Part shown: piece after piece, positions 1 through 13,287 of the stretch | How the letters are laid out: each line of letters opens with the position of its first letter | How positions within the stretch are numbered: position 1 is the first letter of the stretch | IMG/VR virus record: IMGVR_UViG_2802429225_000001 | DNA length: 13,287 nucleotides | Strand: one strand, 5' to 3' | Source of the DNA: a virus | Taxonomy: Duplodnaviria > Heunggongvirae > Uroviricota > Caudoviricetes | The notes under the pieces: model-generated | What the model saw: the letters and a program-made list of their open reading frames with translations, nothing else | Told to the model about the DNA's origin: nothing | Database searches by the model: none | Position numbers and translations under genes: made by a program

Positions 1-489
1 TTCGTCCCGTATACCGCCATGCAGGACGATAGCGCCCCGACAGGCCAGCGCATCTGGGAAGAGTTACAGAGCGGCAAATGGGGAGAAATAACCCCGTTCA
101 CCGTCACGCCGGAACTTATCACCGCGGCGAAGGATGCCAAAAAGCGGGAAATCGAGGTGTGGCGCACAGAACAGGAGGCGCAGCCGTTCACGTTCGAATG
201 GAACGGTCGTAGCTGGAATGCTGGCCCCAGCTCACTGGCCCGTATCTATCCGGTGGTAATGGCATCAAAATCCGACACAGCGCGGGACGTTATGACATGG
301 GGTGATGCCGATAATCAGCAAGTGAAGATGTCGATGCCAGAGCTTGAGGAGCTGGCTACAGCTATGGCGCAGGCGCAGGTTAACCGCAATGATGAAATTT
401 ATCGACGTCAGCGACAGATGAAGGACGTGCTGGATGGCCTGAATAATCTTGCCGACATCCGCGCTTTTCAGACTGGAGAGTCAGAATGA
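1..489 (+). CDS. Phage tail-fibre-assembly-like protein, DUF4376-type C-terminal domain; reading frame is open to window position 1, so the 5' end probably lies outside the window (first in-window Met at 19)
   Basis: ORF 19..489 with no in-frame stop between 1 and 18 and no Shine-Dalgarno before Met19. Pattern WR..EA..FTFEWNG..W...W.DADN..V.M...RQRQMK matches my recollection of the DUF4376 signature. Stop overlaps next start (ATGA at 486-489). Confidence 0.5.
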   Translation, partial: FVPYTAMQDDSAPTGQRIWEELQSGKWGEITPFTVTPELITAAKDAKKREIEVWRTEQEAQPFTFEWNGRSWNAGPSSLARIYPVVMASKSDTARDVMTWGDADNQQVKMSMPELEELATAMAQAQVNRNDEIYRRQRQMKDVLDGLNNLADIRAFQTGESE

Positions 490-1199
490 AATGGGAAAAG
501 GCAATTCTGCGTCCGTCAGCCATGCACATTAAATGCTCTGTGGTTTGCCTTCATCCATGGTCAGAAAATACCGGAAACATCAAACCATCGGGGCGTTATC
601 TCAGCCCCGAAAATGCTGTATCTGCACTTTTACCCTATCTGAAAGAAAGCACAGAAAAAGACATTGTGGCGCTGTTATTTTGCACCCCTTCTGCTGGCGA
701 GTTTTTATCACTCGCCAGGCAATTTTCAGGCGCATTTCCGTTGCCGGAGGTGGGACGAATGTCCCGCATGATCTCCAGCCAGCTTTCACTGGCCATCAGC
801 AGAATGCAAATCCCCGCCAGACCGGCAACATCACTTCCGGAACCGATAATGCTGTCGACACAGACCACTCGAAGCATGTCGCTGGCGGCAACCATTGCAC
901 AGGCAGCCACTCCTGCCGCCACATCACCGGAAACATTGTCATCATCGCTGCATCAGTTCATGAATGCGAGAGATAAAGCCTTACAGGAAATCGCTGATCA
1001 GCAGGCCGCACTCCGGCAAAAATTTTGCCCGGTGTGGCGCTTTTGCTACAAGGGAGCTCTTAGCCAGGCTGCAGTGCTGATACAAAAAAACATCCCACAC
1101 CCCGAGTGGGTTTTTACAGCTGTGATGCTGTTCGTCGGCGATAATCTCTCATCACTAAGGGAAGCACTACATGACCCAGATGATTGTCCTTGCGCTTGA
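486..1199 (+). CDS. Hypothetical prophage protein (237 aa), function unknown
   Basis: Longest ORF in region; ATGA start/stop overlap with upstream gene and 29-nt overlap with downstream gene suggest a coupled operon. Rare-codon content is fairly high and the protein is S/T/A/P-rich, so the frame call is moderate. Confidence 0.45.
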   Translation: MKWEKAILRPSAMHIKCSVVCLHPWSENTGNIKPSGRYLSPENAVSALLPYLKESTEKDIVALLFCTPSAGEFLSLARQFSGAFPLPEVGRMSRMISSQLSLAISRMQIPARPATSLPEPIMLSTQTTRSMSLAATIAQAATPAATSPETLSSSLHQFMNARDKALQEIADQQAALRQKFCPVWRFCYKGALSQAAVLIQKNIPHPEWVFTAVMLFVGDNLSSLREALHDPDDCPCA

Positions 1200-1746
1200 C
1201 GGGGAAGCCATTCTGCTGCGCAACATCACCGTCAGCGCCACCATGCAACTACCGGACAAAGATATGTCCGGACAGTCAACCAGCACCACGAGCGCCCAGC
1301 AGGGAAACAAGGCTAAAGAGCTGCGCGTGTCGGGGGTTATTGATTTTAACGATGAAGCTATTCTGACCCGTATTTTTCAGCTTGCGGAGGCAACAGAAAG
1401 CAACGGTGCTAAAAAAACATATCGCATTGCTAACGCTACCGCGAAGGCAATCAATATGCGACAGGGGGTATTTTCTGGTGGCATTGATGCCACGGAACAA
1501 CAGGGAAAAATGCACTGGCAGGTCACCTTTACTCTCAGGGAAAAATTAAGCGTGCCAGAGAAAGCATCAGCACGTAGCGGTTCACAAAAAACCATCGCCA
1601 GACAGCAGACCCAGAATGGCAGCGAACAGGCACCAGACAAAGGCATGAATACGCAAAGTTCGTTCTGGAAAAAAATCAATGATGCCGTTGGCTCTGGTCT
1701 GGATGCTGTTGGCATTGGGAGCGTGAAAGAGGAAGGGAAAACATGA
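1171..1746 (+). CDS. Hypothetical prophage protein (191 aa); possibly a tail-associated protein
   Basis: ORF with AAGGGA Shine-Dalgarno-like sequence about 7 nt before ATG 1171; stop overlaps next start (ATGA at 1743-1746). No motif I can assign confidently. Confidence 0.5.
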   Translation: MTQMIVLALDGEAILLRNITVSATMQLPDKDMSGQSTSTTSAQQGNKAKELRVSGVIDFNDEAILTRIFQLAEATESNGAKKTYRIANATAKAINMRQGVFSGGIDATEQQGKMHWQVTFTLREKLSVPEKASARSGSQKTIARQQTQNGSEQAPDKGMNTQSSFWKKINDAVGSGLDAVGIGSVKEEGKT

Positions 1747-3440
1747 AATTGATACAACGCTGCATGATTAATGGCGAACAGGTGGAAATTGCCGATATAA
1801 ACCTTGTTCTTACCCTGAATGCTGCCGGTCGTGGCTTCATTTCTGTTAACAATCTGTCACCCGAACACAGCCTTGCCGGCGCAATGGTACAAATTGATCT
1901 CGGCCGTGACGGTGAAGCATGGCGCTATTTCTCCGGCTACATTGAGCGCGATCAACCTGCTGAAAATGGCTCACGTCGCCTTTTTATCCGTGAAGCAGCT
2001 GCTGTGCTGGATTTTGATTTCCCTTGCTCCATGCAACACCCGACGTTGCGGGGGGTACTCGATAATCTGGGCAAACAAAGCGGCATCGTTTTCATCACGC
2101 CAGATGCGGATTACGTCAGCATACCAACTCCCTACATCACCCACAGCGGCAGCGGAGCACAACTGCTCAGCCAACTGGGGCGAGCATTCAGTATCAGCGA
2201 TTACGTCTGGCATCCAATGCCGGACGGTTCTGTATTTGTGGGAAGCGCAGCTGATTCACGATTTGCCAGTATTACAATGCCGGATATTCCGCAACAGTAC
2301 ACACTCGGGCAAAGCGGCGGAAACAGCATCGACATCATGTTTATGGAAACTGTGCGACCGGGCGTGAACCTACCGGCCGGGCGCATTACCCGTGTAGCCC
2401 TCAACAACGAGAAAATGACCCTGACATGGGAGCGCCTTACCGCCACGGGTAGCCCTGTTTCCAAATCACCATTACGCAGACAAATGGAAACACAGTTCCC
2501 GGAACTGGCCAGCGGTACTCTTCATACCCGGCTGGCGCGCGTCATTGCCCCAACGGAATCCGTCACCCTGGGCGATGTAGCCGACAGCTTCCGCCCACGC
2601 TACGCCGTTGATGTGCAGTTGCTTGATGAGAACGGCAACGATAAAAACGATACACCTGTTTACCCGGCAGTACCCCTCCCCGTCCCCATGGCTGGCAGTG
2701 AGGCGGGATGTTTTGCCTACCCGCCGGCTGGCACCATCGTGGAAATATCCAACATTGAAGGACGACCGGATAAACCTGTCATCAGGCAAATCTTACCCGC
2801 GGGCCATAACCTGCCTGATGTAAAGCCCGGCGAACAGCTGCAGCAACAGCGCGCAGAAGTGTTTCAGCGCGTCACGACTGACGGAAGCTGGCACAGAGAA
2901 ACCGATCAGCAAATCAGGGAGCATTCAGCCAGGCGAACCATTAACAGCGATCAGGAAGAACGCACAACAACAACCAGAACAACAACAGTACAGGCAAACG
3001 ACATAACCAGCGTTCTGGGAACCAGCAAGCTGATGACAGGCCAGACAGAACACATTACTACTGGCCATTATGCGATCGCAGCCGGTGAGCATATCCAGAT
3101 GGTAGCGCAGGATTTGCTGACTAAACTCAAAGGGGCGACATCCACCATCGAACATAACCTCACCGAAAATGTGGGAGGCCGCAGAACATGCCGGGCGGAC
3201 GGCGGCCTGGAATTTACCGCCCCGACTGTATTTATCGGTCGCGGTGGCTCACGGGAAAAATCCGGACTTAATCTGCTGACGTTGTTGATTGATATTCTGG
3301 ATCTGGTTCAGTTGCTGGCCACACACACTGCAAACCATACCCATAGCAATACTGGCGCACCAACAAACAGCAGCGAACTTGCCACAGACGCCCAACAGGC
3401 TACGAGCCTGCGCGAAAAATACGGTGACCTTATCGCCTGA
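1743..3440 (+). CDS. Prophage structural-type protein (565 aa); possible baseplate hub (gpD/gp27/VgrG-like N-terminal region) with Thr-rich linker and His-cluster C-terminal region
   Basis: Long ORF, translationally coupled to upstream gene. N-terminal segment (AWRYFSGYIER ... LRGVLDNLGKQSGIV) resembles the conserved hub motif of gpD/VgrG proteins as I recall it; C-terminal part has ERTTTTRTTTV and HTANHTHSNTG (HxH-type cluster as in spike tips). Functional call is by-eye only. Confidence 0.6.
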   Translation: MKLIQRCMINGEQVEIADINLVLTLNAAGRGFISVNNLSPEHSLAGAMVQIDLGRDGEAWRYFSGYIERDQPAENGSRRLFIREAAAVLDFDFPCSMQHPTLRGVLDNLGKQSGIVFITPDADYVSIPTPYITHSGSGAQLLSQLGRAFSISDYVWHPMPDGSVFVGSAADSRFASITMPDIPQQYTLGQSGGNSIDIMFMETVRPGVNLPAGRITRVALNNEKMTLTWERLTATGSPVSKSPLRRQMETQFPELASGTLHTRLARVIAPTESVTLGDVADSFRPRYAVDVQLLDENGNDKNDTPVYPAVPLPVPMAGSEAGCFAYPPAGTIVEISNIEGRPDKPVIRQILPAGHNLPDVKPGEQLQQQRAEVFQRVTTDGSWHRETDQQIREHSARRTINSDQEERTTTTRTTTVQANDITSVLGTSKLMTGQTEHITTGHYAIAAGEHIQMVAQDLLTKLKGATSTIEHNLTENVGGRRTCRADGGLEFTAPTVFIGRGGSREKSGLNLLTLLIDILDLVQLLATHTANHTHSNTGAPTNSSELATDAQQATSLREKYGDLIA

Positions 3441-3479
3441 TCACCGGGCATAAAGCCCCCCATAAACGCCCCATCACGC

Positions 3480-3508
3480 AACGCACGGCTCCGGTCGTGC
3501 GTTTTCAT
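3480..3508 (+). terminator. Candidate intrinsic terminator after the 565-aa gene
   Basis: Stem ACGCACG (3481-3487) / CGTGCGT (3496-3502), 8-nt loop, followed by TTTTC; lies 40 nt after the stop at 3440. Confidence 0.4.
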
Positions 3509-3983
3509 ATCTGCCACCTGATTAATGCGTTCTGCGTGCCATTCCGGCGCTGTATGCGCACACCACGTAAACGGTGTGACGTAAAGCGTGAGGTGACGTA
3601 AACCGCGCTACCCCCTCCAACCCGCGGGTTTTGTGTCGAAACACTTTTTCAGTTTTCTGCCGTGCAAAAATGACCGCCAGCCCGCGCAGCAACTGAGGGA
3701 AAAGCGAAGATCTGAAATTTCACGTTTTGAAATTTTTTGCAGTTTTCAGAGAGGTTTTTACGATCGCACAAATGGCAGGGGCAATAAAACTGCATGATAT
3801 TAAAAGAGTTTTCATGCTTTACGTGGGACAAGACACGATCGCGAAAGGATCGCGTTAAACAACTCTCAAACAAAGAAGCCAGACGCAGCGCGGCCTGCGT
3901 AAAATCAAGAGCCAGAATTAAACTGAAAAAAGGATCAATACCACGCCTCGATCGCGCATGACGATCTATGCAGCAACATGACG

Positions 3984-4050
3984 AAAAAAAACCGGCGCGA
4001 ACGCCGGCGGAAGCATGTATCAAATGCGTGACTGAATAATGTCTGCGGTC
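3984..4050 (-). ncRNA. Candidate small RNA (about 67 nt) with its own promoter and intrinsic terminator, divergent from the hok-like promoter
   Basis: On the minus strand: -35 TTGAGG (4079-4084), 16-nt spacer, extended -10 TGaTATAAA (4057-4065), then about 67 nt ending in hairpin CCGGCG-UUCG-CGCCGG (3992-4007) followed by eight U (A-run 3984-3991 on plus strand). No convincing ORF or Shine-Dalgarno inside. Confidence 0.35.
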
Positions 4051-4088
4051 GGGAATTTTATATCAGAAGACTGACAGGCCTCAACGGA

Positions 4089-4118
4089 TTGAAACAAGGG
4101 AAAAAACCAGGCTAGAAT
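4089..4118 (+). promoter_or_regulatory. Candidate sigma70 promoter of the hok-like mRNA
   Basis: TTGAAA (4089-4094), 18-nt spacer, TAGAAT (4113-4118); predicted start near 4125, exactly where the 5' element complementary to the 3' end begins. Confidence 0.45.
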
Positions 4119-4168
4119 TCGCGCGGGTGCCTTTCGGCTGATGGCTGGAGGGAATACCTGAAGGCCGG

Positions 4169-4351
4169 ATGTGGAAAGGCCCCGGAAAACATTTTTGTTT
4201 AACCGAGGCCCTAACCGTCTACCTAGCAAGTGATAGGTTAGCGCCTCCCCGAAAAAGGAGCAAGCGCTATGTCGCAAAAATCGCTTACAGCCATCACGTT
4301 CTGTGTGACGGCAATCCTCATCATCTGGATGCTGCACGGCTCGCTGTGTGA
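4169..4351 (+). CDS. mok-like overlapping reading frame (60 aa) upstream of and overlapping the hok-like toxin gene
   Basis: ORF starts at ATG 4169 (GAAGG 4160-4164 upstream), is in a different frame from the toxin ORF and ends inside it, as mok does in hok/sok loci. Protein shows no recognisable domain, so the role is by position only. Confidence 0.3.
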   Translation: MWKGPGKHFCLTEALTVYLASDRLAPPRKRSKRYVAKIAYSHHVLCDGNPHHLDAARLAV

Positions 4352-4409
4352 AATACGGATGAGCTTCTGGGGAGCGGAGTTTGCGGCGTTCTTACAGTGT
4401 AAGCAGTAA
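4269..4409 (+). CDS. hok: Hok/Gef-family type I toxin (46 aa small membrane peptide)
   Basis: ATG 4269 preceded by AAGGAG (4255-4260, 8-nt spacer). Translation MSQKSLTAITFCVTAILIIWMLHGSLCEIRMSFWGAEFAAFLQCKQ has a hydrophobic N-terminal helix plus the SLCEIR ... E.AAF motif shared with Hok (R1) and HokA. Below the size cut-off of the supplied ORF track. Confidence 0.7.
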   Translation: MSQKSLTAITFCVTAILIIWMLHGSLCEIRMSFWGAEFAAFLQCKQ

Positions 4410-4495
4410 GGAAACCGCGACGGGGGAGTAATCCCCCGTCAATCGGTTGCTAAGGTTGGTCGAAACGGCACCCTATCTCACAGACATGAACAACA

Positions 4496-4530
4496 AACCC
4501 GCAGCGTAAAAACTGCGGGTTTTCTTTTTG
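4496..4530 (+). terminator. Intrinsic terminator of the hok-like transcript
   Basis: Stem AACCCGCAG (4496-4504) / CTGCGGGTT (4513-4521), loop CGTAAAAA, followed by TTTCTTTTTGTTG. Confidence 0.6.
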
Positions 4531-4579
4531 TTGCCCTCACAAATGAGGGTGACACTATTCGTAAGCAATAGGCATGACA

Positions 4580-4627
4580 GATCGATGCAATAAATCCGAT
4601 CGATAAAAACGATCGGTTTGTTATCAT
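4580..4627 (+). promoter_or_regulatory. Regulatory region of the com-methyltransferase operon: three clustered GATC sites plus candidate extended -10 promoter
   Basis: GATC at 4580-4583, 4598-4601 and 4611-4614 (two within ATCGAT); TGtTATCAT extended -10 at 4619-4627 with no good -35 (the -35 position coincides with a GATC). Resembles the layout upstream of Mu mom. Confidence 0.4.
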
Positions 4628-4661
4628 ATCGGCAGCAGTAACCACACAAGAGGTGCCGCAA

Positions 4662-4859
4662 ATGACGCAAAATGTACGATGCAAAAATTGCAACAAACTA
4701 CTTGCCCGCGCCTCATTTCACTACATTGAAATAAAATGTCCGCGCTGCAAAACACTTAACCAGATAACGAGAGCCATTGAGCACCCCACACGCATGAGGA
4801 GTTATGACCGTGGGGATCGCAACCCAGCATCAACCAGTACATACACCGGAACACACTAA
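4662..4859 (+). CDS. com: Com-like zinc-finger translational regulator (65 aa from ATG 4662; the ORF track starts 3 codons earlier at GTG 4653)
   Basis: AAGAGGTG Shine-Dalgarno (4648-4655) 6 nt before ATG 4662. Protein MTQNVRCKNCNKLLARASFHYIEIKCPRCK ... EHPT carries the CxxC ... CxxC motif and surrounding residues of phage Mu Com. Confidence 0.8.
   Translation: MTQNVRCKNCNKLLARASFHYIEIKCPRCKTLNQITRAIEHPTRMRSYDRGDRNPASTSTYTGTH
4784..4815 (+). promoter_or_regulatory. Stem-loop sequestering the methyltransferase ribosome-binding site and start codon (candidate Com-responsive translational operator)
   Basis: CCCCAC (4784-4789) pairs with GTGGGG (4810-4815); the 20-nt loop holds GAGGAG (4796-4801) and ATG 4804. 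Lies inside the 3' end of com. Confidence 0.4.
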
Positions 4860-5610
4860 GATTTACCAGATTGACAATGCCACGCTCTGTCGTGGAAATG
4901 CACTGGAAATATTGCCGCTGATTGAGCCAGAAAGCATTGATGCCTTAATCACTGACCCGCCTTACAGTTCGGGTGCGACACACAAGGCCGGACGCACCAA
5001 CCAGGGCAGTCATGCAAAATATCTGAACGGCGAGAACCTTCACCGCTTTGATGGGTTCGCGGGTGAGAACATGGACGCCCGTTCGTGGGCTTACTGGACA
5101 CAATTATGGATGGCACAGGCACTACGTGCAGTCAGGTCGGGCGGTTATGCCCTGGTATTTACTGACTGGCGACAACTGCCTGCTTTAACCGATGCGTTTC
5201 AGGCCAGCGGTTTTACATGGCGTGGAATCATTGCGTGGAACAAAGGAAAGGGGTCACGAACACCCCATACGGGGTATTTCCGGCATCAGTGCGAATACAT
5301 CGTCTGGGGCAGCAAAGGCCATTTAGGTAAATCGCCTTCGGGTCCGTTCGACGGCTGCATGACGTTCCCGGTTATCCCGTCAAAGAAAATGCACCCGACC
5401 GGAAAACCAGAAGAACTAATGGCAGAGCTGGTCAGAACTGCGAATAGTGGCGGAACAGTCCTTGATCCTTTTATGGGGTCAGGGACAACGGGTGTGGCTG
5501 CACTGAAAGCAGGGCGAAAATTTATTGGTATAGAAACCAGTGATCATTATTTTGAGGTAGCGGCGCAGCGGCTTCGGGGGACTATTACCACAACCATTTC
5601 GACTACATAA
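4804..5610 (+). CDS. DNA amino-methyltransferase, beta class (N6-adenine or N4-cytosine; N6_N4_Mtase type), 268 aa
   Basis: Motif IV DPPY (LITDPPYSS) precedes HPTGKP and motif I DPFMGSGTT, the beta-class order (IV before I). Start overlaps the com 3' end out of frame (ATG 4804; alternative GTG 4810). Confidence 0.85.
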   Translation: MTVGIATQHQPVHTPEHTKIYQIDNATLCRGNALEILPLIEPESIDALITDPPYSSGATHKAGRTNQGSHAKYLNGENLHRFDGFAGENMDARSWAYWTQLWMAQALRAVRSGGYALVFTDWRQLPALTDAFQASGFTWRGIIAWNKGKGSRTPHTGYFRHQCEYIVWGSKGHLGKSPSGPFDGCMTFPVIPSKKMHPTGKPEELMAELVRTANSGGTVLDPFMGSGTTGVAALKAGRKFIGIETSDHYFEVAAQRLRGTITTTISTT

Positions 5611-5640
5611 GACAAAGCCCGCATTTTTTGCGGGCTTGTC
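5611..5640 (+). terminator. Hairpin immediately after the methyltransferase stop (candidate terminator; T-run is in the loop, not 3' of the stem)
   Basis: GACAAAGCCCGCA (5611-5623) / TGCGGGCTTGTC (5629-5640) with TTTTT loop; starts 1 nt after the TAA at 5608-5610. Confidence 0.35.
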
Positions 5641-5711
5641 TATCCTTACTGATGTGGACAGTTTGTGGATGCTTATAAGAAATAAGCTAATAGAAACAAT
5701 CTGTTAGATTT

Positions 5712-5737
5712 ACAAAAAACGCGCCCGAAGGCGCGTT
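5712..5737 (-). terminator. raiA intrinsic terminator
   Basis: On the minus strand: AACGCGCC-UUCG-GGCGCGUU followed by UUUUUU (plus-strand A-run 5714-5719); 24 nt downstream of the raiA stop. Confidence 0.6.
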
Positions 5738-5760
5738 GGCGATACACTCAATATAAAGGA

Positions 5761-6156
<396 letters not shown>

Positions 6157-6336
6157 TCAAAATGTGTGATGGAAATCTCATAATTTTGTCACTTTTTGTC
6201 AACGAAGTTTTTTTGTGAGAAATCGCAGGAAGAAGTGTTTTTTTACTTGAGGAATGTCTCAAAGCGAGCCATATTTGATGAGATCGATCGCGACTAAATC
6301 GCTTCAGTTACACGCGTTACAGAATAAAAAAACGGC

Positions 6337-6349
6337 AGCTCAAGGGCTG
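6337..6349. repeat. Target-site duplication copy (left) of the IS4 insertion: AGCTCAAGGGCTG
   Basis: Identical 13-mer recurs at 7777-7789 on the other side of the IS; with the preceding base it is 13/14 identical to 7776-7789. Confidence 0.6.
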
Positions 6350-7775
6350 TAATGCCAGTCAGTTAAGCAACTGACTGGCTCTTTTTCGGGGCTGTGGGGG
6401 ATTTCCAGGGTCTCTCCTTTACCACTCTCGGGAAGGCCCTTTCCCTTCTTGTCGGTAATTTCACTAGTTGTCCCATACTTGCAAGATCGCGCATCAGCTC
6501 CGGTATACGTCCCGGTGAAGCGCCCTGCAATGTCATCAGCATTCTCATCACCATTCCGCATGATTCTGAGAAACTCAGTTGATTCGGCCAGTAACCTTTC
6601 AGATGTTCTGCCATTTTAATCATCTGATATCTCACCAGATTATAAGCCAGTAAGACACCCCATAGCTCTTGCTCCACAAGCTCCGGCTTTTTACTTCTCA
6701 GCGTCAGCCTGCTCAGTTGCATCGTCTGTTTTATCTCCCTGTATCCCAGTTCGATTTCCCAGCGATGACTGTACAGATCCGCCATTTCTCCTCCGGGGAA
6801 GCGCATGGCGTCCGTCATCGACGTCAGCAGATGGCAGACTTTTCCTTTGCGCGTCACGGTCAGCAGGCGGGCTGTCACCTCATTTCCCAGTCCCGGCCAC
6901 TTTTTTCGTGCCTGCGGGCTGGTTTTCAGCTTCACCAGATGATCGCCTTTACCCAGTTTTCTGATCTCTTCATATTGCGCTCCCTTTCTGAGAGGGATCA
7001 TCCAGTGGCGGTGTTCTCCCGCCTGGCTCCAGGCATTTAACAGTCCCAGTGAGTAATAACCTTTATCCATTAACGTCAGGGTGTTATCGCCGGTTTGTTC
7101 TATAAGTTGCTCAGCAAGCTCATTTTCGCTGTTCTTCATCGTGCCGAAAGCTGCAGCCGTCAGCAGATGGCTGGTCAGTTCCATCTGGCAGACCATTTTG
7201 ACCTGCGGGTAGAGCGCCGGGTTCCCGGCATGTGTCTGGCGGGGGAAGGCTGCATCGTTCTCTGGTGTATCCGGTGTGCGCCAGAACACACCATCGATGG
7301 CCAGCAGGGTCAGGCCGCACCAGTGCGGATGCGGCGTGGCGTTATGCCAGAGCTGCGCTGTTTTCGTGAACACGCGGCGGACAGCCTCACTTCCCAGGCG
7401 CTGGCGGGCCTGAATAACGGCACTGGGGGCAACGAAGGGGCGATTGCCCGGTAGCATGATGTCCAGGCGATTCACAATCTGGTGAAGAGGTTCTTTACGC
7501 TCAAGCGCCATGCCAACAATACACCAGACCATCATTTCGAGGGGAAGACGGCGCTTGCGTAGCGTTACAGTACCTGATTCGGCAAGGCAACGAGAGATGA
7601 GTTCGGGGTCGAGGTAATCCCCCAGAGAAGTCAGTGGGTTACGCAGAGAATCGTAACGGGATACCAAATCAAGTGCCTGTCCAATGAGCATAAAAAAATC
7701 CGGAAACGAGTGAGCGTTTCCGGATTCTTACACAGCCACTGGATCGGTCAACTGATCCTTAACTGATCGGCATTA
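6350..7775 (-). mobile_element. IS4 insertion sequence, complete copy (1426 bp) with 18-bp imperfect terminal inverted repeats
   Basis: Ends TAATGCCAGTCAGTTAAG (6350-6367) and, reverse-complemented, TAATGCCGATCAGTTAAG (7758-7775), 16/18 match. Length 1426 bp and a single 442-aa transposase ORF match IS4 as I know it; flanked by the 13-bp direct repeat. Confidence 0.9.
6363..7691 (-). CDS. insG: IS4 transposase (DDE family, InsG-type), 442 aa
   Basis: Full-length ORF inside the IS. Start ATG at 7689-7691 is immediately preceded on the minus strand by an 11-bp stem (7698-7708 / 7715-7725) and a U-run, a typical IS read-through barrier. Confidence 0.9.
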
Positions 7776-7776
7776 G

Positions 7777-7789
7777 AGCTCAAGGGCTG
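7777..7789. repeat. Target-site duplication copy (right) of the IS4 insertion: AGCTCAAGGGCTG
   Basis: Same 13-mer as 6337-6349; one extra G (7776) lies between the IS end and this copy. Confidence 0.6.
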
Positions 7790-7812
7790 CCGTTTTGTGT
7801 TTCAGAATTCTG

Positions 7813-8550
7813 TTATGTATTGCTGCTGTTTGCGGCGATGATTTTCGCGACTTTTTCAGCTTGTGCATTCATCTGCATCTGACGGTAAGCATTTTCCATT
7901 AGTGGCAGAGCATCACGTGTAGCCTGAGTATCCGGGAAATCGCGCAGCATGCCTTCTACACGGTTAACGACAGCAACCCATGCGCCGCGTTCTGTATAGT
8001 ACTCGGCAACAGAGTATTCATATTTCGCCAGGCGATCTTTCAGGAACACCAGACGTTTGGTGGCATCGGTGGTGTACTGACTGTTCGGATAGCCGCGAAC
8101 TAATTTGGAAAAGTCACTAAACGCAGCTCGAGCATGTTGAGGATCGCGATCGCTACGGTCAACGCCAAAGAATCCTTGTAGCGCACTGTCATCCAGTGCC
8201 ATATTGGTCAGGCCACGCATATACATGACATAATCGATATTCGGATGGGTCGGGTTCAGGCGAATAAAACGATCGATGGCAGCCTGTGCTAACGGCAGAT
8301 CGGCGTTTTTATAATAGGCGTAGATGAGATCCAACTGCACCTGCTGTGAATACGGACCAAACGGATAGCGATTATCTAACGCTTCCAGTTGCGTTATTGC
8401 CTGTCTCCAGTTACCGTCCTGCAGCTTTTGTTGTGCAGTCGCGTAAATTTCATTTGGCGGATTATCAGGTACTTTTTCCTTTGAACCCGAGCAACCCGCC
8501 AAAAACAGGCTTAATGTGGCGGCTGCCACCAGATATTTCATGCGCGTCAT
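7813..8550 (-). CDS. bamD: Outer-membrane protein assembly factor BamD (YfiO) lipoprotein, 245 aa
   Basis: [26 protein letters not shown] ... with lipobox LAGC; recognised as E. coli BamD. Confidence 0.95.
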
Positions 8551-8684
8551 GACGTTTTGACTTTCCTCAAAATGTATTACGGGAGATTCTCTGTTCCTGC
8601 TCCCGGTTAAGACCAGCTACAATAGCACACTATATTAAACGGCAAAGCCGTAAAACCCCAACGATAAACGAAGAAGCAGTATAT

Positions 8685-9665
8685 ATGGCACAACGAGTAC
8701 AACTCACTGCAACAGTGTCCGAAAACCAACTCGGTCAACGCTTAGATCAAGCTTTGGCCGAAATGTTCCCGGATTATTCACGTTCGCGGATAAAAGAATG
8801 GATCCTCGACCAGCGCGTGCTGGTTAACGGCAAAGTTTGTGATAAGCCGAAAGAAAAAGTATTGGGTGGCGAGCAGGTTGCCATAAACGCCGAAATTGAA
8901 GAAGAAGCGCGTTTTGAACCGCAGGATATCCCACTGGATATCGTCTATGAAGATGAAGACATCATTGTTATTAATAAACCGCGCGACCTGGTTGTACATC
9001 CTGGCGCGGGTAACCCTGATGGCACGGTGTTGAATGCGTTGCTTCATTACTATCCGCCAATTGCAGATGTTCCGCGTGCGGGCATTGTCCATCGTCTGGA
9101 TAAAGACACGACGGGTTTGATGGTTGTGGCAAAAACGGTTCCAGCTCAGACGCGTTTGGTGGAGTCTCTGCAACGGCGTGAAATTACCCGTGAGTACGAA
9201 GCCGTAGCGATTGGTCATATGACTGCGGGTGGCACGGTGGACGAGCCAATCAGCCGCCATCCCACCAAACGCACCCATATGGCGGTGCATCCGATGGGCA
9301 AACCAGCGGTCACTCACTATCGCATCATGGAACACTTCCGTGTGCACACGCGTCTGCGGTTGCGTCTCGAAACAGGACGTACGCATCAGATCCGCGTGCA
9401 TATGGCGCATATCACTCATCCGCTGGTGGGTGATCCGGTTTATGGTGGTCGCCCGCGTCCGCCGAAGGGGGCGTCAGAAGCGTTTATCTCCACGCTGCGT
9501 AAGTTTGATCGTCAGGCGCTTCACGCAACGATGCTACGTCTCTATCACCCGATTTCCGGTATCGAAATGGAATGGCACGCGCCTATCCCACAAGATATGG
9601 TTGAACTGATTGAGGTGATGCGCGCCGATTTCGAAGAGCATAAGGATGAAGTGGACTGGTTATGA
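8685..9665 (+). CDS. rluD: 23S rRNA pseudouridine synthase RluD, 326 aa
   Basis: ORF MAQRVQLTATVSENQLGQRLDQALAEMFPDYSRSRIKEWILDQRV ... recognised as E. coli RluD; divergent from bamD; stop overlaps the yfiH start. Confidence 0.95.
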   Translation: MAQRVQLTATVSENQLGQRLDQALAEMFPDYSRSRIKEWILDQRVLVNGKVCDKPKEKVLGGEQVAINAEIEEEARFEPQDIPLDIVYEDEDIIVINKPRDLVVHPGAGNPDGTVLNALLHYYPPIADVPRAGIVHRLDKDTTGLMVVAKTVPAQTRLVESLQRREITREYEAVAIGHMTAGGTVDEPISRHPTKRTHMAVHPMGKPAVTHYRIMEHFRVHTRLRLRLETGRTHQIRVHMAHITHPLVGDPVYGGRPRPPKGASEAFISTLRKFDRQALHATMLRLYHPISGIEMEWHAPIPQDMVELIEVMRADFEEHKDEVDWL

Positions 9666-10393
9666 GTAAGTTGATTGTCCCGCAGTGGCCGTTGCCAAAA
9701 GGTGTTGCGGCCTGTAGCTCTACCCGTATTGGCGGCGTTAGCTTACCGCCTTACGATTCTCTCAATCTGGGGGCCCATTGTGGTGATAACCCGGAACACG
9801 TTGAGGAGAATCGCAGGCGACTTTTTGCTGCGGGCAATTTGCCTTCAAAACCGGTCTGGCTTGAGCAGGTACATGGGAAAGATGTTCTAAGGCTTACTGG
9901 CGAACCTTATGCCTCTAAACGGGCGGATGCATCTTATAGCAACACACCTGGCACGGTTTGCGCTGTGATGACTGCCGACTGCCTGCCTGTGCTGTTTTGC
10001 AACCGTGCGGGAACGGAAGTCGCCGCTGCTCATGCTGGCTGGCGTGGACTTTGCGCTGGTGTGCTGGAGGAGACAGTTTCTTGTTTTGCTGATAAGCCAG
10101 AAAACATTCTTGCCTGGTTGGGACCCGCAATTGGTCCGCGCGCCTTTGAAGTGGGGCCGGAGGTTCGCGAGGCATTTATGGCAGTAGATGCCAAAGCGAG
10201 CGAGGCTTTCATTCAGCGTGGTGATAAATATCTGGCGGATATTTATCTGCTTGCCCGGCAGCGCCTGGCGAACGTCGGTGTTGAACAAATTTTCGGTGGT
10301 AATCGCTGTACATACACTGAAAATGAGACTTTCTTCTCTTATCGTCGCGACAAGTGCACGGGTCGTATGGCAAGTTTCATTTGGCTGATATAA
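9662..10393 (+). CDS. yfiH: YfiH/PgeF (DUF152 purine nucleoside phosphorylase / peptidoglycan editing factor), 243 aa
   Basis: ORF MSKLIVPQWPLPKGVAACSSTRIGGVS ... ; ATGA overlap with rluD at 9662-9665; position between rluD and clpB as in E. coli. Confidence 0.93.
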   Translation: MSKLIVPQWPLPKGVAACSSTRIGGVSLPPYDSLNLGAHCGDNPEHVEENRRRLFAAGNLPSKPVWLEQVHGKDVLRLTGEPYASKRADASYSNTPGTVCAVMTADCLPVLFCNRAGTEVAAAHAGWRGLCAGVLEETVSCFADKPENILAWLGPAIGPRAFEVGPEVREAFMAVDAKASEAFIQRGDKYLADIYLLARQRLANVGVEQIFGGNRCTYTENETFFSYRRDKCTGRMASFIWLI

Positions 10394-10455
10394 CCTAAAG
10401 AATCAAGACGATCCGGTACGCGTGATTTTCTTTTCACATTAATCTGGTCAATAAC

Positions 10456-10483
10456 CTTGAATAATTGAGGGATGACCTCATTT
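10456..10483 (+). promoter_or_regulatory. Candidate sigma32 (heat-shock) promoter of clpB
   Basis: CTTGAAT (10456-10462), 13-nt spacer, CCTCATTT (10476-10483), matching the sigma32 consensus CTTGAAA / CCCCATnT; about 40 nt upstream of the clpB start. Confidence 0.55.
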
Positions 10484-10522
10484 AATCTCCAGTAGCAACT
10501 TTGATCCGTTATGGGAGGAGTT

Positions 10523-13096
10523 ATGCGTCTGGATCGTCTTACTAACAAATTCCAGCTTGCTCTTGCCGATGCCCAATCACTTGCACTCGGGCACGACAAC
10601 CAATTCATCGAACCACTTCATTTAATGAGCGCCCTGCTGAATCAGGAAGGGGGTTCGGTTAGTCCTTTATTAACATCCGCTGGCATTAATGCTGGCCAAT
10701 TGCGCACAGATATCAATCAGGCATTAAATCGTTTACCGCAGGTTGAAGGTACAGGGGGCGATGTCCAGCCTTCACAGGATCTGGTGCGCGTTCTTAATCT
10801 TTGCGACAAGCTGGCGCAAAAACGTGGTGATAACTTTATCTCGTCAGAACTGTTTGTTCTGGCGGCACTTGAGTCTCGCGGCACGCTGGCCGACATCCTG
10901 AAAGCAGCAGGGGCGACCACCGCCAACATTACTCAAGCGATTGAACAAATGCGTGGAGGTGAAAGCGTGAATGATCAAGGAGCCGAAGACCAACGTCAGG
11001 CTTTGAAAAAATATACCATTGACCTTACCGAACGTGCCGAACAAGGTAAACTCGATCCGGTAATTGGTCGTGATGAAGAAATTCGTCGTACCATTCAGGT
11101 ACTGCAACGCCGTACTAAAAATAACCCGGTACTGATCGGTGAACCTGGTGTCGGTAAAACCGCCATCGTTGAAGGTTTGGCGCAGCGTATTATCAATGGC
11201 GAAGTACCTGAAGGGCTGAAAGGCCGCCGCGTACTGGCGCTGGATATGGGCGCGCTGGTGGCTGGGGCGAAATATCGTGGTGAGTTTGAAGAACGTCTGA
11301 AAGGCGTGCTGAACGATCTGTCGAAACAGGAAGGCAACGTCATTCTGTTTATCGATGAGCTGCACACCATGGTGGGCGCAGGTAAAGCCGATGGCGCAAT
11401 GGACGCCGGGAATATGCTGAAACCGGCACTGGCCCGTGGTGAACTGCACTGCGTGGGCGCGACCACCCTTGATGAATATCGCCAGTACATTGAAAAAGAT
11501 GCGGCGCTGGAACGTCGTTTCCAGAAAGTGTTTGTTGCCGAGCCAACGGTGGAAGACACCATTGCTATTCTGCGTGGCCTGAAAGAACGTTACGAGCTGC
11601 ACCACCATGTGCAAATTACTGACCCGGCAATTGTTGCAGCGGCGACGTTGTCTCATCGCTACATTGCTGACCGTCAGTTGCCAGATAAAGCCATCGACCT
11701 GATCGATGAAGCGGCATCCAGTATCCGTATGCAGATTGACTCAAAACCGGAAGAGCTTGACCGACTCGATCGTCGAATTATCCAGCTTAAGCTGGAACAA
11801 CAGGCGTTAATGAAAGAGTCTGATGAAGCCAGTAAAAAACGTCTGGATATGCTCAATGAAGAACTGAGTGACAAAGAACGCCAGTACTCTGAGTTAGAAG
11901 AGGAGTGGAAAGCAGAGAAAGCGTCACTCTCTGGCACCCAGACCATTAAAGCCGAACTGGAACAGGCGAAAATCGCCATTGAACAGGCGCGCCGTGTAGG
12001 TGATCTGGCGCGGATGTCCGAACTGCAATACGGCAAAATTCCGGAGCTCGAAAAACAACTGGAAGCGGCTACGCAGCTCGAAGGCAAAACCATGCGTCTG
12101 TTGCGTAATAAAGTGACTGACGCAGAAATTGCTGAAGTGTTGGCGCGTTGGACGGGCATTCCTGTTTCTCGCATGATGGAAAGTGAGCGCGAAAAACTGC
12201 TGCGTATGGAGCAAGAACTGCACCATCGTGTTATTGGCCAAAACGAAGCCGTTGATGCGGTATCTAACGCCATTCGTCGTAGCCGTGCGGGGCTTGCGGA
12301 TCCTAATCGCCCGATTGGTTCGTTCTTGTTCCTCGGTCCAACGGGTGTAGGTAAAACCGAACTCTGTAAGGCGCTGGCGAATTTTATGTTCGACAGTGAC
12401 GAGGCGATGGTTCGTATCGATATGTCCGAGTTTATGGAGAAACACTCGGTGTCTCGTCTGGTTGGTGCACCTCCGGGATATGTGGGTTATGAAGAAGGTG
12501 GCTACCTGACTGAAGCGGTGCGTCGTCGTCCTTATTCCGTCATTCTGCTGGATGAAGTGGAAAAAGCGCATCCGGATGTATTCAACATTCTGTTGCAGGT
12601 TCTGGATGACGGACGTCTGACTGATGGGCAGGGGAGAACGGTCGATTTCCGTAATACGGTGGTCATTATGACCTCTAACCTCGGCTCCGATCTGATCCAG
12701 GAACGTTTCGGTGAACTGGATTATGCGCGCATGAAAGAGCTGGTGCTCGGCGTGGTTAGCCATAACTTCCGTCCGGAATTCATAAACCGTATTGATGAAG
12801 TTGTGGTCTTCCACCCGTTGGGTGAACAACATATCGCTTCGATTGCCCAGATCCAGTTGAAACGTCTGTACAAACGTCTGGAAGAACGTGGTTATGAAAT
12901 CCACATTTCTGACGAGGCACTGAAACTGCTGAGCGAGAATGGTTACGATCCGGTTTATGGTGCACGTCCTCTGAAACGTGCTATCCAGCAACAGATCGAA
13001 AACCCGCTGGCGCAGCAAATACTGTCTGGTGAATTGGTTCCTGGCAAAGTCATTCGCCTGGAAGTTAATGAAGACCGCATTGTCGCCGTCCAGTAA
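10523..13096 (+). CDS. clpB: Chaperone/disaggregase ClpB (Hsp100 AAA+ ATPase), 857 aa
   Basis: Two AAA+ modules (Walker A GEPGVGKT and GPTGVGKT) and the middle coiled-coil. I place the start at ATG 10523, which gives the 857-aa length I know for ClpB, with GGGAGGAG 10513-10520 as Shine-Dalgarno, rather than the track's ATG 10511. Internal GTG (Val149) at 10967-10969 matches the known ClpB-80 alternative start. Confidence 0.97.
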
Positions 13097-13102
13097 ATGA
13101 TA

Positions 13103-13130
13103 AAACGAGTCCTTCGGGGCTCGTTTCTGT
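13103..13130 (+). terminator. clpB intrinsic terminator
   Basis: AAACGAGUCC (13103-13112), UUCG loop, GGGCUCGUUU (13117-13126), then CUGUCUAU; starts 7 nt after the clpB stop. Confidence 0.5.
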
Positions 13131-13189
13131 CTATAAGTTAGACGGAAAAGACCATGCTCGGGGTGTTTTGCCTGAAAATTGAGCGAACG

Positions 13190-13248
13190 ATAAAGTTTTT
13201 ATATTTTTCGCTTGTCAGGCCGGAATAACTCCCTATAATGCGCCACCA
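13190..13248 (+). promoter_or_regulatory. rRNA operon P1 promoter with A/T-rich UP element (rrnG-type, downstream of clpB)
   Basis: TTGTCA (13212-13217), 16-bp spacer GGCCGGAATAACTCCC, TATAAT (13234-13239), GC-rich discriminator GCGCCACC and start A near 13248; this is the rrn P1 core as I know it from rrnB P1. A/T-rich tract 13190-13208 upstream. Confidence 0.8.
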
Positions 13249-13287
13249 CTGACACGGAACAACGGCAAATAAGCCGCCGGGTCAGCG

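Follow-up and report, generated by a model that had tools for sequence, protein, structure and literature searches.

Last three late genes of an HP1-type prophage probably encode the centre of its baseplate, with hub and spike fused in one chain

In phage P2, the baseplate includes three copies each of the hub gpD and the spike gpV, and six each of the tube initiator gpU and the glue protein gpX (bioRxiv 10.64898/2026.09.14.750843). P2 with gpU, gpD and gpV, Mu with gp43, gp44 and gp45, and pyocin R2 resemble the genes discussed here in a spike that ends in an HxH tip and has an OB-fold (here a probable one), and in the small gene that immediately precedes the hub gene; the U gene of P2 (159 aa) ends where D starts. 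Hub and spike of P2 are encoded by two genes in different operons, and VgrG of type VI secretion systems (T6SS) as well as Afp8 and Pvc8 of extracellular contractile injection systems (eCIS) are hub-spike fusions. The Pseudoalteromonas phage ACA1 encodes, in gp46–gp49, homologues of all three proteins discussed here in the same order, with hub (gp48, 234 aa) and spike (gp49, 317 aa) as separate genes (Hwang et al., 2023), both of which were detected in virions by mass spectrometry (PMC10612066, Tables S1, S2). Closest of all is Haemophilus phage HP1, whose last three late genes are orf33, orf34 and orf35 (UniProt P51737, P51738 and P51739), with orthologues in HP2, K139 (orf37–39), Kappa, phiO18P, F108, ESSI-2 and SI7 (gp22–24). 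A literature search on HP1 orf34 and orf35, PF25759 and the K139 virion proteins returned nothing directly relevant. To our knowledge, no baseplate of the HP1 type has been solved; that of XM1 has a different gene layout.

The DNA analysed here, referred to as the window, is a stretch of 13,287 nucleotides from a member of the Caudoviricetes (IMG/VR record IMGVR_UViG_2802429225_000001). Three of its genes are very probably the last tail genes of an HP1-type (P2-family, Peduoviridae) prophage and encode the central baseplate (Table 1). The first-pass annotation had described them as a chain of three ORFs, and its coordinates (1743–3440 for the 565-aa ORF as a whole) agree with the sequence throughout: stop and start codons overlap as ATGA at 486–489, where the upstream ORF meets the 237-aa gene, and at 1743–1746 between the 191-aa and the 565-aa genes, while the 237-aa and 191-aa genes share 29 nt (1171–1199). 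Such overlaps would couple translation and thereby balance the synthesis of proteins that assemble together. The upstream gene was detected as an ORF at 19–489, and its frame is open back to base 1. Its product matches PF14301 (DUF4376; 4.9e-16) and positions 39–191 of the 194 in the profile of phrog_1141, ‘tail fiber protein’ (1e-67), and its counterpart in an E. coli MB07081 prophage measures 190 aa.

Table 1. Positions of the features discussed, counted from the first base of the window.
Feature	Position	Strand	Remark
3' part of DUF4376 tail-fibre-assembly-like gene	1..489	+	left window edge cuts the gene
237-aa protein, HP1 orf33 family	486..1199	+	probably a minor virion (baseplate-associated) protein
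191-aa protein, HP1 orf34 family, Pfam PF25759	1171..1746	+	
Hub domain of the 565-aa protein (aa 1–~235)	1743..2447	+	predicted gp27 / P2 gpD / Mu gp44 fold
Spike part of the 565-aa protein (aa 240–565)	2460..3440	+	includes the stop codon
Codons H532-T533-H534, HxH motif	3336..3344	+	putative metal-binding spike tip
10-bp GC-rich hairpin followed by a short U-run	3480..3503	+	40 nt past the stop codon

Judged by sequence, the three genes are orthologues of HP1 orf33, orf34 and orf35, to which they show 25, 46 and 37–42% identity, respectively. The first-pass annotation had been unable to place them in any family, but profile searches yielded confident matches to ordinary tail proteins: the 191-aa protein matches PF25759 (HP1_ORF34, “baseplate complex protein”) at 9.7e-54 (182.2 bits, cutoff 27), the 565-aa protein matches phrog_2258 (‘baseplate protein’) along its entire length (aa 1–565, 6.2e-234), and the 237-aa protein matches phrog_1677 (4.6e-39) as well as phrog_31292. 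The gene order, formerly taken to be unusual, is the standard one in HP1-type Peduoviridae. The succession fibre, fibre assembly, 33, 34, 35 is identical in HP1, SI7, K139 and the MB07081 prophage, all three genes occur together in 74 further loci, 46 of which have the same 29-nt overlap, and the trio is conserved from phages of Haemophilus to those of Vibrio, Pseudomonas and Pseudoalteromonas, with dN/dS values of 0.06–0.25 across the three genes. The window does not extend to the remainder of the tail module, which was read from the MB07081 prophage; this prophage occupies the same raiA site, is 93.5% identical in DNA to the element in the window and combines complete P2-family head genes with HP1-type tail genes. 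HP1-type phages thus share with the window the three families, their order and tight coupling and the fused hub-spike with its HxH motif, and differ only in sequence divergence, in the length of the β-helix region, where the SI7 and Edwardsiella proteins contain about 17 residues absent from the window's protein, and in an additional N-terminal segment of ~40–70 aa in K139-type homologues of orf33. The trio and its hub-spike fusion are therefore already known and ordinary, apart from a small virion protein whose fold has no match.

By fold and homology, the 565-aa protein unites the baseplate hub and the membrane-piercing central spike in one chain, a fusion of a known type. One cluster at 99% identity alone comprises 956 member sequences, and the protein is related to orf35 of HP1 and HP2 (~42% identity by tblastn, 2e-106; 37% over aa 1–564). 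The predicted fold of the first ~235 residues matches P2 gpD, Mu gp44 and T4 gp27. The Pfam hub families (Phage_GPD) gave no match to the protein at E-values up to 1, and neither the comparison of its family profile with P2 gpD (hhalign, 0.2%) nor that with P2 gpV was significant; the assignment to the hubs is therefore based on predicted fold and not on sequence. None of the three proteins has detectable sequence similarity to P2 gpD, gpV or gpU. The division into two halves also exists in nature, as ACA1 gp48 aligns with aa 5–231 and gp49 with aa 241–562 of the fused protein. By analogy with solved systems, the hub should form a trimer under the tube at the centre of the baseplate.

The second half, from aa ~240 to 565, matches P2 gpV, Mu gp45 and T4 gp5, with a probable OB-fold (~260–350), a β-helix-like region rich in Thr and Gly (~353–505) and an HxH tip; its C-terminal segment is predicted to be helical. 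For gp49 of ACA1, an HHpred match to P2 gpV (3QR8) was reported by the authors (PMC10612066). PF04717 (Phage_base_V) scored 15.8 bits against the 565-aa protein, below its cutoff of 23.8, while a precomputed match to this family exists for the homologue P0082. Searches of PDB chains with the sequence and with the family profile returned only marginal matches, namely to the OB region of VgrG (E 0.01–0.02) and to the β-helix of T4 gp5 (E 0.007–0.02, aa 416–501); Gp5_trimer_C was found at 0.057. In the monomer model, pLDDT is below 50 over residues 353–448, and it is solely the weak sequence matches that suggest a three-stranded β-helix needle. The motif ERTTTTRTTTV (aa 405–415) had been interpreted as a Thr-rich linker. 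Given the marginal alignments of this region with the gp5 β-helix and VgrG, it more likely belongs to the needle.

The idea that the His cluster HTANHTHSN (aa 528–536) forms a spike tip has fared better. H532 and H534 do not vary among 48 homologues, nor in HP1, K139, phi3, ACA1, SI7 and Edwardsiella, and the HxH aligns with an HKH close to the C-terminal end of gpV in P2. In the model, helices flank the HxH on both sides, and about 30 further residues, likewise predicted to be helical, follow it, unlike the apex of gpV, which is β-structured. An iron site has been reported at the gpV apex (bioRxiv 10.64898/2026.09.14.750843), and by analogy the HxH is a putative site for a metal ion.

In the 191-aa protein, the N-terminal domain (aa 1–~130) and a short segment at the C-terminus are conserved, and a low-complexity linker lies between them. 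PF25759 was matched by 28 of 28 orf34-family members, and the family aligns with ACA1 gp47 (hhalign, 99.4%). Its gene is similar in size to U of P2 and, in the position that U takes there, is ATGA-coupled to the hub gene directly downstream, and the module offers no other candidate for this indispensable part. For these reasons the protein might form the ring that joins the hub to the tube, as a gpU-like tube initiator or hub adaptor, a reading we consider about as likely to be right as wrong. Sequence comparisons with gpU were negative: PF06995 (gpU) had no match in 28 orf34-family members at E-values up to 10, hhalign of the orf34 family (79 sequences) against the gpU family gave 0.2% in both local and global modes, and tblastn with gpU had no HP1-type phage among the matches listed. 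The gpU alignment consisted of 11 diverse phage records, 80 loci from viral_contigs having been discarded because they were ~99–100% identical to P2. PDB chains yielded nothing with the 191-aa sequence or its family profile, and comparisons of the family profiles with the single gpU sequence of P2 and with the prophage's own tube protein were not significant (hhalign). The ACA1 authors likewise called the gpU homology of gp47 ‘uncertain’, and gp47 was not detected in virions (PMC10612066).

The 237-aa protein is related to HP1 orf33 (BLASTP, 2e-18 over 239 columns), and a profile search with the family recovered homologues from Pasteurellaceae at 1e-40 to 1e-59. Its AF2 model is confident (pTM 0.77), and the predicted fold has no match in PDB or BFVD and no counterpart in solved baseplates. 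Searches of PDB chains with the sequence and the family profile returned nothing, and neither a LysM domain nor similarity to P2 gpX was found, also by hhalign against gpX. The trio contains an orf33-family protein instead of a LysM glue protein, and this family is confined to HP1-type phages. Evidence for its presence in virions comes from ACA1, where the homologue gp46 was detected by mass spectrometry (PMC10612066, Tables S1, S2), though with only two spectra, in one distant phage and in a preparation that according to the authors had some cellular contamination. We infer that the chances are about even that the 237-aa protein accompanies the hub and wedge in low copy number, as a partner in structure or assembly, possibly filling the ‘glue’ role that LysM protein gpX holds in P2. 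A bolder version, in which orf33 is a new baseplate component that replaces the LysM gpX glue of P2, pyocin and eCIS, and the modelled helix-HxH-helix is a tip distinct from the gpV/gp138 apex, strikes us as doubtful.

Unlikely, but the most serious competitor, is that the 237-aa protein acts as a chaperone in the assembly of the hub-spike or the fibre and is no stable part of the virion, or that it is itself the adaptor between hub and tube instead of the 191-aa protein. Its gene directly follows the fibre-assembly gene, with translational coupling to both neighbours, and the model places an invariant M-Q-x-P motif in a flexible loop, as might be expected of a partner-binding segment; the fold without parallel in solved baseplates and the slender virion data fit this function, too. 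However, gp46 of ACA1 has a normalised spectral count of 0.09, close to the values for gpJ (0.05) and gpV (0.06), both bona fide baseplate proteins (PMC10612066).

Two other explanations concern the trio as a whole, and both appear highly improbable. The first-pass annotation had considered accessory cargo carried after the fibre genes, such as morons, defence or toxin genes, next to a reading as baseplate or injection proteins. The trio does indeed close the late operon, adjoining the accessory genes Hok/Gef, Com and a DNA methyltransferase, and in P2 the fibre-assembly gene is followed by a hotspot for cargo (Z/fun). Nevertheless, order and coupling are retained in HP1, K139, SI7, ACA1 and the 74 loci from many genera, PADLOC assigned none of the three proteins to a family, and the remaining tail module, as read from MB07081, contains no other annotated hub or spike, so that the baseplate reading is the one that has gained support. 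A tailocin or another contractile injection system not belonging to a phage would share the hub-spike architecture of VgrG, Afp8 and Pvc8, and several genomes of Xenorhabdus, Photorhabdus and Providencia carry several copies. Yet the MB07081 element has genes for portal, terminase, scaffold, P2-family capsid, holin and endolysin, and homologues are present in the isolated plaque-forming phages HP1, K139, SI7, ESSI-2, phiO18P and ACA1. Moreover, the 565-aa protein differs from VgrG in reaching only 19.7 bits with TIGR01646 (threshold 121.8) and from T6SS VgrG and eCIS Afp8/Pvc8 in being part of a complete phage tail module, and nothing points to an effector or PAAR partner.

The 237-aa ORF had also been credited with an unusual composition and many rare codons, which holds only weakly: classical rare codons make up 8.0%, slightly more than in the 565-aa gene (6.7%) and the methyltransferase gene (7.1%) and less than in that of the IS4 transposase (9.5%), a value typical of the window's mobile DNA, and homologues do not retain its seven Cys residues. 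Of the three genes it evolves fastest, with ~33% identity where its neighbours keep ~48–50%, and has no Pfam family. That it is an accidental or decaying frame is nonetheless the least credible of all alternatives, because it is conserved as a protein: full-length homologues range from 22 to 90% identity with 11 invariant positions, the family has 259 cluster representatives among 1.84 billion proteins, dN/dS is 0.11–0.25 in unsaturated comparisons, indicating purifying selection, this frame alone is open in 76 loci (median 241 codons, compared with 55 and 68.5 for the other two), and both the confident model and the detection of gp46 speak for a genuine product.

Taking the three genes as baseplate genes, the following picture can be proposed. 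The prophage is integrated next to raiA, and the trio would close its late (tail) operon, with products that form the middle of the contractile-tail baseplate. As in solved systems, the hub-spike would trimerise and plug the tube, and contraction of the sheath would drive it through the outer membrane with a metal ion held at the HxH apex. The HP1-type baseplate appears to have no recognisable homologues of gpU and gpX, in whose place orf33 and orf34 may stand. For annotation, the gain is that three ‘hypothetical proteins’ common in prophages of E. coli and other enterobacteria can be labelled, orf35-type proteins as baseplate hub-spike fusion, orf34-type proteins as baseplate protein and probable tube initiator, and orf33-type proteins as conserved, virion-associated protein.

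Programmed frameshifting was considered for the overlap between orf33 and orf34 and was rejected, as no slippery heptamer was recognised by eye. Across these 29 nt, the C-terminus of orf33 varies and the N-terminus of orf34 is conserved, and the overlap is thus most simply explained by translational coupling. Downstream of the trio, the hairpin has a predicted RNA folding energy of −24.4 kcal/mol (z −3.27). A scan for the terminator consensus made no call at this site; the hairpin probably marks the end of the late tail operon, and in K139 a terminator is annotated directly after orf39.

The three coupled genes form an already known and widespread phage module. The first-pass annotation was correct in what it observed, from the exact ORF coordinates to the chained overlaps (ATGA at 486–489 and 1743–1746 and 29 nt at 1171–1199, as read from the sequence), but its suggestions of novelty do not hold. 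Profile searches place all three proteins, for which it had found no family: the 191-aa protein matches Pfam PF25759 ("Bacteriophage HP1 ORF34 baseplate complex protein"; 9.7e-54), the 565-aa protein phrog_2258 ("baseplate protein"; 6e-234), and the 237-aa protein phrog_1677 and phrog_31292. Among phage genomes, tblastn detected the 565-aa protein in 75 records, and those examined were all HP1-type Peduoviridae (HP1, HP2, K139, Kappa, phiO18P, F108, ESSI-2, SI7, SW5, phi3, C5a, and ACA1). In HP1 the genes for the fibre (orf31) and its assembly (orf32) are followed by orf33 (258 aa), orf34 (187 aa), and orf35 (533 aa); SI7 and K139 share this order, and the window proteins align with their counterparts in these phages over the full lengths. 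The 80 genomic loci retrieved through the 565-aa family include 71 in which all three genes occur together, and the four annotated phage and prophage records (L001–L003) bring the total to 74 loci. The order once thought unusual is therefore the norm for HP1-type phages, and the three genes, none of which was matched by PADLOC, are core genes of this group instead of accessory cargo. An overlap of exactly 29 nt recurs in 46 of the 74 loci, which span many genera, and in almost all of them orf34 and orf35 meet within a few bases. Within this overlap, the encoded C-terminal residues of orf33 are variable and the N-terminus of orf34 is conserved.

Two loci, from Kosakonia arachidis (L014, 1653–8530) and Xenorhabdus kozodoii (L077, 169–5645), contain a full-length 565-aa homolog without orf33 and orf34. 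The former is accompanied by an IS fragment, a separate Phage_base_V protein, DUF4225, an Apea-like HEPN protein, and a type I R-M system, and the latter is bounded by genes for GPA (replication) and the GPO scaffold and by a HicB-like gene. Both loci look like prophage remnants.

The structural intuition that the 565-aa protein resembles a hub or spike was right. Its second-tier matches are free spikes (Mu gp45, 8.0; P1 gp5, 7.7; R2 pyocin spike, 6.8). The C-terminal half matches Phage_base_V and Gp5_trimer_C below threshold and TIGR01646 (VgrG) at 3e-4, and the family profile retrieves the T4 gp5 beta-helix (0.007) and VgrG OB regions (0.01–0.02); these sequence matches are each marginal but convergent. 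The clearest test comes from nature, since Pseudoalteromonas phage ACA1 has the protein split in two: gp48 (234 aa) aligns with residues 5–231 (99.9%), and gp49, annotated as "cell puncturing device," with residues 241–562 (99.0%). Both motifs reported earlier, Thr-rich and His-rich, are present. Within the latter, H532 and H534 are invariant in 48 of 48 close homologs and in HP1, K139, phi3, ACA1, SI7, and Edwardsiella, and line up with HKH near the C-terminus of the P2 spike gpV. According to crystal-structure work, the apex iron of gpV is reportedly coordinated by two His per chain. An iron site at this apex is described in a P2 cryo-EM preprint (bioRxiv 10.64898/2026.09.14.750843). The protein is therefore, at the level of predicted fold and homology, a hub and a spike fused in a single chain. 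The Thr-rich stretch, previously called a linker, falls within the region aligning with beta-helices and probably belongs to the needle. In the monomer model this putative beta-helix has pLDDT < 50, and helices flank the putative HxH tip; gpV lacks the ~30 extra C-terminal residues of the 565-aa protein.

Residual interest is limited to orf33 and orf34, uncharacterized components of HP1-type baseplates without any structure. In the 191-aa protein, a well-conserved N-terminal domain of ~130 residues is joined by a low-complexity linker to a short C-terminal segment that is also conserved. P2-type baseplates comprise hub, spike, tube initiator (six gpU), glue (six gpX), sheath initiator, and wedges (bioRxiv 10.64898/2026.09.14.750843). 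In the HP1-type module of E. coli MB07081, genes resembling W, J, and I can be recognized alongside the hub-spike, but no tube initiator is annotated. Because orf34, like P2 gpU, has a suitable size and lies directly upstream of the hub gene, and no tube initiator is annotated elsewhere in that module, it may fill this role, an assignment that we consider evenly balanced. Homology to gpU found no support: the orf34 (79 sequences) and gpU (11 sequences) families gave 0.2% in hhalign, and Pfam PF06995 never matched the orf34 family. The ACA1 authors likewise termed the relation of gp47, the orf34 homolog, to gpU "uncertain," and gp47 was undetected in their virions (PMC10612066).

The 237-aa ORF is a real gene, since its homologs match over the full length (11 residues are invariant from Enterobacterales to Pasteurellaceae), its dN/dS is 0.11–0.25 in dS-unsaturated comparisons (0.08–0.17 for its neighbors), and its frame alone stays open across 76 loci. 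The frame is thus conserved as protein; the rare codons noted earlier are a weak signal (8.0% versus 6.7–9.5% for the remaining mobile genes in this window). It is the fastest-evolving of the trio, with ~33% identity where its neighbors retain ~48–50%. Only 259 relatives, of 230–320 aa, were recovered when its profile was searched exhaustively against 1.84 billion representatives; this is a compact family, restricted to HP1-type phages. Its ACA1 homolog gp46 (hhalign, 86.8%) was found in purified virions with a weak signal of two spectra, at a normalized abundance similar to gpJ and gpV (PMC10612066). The best reading is a low-copy baseplate-associated protein that possibly takes over the function of the glue protein; an assembly chaperone is a live alternative. 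The M107-Q108-x-P110 motif, invariant in the orf33 family (within residues 106–116; window 801–833), occupies the only low-confidence loop (pLDDT < 50) of an otherwise confident model and is a candidate partner-binding segment.

The left 5.6 kb of the window represent the right end of a prophage, and the remaining two thirds are ordinary Escherichia-type chromosome (raiA, IS4 transposase, bamD, rluD, yfiH, RyfD, clpB). The same element adjoins raiA in E. coli MB07081 (93.5% DNA identity). Its annotation lists a complete P2-family head module (portal, terminase, GPO scaffold, P2-family capsid, gpM), then an HP1-type tail module (DUF2586 sheath, tube, holin, endolysin, chaperone, tape measure, DUF2590, baseplate J, gpI-like), fibre and fibre-assembly genes, and the three genes, which are followed downstream by genes for a Hok/Gef toxin, a Com zinc-ribbon protein, and a DNA methyltransferase. 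The raiA–bamD interval, which holds the IS4-family insertion in the window, is a 270-bp gap in MB07081.

Features of the prophage end and adjoining chromosome
Feature	Position	Strand	Remarks
DUF4376 fibre-assembly-like gene	19–489		3' part, truncated at window edge
237-aa gene	486–1199	+	orf33 family
191-aa gene	1171–1746	+	orf34 family
565-aa gene	1743–3440	+	orf35 family; hub-spike fusion
Promoter-like site	4089–4118		with Hok/Gef region
Hok/Gef-type toxin ORF (46 aa) and mok-like ORF	4169–4409	+	toxin, PF01848, 4e-7; the two ORFs overlap
Hairpins	4418–4441, 4495–4522		with Hok/Gef region
Com zinc-ribbon protein	4653–4859	+	PF10122, 1e-11; overlaps methyltransferase start
N6/N4 DNA methyltransferase	4804–5610	+	PF01555; PADLOC type II MTase, 3e-63
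raiA	5761–6102	-	
IS4-family transposase	6363–7691	-	PF13006 and PF01609; between raiA and bamD
RyfD sRNA	10404–10542	+	Rfam RF02768, 125 bits; shortly before clpB, its expected place in this chromosomal region

Neither an ORF nor an Rfam family was convincingly recognized in the ~650 bp after the 565-aa gene (3441–4100). In some related E. coli prophages this interval contains a TM2-domain gene, within a match that is longer by ~370 bp. The Hok/Gef region had no hit to Rfam Sok/Hok families at gathering score, and its DNA shares ~93% identity with phages P88, Chuche, and Xuanwuvirus in their "MokW-like host killing" region and ~82% identity with Stx phages. The Com and methyltransferase genes resemble Mu com/mom in layout, but a methyltransferase takes the place of Mom; the pair occupies the extreme end of the prophage.

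Follow-up and report, generated by a model that had tools for sequence, protein, structure and literature searches.

Conserved direct repeats behind the tail operon of an HP1-like Escherichia prophage are a likely part of its cos site

The window analysed in this study, a viral stretch of 13,287 nucleotides (IMG/VR record IMGVR_UViG_2802429225_000001), opens with the last genes of a late phage operon (ORFs 19-3440), which encode, in this order, a DUF4376 protein, a hypothetical protein, an HP1 ORF34 homologue (ORF 1171-1746, matching Pfam HP1_ORF34, PF25759, E = 1e-53) and a 565-aa protein. The 565-aa gene is the last of this tail/baseplate operon and serves as a landmark for cos. It is followed by a non-coding gap, on whose 3' side are found hok, a gene for a Com-like zinc ribbon and a gene for an N6-adenine methyltransferase; the host genes beyond the phage are raiA, an IS4 transposase gene, bamD, rluD, yfiH, the RyfD sRNA gene and clpB. 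The initial annotation had described the gap as an ORF-free stretch of 1.2 kb. This description has to be revised: a hok/mok/sok toxin locus (approximately 4125-4450, with hok/mok at 4169-4409) occupies part of the stretch, and the true distance to the next gene is therefore about 830 bp. A consensus scan placed hok's own promoter at 4089-4118. Two minus-strand ORFs within the gap, 3522-3692 and 3649-4023, gave no Pfam match, and indels separate the relatives in this region; the possibility of a small protein encoded there was consequently rejected.

A close relative of the phage in the window is fully visible in E. coli SC418 (NZ_LR778147), as a prophage that is 94-96% identical to the window over positions 39-5561. 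The first part of this prophage comprises the integrase, repressor C, Cox, a replication endonuclease, ParM, ogr, the portal and the terminase large subunit, the second part a scaffold, a P2-family capsid, the gpM terminase small subunit (WP_107183121) and the tail and fibre genes, and its end the HP1_ORF34 homologue, the 565-aa gene, the gap, hok, com and the methyltransferase. The P2-type terminase (gpP and gpM) and the portal, which lie outside the window, are thus annotated in a close relative. The map is thus that of an integrase-bearing P2-family phage. A Mu-like phage, which had been suggested by the com-like gene and the methyltransferase at the end, was ruled out by the same map, and with it a comparison of the repeats to the end-binding sites of MuA or the crossover sites of Gin/Hin.

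The initial annotation had pointed to an iterated heptamer in the gap, and both reading and exact search gave the same result: ACGTAAA occurs in three direct copies on the + strand (3565-3571, 3579-3585 and 3596-3602), which are spaced 14 and 17 bp apart. The second and third belong to a decamer, GTGACGTAAA, which is present twice (3576-3585 and 3593-3602), 17 bp apart. The repeats lie 125-162 bp past the stop of the 565-aa ORF, in agreement with the 120-170 bp originally reported. The exact search additionally returned a fourth copy at 3818-3824, in inverted orientation, which is absent from the initial annotation. Over the whole window, ACGTAAA was counted four times against 1.15 expected, and at least four copies were obtained in 5 of 200 shuffles. 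The triple is the sole case in the window of one 7-mer occurring three times within 45 bp, and any comparable 7-mer cluster arose in 13 of 500 dinucleotide-preserving shuffles. These within-window statistics are suggestive and constitute a modest argument for the repeats, not a compelling one; the decisive argument is conservation. The features discussed below are listed in Table 1.

Table 1. Coordinates, in the window, of the landmark gene, the repeats and the other elements of the gap
Feature	Position	Strand	Remarks
565-aa gene, homologue of HP1 orf35, K139 orf39 and phiO18P gp46	1743..3440	+	tblastn
Whole conserved non-coding module (predicted cos)	3441..3941		homologous loci
Rho-independent terminator of the late operon (AACGCACGG...CCGTGCGTT and T run)	3480..3508	+	left border of the module
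Repeat copy 1 (CACGTAAA)	3564..3571	+	weakest copy; -44 from predicted cos start
Repeat copy 2 (GACGTAAA)	3578..3585	+	-30 from predicted cos start
Repeat copy 3 (GACGTAAA)	3595..3602	+	nearest predicted cos; at -13
Predicted cleavage region (cosN), CCGCG/CTACCCCCTCCAACCCGC/GGG	3603..3630		alignment with termini of related phages
TTTTTCAGTTTT block	3645..3656	+	about 38 bp into predicted left end; invariant among E. coli loci
Inverted repeat AAATTTCA/TGAAATTT and second TTTTGCAGTTTTC copy	3715..3747		conserved; left arm of the module
Repeat copy 4, inverted (CACGTAAA on the - strand)	3817..3824	-	about +209 from predicted cos start
Inverted AAACTGAAAAAA block	3920..3941		right border of the module; cargo starts beyond

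Of 5426 complete E. coli genomes, 48 carry the module at a coverage of at least 80%, and it is annotated in none of them; most E. coli copies are 91-96% identical overall. In order to sample without bias, we used a search anchor that is free of the motif, CCCCCTCCAACCCNCGGGTTT, which was located in 21 viral contigs and in 9 metagenome contigs. Of 185,579 species representatives, E. albertii alone carried it; the exact anchor block is essentially confined to Escherichia. At the DNA level, no isolated phage in a collection of 50,697 genomes carries the module. More distant relatives were reached via the orf35 protein rather than the DNA anchor.

The motif was surveyed in 36 Escherichia loci, among which 13 different upstream sequences occur. 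ACGTAAA is the reading of copy 3 in all 36 and of copy 2 in 35, the exception being L024 with GGCGTAAA, and the 17-bp spacing between the two is the same in every locus. Copy 1 is ACGTAAA in 12 loci and GCGTAAA in most, and is absent in two; the distal inverted copy, TTTACG[TC]G, occurs in 34. Within the gap, conservation is highest at positions 3578-3656. The initial annotation had named absence of the motif from homologous islands, or lack of conservation in alignments, as grounds for refutation; the motif is conserved in homologous prophages. Of the 9 nt that separate copies 2 and 3, only 1/9 positions match the window in L004, 3/9 in L024 and 6/9 in a metagenome variant, while motif and 17-bp spacing are unchanged in all three of these diverged lineages. 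Given that motif and spacing were kept where the spacer had been replaced, the comparison points to selection on the motif rather than on its neighbourhood.

This observation also bears on one alternative, namely that the repetition arose by chance, has no function and is kept only by the recent kinship of the prophages. The high overall identity of most E. coli copies and the modest window statistics, with a comparable cluster in some of the shuffles, are what such an origin would produce. It does not account for a motif and spacing that outlast spacer replacement in three diverged lineages, nor for phages of Haemophilus, Aeromonas, Vibrio and Salmonella that carry the motif at the same offsets and whose flanks could not be aligned outside short conserved blocks. 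On these comparisons, chance is strongly disfavoured and retains next to no probability as an explanation.

The phages in question were identified with the 565-aa protein, which was searched by tblastn against the 50,697 phage genomes. It shows 42% identity to orf35 of HP1 and HP2 and 45-47% to the terminal genes of ESSI-2 and SW5, and the orf35 homologue is the terminal gene of the linear genome in records such as those of HP1, HP2, K139, phiO18P, ESSI-2 and SW5. In the HP1 record, which places cosL at 1-9, attP at 251-694 and int at 698-1711, the orf35 stop is separated from the right terminus by 192 bp; in that of phiO18P, where a 16-nt cosL and cosR are annotated, the cos site follows the stop of the orf35 homologue at 200 bp. 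The K139 record shows terminator T39, the record end and then attP and int, with 174 bp from the orf39 stop to the record end and approximately 142 bp to the homologous CT. ESSI-2 has a 15-nt terminal redundancy, CTACACCGCACCCGC, which starts 183 bp past the stop of the orf35 homologue, and the record ends at 198 bp. For SW5, a record without cos annotation, the homologous CT lies at 166 bp and the record end at 175 bp. In the window, 167 bp separate the stop of the 565-aa gene from the predicted cos start, C3608. For PV94, a related phage, 16-nt 5' overhangs have been shown experimentally (PMC3986222). Judging from these records, the cos site of the HP1-like group is located 140-200 bp past the orf35 homologue, so that the repeats of the window and the invariant block adjoining them occupy the position where cos would be expected.

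The junctions of HP1, phiO18P, K139, ESSI-2, SW5 and the window follow a common plan, consisting of a terminator, direct copies of the motif and a C-rich cohesive end. They carry two or three direct copies of [C/G]ACG[G/T]AA, usually 12-14 and 17 bp apart, and the cohesive end starts 13-15 bp past the beginning of the last direct copy. When the start of each copy is expressed relative to the first base of the annotated or predicted cohesive end, the copies of HP1 (CACGGAA, CACGTAA and CACGGAA) are found at -45, -32 and -15, those of phiO18P at -42, -30 and -13, those of SW5 at -30 and -13, and those of the window at -44, -30 and -13; a copy nearest cos at -13 is also present in ESSI-2 and K139. 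An inverted copy occurs approximately 205-225 bp into the left end of HP1 (+220), phiO18P (about +222) and SW5 (+206), and that of the window is at +209. The plan is not followed in every detail: the two copies of K139 are 21 bp apart, not 17, and those of ESSI-2 are degenerate (GACAAAAA and AATAAAAC). We agree with the initial annotation that no named motif matches; the same motif flanks the annotated cos of HP1 and phiO18P.

With segment boundaries marked by a slash, the junctions read ...CCACGGAAATTTTTCACGTAAAAACACAAGGCACGGAAAATCCACT / TCCTTCCCCACCGAATTTACGTTAAAAATTTGTGTTTTTTCAGTTAG... in HP1, ...CACGGAAACACCCACGGCGGCGTCTGCGCCACGGAATCCGCG / CTCATCCGCTCCCGCC / TGCGGG... in phiO18P, ...GACGGAAGCGGATCCAGGACGGAAACGGCGCTACACCGC... 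in SW5, ...CCACGTAATCGACCCTTTGACCCACGGAATCCGCGCTCCTCTACACCCGCC... in K139 and CACGTAAACGGTGTGACGTAAAGCGTGAGGTGACGTAAACCGCG / CTACCCCCTCCAACCCGC / GGGTTTTGTGTCGAAACACTTTTTCAGTTTTC in the window. An alignment of nine cos junctions lines up copy 3, a CCGCGCT-like linker and the C-rich cohesive end, the copy 3 core being aligned in all nine; a T-rich run with TTTTTCAG, which lies approximately 35 bp into the left end in HP1 and ESSI-2, is aligned in the window group and these two phages. The block immediately behind copy 3, the most conserved of the whole gap, aligns with the 16-nt cosL/cosR of phiO18P, the 15-nt redundancy of ESSI-2 and the HP1 terminus. From this alignment, a top-strand nick is predicted between 3607/3608 (phiO18P and ESSI-2 register) and 3609/3610 (HP1 register), and the predicted cohesive end covers approximately 3608-3625. 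The predicted cos did not coincide with a contig end in any of the 9 metagenome contigs or the 21 viral contigs.

With regard to the HP1-like cos sites as a group (HP1, phiO18P, K139/PV94, SW5 and ESSI-2), the window shares with them the position after the orf35 homologue and its terminator and, with most of them, the 17 bp between the two copies nearest the cut. Differences are observed in the motif, which is ACGGAA in the others and ACGTAAA in the window, and in the cohesive-end sequence, which for the window is a prediction (CTACCCCCTCCAACCCGC), its ends being deduced from sequence. In addition, cos and attP are separated by about 2 kb of cargo in the window phage, in contrast to 250-500 bp in HP1, K139 and phiO18P.

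The terminator at the left border of the module has a fold energy of -17 kcal/mol (z = -3.8) and shows compensatory changes, CACGG/CCGTG being replaced by CATGG/CCATG in L004; its equivalent is annotated in the K139 record as T39. The TTTTTCAGTTTT block downstream of the predicted cut is shared with HP1, ESSI-2 and P2, where it lies between +30 and +50 of the left end, and is repeated within the module, directly at 3735-3747 and in inverted form at 3920-3931. The stretch 3700-3830 is AT-rich and contains conserved inverted repeats. Homology ends at approximately 3936 in seven E. coli genomes.

The location of the repeats immediately past this terminator raises the question of whether they act in RNA, either within a small RNA that is antisense or derived from a 3'UTR, or as targets of an RNA-binding protein. 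Read-through of the terminator is possible, and base pairing between a direct and the inverted copy is conceivable (3596-3602 with 3818-3824). However, the terminator upstream of the repeats is strong, the region 3540-3660 folds unremarkably on both strands (z = -0.88 and +0.85), and no Rfam family matches 3441-4100, even at E <= 1. Furthermore, the HP1 and phiO18P genomes are physically cut between the would-be pairing partners. As the paired blocks are invariant, covariation provides evidence in neither direction. Taken together, an action at the RNA level appears highly improbable.

The repeats could also be operator sites through which a phage or host regulator controls a promoter of the downstream cargo genes. 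Direct repeats of this short kind, placed in non-coding DNA, are characteristic of operators, variable cargo lies downstream, and the AT-rich stretch with its inverted repeats follows. Nevertheless, a consensus scan restricted to sigma-70-type promoters detected none on the + strand between 3441 and 4088, and the repeats remain constant while the downstream genes differ between loci. In HP1, phiO18P and K139 what follows the repeats is no regulated gene but the terminus, attP and an int in convergent orientation, and in HP1, phiO18P and SW5 their geometry is tied to the genome terminus. We therefore regard operator sites as unlikely. Among the consensus sequences considered, neither CpxR (GTAAA-N5-GTAAA), CRP, MetJ, Ogr (TGT-N12-ACA) nor IHF fits in spacing or sequence.

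Repeated copies with an AT-rich region nearby are also reminiscent of replication-origin iterons bound by an initiator, which could be shared via a satellite primase or a phage replication protein; the satellite-like islands described below do encode a large primase. Iterons such as the type 1 repeats of P4 ori/crr are likewise short direct and inverted repeats in the non-coding DNA of mobile elements. In contrast to these, the HP1-type repeats are terminal, their spacings of 13-14 and 17 bp show no helical phasing, and neither an initiator gene nor DnaA boxes accompany them (no DnaA box was found in 3441-4270). The P2 gpA-type replication endonuclease is encoded about 25 kb away in the prophage, and in the P2 record the nick site lies inside gene A. 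HP1-like phages that lack any primase keep the same repeats at their termini, and in the P4 record the ori repeats are a different set in a different place from P4 cos. A function as iterons is thus very unlikely. With regard to the initial annotation, its notion of iterated half-sites for a protein stands as the best reading, but the two kinds of site it had proposed, for a regulator or for a replication initiator, do not fit.

The reading that we favour, as a likely one, places the repeats within the cos site of a prophage that is an HP1-like member of the P2 family (Peduoviridae), where they probably constitute a docking signal for terminase. Position and homology put them 13-45 bp away from the predicted cohesive-end site, which makes terminase the likely binding protein. 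A P2-type terminase, composed of a gpM-like small and a gpP-like large subunit, would recognise replicated phage DNA at the module and would be positioned by the direct [C/G]ACGTAAA copies, probably together with the distal inverted copy. Staggered nicks in the invariant C-rich block would then generate the cohesive ends of the virion chromosome. The distal inverted copy may cooperate through bending or wrapping of the DNA. The position of the repeats, their homology to annotated cos junctions and the conservation of motif and spacing are directly visible in the alignments. Based on position, iteration and conservation, and by analogy with lambda cos, we infer that terminase, and specifically its gpM-like small subunit, binds the repeats and that these act in the initiation of packaging, in a cosB-like manner.

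In lambda, the cosB subsites are iterated binding sites for the small subunit, and the R sites, 16 bp in length, are situated on the left-end side. The analogy is one of organisation: the sequences share no similarity and the terminase small subunits are unrelated. Lambda cos is a composite site of about 200 bp, comprising cosQ, cosN and cosB, in which flanking subsites direct staggered nicking at cosN and terminase makes the cohesive ends (PMC4669245). As the direct copies of the window are located on the right-end side, they could equally correspond to cosQ, and the repeats could serve the termination of packaging instead of the initial binding of terminase.

P2 and its satellite P4 offer a comparison within the same virus family, with P2-type terminase genes. 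Their cos has a 19-nt cohesive end and a core of 55 bp that both have in common (Ziermann and Calendar 1990, as given in PMC9122126 and PMC5694545). The left end of P2 contains TTTTTTCAG about 45 bp in, resembling the conserved block of the window, and on the right-end side of both P2 and P4 an iterated TGCAT can be seen by eye, in three clustered copies and one beside the cut. This suggests that iterated right-end motifs are a general plan for the family. The repeated motif of P2 and P4 nevertheless differs in sequence from that of the window, and P2 cos lies beside the portal gene Q, whereas the predicted cos of the window follows the tail genes. A P2-type cos was ruled out, as the 19-mer cohesive end of P2, GGCGAGGCGGGGAAAGCAC, had no match with up to three mismatches in the window or the homologous prophage.

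As far as the alignments indicate, the module is an unannotated further example of HP1-type cos sites and hence belongs to a known kind of element. In the accessible literature, whose coverage ends short of the original HP1 and K139 genome papers, we found no experiment on these repeats, and the accessible papers mention only cos positions and overhangs. An older paper on HP1 cos is reportedly that of Fitzmaurice et al. from 1984. The HP1-type repeat code may be newly defined here.

The module is not restricted to complete prophages. Four satellite-like loci (L002, L003, L008 and L021) carry it at about 80% identity in islands of approximately 10-12 kb, whose genes encode an integrase, an 895-aa primase, AlpA, a repressor, an ogr/delta-like activator, hok and a P2-family major capsid homologue; terminase, portal and tail genes were not found in these islands. 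The satellite copies retain every motif copy, the inverted one included, and the predicted cleavage block in intact form, and they also contain the terminator. P4 and P2 share the core cos signal, and variable cargo adjoins cos in both (PMC9122126). The Escherichia islands parallel this arrangement, in which helper and satellite share a packaging site, and a shared module would allow the terminase of the helper to package the satellite. In a broader reading, which we hold to be quite possible but put forward tentatively, the [C/G]ACG[G/T]AA repeats (at about -45, -30 and -13, plus an inverted one at about +210) form a previously undefined terminase code of the whole HP1-like branch, copied by an undescribed E. 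coli satellite for its packaging. The satellite in question has an integrase, a primase, AlpA, ogr/delta and a P2-family capsid homologue of its own.

On the far side of the module, homology between prophages breaks at approximately 3936-3941 and the cargo differs beyond this point, comprising hok, com and the methyltransferase in the window and other genes in L004. Variable cargo beyond the module fits the cos-adjacent hotspots of P2 and P4 (PMC9122126). A cos site at the predicted position would explain both the accumulation of cargo (toxin-antitoxin, methyltransferase and others) just beyond it and the sharing of the module with satellites.

These results do not overturn current understanding, since a cos site with flanking recognition repeats is a well-known principle. 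They turn a 500-bp gap that lacks annotation and occurs in about 1% of the complete E. coli genomes into a packaging site predicted together with its cleavage position. The signature of motif and spacing could be used to locate cos in HP1-like prophages, where it is otherwise hard to find because, unlike in P2, it follows the tail genes. If the repeats are indeed a docking code for terminase, they would set the specificity of packaging between helper and satellite among the HP1-like phages and could be used in cos-plasmid delivery vectors.

The ACGTAAA copies of the cos module, which we regard as probable HP1-type terminase recognition repeats, were found to be accompanied by a second iterated motif, TTTT[TG]CAGTTTT, on the downstream side of the predicted cohesive end. 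The signal recognised by terminase may have this motif as its second half. In HP1, ESSI-2 and P2, TTTTTTCAG likewise occurs 30-50 bp into the left end. With regard to the right ends of P2 (L034) and P4 (L039), both exhibit an iterated TGCAT: three copies lie approximately 105-135 bp ahead of the cohesive end, and a further copy abuts it (..TGCATTAAAACCGCCCC..). The intervening DNA differs. At P2-type cos sites, the iterated TGCAT may correspond to the repeats of the HP1 type. In Cronobacter phage ESSI-2 (L028, HQ110083), the 15 nt CTACACCGCACCCGC are present at both termini of the record. This terminal repeat is probably the cohesive end, which is unannotated in the record, and its position is homologous to that of phiO18P cosL.

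Features of the window, and location of the satellite-like island
Feature	Location	Remarks
TTTT[TG]CAGTTTT motif	3645-3656, 3735-3747 (+); 3920-3931 (inverted)	conserved, iterated; predicted left arm of cos
AAAGGATC	3844 and 3929	2 copies
Strong terminator	4008-3991 with T run	minus strand
Promoter-like site	4084-4055	minus strand
hok/mok/sok-type toxin-antitoxin locus	4125-4450	
mok	4169-4351	
hok ORF	4270-4409	
GATC-containing palindrome CCGATCGATAAAAACGATCGG	4596-4616	upstream of com/methyltransferase; overlaps promoter-like site
Mu Com-like zinc ribbon	4653-4859	overlaps methyltransferase ORF
N6-adenine DNA methyltransferase	4804-5610	
IS4-family transposase	6363-7691	between raiA and bamD (region 5761-7691)
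RyfD sRNA	10404-10542	upstream of clpB; Rfam RF02768, 125 bits
Satellite-like island	L002 5450-12264; L003; L008 (entire 11,987-bp contig); L021	

The predicted left arm is also rich in GATC: seven sites fall at 3700-3970, in 300 bp for which about 1.4 would be expected, the highest density in the window. The left arms of K139, phiO18P, SW5 and ESSI-2 carry three to four sites per 400 bp. The genome-wide density, calculated for K139 and ESSI-2, would predict about one in each of these two. The sequence A[AG]GGATC was also found in ESSI-2, phiO18P and SW5, and adenine methyltransferases are encoded by HP1, ESSI-2, K139 and the prophage of the window. The P1 pac site is controlled by methylation, and the combination of GATC enrichment and phage adenine methyltransferases is reminiscent of this control. 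The control of Mu mom is methylation-sensitive, and the com/methyltransferase locus at 4570-5610, with its upstream GATC palindrome and promoter-like site, resembles it. Further along, in the host genes, the placement of RyfD is the expected arrangement in this host region.

In the segment 3984-4084, which lies between hok and the cos module, the promoter-like site and terminator could bound a minus-strand RNA of about 65 nt. This segment had no match in Rfam and is restricted to the prophage family of the window, where it occurs in 41 E. coli genomes. The Rfam sok match at 4125-4282 was below threshold, scoring 43 bits against a cut-off of 59 bits.

The satellite-like island comprises genes for an integrase, an 895-aa primase, AlpA, a repressor, ogr/delta and hok, together with an HP1-type cos module. 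Terminase and portal genes were not found in the island at L002, L003, L008 or L021. It departs from the usual gene set of P4, as neither sid nor psu was found in it, and it possesses its own homologue of the P2-family major capsid protein (Pfam PF05125, E = 5e-43). The hok/mok/sok-type cassette of the window also adjoins the cos module in these islands. In contrast to the window, the related prophage L004 carries, at 6274-7923 and past its cos module, a SufA-annotated 259-aa protein, a toxin of the YafO family and a hypothetical protein, followed by hok. This difference in cargo agrees with a cargo hotspot adjoining cos.

Follow-up and report, generated by a model that had tools for sequence, protein, structure and literature searches.

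A self-contained transcription unit, predicted to yield a short non-coding RNA, was identified on the minus strand of the DNA analysed here (a stretch of 13,287 nucleotides, referred to as the window, whose numbering is used throughout), back to back with a hok-like toxin gene near the right end of an HP1/P2-like prophage. We argue, from the sequence and its relatives, that this is a real and optional unit of the kind known as a moron, because its promoter hexamers and terminator stem survive turnover of the RNA body and promoter spacer, because it is present or absent in the manner of a module and because it has no coding potential. The explanation that we tentatively prefer, at a little short of an even chance, is that it is an independently transcribed prophage moron gene for a small RNA (sRNA) acting in trans.

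Promoter and terminator of the minus-strand unit

Direct reading of both strands placed a -35 hexamer, TTGAGG, at the reverse complement of positions 4079-4084 and an extended -10 element, TGaTATAAA (TGATATAAA), at the reverse complement of 4057-4065, in full agreement with the minus-strand promoter described in the initial annotation. A consensus scan independently reported the promoter as TTGAGG-18-TAAAAT (4084..4055), in which the -10 hexamer TAAAAT (4060-4055) follows an 18-nt spacer and overlaps the extended element (4065-4057), the whole -10 region covering 4055-4065. The hexamers suggest a promoter of the sigma-70 type, and TAAAAT is favoured as the conserved -10, rather than the extended element, because it is kept across the type A variants described below (with one TAGAAT) and in the diverged locus L039.

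The terminator consists of a hairpin, CCGGCG-UUCG-CGCCGG, at 4007-3992, the stem of which is lengthened by an outer G.U pair (4008/3991), and a run of eight U residues at 3991-3984, so that the complete element, GCCGGCG-UUCG-CGCCGG(U) with its tail, occupies 3984-4008 of the minus strand. It was found by reading and by folding and was also listed by the consensus scan (seven pairs, six of them G-C, a loop of four and T7+), which confirmed the textbook intrinsic terminator with eight U residues annotated at 3984-4007. The length of the U tail ranges from 5 to 8 across variants. Transcription is predicted to start at about 4049-4050, giving a non-coding RNA of approximately 60-67 nt (3984-4050); in the predicted fold of the 67-nt form a 5' part of 40 nt is essentially open and is followed by the terminator hairpin. 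A promoter of its own and a Rho-independent terminator with a long U tail, as in Hfq-type sRNAs, are therefore present in silico.

The hok promoter, TTGAAA-18-TAGAAT, was found by consensus scan on the plus strand at 4089-4118, outside the unit, leaving the 4 bp between the two -35 hexamers that had been noted. The positions of promoter and terminator likewise bear out the description of the unit as self-contained and divergent from hok.

The statement that nothing coding lies between promoter and terminator also held, as the sole internal ORF is not kept across homologues; a small protein from this 16-codon ORF (MLPPAFAPVFF...) was rejected since variation in the length of the U run shifts the frame. 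A 55-aa ORF on the plus strand (3794-3961) is not conserved and contains stops or frameshifts or has lost its start in many homologues. No conserved minus-strand ORF follows the terminator, and the unit was therefore rejected as a leader or attenuator for a gene further along that strand.

Prophage context

The window is a segment of an E. coli-type chromosome containing raiA, an IS4 transposase, bamD, rluD, RyfD and a clpB-sized ORF, and the right end of an HP1/P2-like prophage abuts raiA. The insertion of the IS4-family transposase (6363-7691) lies between raiA and bamD, and the RyfD sRNA (Rfam RF02768, 125 bits) lies at 10404-10542, upstream of the clpB-sized ORF. Prophage proteins encoded in the window include a DUF4376 tail-fibre protein, an HP1_ORF34 baseplate protein and a 565-aa baseplate protein. 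A full copy of the prophage in E. coli SC418, with integrase, Cox, replication endonuclease, Ogr, portal, terminase and a P2-type capsid, is of P2-family layout.

The order of features at the prophage end is the last late gene (stop at 3440), a hairpin at 3480-3503, approximately 580 bp of non-coding DNA, hok, com, a methyltransferase gene and the end of the prophage. The hairpin, on the plus strand and 40 nt past the stop of the 565-aa baseplate gene, has a 10-bp stem (-17 kcal/mol, z -3.8), is followed by U-rich sequence and is probably the terminator of the late (baseplate) operon, overlooked by the simple scan because the stem absorbs part of the U run. Such a terminator would limit plus-strand read-through over the sRNA region, and an antisense role of the RNA against late transcripts is unlikely because the late operon has this terminator of its own. 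A cos site in the intergenic region is also unlikely, since portal, terminase and ogr sit in the middle of the prophage.

No non-coding block of the prophage end is better conserved than 3545-3700, a part of the intergenic DNA (pi 0.026), which is approximately 73% identical even in Edwardsiella prophages. It holds three ACGTAAA repeats (3567-3603), and motifs resembling TTTTTCAGTTT recur on both strands within the block and also at 3733-3746 and 3921-3937; the block could be a protein-binding array. On the other side of hok, com (ATG at 4663, encoding a Zn-ribbon Com protein) overlaps the gene for an N6-adenine DNA methyltransferase (4804-5610), four GATC sites are clustered at 4580-4615 upstream of com, and a weak TG-extended promoter, TCGATA-16-TATCAT (4600-4627), precedes it. 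In its layout the region 4560-5610 is reminiscent of com-mom in phage Mu, which is under Dam/OxyR control, with a methyltransferase replacing Mom.

Distribution and alleles of the unit

Of 5426 complete E. coli genomes, 41 carried the unit, which also occurred in a small number of contigs from IMG/VR and metagenomes and in the culture-collection strain E. albertii NBRC 107761 (= DSM 17582). Among the loci examined it was always in this HP1/P2-like prophage family, which is integrated at different chromosomal sites (raiA, flk and a tRNA-Leu cluster). The only matches in a scan of genome contigs were E. albertii and two Edwardsiella genomes, a scan of metagenomes gave no new allele types, and the unit was absent from the phage collection searched.

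Four states were distinguished among the relatives. Type A is the allele of the window, with the -35 variants TTGAGA and TTGGGG elsewhere. Allele A', present in 8 of the 41 genomes, has body and terminator as in type A, while the sequence from the 3' half of the -35 to approximately +4 is replaced, changing the -35 to TTGACT and leaving no acceptable -10; it may be silent, since the body is kept without a recognisable -10. Type B is represented by L039, which is 75% identical overall and keeps TTGAAT-17-TAAAAT together with the GCCGGCG/CGCCGG stem and a run of eight U residues, although the loop differs; identity to the window is 88.5% in the terminator, 47% in the body and 70-80% in the flanks. 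The fourth state is loss: three loci (L035, positions 5212-5258, L050 and L054) carry a decayed 46-nt remnant, lacking both promoter and 5' terminator arm, beside an intact hok.

In a further relative, L030, the block corresponding to 3937-4494 (sRNA unit and hok) is replaced exactly by two unrelated ORFs. The exchangeable accessory block is bounded by a AAACTGAAAAAAGGATC motif and by the hok terminator at 4495-4522, and because the replacement sits between the same boundary motif and terminator the site is regarded as a hot spot for cassette exchange. The replacing ORFs (5195-6325 in L030) are co-directional and encode 212 and 126 aa; in other relatives an ORF, either one with a TM2 domain or one of 128 aa, separates hok from com. 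In the Edwardsiella relatives the block of sRNA and hok is missing altogether. The unit is thus a self-contained promoter-terminator module that is variably present among otherwise collinear phages, as morons are, and it is dispensable, since it is rare and has decayed in some lineages.

Exactly one place in the 13.3-kb window, the unit itself, has a promoter-like site followed on the same strand by a strong terminator within 15-150 nt. Such a pair did not occur in any of 60 dinucleotide shuffles of the window, but approximately 0.25 coincidental pairs per window were estimated from the real densities of the sites, so the pattern alone is merely suggestive. It was therefore considered that the unit might have no function at all and represent a chance promoter-like sequence near a relic terminator, a reading to which the estimate of coincidental pairs, the loss of the -10 in allele A' and the rarity and decay of the unit all lend something. 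We nevertheless consider it improbable, given the result of the shuffles and the fact that both hexamers and the stem are kept in L039 while spacer and body have turned over; it is this conservation that makes the unit convincing beyond the sequence pattern.

Sequence conservation within the family

An initial conservation profile was discounted: an exact 18-mer from the sRNA body had served to retrieve many of its loci, and conservation was inflated by that selection. Diversity was therefore computed on 18 unique homologues found via a neighbouring protein or by BLAST and not by the sequence pattern itself. The terminator and U tail had the lowest diversity of the locus (pi 0.005, with 1 of 25 sites segregating), followed by the sRNA body (pi 0.046), the hok coding sequence (pi 0.056) and the adjacent non-coding DNA (pi 0.093-0.105), while the sRNA promoter, with its two alleles, reached pi 0.198. 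The body is thus approximately twice as conserved as the flanking non-coding DNA. Within type A, counting along the alignment, variation in the promoter affected approximately 9 of the 18 spacer positions, one of six in the -10 (TAGAAT) and two of six in the -35. Both changes in the terminator stem of L055 preserve pairing.

A sequence-specific seed is not clearly conserved, because the body of L039 is nearly unrelated and L040 has 8 substitutions; the 5' part is unstructured and, within type A, moderately constrained, yet the body is only 47% identical in type B. A hairpin in the body (GCAU/AUGC) was rejected as the changes in L040 and L034 break the pairing and none compensate.

Selection on termination alone would account for several of these observations. 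On this account the terminator is an insulator that stops leftward transcription from entering the end of the late genes, and the short RNA is a by-product without function; the sources of such transcription would be the divergent promoter, read-through from a weakly terminated Sok, or read-in from the host at the prophage end. Three observations favour this explanation: the terminator is conserved to an extreme degree, far beyond any other element, the body has diverged in type B, and allele A' keeps its terminator without a -10. Read-through from Sok is plausible because only UUUCC follows the predicted Sok hairpin. Against it, the -10 and -35 hexamers are also kept in L039 despite turnover of the spacer, the body is more conserved than the flanks within type A, there is neither a minus-strand gene nor an obviously sensitive element downstream, and the three loci that have lost the 5' terminator arm retain hok; antisense transcription of the late operon is also not known to do harm. 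The insulator explanation is accordingly rated as somewhat unlikely, though it is the main rival. The Hfq-type, trans-acting sRNA is favoured on account of its architecture and the moderate constraint on its body within type A, and one point against it is that the pattern of divergence would be explained equally well if nothing but the start and the stop of the unit were important.

Relationship to the hok/mok/sok cassette

The predicted hok mRNA (4125-4530, plus strand) comprises a leader, a mok-like ORF (4169-4351), the Hok ORF (4269-4409) and the terminator at 4495-4522. From 4125 to 4282 the leader matches the Rfam 'sok' model on the hok-sense strand at 43 bits (E 6e-8), which falls short of the gathering score. 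A cognate Sok is predicted on the minus strand within the leader (4172-4263), with the promoter TTGCTC (4263-4258)-17-TAACCT (4240-4235) and an RNA from approximately 4228 to 4172 that folds into a hairpin of -24 kcal/mol; promoter and RNA were assigned from their likeness to the layout in plasmid R1. The cassette shares approximately 81% identity with hokW-sokW of Stx phages, and experiments on that locus showed that sokW acts against the 5' UTR as an antisense antitoxin, with 71 nt of complementarity (PMC8621323). The hokW-like hok/mok/sok cassette is complete without the sRNA unit, which is therefore considered to lie outside the toxin system, hok having its own mok and Sok.

The view that the unit is not a classical Sok was upheld, as a canonical Sok promoter and hairpin already sit in the hok leader, and so was the lack of overlap with the hok mRNA, since the unit extends from 4050 to 3984 and the mRNA begins at 4125. 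Sok identity was rejected because the sRNA neither overlaps the hok mRNA nor has extended complementarity to it. The longest Watson-Crick run between the two was 6 nt, a length equalled by 93% of shuffled sequences, and the duplex energy of -26.5 was close to the shuffle mean of -26.7, so that hok mRNA gained no support as a target. The duplex energy with Sok was -14.2, compared to a shuffle mean of -18.9, and the same complementarity test with the L039 allele and its own hok yielded nothing significant. An IstR-like antitoxin was therefore rejected for want of complementarity to hok mRNA in the window or in the L039 allele, and an anti-Sok was rejected because its duplex with Sok is no better than those of shuffles.

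What prompts the idea of a non-overlapping type I antitoxin or anti-antitoxin, pairing with hok mRNA or Sok in the manner of IstR-1, OhsC or OrzO, is position: in the tisB/istR, shoB/ohsC and zorO/orzO loci the sRNA gene lies upstream of the type I toxin gene and is transcribed away from it, and the same arrangement was found here, with -35 hexamers 4 bp apart in opposite orientation. The pairing results, together with the presence of a cognate Sok, largely refute this idea, and we regard it as extremely improbable.

It had also been proposed that the unit is a device for promoter competition or occlusion acting on hok. A back-to-back promoter might modulate hok transcription by competition, occlusion or supercoiling coupling, and the close spacing of the -35 hexamers, start sites approximately 75 bp apart and the exchange of sRNA unit and hok as one block in L030 would be in keeping with this. 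The proposal did not fare well and is weakened on two counts. The spacing varies, with 18 bp separating the -35 hexamers in L039 compared to 4 bp in the window, and many hok cassettes have no such unit beside them: related sequences were present in 1757 of the 5426 complete E. coli genomes, as well as in plasmids, P2-like phages and Stx phages, and in the plasmids and phages homology starts only at 4081-4101, on the right-hand side of the sRNA unit. Moreover, L035, L050 and L054 retain hok and its promoter after loss of the sRNA promoter, and a role of this kind has no need of a terminator. Modulation of hok by promoter interplay is accordingly judged very improbable.

Target, family and literature searches

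Duplexes of the RNA with its own prophage (37 kb, L048, both strands) were no more stable than expected, the best non-self duplex having -34.7 kcal/mol and shuffled-sRNA minima ranging from -30.6 to -38.9. The RNA as an antisense regulator of the late, com or methyltransferase transcripts, or of any other gene of the 37-kb prophage, was rejected, as no signal exceeded the shuffles; in this it differs from lambda OOP, P22 Sar, P1 C4 and P4 CI, which have complementarity to a gene or transcript of their own phage.

BLAST searches of 28 Gb of E. coli genomes gave no match of approximately 17-20 nt or more outside the locus, and a search of the phage collection gave no match of that length. The sole match in plasmids was a perfect, same-sense identity of 18 nt to the sRNA body (GACATTATTCAGTCACGC, E=10) in four IncF plasmids (positions 1501-1518 of L061, NZ_CP059839.1, and three others) with unrelated flanks. 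The identity is intergenic, upstream of a gene for an S6-family (SPATE) peptidase and in the same sense as that gene, and is probably due to chance.

No family in Rfam 15 was matched at the gathering threshold, the best score being 23 bits against a threshold of 50. Weak matches to RseX (RF01401) and OmrA/B (RF00079), at 12-23 bits compared to gathering thresholds of 40-50, rest on a similar GCCGGC-type terminator hairpin and U tail; the RNA is not considered a member of either family because the body cannot be aligned. Its sequence occurs in no paper of the searchable literature, and the papers on Pas, svsR and hokW describe other loci.

Proposed function and comparison with known systems

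In the preferred explanation, a constitutive sigma-70 promoter would fire leftwards, away from hok, and a strong Rho-independent terminator approximately 65 nt on would release a small non-coding RNA. The build of this RNA, with an A/U-rich, unstructured 5' part of approximately 40 nt, a GC hairpin and a long U tail, would be the usual one of an Hfq-type sRNA, and the RNA would act in trans by short seed pairing with mRNAs of the host or of competing phages. Transcription, Hfq binding and trans action of the candidate RNA are what we infer from these features. A more far-reaching version is that the unit represents an undescribed sRNA family of P2/HP1-like prophages, in which promoter and Hfq-type 3' module are conserved, the 5' seed has diversified into alleles and the gene travels with hok as a two-gene block, acting in trans on host genes or competing phages; this we consider rather doubtful.

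Should the RNA be expressed, it would add a member from the P2/HP1 family to a mostly lambdoid list of prophage-encoded regulatory RNAs, and its two alleles, which have diverged in nature, would offer a practical way into the search for targets. If it is unexpressed, or a capped by-product, it would be an ordinary feature of a prophage accessory region. For annotation, the gain is that the RNA should not be labelled Sok and that the hok cassette is self-sufficient. The unit holds no surprise for the specialist and opens no long-standing question.

With Sok and SokW the candidate shares small size, a constitutive-looking promoter and a place adjoining hok, but Sok is antisense to the hok/mok leader, which the sRNA unit neither overlaps nor pairs with. 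The IstR-1/tisB, OhsC/shoB and OrzO/zorO systems are similar in having an sRNA gene head-to-head upstream of a gene for a small membrane toxin. The IstR-1, OhsC and OrzO RNAs carry approximately 18-21 nt of complementarity to the 5' UTR of the toxin, and such complementarity (approximately 18 nt or more) is absent from the alleles of the window and L039.

Neither Rfam nor the searchable literature describes this sequence family, but short orphan RNA genes are familiar features of prophage accessory regions. DicF and IpeX are prophage-encoded trans-acting sRNAs of E. coli. AsxR/AgvB (PMC4104026), the Pas sRNAs (bioRxiv 10.64898/2026.05.13.724894) and svsR, which lies at the 3' end of cI (PMC12803456), are of the same kind. 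The candidate has no sequence relationship to DicF, IpeX, AsxR/AgvB, Pas or svsR and differs in belonging to a P2/HP1-like rather than a lambdoid prophage; what it shares with them is that the gene is short and non-coding, lies in the accessory region of its prophage and is distributed patchily among strains, with an unstructured 5' part and an intrinsic terminator with a U tail.

Follow-up and report, generated by a model that had tools for sequence, protein, structure and literature searches.

In the hok/sok (parB) system of R1, the full-length mRNA is folded with its tac element on fbi and with ucb on the mok Shine–Dalgarno (SD) sequence; in the truncated mRNA tac is paired with ucb and the mok SD lies on dcb, the truncated form being protected by the last 3' stem-loop (PMC9841398, from which the R1 numbering is also taken). 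In R1, loss of the Sok promoter is reported to be lethal or to select for suppressor mutations in hok. A second related pair, hokW-sokW from Sakai prophage 5, is carried by a lambdoid Stx2 phage, encodes a toxin (HokW) of 51 residues and is reported to aid phage release after SOS induction (PMC8621323). At the level of the family, the Hok catalogue of Escalera-Maurer et al. (bioRxiv 10.1101/2025.08.07.668861) indicates that prophages are enriched in hok and that more than 80% of Hok peptides keep M1, C16, T18, L30, C31, E32 and E41 (logo numbering). Toxicity was observed for 42 of the 45 homologs assayed there, and the three non-toxic ones are named. This catalogue deals with the coding sequence only, and its authors state that mok, Sok and mRNA structure were left unanalysed.

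The locus that we describe lies in a stretch of 13,287 nucleotides (hereafter the window), and its features are collected in Table 1. It is a real, intact and ordinary hok/sok cassette, of a kind already annotated and catalogued and with a peptide that has been tested for toxicity. We put the probability that it is a prophage-borne hok/sok toxin–antitoxin cassette, an accessory gene at the right end of the prophage, at roughly 90%. The initial annotation had read the locus as a Hok/Gef toxin gene with an mRNA of about 400 nt, pairing between the 5' and 3' ends, a stem-loop and a terminator, and this core is borne out by profile matches and by covariation. It had also presented the locus as one missed by the ORF track. 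The gene is indeed present as a Hok, but the cassette is not new, since RefSeq annotates its relatives and an identical peptide has been catalogued.

Table 1. Features of the hok/sok cassette, with positions numbered along the window
Feature	Position	Strand	Remarks
hok promoter	4089–4118	+	-35 TTGAAA 4089–4094, 18-nt spacer, -10 TAGAAT 4113–4118; consensus scan
Predicted full-length hok mRNA, ~406 nt	4125–4530	+	Rfam start, terminator, fold
tac, 5'-end element	4125–4138	+	Partner fbi (closed form) or 4174–4183 (open form)
60-aa frame proposed as mok	4169–4351	+	Open in the window, not conserved across copies
Predicted Sok RNA, ~56 nt	4173–4228	-	Tail 4228–4213, terminator hairpin 4212–4176, UUUCC; predicted ends, approximate
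ucb-like box (GGAAAGGCCCCG)	4173–4184	+	With GAGG box when closed, with tac when open
CGAGGCC box	4204–4210	+	Aligns to R1 mok SD GAGG; no start codon after it
Sok-target hairpin, open form	4205–4247	+	Loop CUAGCAA 4223–4229; minimum-energy fold
Predicted Sok promoter	4235–4263	-	-35 TTGCTC 4263–4258, 17-nt spacer, -10 TAACCT 4240–4235
Anti-SD GCCUCC	4243–4248	+	With hok SD when closed, with GAGGC when open
hok SD AGGAG	4256–4260	+	8 nt 5' of hok ATG; read off the sequence
hok CDS, 46 aa (MSQKSLTAITFCVTAILIIWMLHGSLCEIRMSFWGAEFAAFLQCKQ)	4269–4409	+	ATG start; ORF list and profile matches
Long-range helix, 5' arm	4271–4284	+	Covers start-codon G and next four codons; pairs with 4374–4387
Long-range helix, 3' arm	4374–4387	+	Within codons for AEFAA
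GC-rich stem-loop, GNRA loop	4419–4440	+	Just past hok stop; 10 pairs, GUAA loop
fbi, fold-back element	4459–4473	+	Partner tac
Intrinsic terminator	4495–4530	+	Stem 4495–4522, then U-run; sets predicted mRNA 3' end

The 46-residue frame and its SD were found as first proposed. Its peptide matches Pfam HOK_GEF (PF01848) at 29.9 bits, above the gathering threshold of 22, with residues 7–44 aligned to profile positions 5–42 of 42, and it matches PHROG 251, the 'MokW-like host killing' family, with an E value of 1e-22. This is the profile search that had been suggested as a check on the Hok/Gef assignment. Among NCBIfam models HokA comes closest (E 2e-8), but the HokA equivalog model (NF007290) scores 34 bits, far under its cut-off of 89, which rules out HokA itself while leaving the peptide a Hok. 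The two share a C-terminal motif, ...E(L/F)AAFL.CK. According to the alignment rows of the catalogue authors, M1, C12, T14, L26, C27, E28 and E37 of the peptide are the Hok-conserved residues; within the 46-residue subfamily M1, C27, E28 and E37 are invariant, L26 is nearly so, and C12 and T14 vary. These profile matches identify 4269–4409 as the coding sequence of a Hok/Gef-family type I toxin. It resembles R1 Hok in being a Hok/Gef membrane-toxin peptide, but has 46 residues rather than 52 and only a distant similarity to it.

Residue for residue, the peptide is identical to entry 72_1621 of the 60%-identity cluster 72 (bioRxiv 10.1101/2025.08.07.668861), although the window copy differs from the cloned one at synonymous sites. 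The entry is listed with the clusters of high abundance, and its clone pAZ3::72_1621 (LRP137) was made for an arabinose toxicity assay (Escalera-Maurer et al., bioRxiv 10.1101/2025.08.07.668861). Because it is not among the three constructs of 45 named as non-toxic, we infer by elimination that the peptide is toxic on expression, and that the killing assay proposed in the initial annotation has in effect been carried out and gave the outcome foreseen there.

The cassette is widespread. Matches to 4080–4540 were obtained in 1757 of the 5426 complete E. coli genomes (about a third), where the cassette is mostly 80–95% identical to the window copy; 971 of 1767 records fall at 90–95% identity and 457 at only 60–80%. 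It is also carried by 34 plasmids and encoded on at least 310 IMG/VR viral contigs. A protein search gave 67 related sequences, the sources being E. coli, Shigella, Salmonella and Klebsiella, and RefSeq labels the ORF 'Hok/Gef family protein' in relatives. The diversity of the locus was gathered by exact-protein look-ups and not by a scan of genome contigs, which returned only six loci, some of them with the implausible labels Planococcaceae, Vagococcus and Xanthomonas that are probably the result of contamination.

The window is Escherichia-like chromosome, and its best E. coli matches reach about 93.5% identity across 88–89% of its length, with clpB, rluD and bamD all lying within it, a divergence that probably places it outside E. 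coli sensu stricto. On its prophage the cassette occupies the right end, with tail/baseplate genes on one side and a com-methyltransferase module on the other. Upstream of it are a DUF4376 tail-fibre gene, an HP1 ORF34-like gene and a baseplate gene of 565 residues, and downstream a Mu-type com gene that overlaps an N6/N4 DNA methyltransferase gene, followed by raiA. In its relatives the cassette is found after the ogr gene that ends P2-like prophages, after lambdoid tail-fibre genes and near relaxase genes on plasmid-like contigs, and Salmonella relatives carry tandem pairs. Between these contexts the homology starts at the -10 box and stops just past fbi or past the terminator, boundaries which mark the cassette as a small mobile module. 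The chromosomal hok loci of E. coli K-12 (HokA and others) differ in this respect, each occupying a fixed chromosomal site whereas the type in the window rides on mobile elements. The cassette has more in common with hokW-sokW, being likewise a prophage-borne pair with a predicted antisense RNA from its own promoter, and its peptide falls in the 'MokW-like host killing' family of PHROGs; it differs in toxin length and in the type of phage.

A consensus scan recovered the sigma-70 promoter of the initial annotation, with 10 of 12 consensus matches, in a stretch of 800 nt that held three promoter-like sites against 0.7 expected. The -10 box and the sequence downstream of it are kept in all contexts and the -35 region varies between prophage contexts. 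The start of the predicted mRNA is suggested by Rfam model RF01794, which aligns over its full length to 4125–4282, beginning exactly at the predicted +1. This alignment scores 43 bits (E 3e-8) in a permissive local search of 800 nt, below the gathering score of 59, and at the gathering threshold Rfam gave no match at the locus. The R1-type control locus L107 scores 87 bits on the same model, which there also starts 6–7 nt after a -10-like box. We note that RF01794, although named 'sok', matches the plus (hok mRNA) strand here and so in practice describes the 5' portion of that mRNA. As in R1, the predicted mRNA is about 400 nt long with a long 5' untranslated region, of 144 nt compared with about 170 nt in L107, and after the stop codon a GC-rich stem-loop, fbi and the terminator follow in that order. 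The proposed terminator was seen as a stem followed by a T-run, and the hairpin noted after the stop codon is present. Compensatory changes in this stem-loop (GC to CG or the reverse at 4422/4437; GC to AU or the reverse at 4419/4440 and 4426/4433) accompany it across relatives, and by analogy with R1 it is predicted to be the 3' protective hairpin of the truncated mRNA. The minimum-energy fold of 4125–4530 includes the end-pairing and has a z score of -7.9 relative to shuffles.

A long-range helix between 4271–4284 and 4374–4387 is formed with a probability of about 1 at all of the unbound full-length and truncated lengths tested, and of 0.75 with the Sok site blocked. Among 41 distinct sequences the segment 4374–4396 does not vary at a single nucleotide (100% identity), and seven third codon positions in succession fall within it, whereas the coding sequence as a whole averages 86.5%; because of this invariance we consider the helix to be probably real.

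The conservation of the RNA elements was assessed in an alignment of 45 distinct full-length copies, 64–97% identical to the window, with RNAalifold run on 41 copies and on a non-redundant set of 22. The initial annotation had pointed to complementarity between the 5' end of the transcript and its 3' region, and RNAduplex places 4125–4140 on 4457–4473 with 15 pairs, one bulge and an energy of -26.0 kcal/mol, which was equalled by none of 2000 dinucleotide shuffles of the 3' untranslated region and by none of 320 other 85-nt tiles of the window. RNAalifold predicts tac/fbi in both sets. Seven GGGUGCC/GGCACCC pairs are invariant or changed only to G-U, and the next three show double-sided changes (UA to CG, CG to GC and GC to AU) in 10 of the 22 sequences. 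The closed structure also contains the helix 4178–4184/4204–4210, in which pair 4178/4210 changes from GC to AU in 4 of 22 sequences, and a hairpin of CUCC 4245–4248 with the hok SD GGAG 4257–4260. Over the whole structure 97.5% of cells pair, compared with 30–48% when the partner is slid by 1–3 columns, and all 41 relatives are predicted to adopt the closed state. The aligned copies thus show the closed-form pairing to be conserved. The compensatory changes mainly split two lineages, the E. coli type and the Salmonella type, and so represent few independent events.

When the 3' end is removed, the minimum-energy fold rearranges: tac moves to 4174–4183, and GAGGC 4205–4209 pairs with GCCUC 4243–4247 to give the Sok-target hairpin, the probability of which is 0.75–0.99 after truncation. 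The outer helix of this hairpin is 97.5% paired in the 22 sequences; no other stretch of the cassette varies as much as the inner part of the hairpin, where pairwise identity is 0.71. For the open form as a whole 97.4% of cells pair, compared with 34–60% when slid, so that across the 22 sequences this pairing too is shown to be conserved. Alignment columns 10–11 of tac covary both with their local ucb partners and with fbi, which is the coupled pattern to be expected of a two-state RNA. The tac/fbi end-pairing, the tac/ucb alternative and the presence of the GAGG box in the same Rfam columns are all points of likeness to R1.

To follow the SD itself we used the probabilities of mutually exclusive pairs in place of its probability of being unpaired, which is no useful readout here, since two very small helices are enough to make it count as paired. 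With the 3' end at 4473 or beyond, the probabilities are 1.0 for tac/fbi, 0 for tac/ucb, 0.94 for anti-SD/SD and 0 for the target hairpin; with the 3' end at 4466 or before, tac/ucb rises to at least 0.96, anti-SD/SD falls to 0.01–0.23 and the target hairpin reaches its post-truncation range. If 4176–4231 is blocked in the truncated RNA as a mimic of bound Sok, tac/ucb returns to 0, anti-SD/SD to 0.94 and the target hairpin to 0. Since the anti-SD/SD probability switches with both truncation and blocking of the Sok site, the modelling suggests that Sok could act on the SD of hok itself, silencing it indirectly and with no part played by mok, besides acting by the RNase III route of R1. Under equilibrium folding the switch is strong in the group to which the window belongs, and weak or absent in several relatives (L001, L003, L050, L096, L100a and L101). 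The hok start codon and first codons are paired to 4374–4387 in every unbound state modelled.

The antitoxin does not appear in the initial annotation. We predict a cis-encoded Sok-like antisense RNA on the minus strand at 4228–4173. The hexamers of its promoter are weak, with 3 of 6 matches each, and lie below the reach of the consensus scan; they and their spacing are kept in all relatives (variants TTTACT and TATCCT). The predicted antisense promoter is at the place homologous to that of R1, its -10 element (TAACCT here, TATCCT in the R1 type) occupying the same Rfam model columns as the R1-type AGGAUA, the complement of TATCCT. The predicted RNA folds at -26.6 kcal/mol (z = -4.5) with a single-stranded 5' tail of about 16 nt, and the hairpin is retained in relatives with different inner stems. 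Identity in the tail/target stretch, 4211–4233, is 0.71, compared with 0.82–0.87 for most segments, 0.73 for the linker and 0.76 for fbi. Tandem copies differ from each other in this same stretch, and its variability fits selection for copy-specific recognition.

The most consistent account of these elements would be as follows. The sigma-70 promoter would yield the hok mRNA of about 406 nt, in which tac on fbi leaves 4178–4184 free for the CGAGGCC box and the anti-SD at 4245–4248 then holds the hok SD at 4257–4260, so that the closed full-length RNA would neither be translated nor bind Sok. Slow 3' trimming back to the stem-loop would remove fbi, whereupon tac would pair locally with 4174–4183 and release GAGGC; the freed GAGGC would form the Sok-target hairpin with 4243–4247 and the hok SD would be liberated. 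As long as the element is present, Sok (about 4228 to 4173) would bind this target, putting the anti-SD back on the SD, and, as in R1, would probably trigger cleavage by RNase III. Once the supply of Sok ends, Hok would be made and the inner membrane damaged. We infer the ends of Sok, the 3' processing, the direct SD switch and the biological role, which may be prophage stabilization, phage exclusion or help with lysis.

It is also conceivable that the locus works as a canonical hok/mok/sok system, with 4169–4351 as a functional mok whose translation opens the hok start and is blocked by Sok. The overlapping 60-residue frame that the initial annotation placed at the position of mok does exist; it is open in the window, its ATG is preceded by GAAGG, and its frame offset to hok is the same as that of R1 mok. 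Moreover, the hok start codon is paired in all unbound folds, and in R1 it is translation of mok that resolves such a state. However, the frame is open only in the window copy. In the closest relatives, among them three from the same prophage context (L009, L054 and L081), it is closed by an indel of 2 nt within the Sok-target loop; the shifted frame reaches a stop 43–46 nt ahead of hok, with no start codon after the stop. Other E. coli copies use still other frames, and the Salmonella and Klebsiella copies lack the ATG. The loop that the frame must cross contains indels whose length is not a multiple of three; furthermore, the ATG lies upstream of the Sok-complementary region and not inside it, at a spacing from its SD of only 4 nt. 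Across the 45 distinct copies none of the reading frames gives a conserved mok with a start codon, and these copies therefore show the cassette to be without a conserved mok.

The same test was applied to R1-type loci (L107, L108 and L110–L113, with L109 left out), which are 81–97% identical to each other. Here a genuine mok is conserved: five of the six have a mok of 70–71 residues, which in L108, L110, L112 and L113 begins some 58 nt upstream of hok and in L111 lies within a longer ORF. The remaining locus, L107, has its mok ATG in the frame of hok. The CGAGGCC box of the cassette shares Rfam model columns with the R1-type 'CGAGGCA-UCCCAUAUG'; the GAGG is kept in the cassette, but CGU or other non-start triplets replace the mok AUG of R1. 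Two further candidates were considered. An in-frame N-terminal extension of hok, like mokC, is blocked in 45 of 45 copies (in the window by TAG 4239–4241, with no start after it), and mini-ORFs beginning at GTG 4231 and ATG 4140 are not conserved. Because it is not conserved, the frame 4169–4351 is probably not a functional part of the locus, and we regard a canonical mok-dependent system as unlikely.

A cassette of this kind without a conserved mok differs from R1, in that the GAGG box and its partner would, as modelled, govern the anti-SD of hok's own strong SD and not a mok SD. Tentatively, hok/sok of the 46-residue subfamily (cluster 72) may lack mok by nature, with the ancestral mok SD serving only as an RNA pairing element and Sok controlling the hok ribosome-binding site through three mutually exclusive hairpins; these could be ucb/GAGG, GAGGC/GCCUC and anti-SD/SD. 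No description of mok-less hok loci was found in the papers searched. We do note that R1 uses mok translation to overcome a start-codon block such as that with 4374–4387, and that a mok-less locus would need another opener.

It might also be argued that the cassette is an inactive relic, either transcriptionally silent or with a toxin that is never translated from its native mRNA. In E. coli K-12 several of the chromosomal hok loci are inactivated, toxicity is known only from constructs that place the coding sequence behind an artificial promoter and SD, and a start codon that is paired in every unbound modelled state would suit such a reading. This is nevertheless quite improbable given that the ORF is intact and identical to the assayed peptide, that the promoter retains 10 of 12 consensus positions, that none of the RNA elements is disrupted and compensatory changes preserve them, and that seven synonymous sites in a row do not vary among 41 sequences; the cassette is neither interrupted by an insertion nor truncated, and it occurs on many different mobile elements. 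The notion of a chance small hydrophobic ORF beside chance hairpins, without toxin–antitoxin function, has only the small size of the ORF in its favour and is effectively dismissed by the profile matches, the 67 homologous proteins, the shuffle controls and the covariation.

The locus is thus one more copy of a widespread and annotated prophage and plasmid cargo gene with an assayed toxin, and the annotation of the window should carry hok CDS, hok mRNA and Sok RNA features. The possible specialist interest lies in an abundant subfamily that is apparently mok-less, with a direct anti-SD switch. If that reading is true, the subfamily would amount to a natural experiment on the reach of the R1 paradigm, in which Sok acts via mok, and would offer a simpler RNA switch for the study of fold-back control of toxin translation.

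Homology among copies of the hok cassette in different prophage and plasmid contexts (related loci L003-L106 in other genomes and contigs) starts within the promoter of hok, either at its -10 box or a little upstream (window 4101-4118), and the -35 element of the promoter therefore comes from each context itself. L001, a relative from E. coli, has an inserted TM2-domain gene that separates hok from com. The window carries an IS4-family transposase inserted between raiA and bamD, which is absent in L001.

Upstream of hok, the 650-nt stretch 3441-4088 is 90-96% conserved within the same prophage family, holds no convincing ORF and includes three direct repeats, (G)TGACGTAAA, around 3565-3605. 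At its hok-proximal end (window 3984-4084), the promoter-like site and terminator found on the minus strand would give rise to a transcript of about 65 nt that runs divergently to hok. Within this part, 3988-4045 is near-invariant in six related prophages, and Rfam gave no match. Elsewhere in the window RyfD sRNA was detected (Rfam RF02768, 125 bits); its position upstream of clpB is as expected for enterobacteria.

Features of the window discussed in this part
Feature	Position	Strand
Promoter-like TTGAGG-18-TAAAAT	4084-4055	minus
Strong terminator (plus eight T)	4008-3991	minus
GATC sites	4580, 4598, 4611	
Region of promoter-like TCGATA-16-TATCAT	4580-4627	
com (Mu-type) and N6/N4 DNA methyltransferase genes	4653-5610	
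IS4-family transposase (Nterm_IS4 + DDE_Tnp_1)	6363-7691	minus
RyfD	10404-10542	

Two Salmonella contigs each contain two tandem cassettes about 490 nt apart (L099, 3001-3631; L100, 3001-3635), the copies of which differ mostly in the region targeted by the Sok tail, and in L106 an Ibs type I toxin gene lies 240 nt downstream of hok. In the R1-type control locus on IncFII (L107, 294-509), owing to a 1-nt difference, mok and hok share one reading frame from the mok ATG, and this Mok-Hok fusion frame is 72 aa long; the RefSeq annotation of this locus has a truncated Hok from 408 only. Near-identical cassettes are also found in L002, L003 and L006, whose contigs bear the organism labels Planococcaceae, Vagococcus and Xanthomonas pisi, and these most likely reflect enterobacterial contamination in the assemblies so labelled.

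Downstream of hok, three GATC sites lie within and just upstream of a promoter-like sequence that precedes a Mu-type com gene, and com has a 56-nt overlap with the gene for an N6/N4 DNA methyltransferase. The com-mom module of phage Mu is controlled by Dam and OxyR. The module in the window resembles that of Mu, but it has an N6/N4 DNA methyltransferase where Mu has Mom.

Follow-up and report, generated by a model that had tools for sequence, protein, structure and literature searches.

Which antitoxin restrains a hok toxin gene that stands alone in its annotation? The question is raised by a prophage-borne gene in the stretch of DNA analysed here, 13,287 nucleotides in all and referred to below as the window. 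On sequence grounds, the window belongs to the chromosome of an Escherichia species that is not E. coli; over its rluD-yfiH stretch it shares 93% identity with each of the 5,426 complete E. coli genomes. The terminal part of a prophage occupies positions 1 to about 5,650, with baseplate genes, a 46-aa Hok/Gef open reading frame, a com-like zinc-ribbon gene and a DNA methylase. The com-like frame (4653-4859, +) overlaps the start of the methylase frame (4804-5610, +), a pair that resembles the com-mom arrangement of phage Mu and adjoins the hok locus, as it does in phages P88 and Chuche. Just beyond the prophage end lies a gene for a 442-aa IS4-family transposase (6363-7691, -), flanked by raiA (5761-6102, -) and bamD (7813-8550, -), while the RyfD small RNA (10404-10542, +; Rfam RF02768, 125 bits) precedes clpB and extends over the annotated start of that gene (10511). 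The toxin gene is recognised by both Pfam and PHROG:

4269-4409, plus strand: hok toxin gene, 46 aa (Pfam HOK_GEF, 29.9 bits against a cut-off of 22; PHROG 251, E = 1.3e-22)

Its reading frame is intact and lies directly downstream of, and on the strand opposite to, an antisense region in which the first-pass annotation had proposed a Sok-like RNA as a weak candidate. A toxin under such control is expected to require its antitoxin. We conclude, with a probability of about 0.82, that the interval is the gene for a putative cis-encoded Sok-type antisense RNA, the antitoxin of the adjacent prophage hok; that the RNA may serve as an active antitoxin, a claim argued by analogy, is held with somewhat lower confidence. 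Judged from its sequence, the locus is an unannotated member of the well-known hok/sok toxin-antitoxin family.

The hok region of the window shares 92-94% identity with P88 and Chuche, two P2-like phages, and 81% with a locus that follows lom, without annotation, in the Stx phages 933W and Sp5. Of the 5,426 complete E. coli genomes, about 1,700 carry the region, and among the best 30 of these roughly 1,700 matches the sole RefSeq annotation underneath is "Hok/Gef family protein". In 933W (and Sp5), the locus right after lom is a second complete hok locus (L002 1526-1815; AF125520 about 45,511-45,800), additional to the annotated hokW/mokW/sokW near position 58,500; the ORF from its upstream ATG has 8 codons only. 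Salmonella enterica offers a further arrangement, with two tandem copies about 500 bp apart (L096-L099, L104-L106, L113-L115) that differ from each other in both Sok tail sequence and Hok protein. Escherichia-type hok loci also turn up in assemblies labelled Planococcaceae MAG, Vagococcus sp. and Xanthomonas pisi (L005, L006 and L009; Hok protein identity 98%, 98% and 72%), and these sequences are probably contaminant contigs.

The messenger RNA that the candidate antisense RNA would target can be laid out as follows:

4089-4118, plus strand: hok mRNA promoter TTGAAA-18-TAGAAT (promoter scan, 10/12 matches; start near G4125)
4125-4268, plus strand: hok mRNA leader, the antisense target (RF01794 match at 4125-4282, +; 43 bits, E = 2.8e-8)
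4205-4247, plus strand: target stem-loop with a GAGGC...GCCUC closing stem (predicted in 30/30 distinct variants)
4241-4267, plus strand: local hairpin sequestering the hok Shine-Dalgarno sequence (SD; GGAG, 4257-4260), predicted in the window and its relatives
4462-4473, plus strand: fbi-like 3' element GAAACGGCACCC; its complement lies at the mRNA 5' end, GGGUGCCUUUC (4125-4135)
4495-4522, plus strand: terminator-like hairpin with a U-tract after the hok locus (terminator scan; scores on both strands)

The inner stem of the target stem-loop changes on both sides among variants, and the element matches the second hairpin of the RF01794 model. Because the 5' arm of the SD hairpin shares GCCUC with the closing stem of the target stem-loop, the two structures exclude each other. 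The SD hairpin is itself conserved (GCGCCUCC...GGAG...GCGC), and in predicted folds of 43 variants the mean probability that the SD is unpaired is about 0.03. When 4125-4474 is folded, the mRNA 5' end (4125-4135) is predicted to pair with 4462-4473, an arrangement like that of R1 hok mRNA under fold-back inhibition; the GGCACCC of the fbi-like element is also present in the 933W copy. The hairpin at 4495-4522, which has U-tracts on both sides, separates the hok locus from the com gene.

Turning to the opposite strand, a Sok-like promoter can be read over the end of this leader:

4258-4263, minus strand: -35 element TTGCTC of the Sok-like promoter (read directly; overlaps the hok SD of the other strand)
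4235-4240, minus strand: -10 element TAACCT of the same promoter (read directly)
4227-4228, minus strand: predicted transcription start, G4227 or possibly U4228 (8 nt after the -10, from sokB geometry and context)

The first-pass annotation had named this minus-strand promoter, TTGCTC-17-TAACCT, and it is present at exactly the positions given there: the plus strand reads GAGCAA at 4258-4263 and AGGTTA at 4235-4240, with a 17-nt spacer at 4241-4257. By themselves, the hexamers do not exceed chance. They agree with the consensus at 6/12 positions (3/6 for the -35 alone); the pattern TTGnnn-16..18-TAnnnT occurs at 15 sites in the window versus about 18 in shuffled sequence; sites with at least a 3/6 match in each hexamer arise once per roughly 58 nt; and the promoter scan of the window does not include this site among its listed promoters. 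The combination of promoter and hairpin becomes significant only because of conservation and homology.

Conservation was assessed in 126 copies of the 46-aa Hok subfamily, which reduce to 59 distinct leaders, drawn from viral contigs, Escherichia, Salmonella, Klebsiella and Citrobacter and encoding Hok proteins 58-100% identical to that of the window. The 80 viral contigs with an identical Hok protein added little divergence, and diversity came via Salmonella and Klebsiella proteins. The minus-strand pattern TT[G/T]NNN-17/18-TANNNT is kept in 59/59 distinct leaders. Their -35 elements read TTGCTC, TTGACT, TTGCCT or TTTACT, and their -10 elements vary among TAACCT, TATCCT and TAAGCT with T1, A2 and T6 constant throughout; the 17/18-nt spacer is maintained even in variants bearing insertions or deletions. 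No non-coding segment of the leader is better conserved than the -10, with its entropy of 0.10 bits and 4/6 columns invariant, and the -35 of the window aligns with those of sokB, sokC, sokW and R1 sok. The predicted start likewise has counterparts: the geometry TAACCT-ATCACTT-G in the window compares with TAAGAT-CTGAATT-G in sokB, and G4227 corresponds to the 5' end of SokC when that end is mapped via the Rfam alignment.

From this start, the candidate RNA would comprise the following parts:

4169-4227, minus strand: predicted Sok-like antisense RNA, about 53-59 nt (family covariance model, 79 bits at 4166-4229, -)
4213-4227, minus strand: 5' single-stranded tail GCUAGGUAGACGGUU..., likely to contact the target loop first (predicted to be unpaired)
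4176-4212, minus strand: terminator/stability hairpin (the 4178-4210 hairpin of the first-pass annotation plus basal A-U and G.U pairs)
4169-4175, minus strand: 3' tail UUUCCACAU (placed by alignment to the annotated SokB and SokC 3' ends)

In the mRNA stem-loop 4205-4247, both the loop and the 5' arm are complementary to the 5' tail, which at 0.92 bits is the most variable stretch of the family leaders. A low-entropy -10 beside a variable tail fits a cis-antisense pair, in which promoter and terminator are constrained and the recognition sequence is free to drift. Tail and target loop vary even between copies with identical Hok proteins; this variability could reflect drift, or selection against cross-talk between copies.

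The hairpin at 4178-4210 is above chance. Folded as minus-strand RNA it reaches -17.9 kcal/mol (z = -4.85, equalled by 0/200 shuffles), and as plus-strand RNA -14.1 kcal/mol (z = -3.5), bearing out the greater minus-strand stability that had been claimed for it. The excess arises because a G.U pair on the minus strand is a C-A mismatch on the mRNA strand. Its stem, GGCCUCGG/CCGGGGCC, is the conserved Sok terminator stem, including the U.G wobble. Across 39 sequences the 10-pair lower stem is 99.2% paired, with compensatory changes at 3 pairs; in a control in which partners were slid by one column, pairing fell to about 75%.

Together, these parts suggest how the locus might work. A sigma-70 promoter with its -35 over the hok SD (TTGCTC-17-TAACCT) would, from sequence and homology, start transcription near G4227, and the RNA would run to about 4169-4175, carrying a single-stranded 5' tail of some 15-17 nt, the hairpin at 4176-4212 and a short U-poor tail. 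By analogy with known Soks, this 53-59-nt RNA would be unstable, and its 5' tail would pair with the loop of the mRNA stem-loop 4205-4247, as in R1 Sok, SokB, SokC and SokW. The predicted antisense RNA is fully complementary to leader positions of about +45 to +103, and pairing could spread over this span into a duplex of about 55 bp, again by analogy; RNase III would then cut the duplex, and the hok mRNA would stay untranslated.

Homology searches tie the candidate to named antitoxins. A family covariance model built in the minus-strand sense from 39 family sequences matched the window (79 bits), sokB (29.4), sokW (26.8) and sokC (25.2), and nothing else in the four sources searched (16.6 kb). 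The sokB, sokW and sokC matches fall on the annotated Sok strand, within 2-9 nt of the annotated ends, with rough E-values of 1e-5 to 1e-4. The Rfam family 'sok', RF01794, scores 43.0 bits on window 4125-4282 (+), below its gathering cut-off of 59; subfamily relatives score 35.6 to 57.2 bits, all likewise under the cut-off, and the result is a threshold miss, no sign of an unrelated locus. The sense of RF01794 is that of the hok mRNA and covers the whole 157-nt leader: its K-12 matches lie on the hokC and hokB strand (L003 602-754; L004 667-818), and the annotated sokC and sokB of E. coli K-12 lie within its span on the opposite strand. The model thus marks the hok leader, the target of Sok, not the Sok RNA, and a plus-strand match is no contradiction. 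Carried through the RF01794 alignment, the SokC ends point to an equivalent RNA from about 4227 to 4169 on the minus strand.

A five-way alignment placed the window minus strand beside sokB, sokC, sokW of 933W and an R1-type sok, the last verified at 100% identity against IncF plasmids. One order is common to all five: the -35 over the hok SD, a 17/18-nt spacer ending in GAGGC, the -10, a variable 5' tail, a stem GCCUCG.../...CGGGGC with the U.G wobble in the same place, and a short tail. Taken with the 59/59 promoter conservation and the strand-biased hairpin, the covariance matches to sokB, sokW and sokC make the Sok-like candidate stronger than the first-pass annotation assumed.

Where the window departs from expectation is in the matter of mok. 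A reading frame in the right place does exist:

4169-4351, plus strand: 60-codon ORF from ATG4169, overlapping hok; mok-like in layout only, not conserved

The first-pass annotation took this ATG for a mok-like start about 5 nt from the hairpin end. The distance is correct, in that three U follow the stem at 4177-4175 and the ATG at 4169-4171 is a further 3 nt on, placing it at the 3' edge of the region complementary to Sok. As a conserved mok start, the assignment does not hold. ATG4169 is specific to the Escherichia clade and absent in Salmonella, Klebsiella and Citrobacter members; the frame that it begins in most Escherichia members has just 8-24 codons and reaches a stop before the hok SD, and the 60-codon state is a minority one among relatives, produced by insertions and deletions. 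The 60-codon ORF has no Pfam or PHROG match. Sok lies over the mok start codon in the hokB, hokC and R1 systems, in which hok translation relies on mok. At the positions of the mokB, mokC and R1 mok starts, the window has no start codon in either the sequence alignment or the Rfam alignment, and a search across the subfamily for a conserved mok in both non-hok frames, allowing GTG and TTG starts, found none. Several relatives have stops in both non-hok frames at the SD, so no overlapping ORF is possible there.

How, then, might a Sok-like RNA silence hok? Since the duplex would start 1-3 nt after ATG4169 and the ORF crosses the SD hairpin, mok-like coupling via this ORF is possible in the window; it is not the conserved mode of the subfamily. 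More generally, repression of translation may proceed by mRNA decay or by locking of the SD hairpin. The 46-aa Hok subfamily as a whole might run hok/sok without mok, with a Sok-like RNA that silences hok without blocking a coupled leader ORF, a tentative suggestion that we regard as somewhat unlikely. Its routes could be RNase III-dependent decay, or a lock on the SD hairpin by the GCCUC (4243-4247) freed from the target stem. If this were true, short upstream ORFs like that of ATG4169 would be recent Escherichia-clade additions inside the complement of the Sok 3' tail.

A Sok-dependent structural switch at the hok SD was also considered and, as stated, is unsupported: in predicted folds the SD stays buried whether or not the duplex has formed, and an ensemble calculation put its accessibility at 0.04 free versus 0.03 Sok-bound. 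In one longer context (4125-4440), a switch at the SD is visible in the minimum-energy fold. The conserved burial of the hok SD raises the question of what opens the SD hairpin 4241-4267 without mok.

The alternative that survives best against a functional antitoxin is that the locus holds a decayed Sok homologue, its promoter or terminator dead, leaving a silent relic or a hok gene controlled by mRNA folding alone. One argument for decay lies at the 3' end. The tail after the stem, UUUCCACA, has 3 U in 8 nt, the hairpin 4176-4212 and its tail are not listed by the terminator scan of the window, and none of the compared Soks has a weaker U-tract than this UUUCC, so that the poor UUU tract remarked on in the first-pass annotation is borne out. 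SokC and SokW have UUUUCUCU and Salmonella relatives UUUCGCUUUUCU, and annotated SokB, with CCUUCGUC, is similarly poor; the Escherichia-clade change that created ATG4169 removed several U (UUUCGCUUUUCU to UUUCCACAUCU). Termination at 4169-4175 is uncertain because of this weakness, and read-through past the tract would lead to a strong minus-strand terminator at 4008-3991. A -35 with only 3/6 of the consensus, the missing canonical mok and an SD buried in predicted folds regardless of Sok also speak for decay.

Against these points stands the retention of the promoter type in every relative, including the intact phages P88 and Chuche and about 1,700 complete E. coli genomes. The hok promoter, fold-back element and ORF are all intact, and the Hok protein is identical across the 80 viral contigs whereas the Sok tail is variable, a combination that fits a system under selection. 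Moreover, sokW, which has the same -10 and spacer, needs its promoter for antitoxin activity (PMC8621323). We therefore consider decay of the Sok homologue improbable.

Conservation could, alternatively, belong to the messenger alone: hairpin and AGGTTAG would be elements of the hok mRNA only, belonging to its folding pathway and to the target stem-loop, the minus-strand hexamers coincidental, and no antisense RNA made. The chance-level hexamers are compatible with such an account, AGGTTAG is the 3' arm of stem-loop 4205-4247 and could owe its conservation to that role, and the hairpin folds on the plus strand too, as the -14 kcal/mol and z of -3.5 given above attest. The two strands, however, do not fare alike. 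In 22/22 distinct hairpin variants the minus-strand RNA is the more stable, with G.U where the mRNA has C-A; means are -20.7 versus -13.3 kcal/mol, a mean gap of 7.4 kcal/mol that reaches as much as 14. Two control mRNA hairpins gave small and mixed strand differences (7 versus 11 and 7 versus 23 variants, about 1-2 kcal/mol). The asymmetry was also weighed as a general composition effect and this was rejected, for a mild minus-strand G+U bias exists but the control hairpins show it to be insufficient.

The stem-loop itself tells against an explanation through the mRNA alone. Its 5' arm varies (CTAAC, CTAGC, CTGGA) while its 3' arm is fixed or stays within TAnnnT, which implies an extra constraint on the 3' arm. 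The 17/18-nt spacer, kept despite indels, and the collinearity of the region with annotated Sok genes add to the case, and an exclusively mRNA-based role is accordingly very improbable. Least credible of all is that the true antitoxin lies elsewhere, as an RNA acting in trans or as a longer antisense transcript driven by a different promoter: no supporting evidence was found for it, although read-through could yield a longer form ending at 4008-3991, and the window contains no second match to the family model, the locus has no further minus-strand promoter-like site, and a cis-encoded Sok occupies the same position in all characterised hok loci (PMC4147584). The first-pass annotation had left room for an antitoxin that is degenerate or elsewhere; with the promoter kept in every relative and a single copy in the window, that suggestion is disfavoured, and the cis-encoded Sok-type RNA is the reading we carry forward.

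Assigning a Sok-type RNA to this interval fills an annotation gap, for RefSeq lists the toxin gene alone (in the best 30 of about 1,700 E. coli genomes) and the locus is present in P2-like and Stx phages as well. Pipelines that apply the Rfam threshold miss the Sok subfamily of the 46-aa Hok. A literature search for transcript data on this subfamily found none, a search with sequence strings of the hok locus returned no relevant match, and a recent Hok catalogue (a preprint) places Sok and Mok outside its analysis by its own statement; the predicted coordinates are checkable in existing transcriptome data. Comparison of hairpin stability on the two strands over a set of relatives offers a simple means of assigning a hairpin to one strand. 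The missing conserved mok is the one unusual point, and raises, on a modest scale, the question of the mechanism by which Sok would repress hok in the subfamily.

Among named systems, SokB (K-12 b4429, opposite hokB/mokB) provides the best match to the family model, at L004 718-779 versus the annotated 720-776. The start context of SokB, TTGCTAGG, compares closely (ATT|GCTAGG versus CTT|GCTAGG in the window), the stem is GGCCUCGG/CCGGGGCC in both, and its length of 57 nt is similar; the SokB tail, CCUUCGUCUUU, also occurs in Klebsiella and Salmonella members of the window's subfamily. The differences lie in the -10 (TAAGAT in SokB versus TAACCT), in the 5' tail, which in SokB covers the mokB start codon (...UUCAUUCG) whereas the window has no start codon there, and in the toxin, the Hok protein of the SokB locus being only 22% identical to that of the window.

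SokW, annotated as a misc_RNA in 933W and Sakai prophage 5, comes closest in its promoter: its -10 TAACCT and 17-nt spacer are identical to those of the window, and its -35, TTGCCT rather than TTGCTC, likewise lies over the hok SD. Both are prophage-borne, and the SokW stem GCCUCAG/CUGGGGC has the same U.G wobble. SokW differs in being 71 nt long, with a longer hairpin and a better U-tract (UUUUCUC), and in serving another Hok subfamily (51 aa, MKQQKAM...) with an annotated mokW. SokW RNA was seen by Northern blot, protection against HokW was lost when the promoter was mutated and partly regained when the RNA was provided in trans, and antitoxin activity was partly RNase III- and Hfq-dependent (PMC8621323). 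The hokW-sokW study of Takada et al. was considered as direct evidence for the present locus and set aside as such, its HokW being the 51-aa MKQQKAM type encoded elsewhere in Sp5/933W; since it concerns a different Hok subfamily, it serves as an analogue only.

R1 Sok, finally, presents the same architecture with little shared sequence. Its promoter, TTGCGC-17-TATCCT, sits over the hok SD and is followed by a 5' tail, a GCCUCG...CGGGGC hairpin with the U.G wobble and a short mixed U/C tail, and its hok mRNA undergoes 5'/3' fold-back pairing; outside stem and promoter, similarity to the window is low. The ribosome-binding site of mok is covered by Sok in R1, where hok translation is mok-dependent, whereas the window's subfamily is without a conserved mok; the canonical hok/sok/mok mechanism is reviewed in PMC4147584. 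On the messenger side, the three-hairpin layout of RF01794 is the same as that of window 4125-4282.

Follow-up and report, generated by a model that had tools for sequence, protein, structure and literature searches.

A probable Com-gated DNA methyltransferase cassette at the right end of a P2-like prophage

The com-methyltransferase gene pair and its prophage setting

The analyzed window, a 13,287-nucleotide tailed-phage sequence (IMG/VR record IMGVR_UViG_2802429225_000001), contains two overlapping plus-strand genes encoding a Com-type zinc-ribbon protein and a DNA methyltransferase. The com gene (4662–4859, +) runs from ATG 4662 to its stop at 4859 and encodes a 65 aa CCCC zinc-ribbon protein of the Mu Com family. 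It is preceded by a Shine-Dalgarno (SD)-like AGAGGT (4649–4654), and an in-frame GTG at 4653 represents an alternative start; the RefSeq start in a 97% identical locus (L001) is the ATG. A first-pass annotation of this DNA had identified the product as a Mu Com-type zinc finger based on the segments RCKNCNKLL, IEIKCPRCK and EHPT, all of which are found within the 65 aa protein, and had suggested profile searches with both proteins as a check. These searches retrieved the Com family for the small protein (Pfam PF10122, Zn_ribbon_Com: 44.5 bits, gathering cutoff 22.9, E=1e-11; PHROG 'gpCom control of modification': 2.7e-17). Mu Com is 59.5% identical to the window protein over residues 3–43 (tblastn, E=3e-7). 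In an alignment of 22 sequences including Mu, KS5 and B3 (alignment A2), residues C7, C10, C26, C29, R6, L14 and R28 are invariant while K12, L13, E23, K25, P27 and K30 show 90% conservation or more, with 4/4 Cys and the other family-invariant residues kept in the window protein. Comparison with solved structures yielded only chance-level zinc-ribbon matches to eS27. Based on its membership of the Mu Com family, the protein is most likely an RNA-binding translational activator.

The second gene (4804–5610, +; 268 aa when counted from ATG 4804) shares 56 nt with com if read from ATG 4804 (50 nt if read from an in-frame GTG at 4810) and encodes a beta-class N6/N4 amino DNA methyltransferase, in line with the first-pass annotation. 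Its profile search matched Pfam PF01555 (N6_N4_Mtase) at 112.3 bits (cutoff 26.7, E=4.4e-32). The conserved motifs are DPPY (aa 51–54, nt 4954–4965), HPTGKP (aa 197–202, nt 5392–5409) and FMGSGTT (aa 223–229, nt 5470–5490), and the location of motif IV (DPPY) N-terminal to motif I (FMGSGTT) indicates the circularly permuted, beta-class order. The best relatives of solved structure are CcrM (1.9e-20) and DpnA-type adenine methyltransferases (1.2e-19). The DPPY motif makes an N6-adenine methyltransferase most likely and, together with the best matches to adenine enzymes, would favor m6A as the product. NCBIfam equivalog thresholds were not reached (PRK13699 100.6 vs 244, CcrM 86 vs 830, YhdJ-type 75 vs 292), and Pfam profile searches returned no match to PF02086 (D12/Dam-like) or to Mom (PF25680); identity to D12-type enzymes encoded behind other com genes is 11–17% (alignment A4). 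A dN/dS of 0.05–0.14 versus close relatives indicates purifying selection.

While the open reading frame itself is as first annotated, its start is probably not ATG 4804 but GTG 4810, yielding a 266 aa protein. The SD sequence GAGGAG (4796–4801) is separated by 2 nt from the ATG vs 8 nt from the GTG, and the ATG is absent in a relative (L120/L199) that keeps the GTG. In viral contigs, every relative of the methyltransferase with 74% identity or more has com directly upstream, and com is present in only 3/36 distant relatives (42–55% identity), suggesting that this beta-class enzyme family has no intrinsic need for a Com gate.

The two genes form the last gene pair of a prophage of which only the right end lies within the window, in line with the first-pass annotation, which had placed them last before an island junction. 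Phage-derived sequence common with the free Escherichia phage Chuche extends to approximately position 5672, where similarity to Chuche and other prophage copies ends after ATGTGG..GTGGA, placing the prophage/chromosome junction (attR side) at roughly 5672–5717. This is followed by the raiA terminator (5718–5737) and raiA itself (5761–6102, −). A G+C-rich hairpin just 3' of the methyltransferase stop (5615–5637), also kept in Chuche, is a probable terminator that was scored by a simple scan on the minus strand only, because its plus-strand T-run is weak. The possibility that the alternative 268 and 263 aa C-termini of the enzyme mark an att core inside the methyltransferase gene was considered but discarded, since a 15-nt indel accounts for the difference and, in all copies including the free phage, phage sequence runs on for about 60 nt past the stop.

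Neighboring window ORFs match baseplate and tail-fibre PHROGs, and the hok segment matches Xuanwuvirus/P88-type Peduoviridae. The nearest phage, Chuche, encodes an integrase and a Cox-like excisionase, making it P2-like, and judging from this relationship, the element carrying the gene pair is a P2-like and not a Mu-like prophage. The integrase and Cox-like excisionase of Chuche together with its P2-type tail genes do not fit a Mu-like transposable prophage. The comparison with Mu drawn in the first-pass annotation therefore stands with respect to the terminal location, as an analogy of position only, and does not extend to the type of element. A separate observation concerns region 3441–4110, which contains no credible genes and has an IS4 element close by.

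GATC sites and a predicted promoter upstream of com

A terminator-like bidirectional hairpin at 4495–4522 (+), with a 10–11 bp stem and a T-run on both strands, lies between a hok/sok-type locus and com and suggests that com and the methyltransferase gene form a separate transcription unit. Downstream of this hairpin, three GATC sites are found at 4580, 4598 and 4611 (4580–4614), partly inside the inverted repeat CCGATCG-N7-CGATCGG (4596–4616). They are 18 and 13 bp apart, exactly as in Mu (L003; GATC at 789, 807 and 820) and in the relatives L007, L013, L109 and L120. The three sites at the mom promoter of Mu (Pmom), which is under Dam/OxyR control, were taken from the Mu sequence itself and PMC3378877, and pairs of GATC sites 13 bp apart have been described in OxyR half-sites (PMC2909390). 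A GATC cluster upstream of com is kept in nearly all enterobacterial cassettes. The triplet adds to the mom-like character that the first-pass annotation had assigned to the module, and we infer that it serves as a Dam/OxyR-type operator with homology to its counterpart at Mu Pmom.

A sigma-70-type promoter is predicted at 4600–4627 (+), consisting of the −35 element TCGATA, a 16-nt spacer and the TG-extended −10 element TATCAT, and overlaps GATC sites 2 and 3. It should be noted that this is a consensus match only (9/12 positions plus TG) and that promoter-like sites in the region (3) show no excess over the shuffle expectation (2.5). By eye, in an informal inspection, no P2 Ogr-type late-promoter dyad (TGT-N12-ACA) was seen upstream of com.

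The arrangement of these sites bears on an alternative that we regard as unlikely, namely that the operator mediates Dam/OxyR phase variation in the lysogen, with heritable ON/OFF expression as in P22 gtr or agn43 instead of strictly late lytic expression. In that case, the chief substrate of the methyltransferase would be the host chromosome, and its role would lie in lysogenic conversion, in epigenetic heterogeneity or in guarding against incoming restriction systems. The 13 bp between GATC sites 2 and 3 correspond to the gtr OxyR half-sites (PMC2909390), and the two sites fall on the predicted −35 element and spacer. Further, the last GATC site is 51 nt from the com start vs 78 nt in Mu; the operator is thus about 27 bp nearer com, a distance that would be too short to accommodate a Mu C-type activator site, and the 16-nt spacer and extended −10 element mean that the predicted promoter could be activator-independent. 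However, the promoter behind this argument is the consensus match described above, and in lysogens, enzymes of this cassette type have proved toxic or silent wherever this was examined, as exemplified by Mom and by Hin1523, which was undetectable in vivo (PMC3299994). In addition, the GATC sites are deleted in L008, L117 and L118, yet com and the methyltransferase gene are retained.

A predicted Com site and start-codon hairpin at the methyltransferase start

The RNA target of Mu Com was defined by SELEX and SHAPE as 5'-CC(N)2-3GAG-3' within a small hairpin beside a translation-inhibition stem-loop containing the start codon (PMC6483171). A predicted Com-binding motif of this type, GC[CAUUGA]GC, is located at 4773–4782 (+), with CC-AUU-GAG at 4774–4781, and falls within the com reading frame (codons Ala-Ile-Glu-His). 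Directly 3' of it, the minimum-free-energy fold predicts a translation-inhibition hairpin at 4784–4815 (+), with an outer stem of CCCCAC (4784–4789) and GUGGGG (4810–4815) in which the methyltransferase start would be buried. An inner stem (CAUGA/UUAUG) pairs ATG 4804, and the methyltransferase SD is located at the hairpin tip, where its GGAG makes up the apical loop and its leading GA supplies the final two bases of the CAUGA arm. GTG 4810 has an unpaired probability of 0.0, as have the mom GUG of Mu and the cargo start of L048 from H. influenzae. A single copy of the composite element GCCNNNGAGCNYCCCAC is present in the window, at 4773–4789, vs 0.04 occurrences expected from shuffles. Rfam covers the Com site and hairpin with no family; over 3400–5800, a sub-threshold sok match and chance-level hits were all that was returned.

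Conservation follows this predicted architecture. Com-site bases are invariant in 14/14 distinct enterobacterial junctions, synonymous positions included, with the GCC and GAGC bases of the motif fixed and the three loop bases variable (alignment A5). In the outer stem, 6/6 pairs are kept in 100% of cells (14 distinct sequences, three cargo types), while the sequence of the hairpin loop varies. Five of the pairs are invariant and one changes from C-G to U-A in the Mu clade, the sole compensatory change and a single clade-level event; covariation is almost absent because the stem is nearly invariant. The small hairpin at the Com site is weaker than its Mu counterpart, consisting of two G-C pairs and an A.A mismatch, with pair 7–18 unpaired in 10/14 sequences, and is absent from the predicted minimum-free-energy fold of the window junction, which has a z-score of −1.4 to −1.8.

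A survey of com loci places these features in a broader context. A DNA-modifying enzyme (D12, N6_N4, Mom or C5) is encoded immediately after com in 64/73 non-redundant loci: Dam-like enzymes in 41, beta-class in 11, Mom in 7 and C5 methyltransferases in 5. The motif CC(N)2-3GAG is found at most 110 nt after the zinc finger in 64/70 loci (shuffle mean 14, maximum 23; control region 6), and the extended form GCC(N)2-3GAGY in 58/70 non-redundant loci vs a shuffle mean of 2. In some loci, e.g. L048 and L077, the motif lies outside the com ORF, indicating that it is not merely a protein-coding constraint. Junction segments are more stable than shuffles (mean z −1.42 vs −0.18 for control segments, p=4.5e-7) and cargo start codons are more often paired (unpaired probability 0.30 vs 0.45 for control starts, p=2e-4). 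Only this start-codon-specific measure separates cargo genes from controls; the accessibility of SD and start (−13 to +3, 80-nt context) did not differ (0.447 cargo vs 0.446 control) and was rejected as underpowered, because it left Mu undistinguished too. Within enterobacterial prophages, one near-identical Com-site/hairpin element precedes beta-class, C5 methyltransferase and Mom cargos, the latter in L121 and L122 (L122: PF25680, 7.8e-78).

The presence of CC-AUU-GAG and a start-burying hairpin at 4773–4815 around the methyltransferase start bears out what the first-pass annotation had suggested from gene order, that Com gates the methyltransferase: as far as sequence can tell, Com-gated translation is well supported, and Com most likely unlocks translation of the overlapping gene.

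A distinctly improbable alternative is simple ribosome coupling, in which ribosomes translating com unfold the hairpin, so that the methyltransferase is made whenever com is and the Com protein is dispensable. The end of com lies 44–50 nt past the cargo start and the two genes overlap by 50–56 nt, so that ribosomes must melt the 4784–4815 stem, and the comparatively weak Com-site hairpin would also fit this view. However, Mu has the same geometry (80-nt overlap), yet Com is required there and binds RNA (PMC6483171; PMC3378877). The invariance of the Com-site bases at synonymous positions argues against coupling as well, as does the retention of the motif in L048 and L077, where com stops before it and no ribosome passes.

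It is very improbable that the gene pair is a decaying cryptic-prophage remnant without current function. The neighboring gene-poor region and the nearby IS4 element could be taken to suggest decay, but both ORFs as well as the catalytic and SAM motifs are intact, the low dN/dS of the methyltransferase points to selection, and the module is also present in the free phage Chuche and in many viral contigs of 30–40 kb. Almost certainly incorrect is the view expressed in the RefSeq/PGAP name 'Com family DNA-binding transcriptional regulator', by which Com would control transcription of the methyltransferase or other genes and not translation, as the founding member has been described as an RNA-binding translational activator (PMC6483171; PMC3378877) and the conserved cis element sits in the transcript at the cargo start, strand-specific and structured.

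Overall, the best explanation, and one that we consider probable, is that the right end of this P2-like prophage carries a self-contained, Com-gated cassette for DNA modification. The cassette is proposed to represent the regulatory chassis of the Mu com-mom operon carrying a beta-class amino methyltransferase as its cargo. Transcription would start from the promoter just upstream of com, and the overlap of this promoter with the GATC triplet leads us to expect an influence of Dam methylation state, exerted via OxyR as at Mu Pmom. The transcript would encode Com from ATG 4662, as indicated by the ORF and its family membership, while sequence, predicted fold and conservation suggest that the methyltransferase start (GTG 4810, possibly ATG 4804 too) is locked in the stem-loop. 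By homology to the Mu site, Com may then bind CC-AUU-GAG just 5' of the stem-loop and open it, allowing ribosomes to start. The enzyme would methylate replicating phage DNA and host DNA, so that phage progeny would be protected from restriction on entering the next host. Late expression, a role in anti-restriction as well as the base and sequence methylated by the enzyme are parts of this account that we infer. The double lock suggests that the methyltransferase is harmful when made at the wrong time.

A more far-reaching reading, which is possible but doubtful with all its parts taken together, is that operator, com, Com site and hairpin constitute a cargo-agnostic safety catch. In this case, phages would swap the unit or its cargo through recombination inside cargo codons 1–3 (GUG GGG AAC), and the EHPT segment in the disordered tail of Com would be an imprint of the RNA element and not a protein feature. 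The overlap of the operator with the core promoter in the P2-like version would further mean that the cassette may be phase-variable in lysogens. If this reading were true, the beta-class enzyme would be a promiscuous, host-toxic adenine methyltransferase like Mom, Hia5 and M.EcoGII.

Comparison with known Com systems

The Mu com-mom operon resembles the window module in its Com zinc ribbon (59.5% identity over the finger), in a com gene overlapping the cargo start, in its terminal location in the prophage, in CC-NNN-GAG directly followed by a CCCAC/GUGGG stem with a GUG start, and in three upstream GATC sites 18 and 13 bp apart. In contrast, the Mu cargo is Mom instead of a beta-class methyltransferase, the hairpin loop is 11 nt in Mu vs 20 nt here, and the Mu operator lies about 27 bp further from com in a C activator context of which no counterpart was identified in the window. 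The host elements differ as well, a transposable phage in the case of Mu and a P2-like element with integrase in the case of the window.

The replacement of Mom by a methyltransferase encoded after Com is already known. A Com homologue followed by a DNA adenine methyltransferase has been published for FluMu (HI1522.1/hin1523), Pnm1 (nma1821) and H. influenzae aegyptius (comHia/hia5) as well as for B3 (PMC3299994). Com-type control was proposed for the first three pairs, and their enzymes protect DNA from many restriction enzymes (PMC3299994, Drozdz et al. 2012). At the H. influenzae locus L048, Com motif and start-codon hairpin are present and the two genes do not overlap. Hin1523, Hia5 and Nma1821 are Dam/M1.DpnII-related (alpha/D12-like), sequence-non-specific enzymes and their systems are located in Mu-like prophages, whereas the window enzyme is a PF01555 beta-class protein found in a P2-like element. 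Pseudomonas B3 (ORF47/48) likewise combines Com with an overlapping Dam-type methylase, i.e. a methyltransferase class different from that in the window.

The genomes of two P2-like phages, KS5 and Chuche, also have annotated Com-methyltransferase pairs, so the arrangement is not new among P2-like elements either. The Burkholderia phage KS5 has been tabulated with gp21 (Com) and gp20 (N-4/N-6 methylase) (PMC3091744). Similar to the window, KS5 and Ralstonia RsoM1USA are P2-like (Peduoviridae) and carry com overlapping or abutting a PF01555-type methylase, with 39% identity of the cargo proteins (L004, L005) to the window enzyme. The Com proteins of the KS5, RsoM1USA and B3 group are distant from that of the window (31–36% identity) and the KS5 module is situated between tail-fibre and sheath genes, unlike the prophage-end position found here. 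The same module as in the window is present in Escherichia phage Chuche (PP925824, CDS0013/0014), with 93.6% DNA identity and a 96.9% identical Com, annotated as 'gpCom control of modification' and 'DNA methyltransferase' and preceded by the same hok-type gene. The Chuche enzyme has 263 aa vs 268 aa in the window due to the 15-nt indel at its C-terminus, and the structural genes flanking the window module are unlike the gpD/ogr neighborhood in Chuche. In complete E. coli genomes, PGAP annotates the gene pair in 183/5426, at 95–97% identity.

The overall value of the finding is modest. The locus represents a compact natural test bed of about 250 nt, from GATC operator to hairpin, for Com-dependent translational control outside Mu, and the documented RNA-binding role of Mu Com conflicts with the RefSeq name given to the family. 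The occurrence of one RNA element before three or more unrelated types of DNA-modifying enzyme in enterobacterial prophages, and of four enzyme families after com across bacteria, illustrates modular exchange at a translation-initiation region; this extends known cases and overturns nothing. No statement of such modular cargo exchange behind one Com element was found in the literature searched.

Sharing its double lock with Mom and the non-specific Hia5-type enzymes, the window methyltransferase is a reasonable candidate for a broad-specificity or toxic enzyme. M.EcoGII, to which it is likened by description only (349 aa vs 268 aa), is an orphan, non-specific beta-class adenine methyltransferase from an E. 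coli prophage (PMC5778455, PMC7544214). Com has 0 occurrences in the M.EcoGII paper. The enzyme stays silent in the lysogen and does harm once expressed, and thus provides a functional precedent for a tightly gated beta-class methyltransferase.

The com and methyltransferase genes and their genomic setting

The 65-aa ORF at 4662-4859 (com) scores 44.5 bits with the Pfam family Zn_ribbon_Com (cutoff 22.9), also matches the PHROG gpCom, shares 59.5% identity with phage Mu Com across the zinc finger and contains all family-invariant Com residues. It overlaps by 56 nt an ORF encoding a 268-aa methyltransferase (4804-5610; Pfam N6_N4_Mtase, E=4.4e-32), in which DPPY (aa 51-54) comes before FMGSGTT (aa 223-229), the motif order of beta-class enzymes. 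All features claimed in the first-pass annotation, namely a Com ORF and an overlapping beta-class methyltransferase, are present. The closest solved relatives of the methyltransferase are CcrM and DpnA-type adenine methyltransferases; it falls below every NCBIfam equivalog threshold, so its specificity is not readable from homology. Comparison with seven close relatives gives dN/dS values of 0.05-0.14, which shows purifying selection on the enzyme. Its C-terminus (5540-5610, compared with L002, L007 and L179) occurs in two forms of 268 aa (...GTITTTISTT) and 263 aa, which are a 15-nt indel and local substitutions apart and are both found in viral contigs. The PGAP product name for Com, 'Com family DNA-binding transcriptional regulator' (183 E. 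coli genomes and the RefSeq-annotated locus L001, 12263-12475), looks misleading, as Mu Com is described in the literature as an RNA-binding translational activator.

The window is a chromosome segment of the Escherichia type containing a prophage right end at roughly 1-5672, followed by the chromosomal genes raiA (5761-6102, minus strand), bamD, rluD, yfiH and clpB. An IS4-family transposase (6363-7691, minus strand; Pfam Nterm_IS4 and DDE_Tnp_1) is inserted between raiA and bamD, a gap of 270 bp without insertion in the otherwise syntenic L001. The sRNA RyfD (10404-10542, plus strand; Rfam RF02768, 125 bits) is located immediately upstream of clpB and overlaps its 5' region. Prophage genes matching tail-fibre and baseplate PHROGs are followed by an ORF-poor stretch, a hok/sok-type toxin locus, a strong bidirectional terminator (4495-4522) and the com/methyltransferase pair. 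The toxin locus (4125-4409, plus strand), directly upstream of com, consists of a 46-aa Hok/Gef-family ORF (4269-4409; PHROG MokW-like, 1.3e-22) and a sub-threshold Rfam sok match (4125-4282, 43 bits versus a gathering score of 59). The hok-com-methyltransferase trio is also annotated in E. coli genomes and phage Chuche, and many P88-like and Stx phages carry the hok segment alone. The roughly 670 bp separating hok from the baseplate gene (3441-4110) lack any credible ORF or annotation; a search of 5426 complete E. coli genomes showed this stretch conserved (91-96%) in only 50, and it had no match in the phage collection. A transcript of about 65 nt could be bounded on its minus strand by a promoter-like site (4084-4055) and a terminator-like hairpin (4008-3991).

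A putative Com site, start-codon hairpin and GATC operator

In Mu, a hairpin with the Com target adjoins a translation-inhibition stem-loop containing the mom GUG start (PMC6483171). A matching element is found on the plus strand of the window, where a Com-binding motif assigned by homology, GC[CAUUGA]GC (4773-4782), is directly followed by the outer stem CCCCAC/GUGGGG (4784-4789/4810-4815), with the Shine-Dalgarno sequence (SD) GAGGAG (4796-4801) at the hairpin tip and ATG 4804 paired within an inner stem of the predicted fold. GCC...GAGCAyCCCAC is conserved between window and Mu, and the composite pattern of Com site and stem occurs once in the window compared with 0.04 expected. Across 14 distinct enterobacterial junctions, GCC and GAGC are invariant around three variable loop bases and the six outer stem pairs are formed in 100% of alignment cells; the 20-nt hairpin loop is free to vary. 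Of these pairs, five never change and the outermost C-G becomes U-A in the Mu clade, representing one compensatory event. The Com-tail residues 'EHPT' are encoded by exactly the element bases GAG CAC CCC ACA and are most readily understood as an imprint left by the RNA element.

The conserved methyltransferase start is probably the in-frame GTG 4810, which lies 8 nt from the SD compared with only 2 nt for ATG 4804. The GTG is kept in a 74%-identical relative (L120/L199) where the ATG is absent, and in Mu, as in cassettes carrying Mom or C5 genes downstream of com, the start is likewise this GUG, within the stem's 3' arm. PGAP annotation uses the ATG, a difference of two residues in the protein.

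The com loci were sampled as one genome per species plus viral contigs. Among 70 non-redundant loci, 64 contain CC(N)2-3GAG within 110 nt past the zinc finger (dinucleotide-shuffle mean 14, maximum 23; 6 in a control segment 400 nt downstream) and 58 contain GCC(N)2-3GAGY (2 expected). In several loci (L048, L077, L060, L070) the motif lies past the com stop codon, making it an RNA feature. Segments from the motif onward are more stable than shuffles (mean z -1.42 versus -0.18 for controls, Mann-Whitney p=4.5e-7) and cargo start codons are more often paired (unpaired probability 0.30 versus 0.45 for control starts, p=2e-4), both p-values being indicative only because loci are phylogenetically non-independent. 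The unpaired probability is 0.0 in the window, Mu and the H. influenzae hin1523-type locus. A broader accessibility measure including the SD did not differ between cargo and control starts, which fits a hairpin covering the start codon and leaving the SD free, and which also shows that the accessibility evidence is not strong.

Upstream of com, three GATC sites (4580, 4598, 4611) show spacings of 18 and 13 bp, identical to those upstream of Mu com and several relatives. Mu Pmom is under Dam and OxyR control (PMC3378877), and OxyR half-sites that are sensitive to methylation typically have GATC pairs 13 bp apart (PMC2909390). Between the last GATC and the com start there are 51-53 nt in the window class and 76-80 nt in the Mu class, so that the putative operator overlaps a promoter predicted by consensus match (plus strand; -35 TCGATA, 4600-4605; TG-extended -10 TATCAT, 4622-4627). 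This overlap suggests that OxyR would occlude the promoter directly and that no Mu C-type activator would be needed, and expression in lysogens may possibly be phase-variable. In some close relatives of the cassette (L008, L117, L118), a deletion of about 31 bp has removed two of the GATC sites or all three, and the promoter-like -10 is retained together with com and the methyltransferase; should the operator be functional, they would be natural 'operator-less' variants.

Cargo types and cassette modularity

A Pfam scan of the gene immediately downstream of com at 73 non-redundant loci identified D12/Dam-like adenine methyltransferases (41), N6_N4 beta-class methyltransferases (11), Mom (7), C5 cytosine methyltransferases (5), aspartyl-tRNA synthetases (2) and an ABC-type ATPase (1), the remainder having no Pfam match. 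The two synthetase loci, from Margulisiibacteriota MAGs, are an exception to the Com-cargo rule: their Com-family ORFs (L076 2495-2701, L079 1641-1820; Pfam 2.5e-10) overlap the synthetase starts and lack CC(N)2-3GAG. In Methylophaga thiooxydans DMS010, one and the same locus of com and a Dam-like methyltransferase recurs on at least 12 different scaffolds of a single genome (L018, L033-L044), often at their ends, suggesting either that a Mu-like transposable prophage is present in many copies or that the assembly is at fault.

In enterobacterial prophages, a near-identical element, GCCNNNGAGCACCCCAC-N20-GUGGGGAAC, precedes three cargo types: beta-class enzymes of the window type, C5 enzymes (L009, L133, L152-L157) and Mom homologues (L121, L122 group). 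Similarity among these cassettes stops a few codons into the cargo. Methyltransferase relatives of at least 74% identity always have com upstream, but only 3 of 36 at 42-55% identity do, and the enzyme family is very large (phage and prophage methyltransferases of roughly 250 aa, more than 5,700 clusters). Judged from these sequence comparisons, the gate therefore belongs to the cassette and not to the enzyme family. This modularity was not found stated in any paper, nor was one found characterizing this particular enzyme, literature coverage being incomplete.

Relation to known Com-methyltransferase systems

The proposal that Com gates a methyltransferase in Mom's place is supported as far as sequence analysis reaches, a Mu-type Com site and start-codon hairpin being present in the window. 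The finding is real, and the com-methyltransferase arrangement is already known from other phages and annotated. In FluMu, Pnm1 and an H. influenzae aegyptius island, a Com homologue is followed by a methyltransferase replacing Mom; these enzymes are non-specific adenine methyltransferases for which Com-type control was proposed, and B3 was likewise noted for Com and a methyltransferase (PMC3299994). For KS5, a P2-like phage of Burkholderia, a published table lists a 'Com translational regulator' whose gene overlaps that of an 'N-4/N-6 DNA methylase' (PMC3091744). A beta-class enzyme that is carried by a prophage, silent and harmful has a precedent in M.EcoGII (PMC5778455). PGAP labels the com/methyltransferase pair in 183 of 5426 complete E. 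coli genomes. The nearest sequenced phage, Escherichia phage Chuche, carries this very module, annotated as Com and methyltransferase, with 93.6% identity over hok-com-methyltransferase; there the pair has an ogr-like regulator on one side and the integrase/Cox region on the other, and the arrangement is thus P2-like (Peduoviridae).

Follow-up and report, generated by a model that had tools for sequence, protein, structure and literature searches.

A predicted Dam-methylation-sensitive OxyR operator over the promoter of a prophage com–methylase operon

Does a prophage-borne com–methylase operon carry, over its own promoter, a switch that is set by the methylation state of the host? The question is raised by three closely spaced GATC sites in front of com in a window of 13,287 nucleotides, the whole stretch of DNA analysed here, which is E. 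coli chromosome with the right end of a P2/HP1-family prophage adjoining raiA. In phage Mu, the toxic DNA-modification gene mom is placed under stacked controls, namely Dam/OxyR, the activator C and the translational regulator Com. A sequence-only reading of the present locus had drawn the analogy with Mu and predicted activator-dependent expression from the same arrangement. Dam/OxyR control of Mu mom and com–methylase modules in Mu-like prophages are already known (PMC3378877, PMC3299994), and our literature search found no paper on this P2/HP1-family cassette or its promoter.

Cassette layout and predicted translational control

Genes for DUF4376 tail-fibre-like, HP1 ORF34-type baseplate and 565-aa baseplate proteins together occupy positions 19–3440 of the window, and an unannotated stretch of ~830 bp separates the baseplate gene from hok. 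The hok/gef toxin gene (4269–4409) is followed by a strong terminator, com and the overlapping methylase gene. A terminator scan placed the Rho-independent terminator of the hok/gef transcript at 4495–4522 on the plus strand, with a 10-bp stem containing six GC pairs and a T-run; because this terminator insulates com from upstream transcription, com needs a promoter of its own. Host genes on the 3' side of the prophage comprise raiA, an IS4 copy, bamD, rluD, yfiH and clpB. The P2-like phage Chuche harbors the same hok–com–methylase cassette between ogr and the integrase gene, directly after ogr. Within the unannotated region 5' of hok, a search of positions 3441–4130 against the phage collection gave no match; a small hydrophobic ORF of 31 aa (MKTLLISCSFIAPAICAIV...) lies there on the minus strand (3720–3815) and could encode a second small membrane or toxin peptide.

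The first gene of the operon, com (4662–4859, plus strand), is preceded by a Shine–Dalgarno GAGG at 4650–4653 and encodes a 65-aa zinc-ribbon protein (Pfam Zn_ribbon_Com, E = 1e-11; PHROG gpCom), which is predicted to act as translational activator of the downstream methylase. The second gene, overlapping com, encodes a beta-class N6/N4 DNA methyltransferase (4804–5610, plus strand; Pfam N6_N4_Mtase, PF01555, E = 4e-32) with a DPPY motif near the N-terminus and FxGxG near the C-terminus, and its PDB relatives are CcrM and DpnA-type enzymes. NCBIfam contained no family at curated cut-off for the methylase, and searches for its target specificity in PDB, NCBIfam and among homologues returned only generic 'site-specific DNA methyltransferase' names.

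Translation of the methylase appears to be guarded by an RNA hairpin of the form CCCCAC...GUGGGG (4784–4815, plus strand), with a computed folding energy of −16.6 kcal/mol (z = −2.2). The hairpin encloses both the methylase Shine–Dalgarno (4796–4801) and its AUG (4804), and CCCCAC and GUGGGG flank the methylase start in a Yersinia relative (L227) too. It is predicted to form a translation-inhibitory structure that Com opens, and the GAGCAnCCCAC that flanks it is shared with Mu. Such a layout would agree with Com freeing methylase translation in the way described for mom (PMC3378877, PMC3299994). Com-type translational control has also been proposed for the com–methyltransferase modules of Mu-like prophages (PMC3299994). 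In the Hia5, Hin1523 and Nme1821 modules (Drozdz et al. 2012), com precedes an adenine methyltransferase that replaces mom (PMC3299994); unlike the present enzyme, these belong to a different class (PMC5778455) and reside in Mu-like prophages of Haemophilus and Neisseria.

Homologues of the methylase also occur without com (L233/L234 and L231/L232, 80% and 61% identical, respectively). One com-less homologue belongs to a P2-like prophage, where it comes immediately after an extended Ogr_Delta gene across a short gap that contains no GATC; the other is embedded in the holin–lysozyme lysis cassette of a Mu-like prophage of Salmonella that carries Mor. The methylase has been recruited under at least three control schemes.

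A GATC triple in common with phage Mu

The positions reported earlier for the three sites, 4580, 4598 and 4611 with spacings of 18 and 13 bp, proved exact when the sequence was re-read. All three are Dam targets: GATC-1 (4580–4583, methylatable A at 4581) is located at about −54 from the predicted start, GATC-2 (4598–4601, A at 4599) at about −36, where it overlaps the −35 hexamer, and GATC-3 (4611–4614, A at 4612) at about −23 in the promoter spacer. GATC-2 and GATC-3 form the dyad CCGATCG-N7-CGATCGG (4596–4616). There are 61 GATCs in the window and three triples within 35 bp where 0.23 are expected (P = 0.006), and the exact 18/13 spacing arose in 0.07% of dinucleotide-preserving shuffles of the window. 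As the window holds three such triples, one of them in an IS4 end, clustering by itself is weak evidence; the argument is accordingly built on the spacing, the resemblance to Mu and the conservation.

Of the two other triples, one, at 3933/3950/3963 (spacing 17 and 13 bp; 3933–3966), lies in the unannotated ~830 bp beside a minus-strand terminator-like hairpin (~3980–4010) and is common to four relatives (L002, L039, L040 and L063); it is GC-rich between its sites, and its match to the OxyR consensus stays below 12/20. The other, at 7742/7754/7765 (7742–7768), is positioned just past the start of the IS4 transposase ORF (6363–7691, minus strand), in apparent IS4 terminal sequence, which suggests Dam-sensitive transposition signals as in other IS elements.

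The control GATCs of Mu mom (860/878/891 in L003) have the same 18/13 spacing as those in the window. ATAG (4568–4571 here), 8 bp 5' of GATC-1, is invariant among the window, Mu and the relatives L063 and L069. Alignment with Mu and two diverged relatives further revealed invariant GATCGA at site 1, CGATCG at site 2 and GATC at site 3, as well as much of com and a GAGCAnCCCAC just 5' of the second gene; AT at 4590–4591, an OxyR-consensus position, is conserved in the Mu alignment as well. The resemblance extends to the operon as a whole, since zinc-ribbon com is the first gene in both, the two Com proteins are 60% identical over 42 residues and a stem covers the start of the second gene in each. 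On these sequence comparisons, the triple is most simply explained as a homologue of the Mu Dam/OxyR element. The analogy drawn by the sequence-only reading is thus borne out by the 18/13 spacing, ATAG-N8-GATCGA, com and GAGCAnCCCAC, together with the 15/20 OxyR-consensus match and the GATC conservation described below. The two operons differ in that the second gene here encodes a beta-class methyltransferase where Mu has mom, and in that the host phage belongs to the P2/HP1 family whereas Mu is transposable.

The wider distribution of the element was assessed in a Com-profile sample of viral contigs. Both ATAG-N8 and the 18/13 triple are found in the Mu-type com–mom loci (L290–L311) and in L288, only GATC-1 and GATC-2 remain in a second Mu-like lineage, and the three non-enterobacterial com loci in the sample (L312–L314) have no GATC triple. 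From this distribution the triple appears to be ancestral to the enterobacterial com operon and not a coincidence.

Among 41 related loci, 36 retain all three GATCs with exact spacing. In one of the remaining loci (L039) GATC-2 is mutated to GAAC, and the other four (L006, L066, L067 and L068) share a clean 31-bp deletion from GATC-1 to GATC-3 (aligned positions 4580–4610), which apparently arose by recombination between GATCGAT repeats. The deletion alleles keep one GATC and an intact −10, and hence amount to the same promoter in operator-less form. GATC-2 is lost only in these five loci, while GATC-3 is found in every related locus; in a Salmonella relative only GATC-2 and GATC-3 remain. Given that 5/41 loci have lost one or two GATCs and that the Salmonella relative keeps two, the operator is not essential to the cassette. 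Column-wise variation was compared over 18 distinct intact sequences, among them L063, L069 (whose methylase is 74% identical) and Yersinia L227 (73%): the 12 GATC columns are all constant, whereas 20 of the 50 other columns vary (Fisher P = 0.005). In L063, L069 and L227 the bases between the GATCs change and the spacing stays exact. The GATCs thus appear, by this comparison, to be under purifying selection.

These patterns bear on the reading that the triple is a relic, brought in with com from a Mu-like ancestor and functionless in this prophage. Loss of sites in five loci and the reduction to two GATCs in both the Salmonella relative and the second Mu-like lineage would be in keeping with such decay, but the GATC columns are invariant out to Yersinia while their flanks vary, the spacing survives turnover of the intervening bases, and the 7-bp geometry between GATC-3 and the −10 is kept even in Salmonella L229. 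We therefore regard a functionless relic as very improbable.

Promoter and predicted OxyR operator

A promoter scan detected a single sigma-70-like site within 4200–5000, in which a −35-like hexamer TCGATA (4600–4605, plus strand; 4/6) is joined through a 16-bp spacer to the extended −10 TGtTATCAT (4619–4627, plus strand), made up of TG at 4619–4620 and TATCAT at 4622–4627 (5/6), with a predicted start at ~4634–4635. The extended −10 had been noted earlier in front of com and is present exactly there; the accompanying statement that no −35 hexamer exists was only partly right, as the scan finds a 4/6 hexamer at 16 bp that overlaps GATC-2. Among the relatives, TG and TATCAT are invariant whereas all four bases occur at the position between them, as would be expected if the extended −10 is functional. 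Salmonella L229 has TATAAT as its hexamer, likewise 7 bp from GATC-3.

It is at the promoter that the locus departs from Mu. In Mu, 41 bp lie between GATC-3 and the −10 and hold the C-activator box (ATAACC...) and a T6 run, whereas the distance here is 7 bp and no ATAACC box occurs upstream of the −10; with so short a distance there is no C box left, and the operator lies over the −35 and spacer. The operator is accordingly 34 bp closer to the −10 than in Mu and overlaps the −35, and the weak Mu promoter with its T6 run is missing, a natural TGn extended −10 standing in its place. The claim that the arrangement is the same as in Mu does not survive this comparison, given the 7 versus 41 bp to the −10, the missing C box and an OxyR site directly over the −35 and spacer.

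The configuration resembles that of the Mu mutant tin7, in which a T-to-G change at −14 creates a TGn extended −10 and renders Pmom C-independent (PMC3378877). Here, TTTGTTATCAT parallels the tin7 sequence TTTGTTAAGAT, and the TTTGTTA context gives the TGn extended −10. Whereas tin7 is a laboratory mutant that still has its C box, the configuration in the window is wild type and conserved in relatives. A P2 Ogr/Delta-dependent late promoter was considered and rejected, because the TGT-N12-ACA dyad near −55 is absent; positions 4500–4640 contain no match to this Ogr-type box, even with one mismatch. The earlier expectation of activator dependence is thereby left without support: with the Mu C box absent, a 4/6 −35 at 16 bp, a TGn, a 5/6 −10 and no Ogr box, the promoter probably needs no activator.

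A 9-mer, TAACCACAC, at 4639–4647 is identical to one in the C-box region of Mu (L003 909–917). In the window the 9-mer is placed 3' of the −10, within the predicted 5' UTR and 15 bp short of the com ATG. L069 and L227 have not kept it, and it may have survived from an ancestral C box.

Could the promoter nevertheless be a weak late promoter of the Mu kind, one that requires a C/Mor-like or Ogr-like activator in addition to Dam methylation and fires only in lytic growth? The location of the cassette at the end of the late/tail region, and directly after ogr in Chuche, would suit such a promoter, as would the −35 of merely 4/6, the 9-mer from the Mu C-box region and the reported silence of related prophage methylases in lysogens (PMC5778455, PMC4659465). 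However, the position of the C box in Mu, between GATC-3 and the −10, is deleted here, the 9-mer lies on the wrong side of the −10 and is not kept in L069 and L227, and the Ogr box is absent from the interval searched. TGn, TATCAT and the 16-bp spacer together reproduce the activator-independent configuration of tin7 (PMC3378877), and the promoter is identical in HP1-like and P2-like prophage backbones. On balance, dependence on a phage activator seems unlikely.

OxyR binding was scored over the 20 specified positions of ATAGnTnnnAnCTAT-N7-ATAGnTnnnAnCTAT in 37-bp registers, a consensus that is degenerate. Two overlapping registers, 4568–4604 and 4577–4613, each match at 15/20, about 5 sd above background (mean 4.9, sd 1.9), and a weaker third register (4590–4626) reaches 13/20; neither the window nor the 41-kb locus L002 has another position that reaches 14/20. 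The equivalent registers score 13/20 in Mu and 14/20 in agn43, and relatives of the window keep 13–15/20. Together, the two stronger registers define a predicted OxyR operator of 46 bp (4568–4613). The register at 4577 is the one that in agn43 holds all three GATCs, with the GATC-2/GATC-3 dyad forming one half-site, and it covers the whole −35 and spacer; register 4568–4604 is centred near −48 and ends near −30. From this degenerate consensus we infer OxyR binding to 4568–4613, which would serve as a Dam-methylation-sensitive operator. At Mu, discrimination of methylation state by OxyR is credited to Bolker & Kahmann 1989 and Hattman & Sun 1997, as cited in PMC3378877.

The GATCs might also act without OxyR, either because methylation or hemimethylation of GATC-2 and GATC-3 alters RNA polymerase binding directly, as at IS10, or because SeqA binds the cluster in its hemimethylated state, in both cases tying expression to passage of the replication fork. 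The placement of GATC-2 over the −35 and of GATC-3 in the spacer is compatible with this, as is the distance of 31 bp, or about three helical turns, between GATC-1 and GATC-3; a GATC cluster also marks the IS4 end, and Dam control of IS10, Tn5 and others is cited in PMC4659465. Conservation, however, reaches beyond the GATCs to the OxyR-consensus positions ATAG (4568–4571) and AT (4590–4591), the element matches that of Mu, for which OxyR discrimination of methylation has been published (as cited in PMC3378877), and a direct effect on RNA polymerase would leave GATC-1, at −54, without a function. We consider an OxyR-free mechanism quite unlikely.

Two well-described systems help to place the predicted operator. 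In agn43 (flu), a single OxyR site contains three GATCs spaced 19/13, operator and promoter region overlap, and regulation requires no further activator (PMC2909390). The in silico layout here is of this type, with a single predicted operator holding three GATCs over the −35 and spacer and neither a C nor an Ogr box. The two differ in that the agn43 operator starts around the annotated isrC transcript start (L004 518) and runs downstream, whereas the operator here lies upstream of and over the −35, and in that phase variation has been demonstrated for agn43 and is a possibility for the present locus. The gtr operon (P22, Salmonella) is, like the cassette, a prophage accessory operon with its own promoter. 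Its OxyR half-sites, 22 bp apart, carry GATCs; the OxyR(BC) site, in which a GATC falls at −33, lies over the promoter and represses, Dam-methylated probes are not bound by OxyR, and at the upstream AB site OxyR activates (PMC2909390). In contrast to the window, gtr has four GATCs in two pairs, the extra activating upstream site and glycosyltransferases as cargo. In its layout the locus resembles agn43 or gtr OxyR(BC) more closely than it does Mu Pmom.

These comparisons also inform the sign of regulation. A GATC at −33 in gtr OxyR(BC) goes with repression, and GATC-2 here lies at about −36; on that ground repression would be expected. The opposite reading takes OxyR as an activator over or upstream of the −35, so that peroxide stress would induce the com–methylase operon as long as its GATCs carry no methylation. 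OxyR sites that abut the −35 are typical of OxyR-activated promoters (katG, ahpC and oxyS), and register 4568–4604, centred near −48 and ending near −30, resembles these. The sign could therefore reverse under oxidative stress. The activating upstream AB site of gtr (PMC2909390) offers a further precedent, but OxyR is a repressor at both Mu mom and agn43, which have this GATC architecture, the promoter-overlapping gtr site represses (PMC2909390), and the agn43-equivalent register 4577–4613 covers the entire −35 and spacer. Activation by OxyR is, in our estimate, the most improbable of the alternatives.

Regulatory model, spread and implications

Sequence anatomy, similarity to Mu, conservation and the consensus match together favour, with fair probability, a model in which the operator is joined directly to a sigma-70 promoter that works without an activator, OxyR occludes this promoter by binding the unmethylated GATCs, and Com unlocks translation of the methylase. 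When the GATCs are unmethylated, an OxyR tetramer would span ~−66 to −21 and block RNA polymerase; when they are Dam-methylated, OxyR could not bind and com–methylase mRNA would be made from the predicted start. A second lock would then operate at translation, where Com is proposed to open hairpin 4784–4815, in which the methylase ribosome-binding site and AUG are buried. Since operator and promoter have no phage activator site between them, transcription would be decided by Dam/OxyR competition alone. The predicted logic is that of agn43 and gtr OxyR(BC), with an OFF lock in dam− cells, and in dam+ lysogens heritable ON and OFF phases would be possible. The reported lysogen silence of related prophage methylases would be unexpected if the promoter were freely active in dam+ cells, unless the OxyR or the Com lock suffices.

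The most far-reaching form of this model is a 'methylase phasevarion', in which Dam/OxyR competition would confer bistable, heritable com–methylase expression on lysogens, in the manner of agn43; we put it forward tentatively, as an extension with a modest chance of being right. If it holds, a subpopulation of ~3% of E. coli strains would have a second, prophage-encoded methylome. Should the methylase, in addition, act on adenines within or adjoining GATC, its ON state would become self-reinforcing, with one epigenetic mark writing another; this feedback idea stays speculative because the relatives of the methylase bear only generic names. It is stated as unknown in PMC2909390 whether a Mu-type operator can drive phase variation, and the present locus, if it switches, would constitute a natural test, for which the natural 31-bp operator-deletion alleles provide ready-made controls.

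With a 1.3-kb query and a minimum coverage of 80%, the cassette was detected in 170 of 5,426 complete E. coli genomes, and it occurs in Salmonella and Yersinia as well. If it switches, it would represent a common, unrecognised source of methylome heterogeneity. The Dam/OxyR and Com layers travel together as a portable cassette, which has here entered an unrelated phage family and been coupled to a different enzyme; with the phage-specific activator layer shed, the sole transcriptional input should be the methylation state of the host. What is new is this transfer of operator and Com lock to another phage family and enzyme with loss of the activator layer, which predicts agn43-like behaviour. 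One of the deletion loci, L006 (NZ_JBQPOM010000071.1), is labelled Vagococcus sp., a Gram-positive organism, and carries the enterobacterial cassette at 90% protein identity; the label likely reflects contamination or a mislabelled assembly.

Viral contigs were also scanned for the spaced motif GATCG-N13-GATCG-N8-GATCG. Among the matches listed, com operons made up 10 of 80, and most of those listed were chance occurrences in GC-rich contigs. AT-rich 18/13 triples scoring 12–13/20 on the OxyR consensus were found in four com-less phage contigs (L185, L148, L146 and L138). The triple in L185 (~1510–1545, minus orientation) lies directly 5' of an ORF for a Dam-like (D12-class) methyltransferase, and operators of the Dam/OxyR type may, on this sequence evidence, control other phage methylases.

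Follow-up and report, generated by a model that had tools for sequence, protein, structure and literature searches.

The stretch of DNA analysed here (the window, 13,287 nucleotides; IMG/VR virus record IMGVR_UViG_2802429225_000001, Caudoviricetes) carries two overlapping genes on its plus strand. The first, com (4662-4859; start codon ATG 4662, stop codon TAA 4857-4859), is preceded by its own Shine-Dalgarno (SD) sequence GAGGUG (4650-4655) and encodes a 65-aa zinc-ribbon protein of the Com family, which matched Pfam Zn_ribbon_Com (PF10122, E=1e-11) and the PHROG 'gpCom control of modification' (E=3e-17). The CxxC...CPRC motif of this protein is invariant, as are its four cysteines. The second gene encodes a beta-class N6-adenine/N4-cytosine DNA methyltransferase of 266 aa if translation starts at GUG 4810 (4810-5610) or of 268 aa if it starts at AUG 4804. 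The ORF 4804-5610 matched Pfam N6_N4_Mtase (E=4e-32), its motif order is DPPY followed by a C-terminal FMGSGTT, and its relatives in the PDB are CcrM and DpnA-type methylases. The end of com lies 47-50 nt beyond the two possible methyltransferase start codons, and the 3' third of com holds a predicted Com site, a stem-loop and the methyltransferase start. A link to the non-specific methylase M.EcoGII was set aside on the basis of its description (349 aa; the M.EcoGII paper is silent on com).

Upstream of com, on the same strand, there is a cluster of three GATC sites (4580-4614; sites at 4580-4583, 4598-4601 and 4611-4614, spaced by 18 and 13 bp), of which the two promoter-proximal ones are invariant in an alignment of eight lineages (A4). 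The cluster is overlapped by a promoter-like site (4600-4627, plus strand; -35 TCGATA 4600-4605, TG 4619-4620, -10 TATCAT 4622-4627), a candidate for the com-methyltransferase promoter. This was the sole sigma-70-like match in 4200-5800 (9/12 with TG), where shuffled sequences give 1.8 expected matches vs 1 found. Five nucleotides past the methyltransferase stop codon, a terminator-like hairpin follows on the plus strand (5615-5637, AAGCCCGCA/TGCGGGCTT), with no clear U-tract on that strand. This hairpin bounds the cassette on one side, and hok/gef (4269-4409) and a terminator (4495-4522) bound it on the other.

Beyond the cassette lie raiA (on the other strand), IS4, bamD, rluD, yfiH, RyfD and clpB, with about 96% identity to E. 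coli. Escherichia phage Chuche matches the hok-com-methyltransferase block at 93% identity, and com and the methyltransferase gene are annotated there as 'gpCom control of modification' and 'DNA methyltransferase'; the hok part of the block is common to P88-like Peduoviridae. We found the com-methyltransferase junction in 173 of 5426 complete E. coli genomes (~3%), at varied chromosomal positions, and com was intact in nearly all of these copies. The raiA-adjacent island of E. coli MB07081 looks like a prophage remnant, so the switch proposed below may no longer be used. Our literature search found no paper or experiment on this E. coli cassette.

The stem-loop at the gene junction

Within com, CCCCAC (4784-4789) and GUGGGG (4810-4815) form a predicted 6-bp stem closing a 20-nt loop (4784-4815, plus strand), and the loop contains the methyltransferase SD sequence GAGGAG (4796-4801). 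When the sequence was reread, both arms, the SD sequence and an ATG at 4804-4806 were exactly where the original prediction had placed them. Folding of positions 4780-4820 by RNAfold gave -15.3 kcal/mol (z=-2.55), a stability equalled by 2 of 200 shuffled sequences, and placed an inner 5-bp helix (4793-4797/4802-4806), characteristic of this lineage, within the loop. Whether the flanks folded with it were -14/+6, +/-60 or +/-120 nt, each of the six stem pairs had a probability in the range 0.90-0.99. The energy of a 91-nt context was unremarkable, with a z-score of only -0.94. Inverted repeats of at least 6 nt are common in this region (22 within 1.3 kb), and the pattern CCCCAC-N8-26-GTGGGG has a chance expectation of 0.01 per window. 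Since a bare 6-bp inverted repeat is not rare, the significance of the hairpin rests on its position, its specific sequence and its conservation.

The arrangement found is that of the Mu-type switch: a start codon (GUG 4810) lies in the 3' arm of the stem, and the SD sequence is enclosed in the loop. The hairpin had been thought to bury both the SD sequence and the start codon. This is correct for the start, as GUG 4810 is part of the outer stem and AUG 4804 is paired in the inner helix, but not for the SD sequence, which is unpaired in the loop, or in the tetraloop of the inner helix.

Other readings of the region were considered and rejected. The stem-loop is not a terminator or attenuator, since it has no U-tract (the sequence downstream of the stem is AUCGCAACCC) and a terminator scan did not pick it up. 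An extended pairing between 4777-4783 and 4816-4822 is lineage-specific and imperfect and was not counted. No Rfam family matched 4700-4830 at its gathering score or at E values up to 10 (the latter search was run on 4400-5000); the lone chance match, of 12.8 bits, was to a human lncRNA model on the opposite strand.

The start codon of the methyltransferase

Two codons in the same frame can serve as the methyltransferase start. The AUG at 4804-4806 lies 2 nt past the SD sequence and is the start chosen by PGAP and in the Chuche annotation, whereas the GUG at 4810-4812 lies 8 nt after the SD sequence and is homologous to the GUG start of Mu mom. The ATG is limited to the lineage of the window and is missing in the lineages in which com is linked to mom or to a C5-methylase gene. 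In each of the 18 loci examined, which cover all lineages, the 3' arm carries the GUG unchanged and in the frame of the downstream ORF, and in L003, L041, L053 and L096 no other start is possible. An SD-like AGGA or GGAG precedes this GUG by 7-9 nt in the Mu-type loci and in L003, L051 and L057; in L096 it is preceded by a GA repeat whose register is ambiguous. The optimal SD spacing in E. coli is about 5-9 nt, and AUG 4804 is separated by 2 nt from AGGAG, or by 4 nt if GAGG alone pairs with the 16S rRNA. Because GUG 4810 is in frame in every lineage and because of its SD spacing, we favour it over AUG 4804 and regard it as probably the main start of the methyltransferase. ATG 4804, proposed earlier as the start, remains a lineage-specific candidate; the start homologous to that of Mu is the GUG. 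Since both codons are inside the hairpin, the regulatory reading is unaffected by the choice between them.

The predicted Com-binding element

The binding motif described for Com is CC(N)2-3GAG in the loop of a hairpin closed by a C-G pair, in which GA is crucial; SELEX led to the bipartite motif GAG(N)2CC, and the tail of Com is reported to be dispensable for RNA binding (PMC6483171). The window contains one predicted Com-binding element of the bipartite type (4769-4785, plus strand), with two copies of GAG-N2-CC at 4769-4775 and 4779-4785. This is the single occurrence of the bipartite motif in the window, with 0.02 expected by chance. At 4774-4781 there is also a CC-N3-GAG sequence, CCAUUGAG (CC-AUU-GAG), whose closing pair is C4774-G4781. 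It belongs to a small predicted Com hairpin (4771-4784, plus strand), in which G4771-C4774 pairs with G4781-C4784 around the loop CAUUGA (4775-4780). The GA of the loop (4779-4780) is invariant across the lineages of the 26-sequence alignment described below.

In the window the stem of this hairpin is weak, consisting of G-C, an A.A mismatch (A4772.A4783), G-C and C-G, and it is absent from the predicted minimum-energy fold. Across the 26 sequences (columns 19-22/29-32), compensatory changes were found in all four pairs, and the second pair is unpaired in 15 sequences, including the window. The Com hairpin shares C4784 with the 5' arm of the large stem, and the bipartite motif shares C4784-C4785 with it. 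A Com site had been expected just 5' of the stem, at about 4750-4785. The interval proved right, with the motif at 4769-4785 inside it; the site is not wholly upstream of the stem, because of its 2-nt overlap with the 5' arm.

Comparison with the com-mom operon of phage Mu

Com of phage Mu binds the mRNA and activates translation of mom, whose GUG start lies in the stem of a translation-inhibition structure (TIS) (PMC6483171). The Mu sequence reads GAAUGCCUGCGAGCAUCCCAC GGAGAAACAUU GUGGGAAAAG, with the 3' arm GUGGGA, and that of the window GAGAGCCAUUGAGCACCCCAC ACGCAUGAGGAGUUAUGACC GUGGGGAUCG, with a 20-nt loop and the 3' arm GUGGGG. Com reportedly works in trans, a result attributed to Wulczyn et al. 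in 1989. The claim that the window hairpin mirrors the Mu translation-inhibition stem was borne out: the two align base for base (UCCCAC/GUGGGA in Mu), the stem is kept in all 26 sequences, and RNAalifold agrees.

The similarity extends to the whole arrangement. Both loci have a gene for a Com zinc-ribbon protein that overlaps its target, and a small hairpin, predicted and weak in the window, whose loop carries C-NNN-GA. A CCCAC/GUGGG stem adjoins this hairpin on its 3' side in both, with the SD sequence looped and the GUG in the 3' arm. In both, the stem falls on the same com codons (His-Pro-Thr ... x-Gly), and three GATC sites with the spacing 18/13 lie upstream (789-792, 807-810 and 820-823 in the Mu locus, L001). 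The GATC cluster upstream of Mu com and mom is the Dam/OxyR control region of the mom promoter (Pmom), and the cluster of the window is homologous to it.

The two loci differ in the gene that is controlled, which encodes a beta-class N6/N4 methyltransferase in the window and Mom (PF25680) in Mu. They also differ in the length of the loop (20 nt vs 11 nt in Mu), in the outer pair of the stem (C-G vs U-A), in the additional in-frame AUG in the window loop and in the Com hairpin stem, which has a mismatch in the window and 4 bp in Mu. Roughly 40 bp that separate the GATC cluster from the com SD sequence in Mu are missing in the window and in four other non-Mu lineages of A4; in Mu, the C activator binds in this promoter segment. 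Furthermore, the element that hosts the cassette of the window is not Mu-like, its closest phage being Chuche, with a hok region of the Peduoviridae type. Having a cargo other than Mom and lacking the Mu promoter segment, the window locus is not a com-mom operon. The RNA elements of the two are shared by descent, and the locus probably works like com-mom.

Conservation of the stem and its constraint as RNA

Two collection scans with Com alignments yielded at least 160 loci, and among those listed there were 26 distinct enterobacterial junctions that bear the stem. These were aligned (alignment A3). The stem columns (32-37/58-63) were paired in 156 of 156 cells, and a shift of the 3' partner by 1-3 columns reduced pairing to 33-58%. 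RNAalifold recovered the same stem from the 26 sequences without guidance. A covariance model scored 73 bits at 4754-4827 of the window; elsewhere, its strong matches were only in Enterobacterales, and weak matches (13-20 bits) occurred at the 3' ends of com in distant lineages.

Eighteen sequences have C-G as the outer pair of the stem and 8 have U-A, and the other five pairs are invariant. With the stem core invariant, a single pair supplies all covariation of the stem, and its exchange of C-G and U-A probably goes back to one evolutionary event. The nucleotide concerned, 4784, is a member of both helices and also covaries with 4771, its partner in the Com hairpin. Variants of the stem core were not found: additional scans of viral contigs with the Com proteins of L057 and L096 returned only lineages with other architectures, and a metagenome pattern scan in which the arms were left free gave no match.

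Since the stem lies in com, its conservation was compared with that of the codons. In the 26 sequences, all ten zinc-finger codons with an invariant amino acid vary synonymously; Pro27, for example, is CCG in 19, CCT in 4, CCC in 2 and CCA in 1. The codons in the arms are frozen, with Pro48 as CCC and Gly57 as GGG in all 26 sequences and no synonymous variation. Codon 56 of com is NGU, in which the first base, outside the stem, varies (Arg, Cys, Gly or Ser) and the two stem bases are invariant. The third base of the His codon covaries with the base 3' of GUGGG. Finally, in E. coli D72 a natural 2-nt deletion in the loop shifts the reading frame of the Com tail, and both arms are retained. From these substitution patterns we conclude that the stem arms are constrained as RNA rather than as protein.

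Genes behind the stem

According to Pfam, three unrelated enzymes are encoded behind the same stem: Mom in Mu, L034, L057, L096 and others, a C5 DNA_methylase in L003 and L051, and the N6_N4_Mtase in the window. Comparison of L003 with L034 showed 90-97% identity from -200 to +9 of the GUG and 45-58% beyond, so the cargo gene has been exchanged immediately 3' of the stem. We propose, with evenly balanced confidence, that com, the Com-binding hairpin and the CCCAC/GUGGG stem form a single portable 'safety-catch' cassette, which would have been recombined before at least three unrelated DNA-modification enzymes with a crossover about 10 nt or less 3' of the stem, and that the extra AUG in the loop of the window lineage may add a second start with a different dependence on Com. 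With the crossover at this position, the GUG-GGR of the arm would become the first two codons of any cargo gene.

Other com systems

Com homologues that precede non-specific adenine methyltransferases have been described in FluMu of Haemophilus (com-hin1523, hia5) and in Neisseria Pnm1 (com-nma1821), and 'possible Com binding sites' were noted for hin1523 (PMC3299994). As in the window, Com is paired there with a DNA methyltransferase and not with Mom, but that methyltransferase is related to Dam and M1.DpnII and does not belong to the beta class (PMC3299994). Two Haemophilus loci (L132 and L156) have a layout similar to that of the window: downstream of a Com-type hairpin there is a 7-bp stem that encloses the SD sequence in its loop and has an AUG in its 3' arm. 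In contrast to the window, the stem is GCCAUAG/CUAUGGC, and com stops before it, with no overlap. An overlap like that of the window is present in Pseudomonas phage B3, where ORF47 (Com) precedes ORF48 (DNA adenine methylase), and in JD024 and UMP151, com overlapping a Dam-like or Mom-like modification gene. Their hairpins are of the type GCGC-CAUCGA-GCGC with the CC-N3-GAG motif, and they differ from the window in lacking the CCCAC/GUGGG stem. An Acinetobacter com operon has an 8-bp helix, CUUACCUG/CAGGUAAG, with the SD sequence in one arm and a covarying Com hairpin enclosed, and in L176 there is complementarity between the SD region and the 3' half of the Com hairpin.

For the wider family, the starts of genes downstream of com were deduplicated by lineage and set against 137 control starts taken from these loci. 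The minimum free energy of 45-nt segments was -10.0 kcal/mol for the com-downstream starts (n=53) vs -8.0 kcal/mol for the controls (p=0.005), and the unpaired probability from the SD sequence to the start was 0.41 (n=48) vs 0.47 (p=0.005); both differences are small. A cruder 'enclosing helix' count did not differ significantly between com-downstream and control starts (p=0.13). The window element also resembles generic hairpins that sequester a ribosome-binding site and are opened by a trans-acting factor, as the start is in a stable local helix and activation would proceed by remodelling; it differs from these in having a dedicated activator, a zinc-ribbon protein whose gene is on the same mRNA and whose coding sequence contains the element.

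Discussion

Judging from sequence and from the homology with Mu, the stem-loop at 4784-4815 is likely to be the translation-inhibition structure in a com operon of the Mu type that carries a DNA methyltransferase gene in the place of mom. We infer that the stem blocks translation of the methyltransferase and that Com opens it. According to this model, a bicistronic com-methyltransferase mRNA would be transcribed from a promoter adjoining the GATC cluster, and ribosomes would enter com at an open binding site of its own. As long as Com is absent, the 6-bp G+C-rich stem would trap GUG 4810 (and the inner helix AUG 4804), with the SD sequence confined to the loop, and the folded stem would prevent loading of the 30S subunit and keep the methyltransferase off. 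Com, once accumulated, would bind at 4769-4785, both to the C-NNN-GA hairpin and to the GAG-N2-CC motifs, an element that shares C4784-C4785 with the 5' arm. Binding would destabilise the stem and free the start, and the methyltransferase would be made in a late burst. Phage DNA would in this way be modified against restriction and the lysogen spared unscheduled methylation, which is the likely purpose of the switch.

The main rival explanation is translational coupling alone, in which ribosomes translating com open the stem in cis and the Com protein plays no role. The com ORF runs through the whole hairpin to 4859 and, because ribosomes translating com must cross the stem, some Com-independent opening is possible; the weakness of the Com hairpin stem in the window is also in line with this explanation. 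Pure coupling, however, leaves unexplained why a Com motif with an invariant GA stands beside the stem in every lineage, and it would make a zinc-ribbon protein that is under purifying selection superfluous. The same overlap of genes exists in Mu, and yet Com is described there as an mRNA-binding activator of mom translation (PMC6483171). We consider it unlikely that coupling is the whole mechanism.

It is improbable, in our view, that the stem, rather than acting as a switch, lowers methyltransferase output permanently as a constitutive damper or serves as an element of RNA stability or processing, and that the cassette, sitting in a remnant, is inert. Two strains lend themselves to this interpretation: no late activator is obvious in the remnant island of E. 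coli MB07081, and in E. coli 2014EL-1346-6 an IS has removed com while the Com site, the stem and the methyltransferase remain. Against it stand the integrity of com in nearly all copies, in the 173 E. coli genomes as well as in the isolated phage Chuche, and the conservation of the Com site beside the stem.

Both arms are read in two overlapping frames, and EHPT and G are conserved in Com, so one could suppose that the inverted repeat is a by-product of coding constraint (His-Pro-Thr and x-Gly of Com plus the first two codons of the downstream gene) with no role as RNA. This is very improbable given the synonymously frozen CCC and GGG in the arms, next to conserved codons that drift elsewhere in com; codon 56, which changes its amino acid and keeps its stem bases; and the covariation of the third base of the His codon with the base 3' of GUGGG. 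Nor does the protein demand such constancy, as the Com tail is reported to be dispensable for RNA binding (PMC6483171) and as E. coli D72 carries a frameshift in this tail while both arms are preserved, and the proteins encoded downstream are unrelated. A functionless chance hairpin, for which the abundance of 6-nt inverted repeats and the z-score of the 91-nt context might be cited, can practically be dismissed, being contradicted by conservation in the same register in 26 distinct sequences before three cargo genes and by the low chance expectation of the specific pattern.

The locus would thus be a new example of the known Mu-type switch, and the known mechanism is unchanged. Pairs of Com with a methyltransferase are already known from FluMu, Pnm1 and phage B3. 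Two corrections of annotation are suggested: Com, which is labelled 'DNA-binding transcriptional regulator', is an RNA-binding translational activator according to the literature, and the methyltransferase start should be moved from AUG 4804 to the conserved GUG 4810. The switch would explain how a prophage-borne methyltransferase that is present in about 3% of the complete E. coli genomes can stay silent in lysogens and be turned on late, which is relevant to methylome studies that find such methyltransferase genes 'not expressed'. The com cassette shows, in compact natural form, how a single RNA-protein module of regulation is used again with different cargo genes, and this module could serve as a portable translational switch.

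Possible upstream control of com and exchange of its cargo

The region upstream of com (4662-4859, + strand) in the window contains a cluster of three GATC sites at 4580, 4598 and 4611, whose 18/13-bp spacing is identical to that of the GATC cluster upstream of com in Mu. The Mu cluster is the Dam/OxyR region. In the window, the cluster overlaps a candidate TG-extended -10 element (TGtTATCAT, 4619-4627, within 4580-4627). A Mu segment of about 40 bp between the GATC cluster and the com Shine-Dalgarno sequence is missing here and in four other non-Mu lineages. The conserved spacing, the overlap with the candidate -10 element and the absence of the Mu segment suggest that transcription of the com cassette may be methylation-sensitive, yet without a need for the Mu C activator.

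The com genes of two Mu-like elements from viral or phage loci (L003 and L034) are 90-97% identical as far as 9 nt beyond the GUG in the 3' arm of the translation-inhibition stem (GUG 4810 in the window). Beyond that point their genes are unrelated, with a C5 methylase in L003 and Mom in L034. The junction is a cargo swap located exactly at the stem.

Homologues of the window Com are labelled by PGAP in RefSeq as 'Com family DNA-binding transcriptional regulator'; according to the literature, however, Com binds RNA and activates translation. For the methyltransferase, PGAP places the start at the lineage-specific AUG and not at the conserved GUG.

Neighbouring features of the window

Upstream of the cassette, an ORF at 4269-4409 encodes a toxin of the Hok/Gef family (Pfam E=4e-7). 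Two strong hairpins come after it, at 4419-4440 and at 4495-4522; the second has a U-tract. The segment 4269-4522 is a hok/sok-type killer locus. It is common to P88-like phages at about 95% identity, where it is annotated as 'MokW-like host killing'. From the baseplate-like gene to hok there are about 830 bp (3440-4270) in which no ORF makes a convincing gene: on the minus strand, ORFs 3649-4023 and 4020-4337 gave no family match or a weak one, and the counterpart in E. coli MB07081 carries no annotation. Downstream, an IS4-family transposase of 442 aa (6363-7691, - strand) is inserted between raiA and bamD, an arrangement that recurs in 335 of 5426 complete E. coli genomes. The RyfD sRNA (10404-10542; Rfam RF02768, 125 bits) lies directly upstream of the clpB ORF (10511-13096) and overlaps its start.

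Natural variants of the cassette

Acinetobacter com operons (L104, L111, L128, L141-L153) have two tandem Com-type hairpins. The Shine-Dalgarno sequence is held in an invariant 8-bp helix, CUUACCUG/CAGGUAAG, which also encloses the second hairpin. This layout is a different answer to the same regulatory problem.

In E. coli D72 (L190; NZ_CP035312.1, ~1119310), the loop has lost 2 nt (ACACAT to ACAT), which shifts the reading frame of the C-terminal tail of Com and shortens it; the zinc ribbon and both stem arms are intact. In E. coli 2014EL-1346-6 (L191; NZ_CP024232.1, ~3331480), an IS21-family element (IS100kyp) ends directly 5' of ACGAGAGCC; com is lost, but this copy retains the predicted Com site together with its stem and methyltransferase. 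If the stem keeps the methyltransferase untranslated until Com binds, as in a Mu-type switch, the methyltransferase of this natural 'activator-less' copy would be expected to be locked off.

Follow-up and report, generated by a model that had tools for sequence, protein, structure and literature searches.

In the genome record of phage P2 (NC_001895, 24265–24496), the attachment region is arranged in the order terminator, Int P arm, IHF site, 27-bp attP core, Cox sites and P′ arm, the latter overlapping the 3′ end of int. Arm-type sites of P2-type integrases follow the consensus tgTGGaCa, and a tyrosine, an aspartate and an arginine residue in the N-terminal part of the protein have been linked to P2-type arm recognition (PMC3448106). 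Among deposited phages, the integrase closest to the one described below is that of Klebsiella phage 3LV2017 (Reginaelenavirus) with 64% identity, a value that no deposited phage integrase exceeds. The annotated att core of 3LV2017, AAACCCGGAGCACTCCGGGTT, consists of a G+C-rich hairpin followed by a T run, as at the locus studied here, and its P′ arm contains GTGGATG-type repeats 11 bp apart, whereas core sequence, host genus and phage backbone are different. Escherichia phage P88 and other Xuanwuvirus members (Peduoviridae) have the same virion gene layout as the phage studied here and form the closest group of deposited phages in DNA similarity, and phage Chuche shares the com–methyltransferase module. 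However, none of the P88 and Xuanwuvirus records contains the P arm or the core found here, their int/att modules differ, and Int of an Escherichia record named after P88 (Entero_P88_NC_026014(23), PV468777.1) is only 56.6% identical to the lysogen integrase. In the com–mom system of phage Mu, the end of the phage genome carries a small Com zinc-ribbon gene that runs into the start of the modification gene. The same layout occurs here, but the downstream gene encodes an N6/N4 methyltransferase instead of Mom and the phage is not transposable.

We analysed a stretch of 13,287 bp, hereafter called the window, which is the whole of draft contig PTSR01000050.1 (assembly GCA_002965345.1) and breaks off in the tail-fibre region of a prophage. 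Positions 1–5610 are occupied by phage genes, all on the plus strand, while from 5761 rightwards raiA (minus), an IS4-family element, bamD (minus), rluD, yfiH and clpB follow in reversed K-12 order. We are highly confident that the segment 5611–5738 between them is the attR (P-O-B′) of a P2-family prophage (Peduoviridae, Xuanwuvirus/P88-like), which was inserted into the raiA terminator by tyrosine-integrase site-specific recombination. The features of this region are as follows.

Within 1–5610, plus strand: tail-fibre-associated protein DUF4376
Within 1–5610, plus strand: baseplate-type proteins (PF25759, phrog_2258)
4269–4409, plus strand: Hok/Gef-type ORF, 46 aa
4653–4859, plus strand: com-type zinc-ribbon regulator gene (PF10122 Zn_ribbon_Com, E = 1.2e-11; phrog_13819, 'gpCom control of modification')
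4804–5610, plus strand: N6/N4 DNA methyltransferase, last phage gene before att (PF01555, E = 4.4e-32; phrog_67)
5611–5640, plus strand: terminator-type hairpin closing the com–methyltransferase operon, stem-loop 5615–5637 (folding, terminator scan)
5641–5711: phage P arm of attR (P-O-B′ junction), contiguous with core and P′ side in viral contig L018
5653–5660, plus strand: Int arm-type site 1, TGTGGACA, exact match to tgTGGaCa, starting 59 bp before the core
5664–5671, plus strand: Int arm-type site 2, TGTGGATG, direct repeat 11 bp after site 1, starting 48 bp before the core
5694–5706, plus strand: candidate IHF-like site, AAACAATCTGTTA, matching WATCAANNNNTTR with one mismatch, starting 18 bp before the core
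5712–5738: 27-bp att core, ACAAAAAACGCGCCCGAAGGCGCGTTG, same sequence as attB of K-12 and of six near-isogenic genomes
5712–5737, minus strand: raiA intrinsic terminator, perfect 8-bp inverted repeat AACGCGCC/GGCGCGTT, 4-nt loop, U tract
5724–5731: CCCGAAGG, inferred crossover (overlap) segment, hairpin loop plus two closing base pairs on each side
5761–6102, minus strand: raiA (PF02482; RefSeq annotation in aligned genomes), whose terminator is attB

A sequence-only reading of this DNA had let the phage-type genes end at 5610, and this is where the methyltransferase ORF stops. Its homologue is annotated as DNA-methyltransferase in RefSeq lysogens, and together with com, whose 3′ end overlaps the methyltransferase start by 56 nt, it forms the last operon of the prophage. 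The hairpin proposed in the same reading was confirmed by folding: the stem-loop 5615–5637 has an RNA ΔG of −21.9 kcal/mol (z = −8.3), and none of 200 shuffles folded equally well. In P2, the same position ahead of the P arm is taken by the ogr/F-operon terminator; here, hok, com and the methyltransferase gene lie before the P arm, rather than ogr alone. The region around the Hok/Gef-type ORF (4113–4529) shares 93–94% identity with P88-group phages and approximately 82% identity with many Stx-converting phages, where it is annotated as 'MokW-like host killing'.

The module consisting of hok, com, the methyltransferase gene, P arm and attR was found in identical form on two Peduoviridae backbones (L028 and L029 versus L027, L030 and the window). 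One of them is classic P2-like (gpU, T, E, FII, FI, D, a ParA-like gene and ogr) and the other contains the Xuanwuvirus-like tail-fibre/baseplate cluster of the window. This indicates that att-proximal cargo is exchanged as a module between backbones.

The homology break is located at 5711|5712, with phage DNA up to 5711 and the Escherichia chromosome from 5712, in agreement with the earlier estimate of about 5705–5712. All 5,426 complete E. coli genomes aligned with the window from 5712 rightwards, whereas only 125 of them also contained 5400–5711. In 5,273 of the 5,426 genomes pheL and raiA are contiguous, i.e. the site is empty. The remaining 153 genomes without an intact empty site comprise the 125 with this P arm, strain 1604D011 with a second prophage (see below) and approximately 27 others. 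Hence up to 3% of complete E. coli genomes have an occupied or disrupted raiA–pheL site, and this att module is present in approximately 2.3%. An int gene adjoins pheL in 123 genomes, which agrees with the 125 that carry the raiA-side junction. No species representative in GTDB carried this junction in a scan with the attR pattern.

As a control set we used six genomes that share the exact YfiH protein and the IS4 insertion of the window. They are 99.6–99.99% identical to 5712–13287 (CP056165.1 shows one mismatch in 7,576 bp), and in all six the site is empty, with pheA–pheL abutting raiA and homology to the window starting at exactly 5712. The stretch 5641–5711 was absent from these six genomes as well as from the 5,273 empty-site E. 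coli genomes, and where it occurred it was always accompanied by the phage methyltransferase operon. In K-12, the pheL promoter and leader lie directly left of the identical 27 bp, as the sequence-only reading had correctly stated. The bases TGTCA directly precede ACAAAAAACGCGCCCGAAGGCGCGTTG there and complete a TTGACA hexamer on the pheL strand; the promoter fragment of a published pheA reporter begins at precisely this hexamer (PMC3082878). A promoter consensus scan called no promoter in 5400–6400 of the window. The same scan misses the K-12 pheA promoter, because its −10 region is too weak for the rule applied; this promoter was placed by the TTGACA hexamer abutting the core and by the published reporter.

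The chromosomal part of the window (5712–13287) shows approximately 93–96% identity to all 5,426 E. coli genomes, compared with 99.6–99.99% identity to genomes of 4.46–4.75 Mb such as CP056165.1. The host probably belongs to an Escherichia lineage other than E. coli. Between raiA and bamD an IS4-family element is inserted at 6350–7776 (transposase 6363–7691, minus strand; PF13006 and PF01609), flanked by a 13-bp target duplication (6337–6349 = 7777–7789). This copy is missing from K-12 and from the E. coli lysogens; since it is shared with the six empty-site genomes, it appears to be a lineage marker that is older than, or independent of, the lysogeny. Directly 5′ of clpB, Rfam family RF02768 (Ysr155/RyfD sRNA) was detected in full length at 10404–10542 on the plus strand (125 bits). 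In viral contig L020 (IMGVR_UViG_2558860434_000006), this P arm and core border on a raiA 3′ end that is clearly more diverged, and to judge from this contig the phage may use this attB in another Escherichia or related species.

Because the window is an entire draft contig, the pheL-side junction of its own prophage lies out of view, and for this part our description rests on related genomes. Four complete lysogens were examined (FHI_NMBU_10, ETEC4077, MB07081 and ECL27977), each of which carries a prophage of approximately 36 kb between pheL and raiA. In these prophages an integrase gene adjoins pheL. The other encoded proteins include a C-like repressor (100 aa, HTH) and a Cox-like protein, Ogr and a GpA-type replication endonuclease, as well as portal, terminase, scaffold and capsid proteins of the P2 family. 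Behind the tail genes, hok, com and the methyltransferase gene adjoin raiA. No Mu transposase (MuA/MuB) was found in the four prophages. The suggestion that the element might be Mu-like in its com module only was therefore well founded. It had also been supposed that the pheL–pheA promoter now lies beyond the other end of the element, and its attenuator there had been named as a point to check: in all four lysogens the annotation shows pheL, the Rfam-type Phe leader and pheA intact, approximately 36 kb to the left. In the genome from which the window derives, the int end is presumably still present.

The lysogen integrase matches PF00589 and PF24624 and shares 53.8% identity with P2 Int along the entire protein. 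The catalytic residues R194, H268, R271, H294 and Y303 (Arg, His-x-x-Arg, His, Tyr) are invariant between both proteins, and Y11, D14 and R16, the N-terminal residues mentioned above, are common to both. As in P2, genes for a Cox-like protein and a C-like repressor lie beside int. The Cox protein itself is weakly similar to that of P2: the ORF beside the repressor matches PF10743 with 25.3 bits, below the cut-off of 27.5, and phrog_272 with E = 2e-4, while its homologue in L006 bears the RefSeq name 'Cox family'. Excision would probably depend on this Cox-like protein.

A search of IMG/VR with a short arm pattern yielded seven contigs, one of which, a metagenomic viral contig (IMGVR_UViG_3300000059_000093, L018), contains a contiguous attP consisting of P arm, a T-variant core and 69 bp of the P′ side. 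It is 96% identical to the window over 4493–5738 and then continues into the int-side arm without chromosomal DNA. Core and P′ arm of L018 are 100% identical to the phage side of attL over 96 bp. The contig ends 69 bp past the core and represents a single short assembly path rather than a closed phage genome; as far as it reaches, its sequence is that predicted for unintegrated phage DNA. Among deposited phage records, the query 5560–5790 retrieved none with this att arm, the sole match being Salmonella raiA. The literature search returned no paper on prophage integration at the raiA/pheL site, and Xuanwuvirus was mentioned only incidentally. The att specificity is new among deposited phage isolates, while the module itself is standard P2-type and ordinary biology.

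The A/T-rich stretch of about 70 bp noted earlier extends over 71 bp (5641–5711) and contains 31% G+C, compared with 51% for the whole window. By its sequence, it is a structured P arm of a P2-type attP and not filler. Counting both strands, the whole window contains the motif TGTGGA only six times. In P2 as well as here, an operon terminator is followed by two arm repeats 11 bp apart, an IHF site (here a candidate), a 27-bp core and P′ repeats, and the distances agree closely: in P2 the first and second arm repeats also start at −59 and −48 relative to the core start, and a match to WATCAANNNNTTR with one mismatch also starts at −18, inside the annotated IHF region. On the int side, TGTGGATG occurs twice with 11 bp spacing (L003, positions 14036 and 14047), and the P′ repeats lie at +90 and +101 from the core end in the lysogens and at +89 and +100 in P2. 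Core and target are different, the phage studied here using the raiA terminator and not P2 locI.

Six distinct P-arm haplotypes were collected from 17 loci. Arm site 1 is invariant in all of them, and the eight variable phage-arm positions (5640, 5645, 5672, 5676, 5701, 5702, 5707 and 5708) fall outside the arm repeats and the specified positions of the IHF-like site, in which only the N positions 5701 and 5702 vary. Matches of this quality to the IHF motif occur at a frequency of 0.08 per 100 bp of the window. The strict IHF consensus had no exact match in 5600–5760, and the candidate is a one-mismatch match, to which IHF might bind.

In the sequence-only reading 5712–5737 was assigned to the raiA terminator. 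This assignment holds: on the minus strand, the predicted structure comprises a stem at 5737–5718, a UUCG loop and six U residues (ΔG −14.4 kcal/mol) and lies 23 bp downstream of the raiA stop codon. No Rfam family was detected in 5611–5737. A matching repeat at the other end of the element, which had been proposed as a check, does exist. In the four lysogens the 27-bp core is repeated at the int-proximal prophage end, approximately 36 kb away, with one C-to-T change at the equivalent of 5732; the window itself contains the attR copy only. The pheL-side junction reads ...cacgctgtca ACAAAAAACGCGCCCGAAGGtGCGTTG taaaaccc... in all four lysogens (attL, CACGCTGTCAACAAAAAACGCGCCCGAAGGTGCGTTGTAAAACCCAC), and the raiA-side junction reads ...ttt ACAAAAAACGCGCCCGAAGGcGCGTTG gcgatac..., the attR copy ending in ...GGcGCGTTG. 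Thus, a junction had been rightly recognized, but it had been placed beside the raiA terminator, while it is located inside the terminator, which coincides with the core. The one base that differs comes from the phage at attL (T) and from the host at attR (C), which puts strand exchange to its left, within 5712–5731, and most likely within 5724–5731.

The latter position is suggested by an unrelated prophage of approximately 48 kb at the same attB in E. coli 1604D011 (NZ_CP149553.1, 1210460–1259230; L032/L033/L034). It is lambdoid-looking (Q antiterminator, HK97-type head, lambda-type tail) but has a P2-type int–C–cox module, and its integrase is only 57% identical to the lysogen integrase. 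This prophage carries acquired copies of IS66 and IS200. Its attL reads ...aaaacgcg CCCGAAGG tgctttaagg... and its attR ...ttttaaagca CCCGAAGG cgcgttg.... Arm repeats of the sequence ATGGAC are 11 bp apart and 69 bp from the octamer, and the arm-to-crossover spacing is the same as in the window. At the 1604D011 junctions only CCCGAAGG is common with attB, and in a comparison of seven att forms this is also the only stretch common to attB, to attP, attL and attR of the phage studied here, and to attL and attR of the second phage. As the second phage shares only this octamer with attB, strand exchange is placed in the hairpin loop. 5724–5731 is therefore likely to be the overlap region of both phages, for the phage in the window by deduction from the sequences compared, and the exact cleavage positions are presumably found here.

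The two phages appear to differ in their effect on the raiA terminator. The phage in the window restores it exactly, whereas the attR of the second phage replaces the U tract (…GGUGCUUUAAAAAA) and supplies another hairpin with a T run approximately 70 bp downstream on the raiA strand. It is possible, although we put this forward only tentatively and just short of calling it probable, that the loop CCCGAAGG of the raiA terminator serves as a shared crossover for two or more diverged P2-type integrases (57% identity) from unrelated backbones, a Peduoviridae myovirus and a lambdoid-looking phage, and maybe for a wider terminator-targeting clade. All five integrase relatives that were found (59–70% identity; from Symbiopectobacterium, Raoultella, Klebsiella, Sodalis and Chania) have repeats of the TGGAT type at the 3′ end of int and, approximately 85–95 bp downstream of the end of the integrase match, a G+C-rich hairpin with a T run. 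As a rule, this integrase group seems to target terminator hairpins.

The presence of a Mu-type com regulator gene before the last phage gene might point to the end of a Mu-like transposable phage that had been inserted beside raiA by DDE transposition. There is next to no probability left for this explanation: the insertion point is fixed across 125 genomes, the ends share a 27-bp core repeat and not a 5-bp target duplication, the last phage bases are GATTT without a terminal CA, and in complete relatives a tyrosine integrase is encoded together with GpA-type replication and P2-type heads, but no MuA/MuB. Just as improbable is the idea that 5641–5711 is ordinary variable core intergenic DNA and no boundary of a mobile element at all, and nothing was found in its favour. 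The sequence-only reading had stated that its proposal would fall if this stretch belonged to island-free strains, and the alignment showed the contrary, as the stretch is missing from both sets of empty-site genomes, always occurs with the phage methyltransferase operon and is joined to the int side of the phage in viral contig L018.

A genuine attR might also be left behind by a defective or truncated prophage, for example one without int or attL, that has lost the ability to excise. The contig stops in the tail-fibre region, so that the rest of the element lies outside the window. Decay is visible in some related lysogens (pseudogenised tail-fibre and ash genes, an inserted shikimate-transporter fragment), and insertion sequences are active in the host lineage, an IS4 copy lying 600 bp away. 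Nevertheless, we regard such a fossil as unlikely. Five assemblies carry an identical attR haplotype, arm and core sites are both intact, and most of the 125 attR genomes also have attL with a full-length int (123 genomes). Moreover, contig breaks in tail-fibre repeats are a common assembly artefact.

Integration of a P2-family prophage at the raiA terminator most likely proceeds as follows. The attP of the phage holds its own near-copy of the raiA terminator (27 bp, one mismatch). To one side of it lies the P arm, in which two Int arm-type repeats are followed by an IHF-like bend site, and to the other a P′ arm that overlaps the int 3′ end. Int would bridge arm and core sites and exchange strands within CCCGAAGG. 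After integration, raiA would be followed by a complete terminator at attR, as in the window, and would keep a perfect terminator because the phage brings its own copy. The pheL–pheA promoter would retain its −35 hexamer and 27 bp of native upstream sequence at attL, approximately 36 kb to the left. There it may be shielded from int transcription, on the int strand, by a strong phage hairpin (ΔG −20.4, z = −5.2) and then by the core copy, which is slightly weakened (ΔG −9.6, with an alternative fold interrupting the core stem). At attR, the convergent terminators 5615–5637 and 5737–5718 would leave the P arm untranscribed. With both the raiA terminator and the pheL–pheA promoter retained, integration would be neutral for both flanking transcription units. 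For lysogens of the second phage, on the other hand, the altered U tract could change raiA 3′-end formation, if the loop is indeed shared as a crossover.

For annotation, these data fix the exact boundary of the prophage and assign functions to a 127-bp non-coding stretch, namely an operon terminator, a P arm and a core that doubles as the raiA terminator. They also extend the list of Escherichia integration sites by a defined attB, located between the raiA terminator and the pheL promoter. Finally, the locus provides a clean example of a phage with a replacement terminator, whose integration would disturb neither of the neighbouring transcription units.

Follow-up and report, generated by a model that had tools for sequence, protein, structure and literature searches.

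An intact IS4 in a terminator-like hairpin between bamD and raiA, a recurrent IS4 target in Escherichia coli and relatives

Results

An intact IS4 lies in the bamD-raiA spacer

The window, by which we mean the whole stretch of 13,287 nucleotides that was analysed, carries bamD and raiA and, in the spacer between them, an intact insertion sequence of 1426 bp (6350-7775) that starts with TAATGCC and ends with GGCATTA (Table 1). The inverted repeats at its ends are 18 bp long and imperfect, matching at 16 of 18 positions, and its single open reading frame encodes a transposase with the Pfam domains Nterm_IS4 (PF13006) and DDE_Tnp_1 (PF01609) that is identical to the E. coli IS4 transposase at 437 of 442 residues (98.9%). 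Over 1426 bp, the element shares 98.7% nucleotide identity with the IS4 that RefSeq annotates in E. coli 32-4. Given this near-identity, its length, the single DDE/Nterm_IS4 reading frame, the terminal repeats, the target-site duplication and the arms of its target, the element is an ordinary intact IS4 (IS4 family, IS4 subgroup). It resembles the IS4 of K-12 (insG; ISfinder IS4 family, IS4 subgroup) in its 1426 bp, its 16/18 repeats and its single 442-aa DDE transposase; unlike that element, it represents another sequence type, which differs from the E. coli copies by 18-19 nt; over its first ~135 nt, the window copy exactly matches copies in a Scandinavium metagenome-assembled genome. The bamD and rluD genes of the window are at most 94.5% identical to those of any of 5426 complete E. 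coli genomes, and the host is therefore not E. coli proper.

Table 1 Features of the bamD-raiA region in the window
Feature	Position	Strand	Remarks
raiA	5761..6102	(-)	ATG 247 nt downstream of IS4 right repeat
Left flank, outer part	6326..6335	(-)	A7 (6326-6332) and CGG (6333-6335); raiA side
Left target-site duplication copy	6336..6349		CAGCTCAAGGGCTG; 14 bp; inner stem and loop of hairpin
IS4	6350..7775	(-)	Transposase direction same as bamD and raiA
IS4 right inverted repeat (IRR)	6350..6367		16/18 match to left repeat
IRR-end hairpin with TCTTTTT	6354..6386	(+)	11-bp stem, 4-nt loop; terminator scan
IS4 transposase reading frame	6363..7691	(-)	Intact, 442 aa, single reading frame
IS4 5' hairpin with U7	7692..7727	(-)	Candidate substitute bamD terminator and transposase insulator; folding, conservation
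Predicted transposase promoter	7724..7751	(-)	-35 TTGACC, 16-nt spacer, TG-extended -10 AAGAAT; consensus scan only
IS4 left inverted repeat (IRL)	7758..7775		Faces bamD
Right target-site duplication copy	7776..7789		GAGCTCAAGGGCTG; first base C to G
Right flank, outer part	7790..7796	(-)	CCG (7790-7792) and TTTT (7793-7796); bamD side
bamD	7813..8550	(-)	Stop codon 7815-7813; IS4 end 37 nt away

Deleting IS4 together with one copy of the repeat in silico gives AAAAAAACGGCAGCTCAAGGGCTGCCGTTTT, that is, A7, the arms CGGCAGC and GCTGCCG around the loop TCAAGG, and TTTT. An earlier note, made from the window's letters alone, had placed an IS4 in a palindrome between bamD and raiA, about 250 bp from raiA, and had proposed this same reconstructed hairpin with its A-run and T-run. 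Both the location and the palindrome were borne out: the transposase is intact, the element ends 247 nt ahead of the raiA ATG, and the rebuilt sequence matches the bamD-raiA spacer of K-12 MG1655 exactly, with 6326-6335 contiguous with 7790-7796 in this IS-free allele. The note had also suggested a comparison with IS-free alleles; besides K-12, a contiguous, uninterrupted spacer is present in 5006 of the 5426 complete E. coli genomes, while a look-up for the window's own species by exact BamD match returned only the source genome and its Logan assembly, neither of them an IS-free allele. Annotation should not treat an IS4 in this position as a disruption of bamD or raiA.

The interrupted palindrome has the architecture of a bamD terminator

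The native hairpin lies on the bamD sense strand, where its stem begins 20 nt past the stop codon, and consists of a 7-bp GC-rich stem, a 6-nt loop and U7. The reconstructed sequence folds at -17.3 kcal/mol (z = -5.6; 0 of 200 shuffles as good; hairpin alone -12.3 kcal/mol). From this GC-rich stem, short loop, adjoining U-tract and position after the stop codon we infer that it is the intrinsic terminator of bamD. The stem is kept and the loop varies, with one G missing in E. coli GN02050 and the sequence CATTG in Kosakonia, a pattern expected of a structure under selection. We also considered whether the hairpin is a REP element and rejected this, as the sequence occurs in a single copy, is specific to this locus and has A and T runs.

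That bamD ends elsewhere, through Rho-dependent termination or read-through into raiA, and that the palindrome is only a landing site for IS4, seems to us improbable; the insertion would then alter little for bamD and nothing would be substituted. This reading is in line with the Term-seq lists of Adams et al. 2021, which have no call at the 3' end expected for the K-12 bamD hairpin (~2736926-2736930, plus strand; the nearest 3' ends are 2736152 and 2737542), and with the supplements of the Term-seq paper PMC12207403 (TERMITe), which likewise list no bamD 3' end at the hairpin. Low expression of bamD or the threshold for calling ends may explain the missing call in Adams et al. 2021, and a literature search for work on the bamD terminator found nothing. 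The canonical architecture of the hairpin so close to the stop codon and the conservation of its stem while the loop varies argue against such a reading and for a terminator.

In the minus-strand sense, the insertion leaves AAAA and the CGG of the native 5' stem arm on the bamD side (7790-7796) and the CCG of the 3' stem arm with the U7 tract on the raiA side (6326-6335). The stem was thus separated from its U-tract on the bamD side, as had been proposed: the remnant facing bamD lacks the U-tract and is unfolded (half-site -1.2 kcal/mol; z = -0.5 in context). On the raiA side, the leftover half-site, read in the transposase sense, folds into a stem of no more than 4 bp (-3.6 kcal/mol), with CCG-U7 after it.

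The duplication is 14 bp with one substitution

Target duplications of IS4 are generally given as 11-13 bp, about one helical turn. That in the window measures 14 bp and has a single mismatch (C to G at 7776); it thus also corresponds to about one helical turn and exceeds the quoted range by one base, a difference from the usual description of IS4 alongside a host outside E. coli proper. The earlier note had read it as 13 bp plus an extra G at 7776. This reading needs correction: the first base of the repeat is substituted, and the E. coli alleles have C there. In E. coli 32-4, a 1426-bp IS4 sits at the same position and in the same orientation between perfect 14-bp copies of CAGCTCAAGGGCTG. 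The G is not the error of one assembler, since a second, independent assembly of the same reads also has it.

We find it very improbable that the G is instead a base of the element (a 1427-bp variant) or an untemplated addition beside a 13-bp duplication. Such a duplication would agree with the 11-13 bp usually quoted for IS4 and with the 11-13 bp of other copies analysed here, but the same-site E. coli alleles, with their C, give a perfect 14-bp repeat around a 1426-bp element. In E. coli GN02050, moreover, where IS4 has the opposite orientation and the loop lacks 1 nt, the repeat measures 13 bp and 3 bp again remain outside it at either side, from which it follows that the cut positions track the stem arms. 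The rebuilt targets of IS4 copies fold into hairpins, and their duplications measure 11-14 bp.

IS4 prefers terminator-like hairpins

As seen in 51 independent flanks, the insertions of IS4 and its relatives lie in an A-run followed by a GC-rich palindrome, with A at -18 in 43 and G at -1 in 42, a pattern that by sequence is terminator-like. AAA occurs at -24..-13 in 85% of 41 unique flanks and at 16% of random positions, and AAA together with a palindrome of at least 4 bp in 41% of the 41 flanks as compared with 0.4% of random positions. The search of genome contigs with the IS4 left-end pattern gave 44 loci, the source genome not being among them. Relatives with 68-91% transposase identity, from Pantoea, Pectobacterium, Photorhabdus and Leminorella, are mostly found in terminator-like hairpins at gene ends. 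A consensus of AAA-N20-TTT was reportedly given by Mayaux et al. in 1984, with IS4 in the pheS,T attenuator, and Mahillon and Chandler are said to have stated it likewise in 1998. The target in the window fits this consensus as AAA-CGGCAGCTCAAGGGCTGCCG-TTT. Specificity for target arms has been confirmed (PMC2266710), and De Palmenaer et al. count in support of the target rule; published work on IS activity in E. coli and Shigella contained nothing on IS4 target choice. A terminator-like hairpin, as read from these flanks, is the preferred kind of target of IS4.

The bamD-raiA hairpin is a recurrent IS4 site

IS4 occupies the same hairpin in 337 E. coli genomes in the orientation of the window and in 70 in the opposite orientation, counts that refer to genomes and not to independent insertion events. 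Opposite-orientation copies are present in Shigella flexneri and E. coli ECMA0423, and in Kosakonia oryziphila an IS4 lies 245 nt upstream of raiA in the orthologous hairpin AAAAAAACGGCAGCCATTGGCTG. The bamD-raiA hairpin is therefore a recurrent hot spot for IS4 in E. coli and relatives. Annotations of this insertion already exist for hundreds of E. coli genomes in RefSeq, and it is a textbook case of known biology. What the earlier note had presented as a special event is standard IS4 target choice at a repeatedly hit site, and the hairpin within the element is a built-in, conserved part of it.

The window copy and the E. coli copies at this position very probably go back to separate insertions. 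A single ancient event, inherited or moved by recombination, would account for the identical position, orientation and 14-bp duplication of the window and the same-orientation E. coli insertions, and yet we judge it quite unlikely: the E. coli copies at this site are 0-1 nt from a K-12-type IS4 at another locus, whereas the window copy is 18-19 nt from them, the opposite-orientation and Kosakonia insertions show that the site is hit repeatedly, and E. coli ETEC4077 has the neighbouring prophage but an empty spacer.

IS4 carries conserved hairpins at both ends

Between the IS4 end facing bamD and the transposase start lies a second hairpin on the minus strand, with a stem formed by 7698-7708 and 7715-7725 around the 6-nt loop CUCACU and followed by U7 (7698-7692) and, directly thereafter, the transposase ATG at 7691. 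The 11-bp stem and U-run that had been described at 7698-7725 are thus where they were said to be, and the stem can be extended to 12 bp. The hairpin folds at -21.8 kcal/mol (z = -6.3; hairpin alone -17.2 kcal/mol) and, with its GC-containing stem, short loop and adjoining U-tract, 7692-7727 has the sequence features of an intrinsic terminator. It was not listed by the terminator scan, apparently because the stem extension absorbed the U-run into A-U pairs, and was found by direct folding instead.

The 5' hairpin is present in elements with 68-99% transposase identity, and its retention among relatives between the IS end and the transposase start is what would be expected of an insulator. Across eight variants, 97.9% of cells are paired and two pairs show compensatory changes, and sliding the partners lowers the pairing to at most 65%; the covariation is modest, as 8 of the 12 pairs never vary. 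At the other end, the IRR-end hairpin (-17.5 kcal/mol), followed by UCUUUUU and likewise conserved in relatives, is terminator-like for transcripts that come into the element from raiA.

It is plausible that the IS4 5' hairpin replaces the bamD terminator. An alternative is that its role is mainly translational, hiding the ribosome-binding site and start codon, or that it is a DNA feature of the IS end, and that it terminates poorly; bamD read-through would then cross IS4 and reach raiA. The GGA and the transposase ATG do lie in or right after the 3' arm, IS10 and IS50 block outside activation by RNA structure rather than by termination, and the far end of IS4 offers no good terminator in the transposase sense, as the right-end hairpin has no U-run on that strand and the leftover half-site pairs over only 4 bp. 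We nevertheless consider this alternative unlikely, if less so than those discussed above, because a 12-bp stem immediately followed by seven U is a strong signature of an intrinsic terminator and U7 is kept in the eight aligned variants except Leminorella (U6); moreover, the two roles are not exclusive.

The predicted transposase promoter is a bare consensus match of a kind no commoner in the region than in shuffled sequence. Its -10 (7729-7724) overlaps the foot of the 5' hairpin and would put the transcription start inside the 5' arm, and the TGTAAGAAT block of the region is invariant among IS4 relatives.

Discussion

Altogether, our observations on the insertion, its target, its recurrence and the conservation of the IS4 hairpins fit an explanation that we hold with good confidence, in which IS4 landed in its preferred terminator-like hairpin at a recurrent site and its own hairpins act as replacement terminators. 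In this model, IS4 would have transposed into the GC-rich palindrome that starts 20 nt past the bamD stop codon between an A-run and a T-run, through staggered cuts placed symmetrically 3 bp inside each stem arm, as a result of which the central 14 bp were duplicated; one copy would later have mutated from C to G at 7776. The insertion would take the 3' stem arm and the U-tract from bamD, whose transcripts would run 37 nt to the end of IS4 and ~50 nt further to the 12-bp hairpin with U7, where most would terminate, lengthening the bamD 3' UTR from ~47 nt to ~121 nt. The 5' hairpin most likely serves above all to keep outside transcription from driving the transposase and to mask the weak GGA ribosome-binding site. 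Transcription from the IS4 promoter is predicted to start inside the 5' arm of the hairpin, and the element's own mRNA would thereby escape it. Transcripts arriving from the opposite side would be blocked likewise by the mirror hairpin and U-run at that end.

A precedent for such an arrangement is IS200, whose left-end terminator "protects against impinging transcription" and sits, as the hairpin does in IS4, on the transposase sense strand in the stretch that separates the IS end from the transposase start, with RNA structure covering the ribosome-binding site (PMC4513863). IS200 is an unrelated HUH/Y1 element in which the terminator and the stem that hides the Shine-Dalgarno sequence are two separate hairpins, whereas in IS4 a single hairpin is predicted to serve both roles and a second inward-facing hairpin is found at the other end. 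IS4 also resembles the "mobile attenuators" of Naville and Gautheret 2010 (PMC2965389), IS-borne terminators that act on incoming host transcription; in that work, 5' terminators upstream of transposases are themselves described as intrinsic IS elements, blocking expression once the IS has landed in a transcribed region, and the examples named are ISBma2, the IS3 group and ISL3. At bamD, IS4 also destroys the host terminator, and the effect would therefore be replacement rather than a new attenuator. Like the REP-targeting IS1397, ISKpn1, ISPpu9 and ISRm22, IS4 spares genes by landing in intergenic hairpins; all copies of ISRm22, an IS4-family element, are in REP elements (PMC1525189). Unlike those of such REP-homing elements, the IS4 targets in our analysis are not repeated REP sequences; each is a unique, terminator-like hairpin that has A and T runs.

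We tentatively speculate, as a possibility to which we would not yet give even weight, that IS4 and its close relatives are terminator-homing elements that recognize the arms of a hairpin, let the arms set the cuts and bring inward-facing terminators at both ends. Group IIC introns insert after intrinsic terminators. If the arms, and not a constant stagger, dictate where the cuts fall, this would explain why duplications of 11-14 bp track loop length. If this is true, each insertion, whichever its orientation, would replace a host terminator with one carried by the IS at almost no cost to the host, which would explain why IS4 is tolerated beside the essential bamD in ~7.5% of complete E. coli genomes. 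The locus teaches little that is new and is of modest value as a clean natural test case: a single terminator with IS-free, both-orientation and loop-length alleles could be used to measure whether hairpins carried by the IS take over from a host terminator and how the cuts of IS4 are placed relative to the palindrome arms.

Insertion of IS4 into the bamD hairpin

IS4 has inserted into the terminator-like palindrome that follows bamD. The left flank ends in ...AAAAAAA CGG CAGCTCAAGGGCTG and the right flank starts with GAGCTCAAGGGCTG CCG TTTT; joined with one copy of the repeat, they give AAAAAAACGGCAGCTCAAGGGCTGCCGTTTT, an exact match to the sequence between bamD and raiA in E. coli K-12 MG1655, in agreement with the earlier note, which had placed IS4 inside this hairpin. 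IS-free alleles do carry the hairpin: K-12 has it, and 5006 of 5426 E. coli genomes match the reconstructed 400-nt empty site without a break. In the bamD sense, the native hairpin reads CGGCAGC-CCUUGA-GCUGCCG followed by U7, with the stem beginning 20 nt past the stop codon, and folds at -12.3 kcal/mol alone and at -17.3 kcal/mol with the A/U extension (z = -5.6). In the one Term-seq dataset searched (lists of Adams et al. 2021), no 3' end is called at the K-12 hairpin, which neither supports nor refutes termination there. The distance to raiA, put at about 250 bp, is 247 nt. The insertion is confirmed, and sequence evidence, as far as it reaches, bears out its interpretation; the finding is ordinary in that a known element occupies a known type of target, at a site filled in hundreds of annotated genomes.

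Features of the bamD-raiA region
Feature	Position	Strand	Description
bamD	8550..7813	-	First in the minus-strand order bamD, IS4, raiA
IS4	6350-7775		Exactly 1426 bp, between bamD and raiA
raiA	6102..5761	-	After IS4 in minus-strand order
IS4 transposase ORF	7691..6363		442 aa, intact; domains Nterm_IS4 and DDE_Tnp_1
Predicted IS4 promoter, -35 TTGACC	7751-7746	-	Consensus match, just upstream of the 5' hairpin
Predicted IS4 promoter, TG-extended -10 AAGAAT	7729-7724	-	Consensus match

The terminal repeats of the element (TAATGCC...) agree at 16 of 18 positions, and its sequence shares 98.7% identity with the annotated IS4 of E. coli 32-4. Because the short-read contig that makes up the whole window (PTSR01000050.1, 13,287 bp, assembly GCA_002965345.1) crosses IS4 into unique sequence on either side, it suggests that this is the sole IS4 copy in its genome, sitting in the bamD terminator. 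The core genes of the window are Escherichia-like, yet none of 5426 complete E. coli genomes exceeds 94.5% identity to its bamD and rluD; by this divergence, the host probably belongs to an Escherichia lineage other than E. coli. A same-species IS-free allele was found neither by exact BamD look-up nor among these genomes.

The duplication had been described as 13 bp with an extra G at 7776. The G, which is also present in an independent assembly of the same reads, is a substitution: E. coli 32-4, with IS4 at the same position and orientation, has a perfect 14-bp repeat (CAGCTCAAGGGCTG) from which the window differs in a single base, the first of the right copy (G instead of C), and the duplication is therefore 14 bp with one substitution. 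E. coli GN02050, whose hairpin loop lacks one G, has a duplication of 13 bp, and again 3 bp of either stem arm (CGG, CCG) remain outside it; the cuts thus follow the palindrome arms.

Possible exchange of terminators

Once IS4 is in place, the 5' arm and the loop stay with bamD, together with a few 3'-arm bases. This remnant is essentially unstructured (-1.2 kcal/mol; -8.0 in context, z = -0.5) and lacks a U-tract, as the proposed parting of stem and U-tract implied, and bamD transcripts should therefore run into IS4 through its left repeat. There, 50 nt inside the element, they would meet AAUCCGGAAACG-CUCACU-CGUUUCCGGAUU, then U7 and the transposase AUG, a candidate terminator. This 5' hairpin, present at 7698-7725 as claimed, folds at -17.2 kcal/mol alone and at -21.8 kcal/mol in context (z = -6.3). 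Termination at this point would lengthen the bamD 3' UTR from ~47 to ~121 nt.

The 5' hairpin is kept in all IS4 variants recovered and also in the relatives. Pairing is preserved by a C-G to U-A change in Pectobacterium and Photorhabdus asymbiotica and by a G-C to U-A change in P. khanii, and Pantoea relatives have shorter loops. In an alignment of eight sequences, 97.9% of cells pair, falling to at most 65% when partner columns are slid by 1-3; compensatory changes occur in 2 of 12 pairs, and because eight pairs never vary the covariation evidence is modest. Judged by this conservation, the hairpin is a built-in part of IS4. The RefSeq start of the E. coli IS4 transposase is a TTG inside the hairpin, six codons before the ATG (4508-4510 in the 32-4 locus); the matching codon in the window is TCG (7707-7709), and the start is therefore the ATG at 7691. 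Through the same change, G instead of A at 7708, the top of the stem has a G-C pair in place of G-U.

The TGTAAGAAT block is invariant in IS4 relatives. Transcription starting ~7 nt past the predicted -10 would begin inside the 5' arm of the hairpin, and we therefore infer that the hairpin would form in read-through RNA but be missing from the mRNA of IS4 itself. The left end (7741-7768) also has three GATC (Dam) sites in its first 35 nt, one in the inverted repeat and one directly abutting the predicted -35, resembling IS10 and IS50, which are under Dam control. The proposed role of the 5' hairpin shares its logic with the left-end terminator of IS200, which "protects against impinging transcription" (PMC4513863), and fits the general class of insertion sequence 5' terminators (PMC2965389).

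At the right end, the repeat forms an 11-bp plus-strand hairpin (6354-6379; -17.5 kcal/mol) followed by UCUUUUU. This hairpin is also conserved in IS4 relatives and lacks a U-run on the transposase sense strand. In the half-site left on the raiA side, a stem of just 4 bp precedes CCG-U7 (-3.6 kcal/mol), and some transposase read-through towards raiA may occur; judged by position, the core promoter of raiA is probably well downstream of where IS4 inserted.

Recurrence at the same site

The bamD-raiA hairpin is an IS4 hot spot. Complete E. coli genomes carry IS4 here in the window orientation in 337 cases and in the opposite orientation in 70, together ~7.5% (genomes, not independent events); in the latter 70, bamD transcripts would meet the right-end hairpin. 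The opposite orientation also occurs in one Shigella flexneri genome and in E. coli ECMA0423, and in Kosakonia oryziphila the orthologous hairpin AAAAAAACGGCAGCCATTGGCTG holds an IS4 end, 245 nt before the raiA ortholog (88% amino acid identity). At the bamD-raiA site, the E. coli copies are 0-1 nt from a K-12-type IS4 at another locus and 18-19 nt from the window copy, which over its first ~135 nt shows no difference from the copies in a Scandinavium metagenome-assembled genome. E. coli ETEC4077, which has the neighbouring prophage in common with the window, has an empty spacer. By these distances, the window insertion is most simply an event independent of the E. coli copies.

In two loci, L018 (Shigella flexneri SFBU1023) and L034, the IS4 flanks form no duplication; in the former, the bamD-raiA hairpin lies on one side and unrelated sequence on the other. 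This mismatch suggests that recombination between IS4 copies has rearranged these loci.

Target choice

A scan for the left end of IS4, with each species represented by one genome, yielded 41 unique flanks, which we compared with random positions in the same loci. AAA at -24..-13 was found in 85% (random, 16%), a palindrome of at least 4 bp at the flank end in 44% (3%) and both in 41% (0.4%). With relatives added (51 flanks), A peaks at -18 (43/51), C predominates at -14..-9, and G stands at -4 in 39 and at -1 in 42. These statistics agree with the target consensus AAA-N20-TTT that Mayaux and colleagues reportedly described in 1984, and which the bamD site fits exactly. Targets rebuilt from complete copies are mostly hairpins with A and T runs, with duplications of 11-14 bp, and relatives with 68-91% transposase identity (Pantoea, Pectobacterium, Photorhabdus, Leminorella) are for the most part found in hairpins of this kind.

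At least seven of ten relatives' copies lie just past the end of a co-directional gene that precedes the IS left end. In three of the ten (L053, L054 and L059), a gene past the right end is predicted on the other strand, converging on it. This arrangement may be an orientation bias, in a sample too small to judge. We regard it as a possible, somewhat doubtful generalization that elements of the IS4 type target terminators and bring with them, at either end, a terminator that faces inward; if true, insertion exchanges one terminator for another.

Other features of the window

Positions 1-5711 are a prophage end with tail-fibre genes, a TM2-domain protein, a Com zinc-ribbon regulator and a Mom-like DNA methyltransferase (4804-5610). 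It adjoins the raiA/RaiZ terminator, with similarity to K-12 ending directly after GCGCGTTTTTTGT, and pheL and pheA are absent from the window. The same prophage end and junction occur in ETEC4077, next to its IS-free spacer. The sole Rfam match at gathering score in the window is the sRNA RyfD (RF02768, 125 bits) at 10404-10542 (+), just upstream of clpB.
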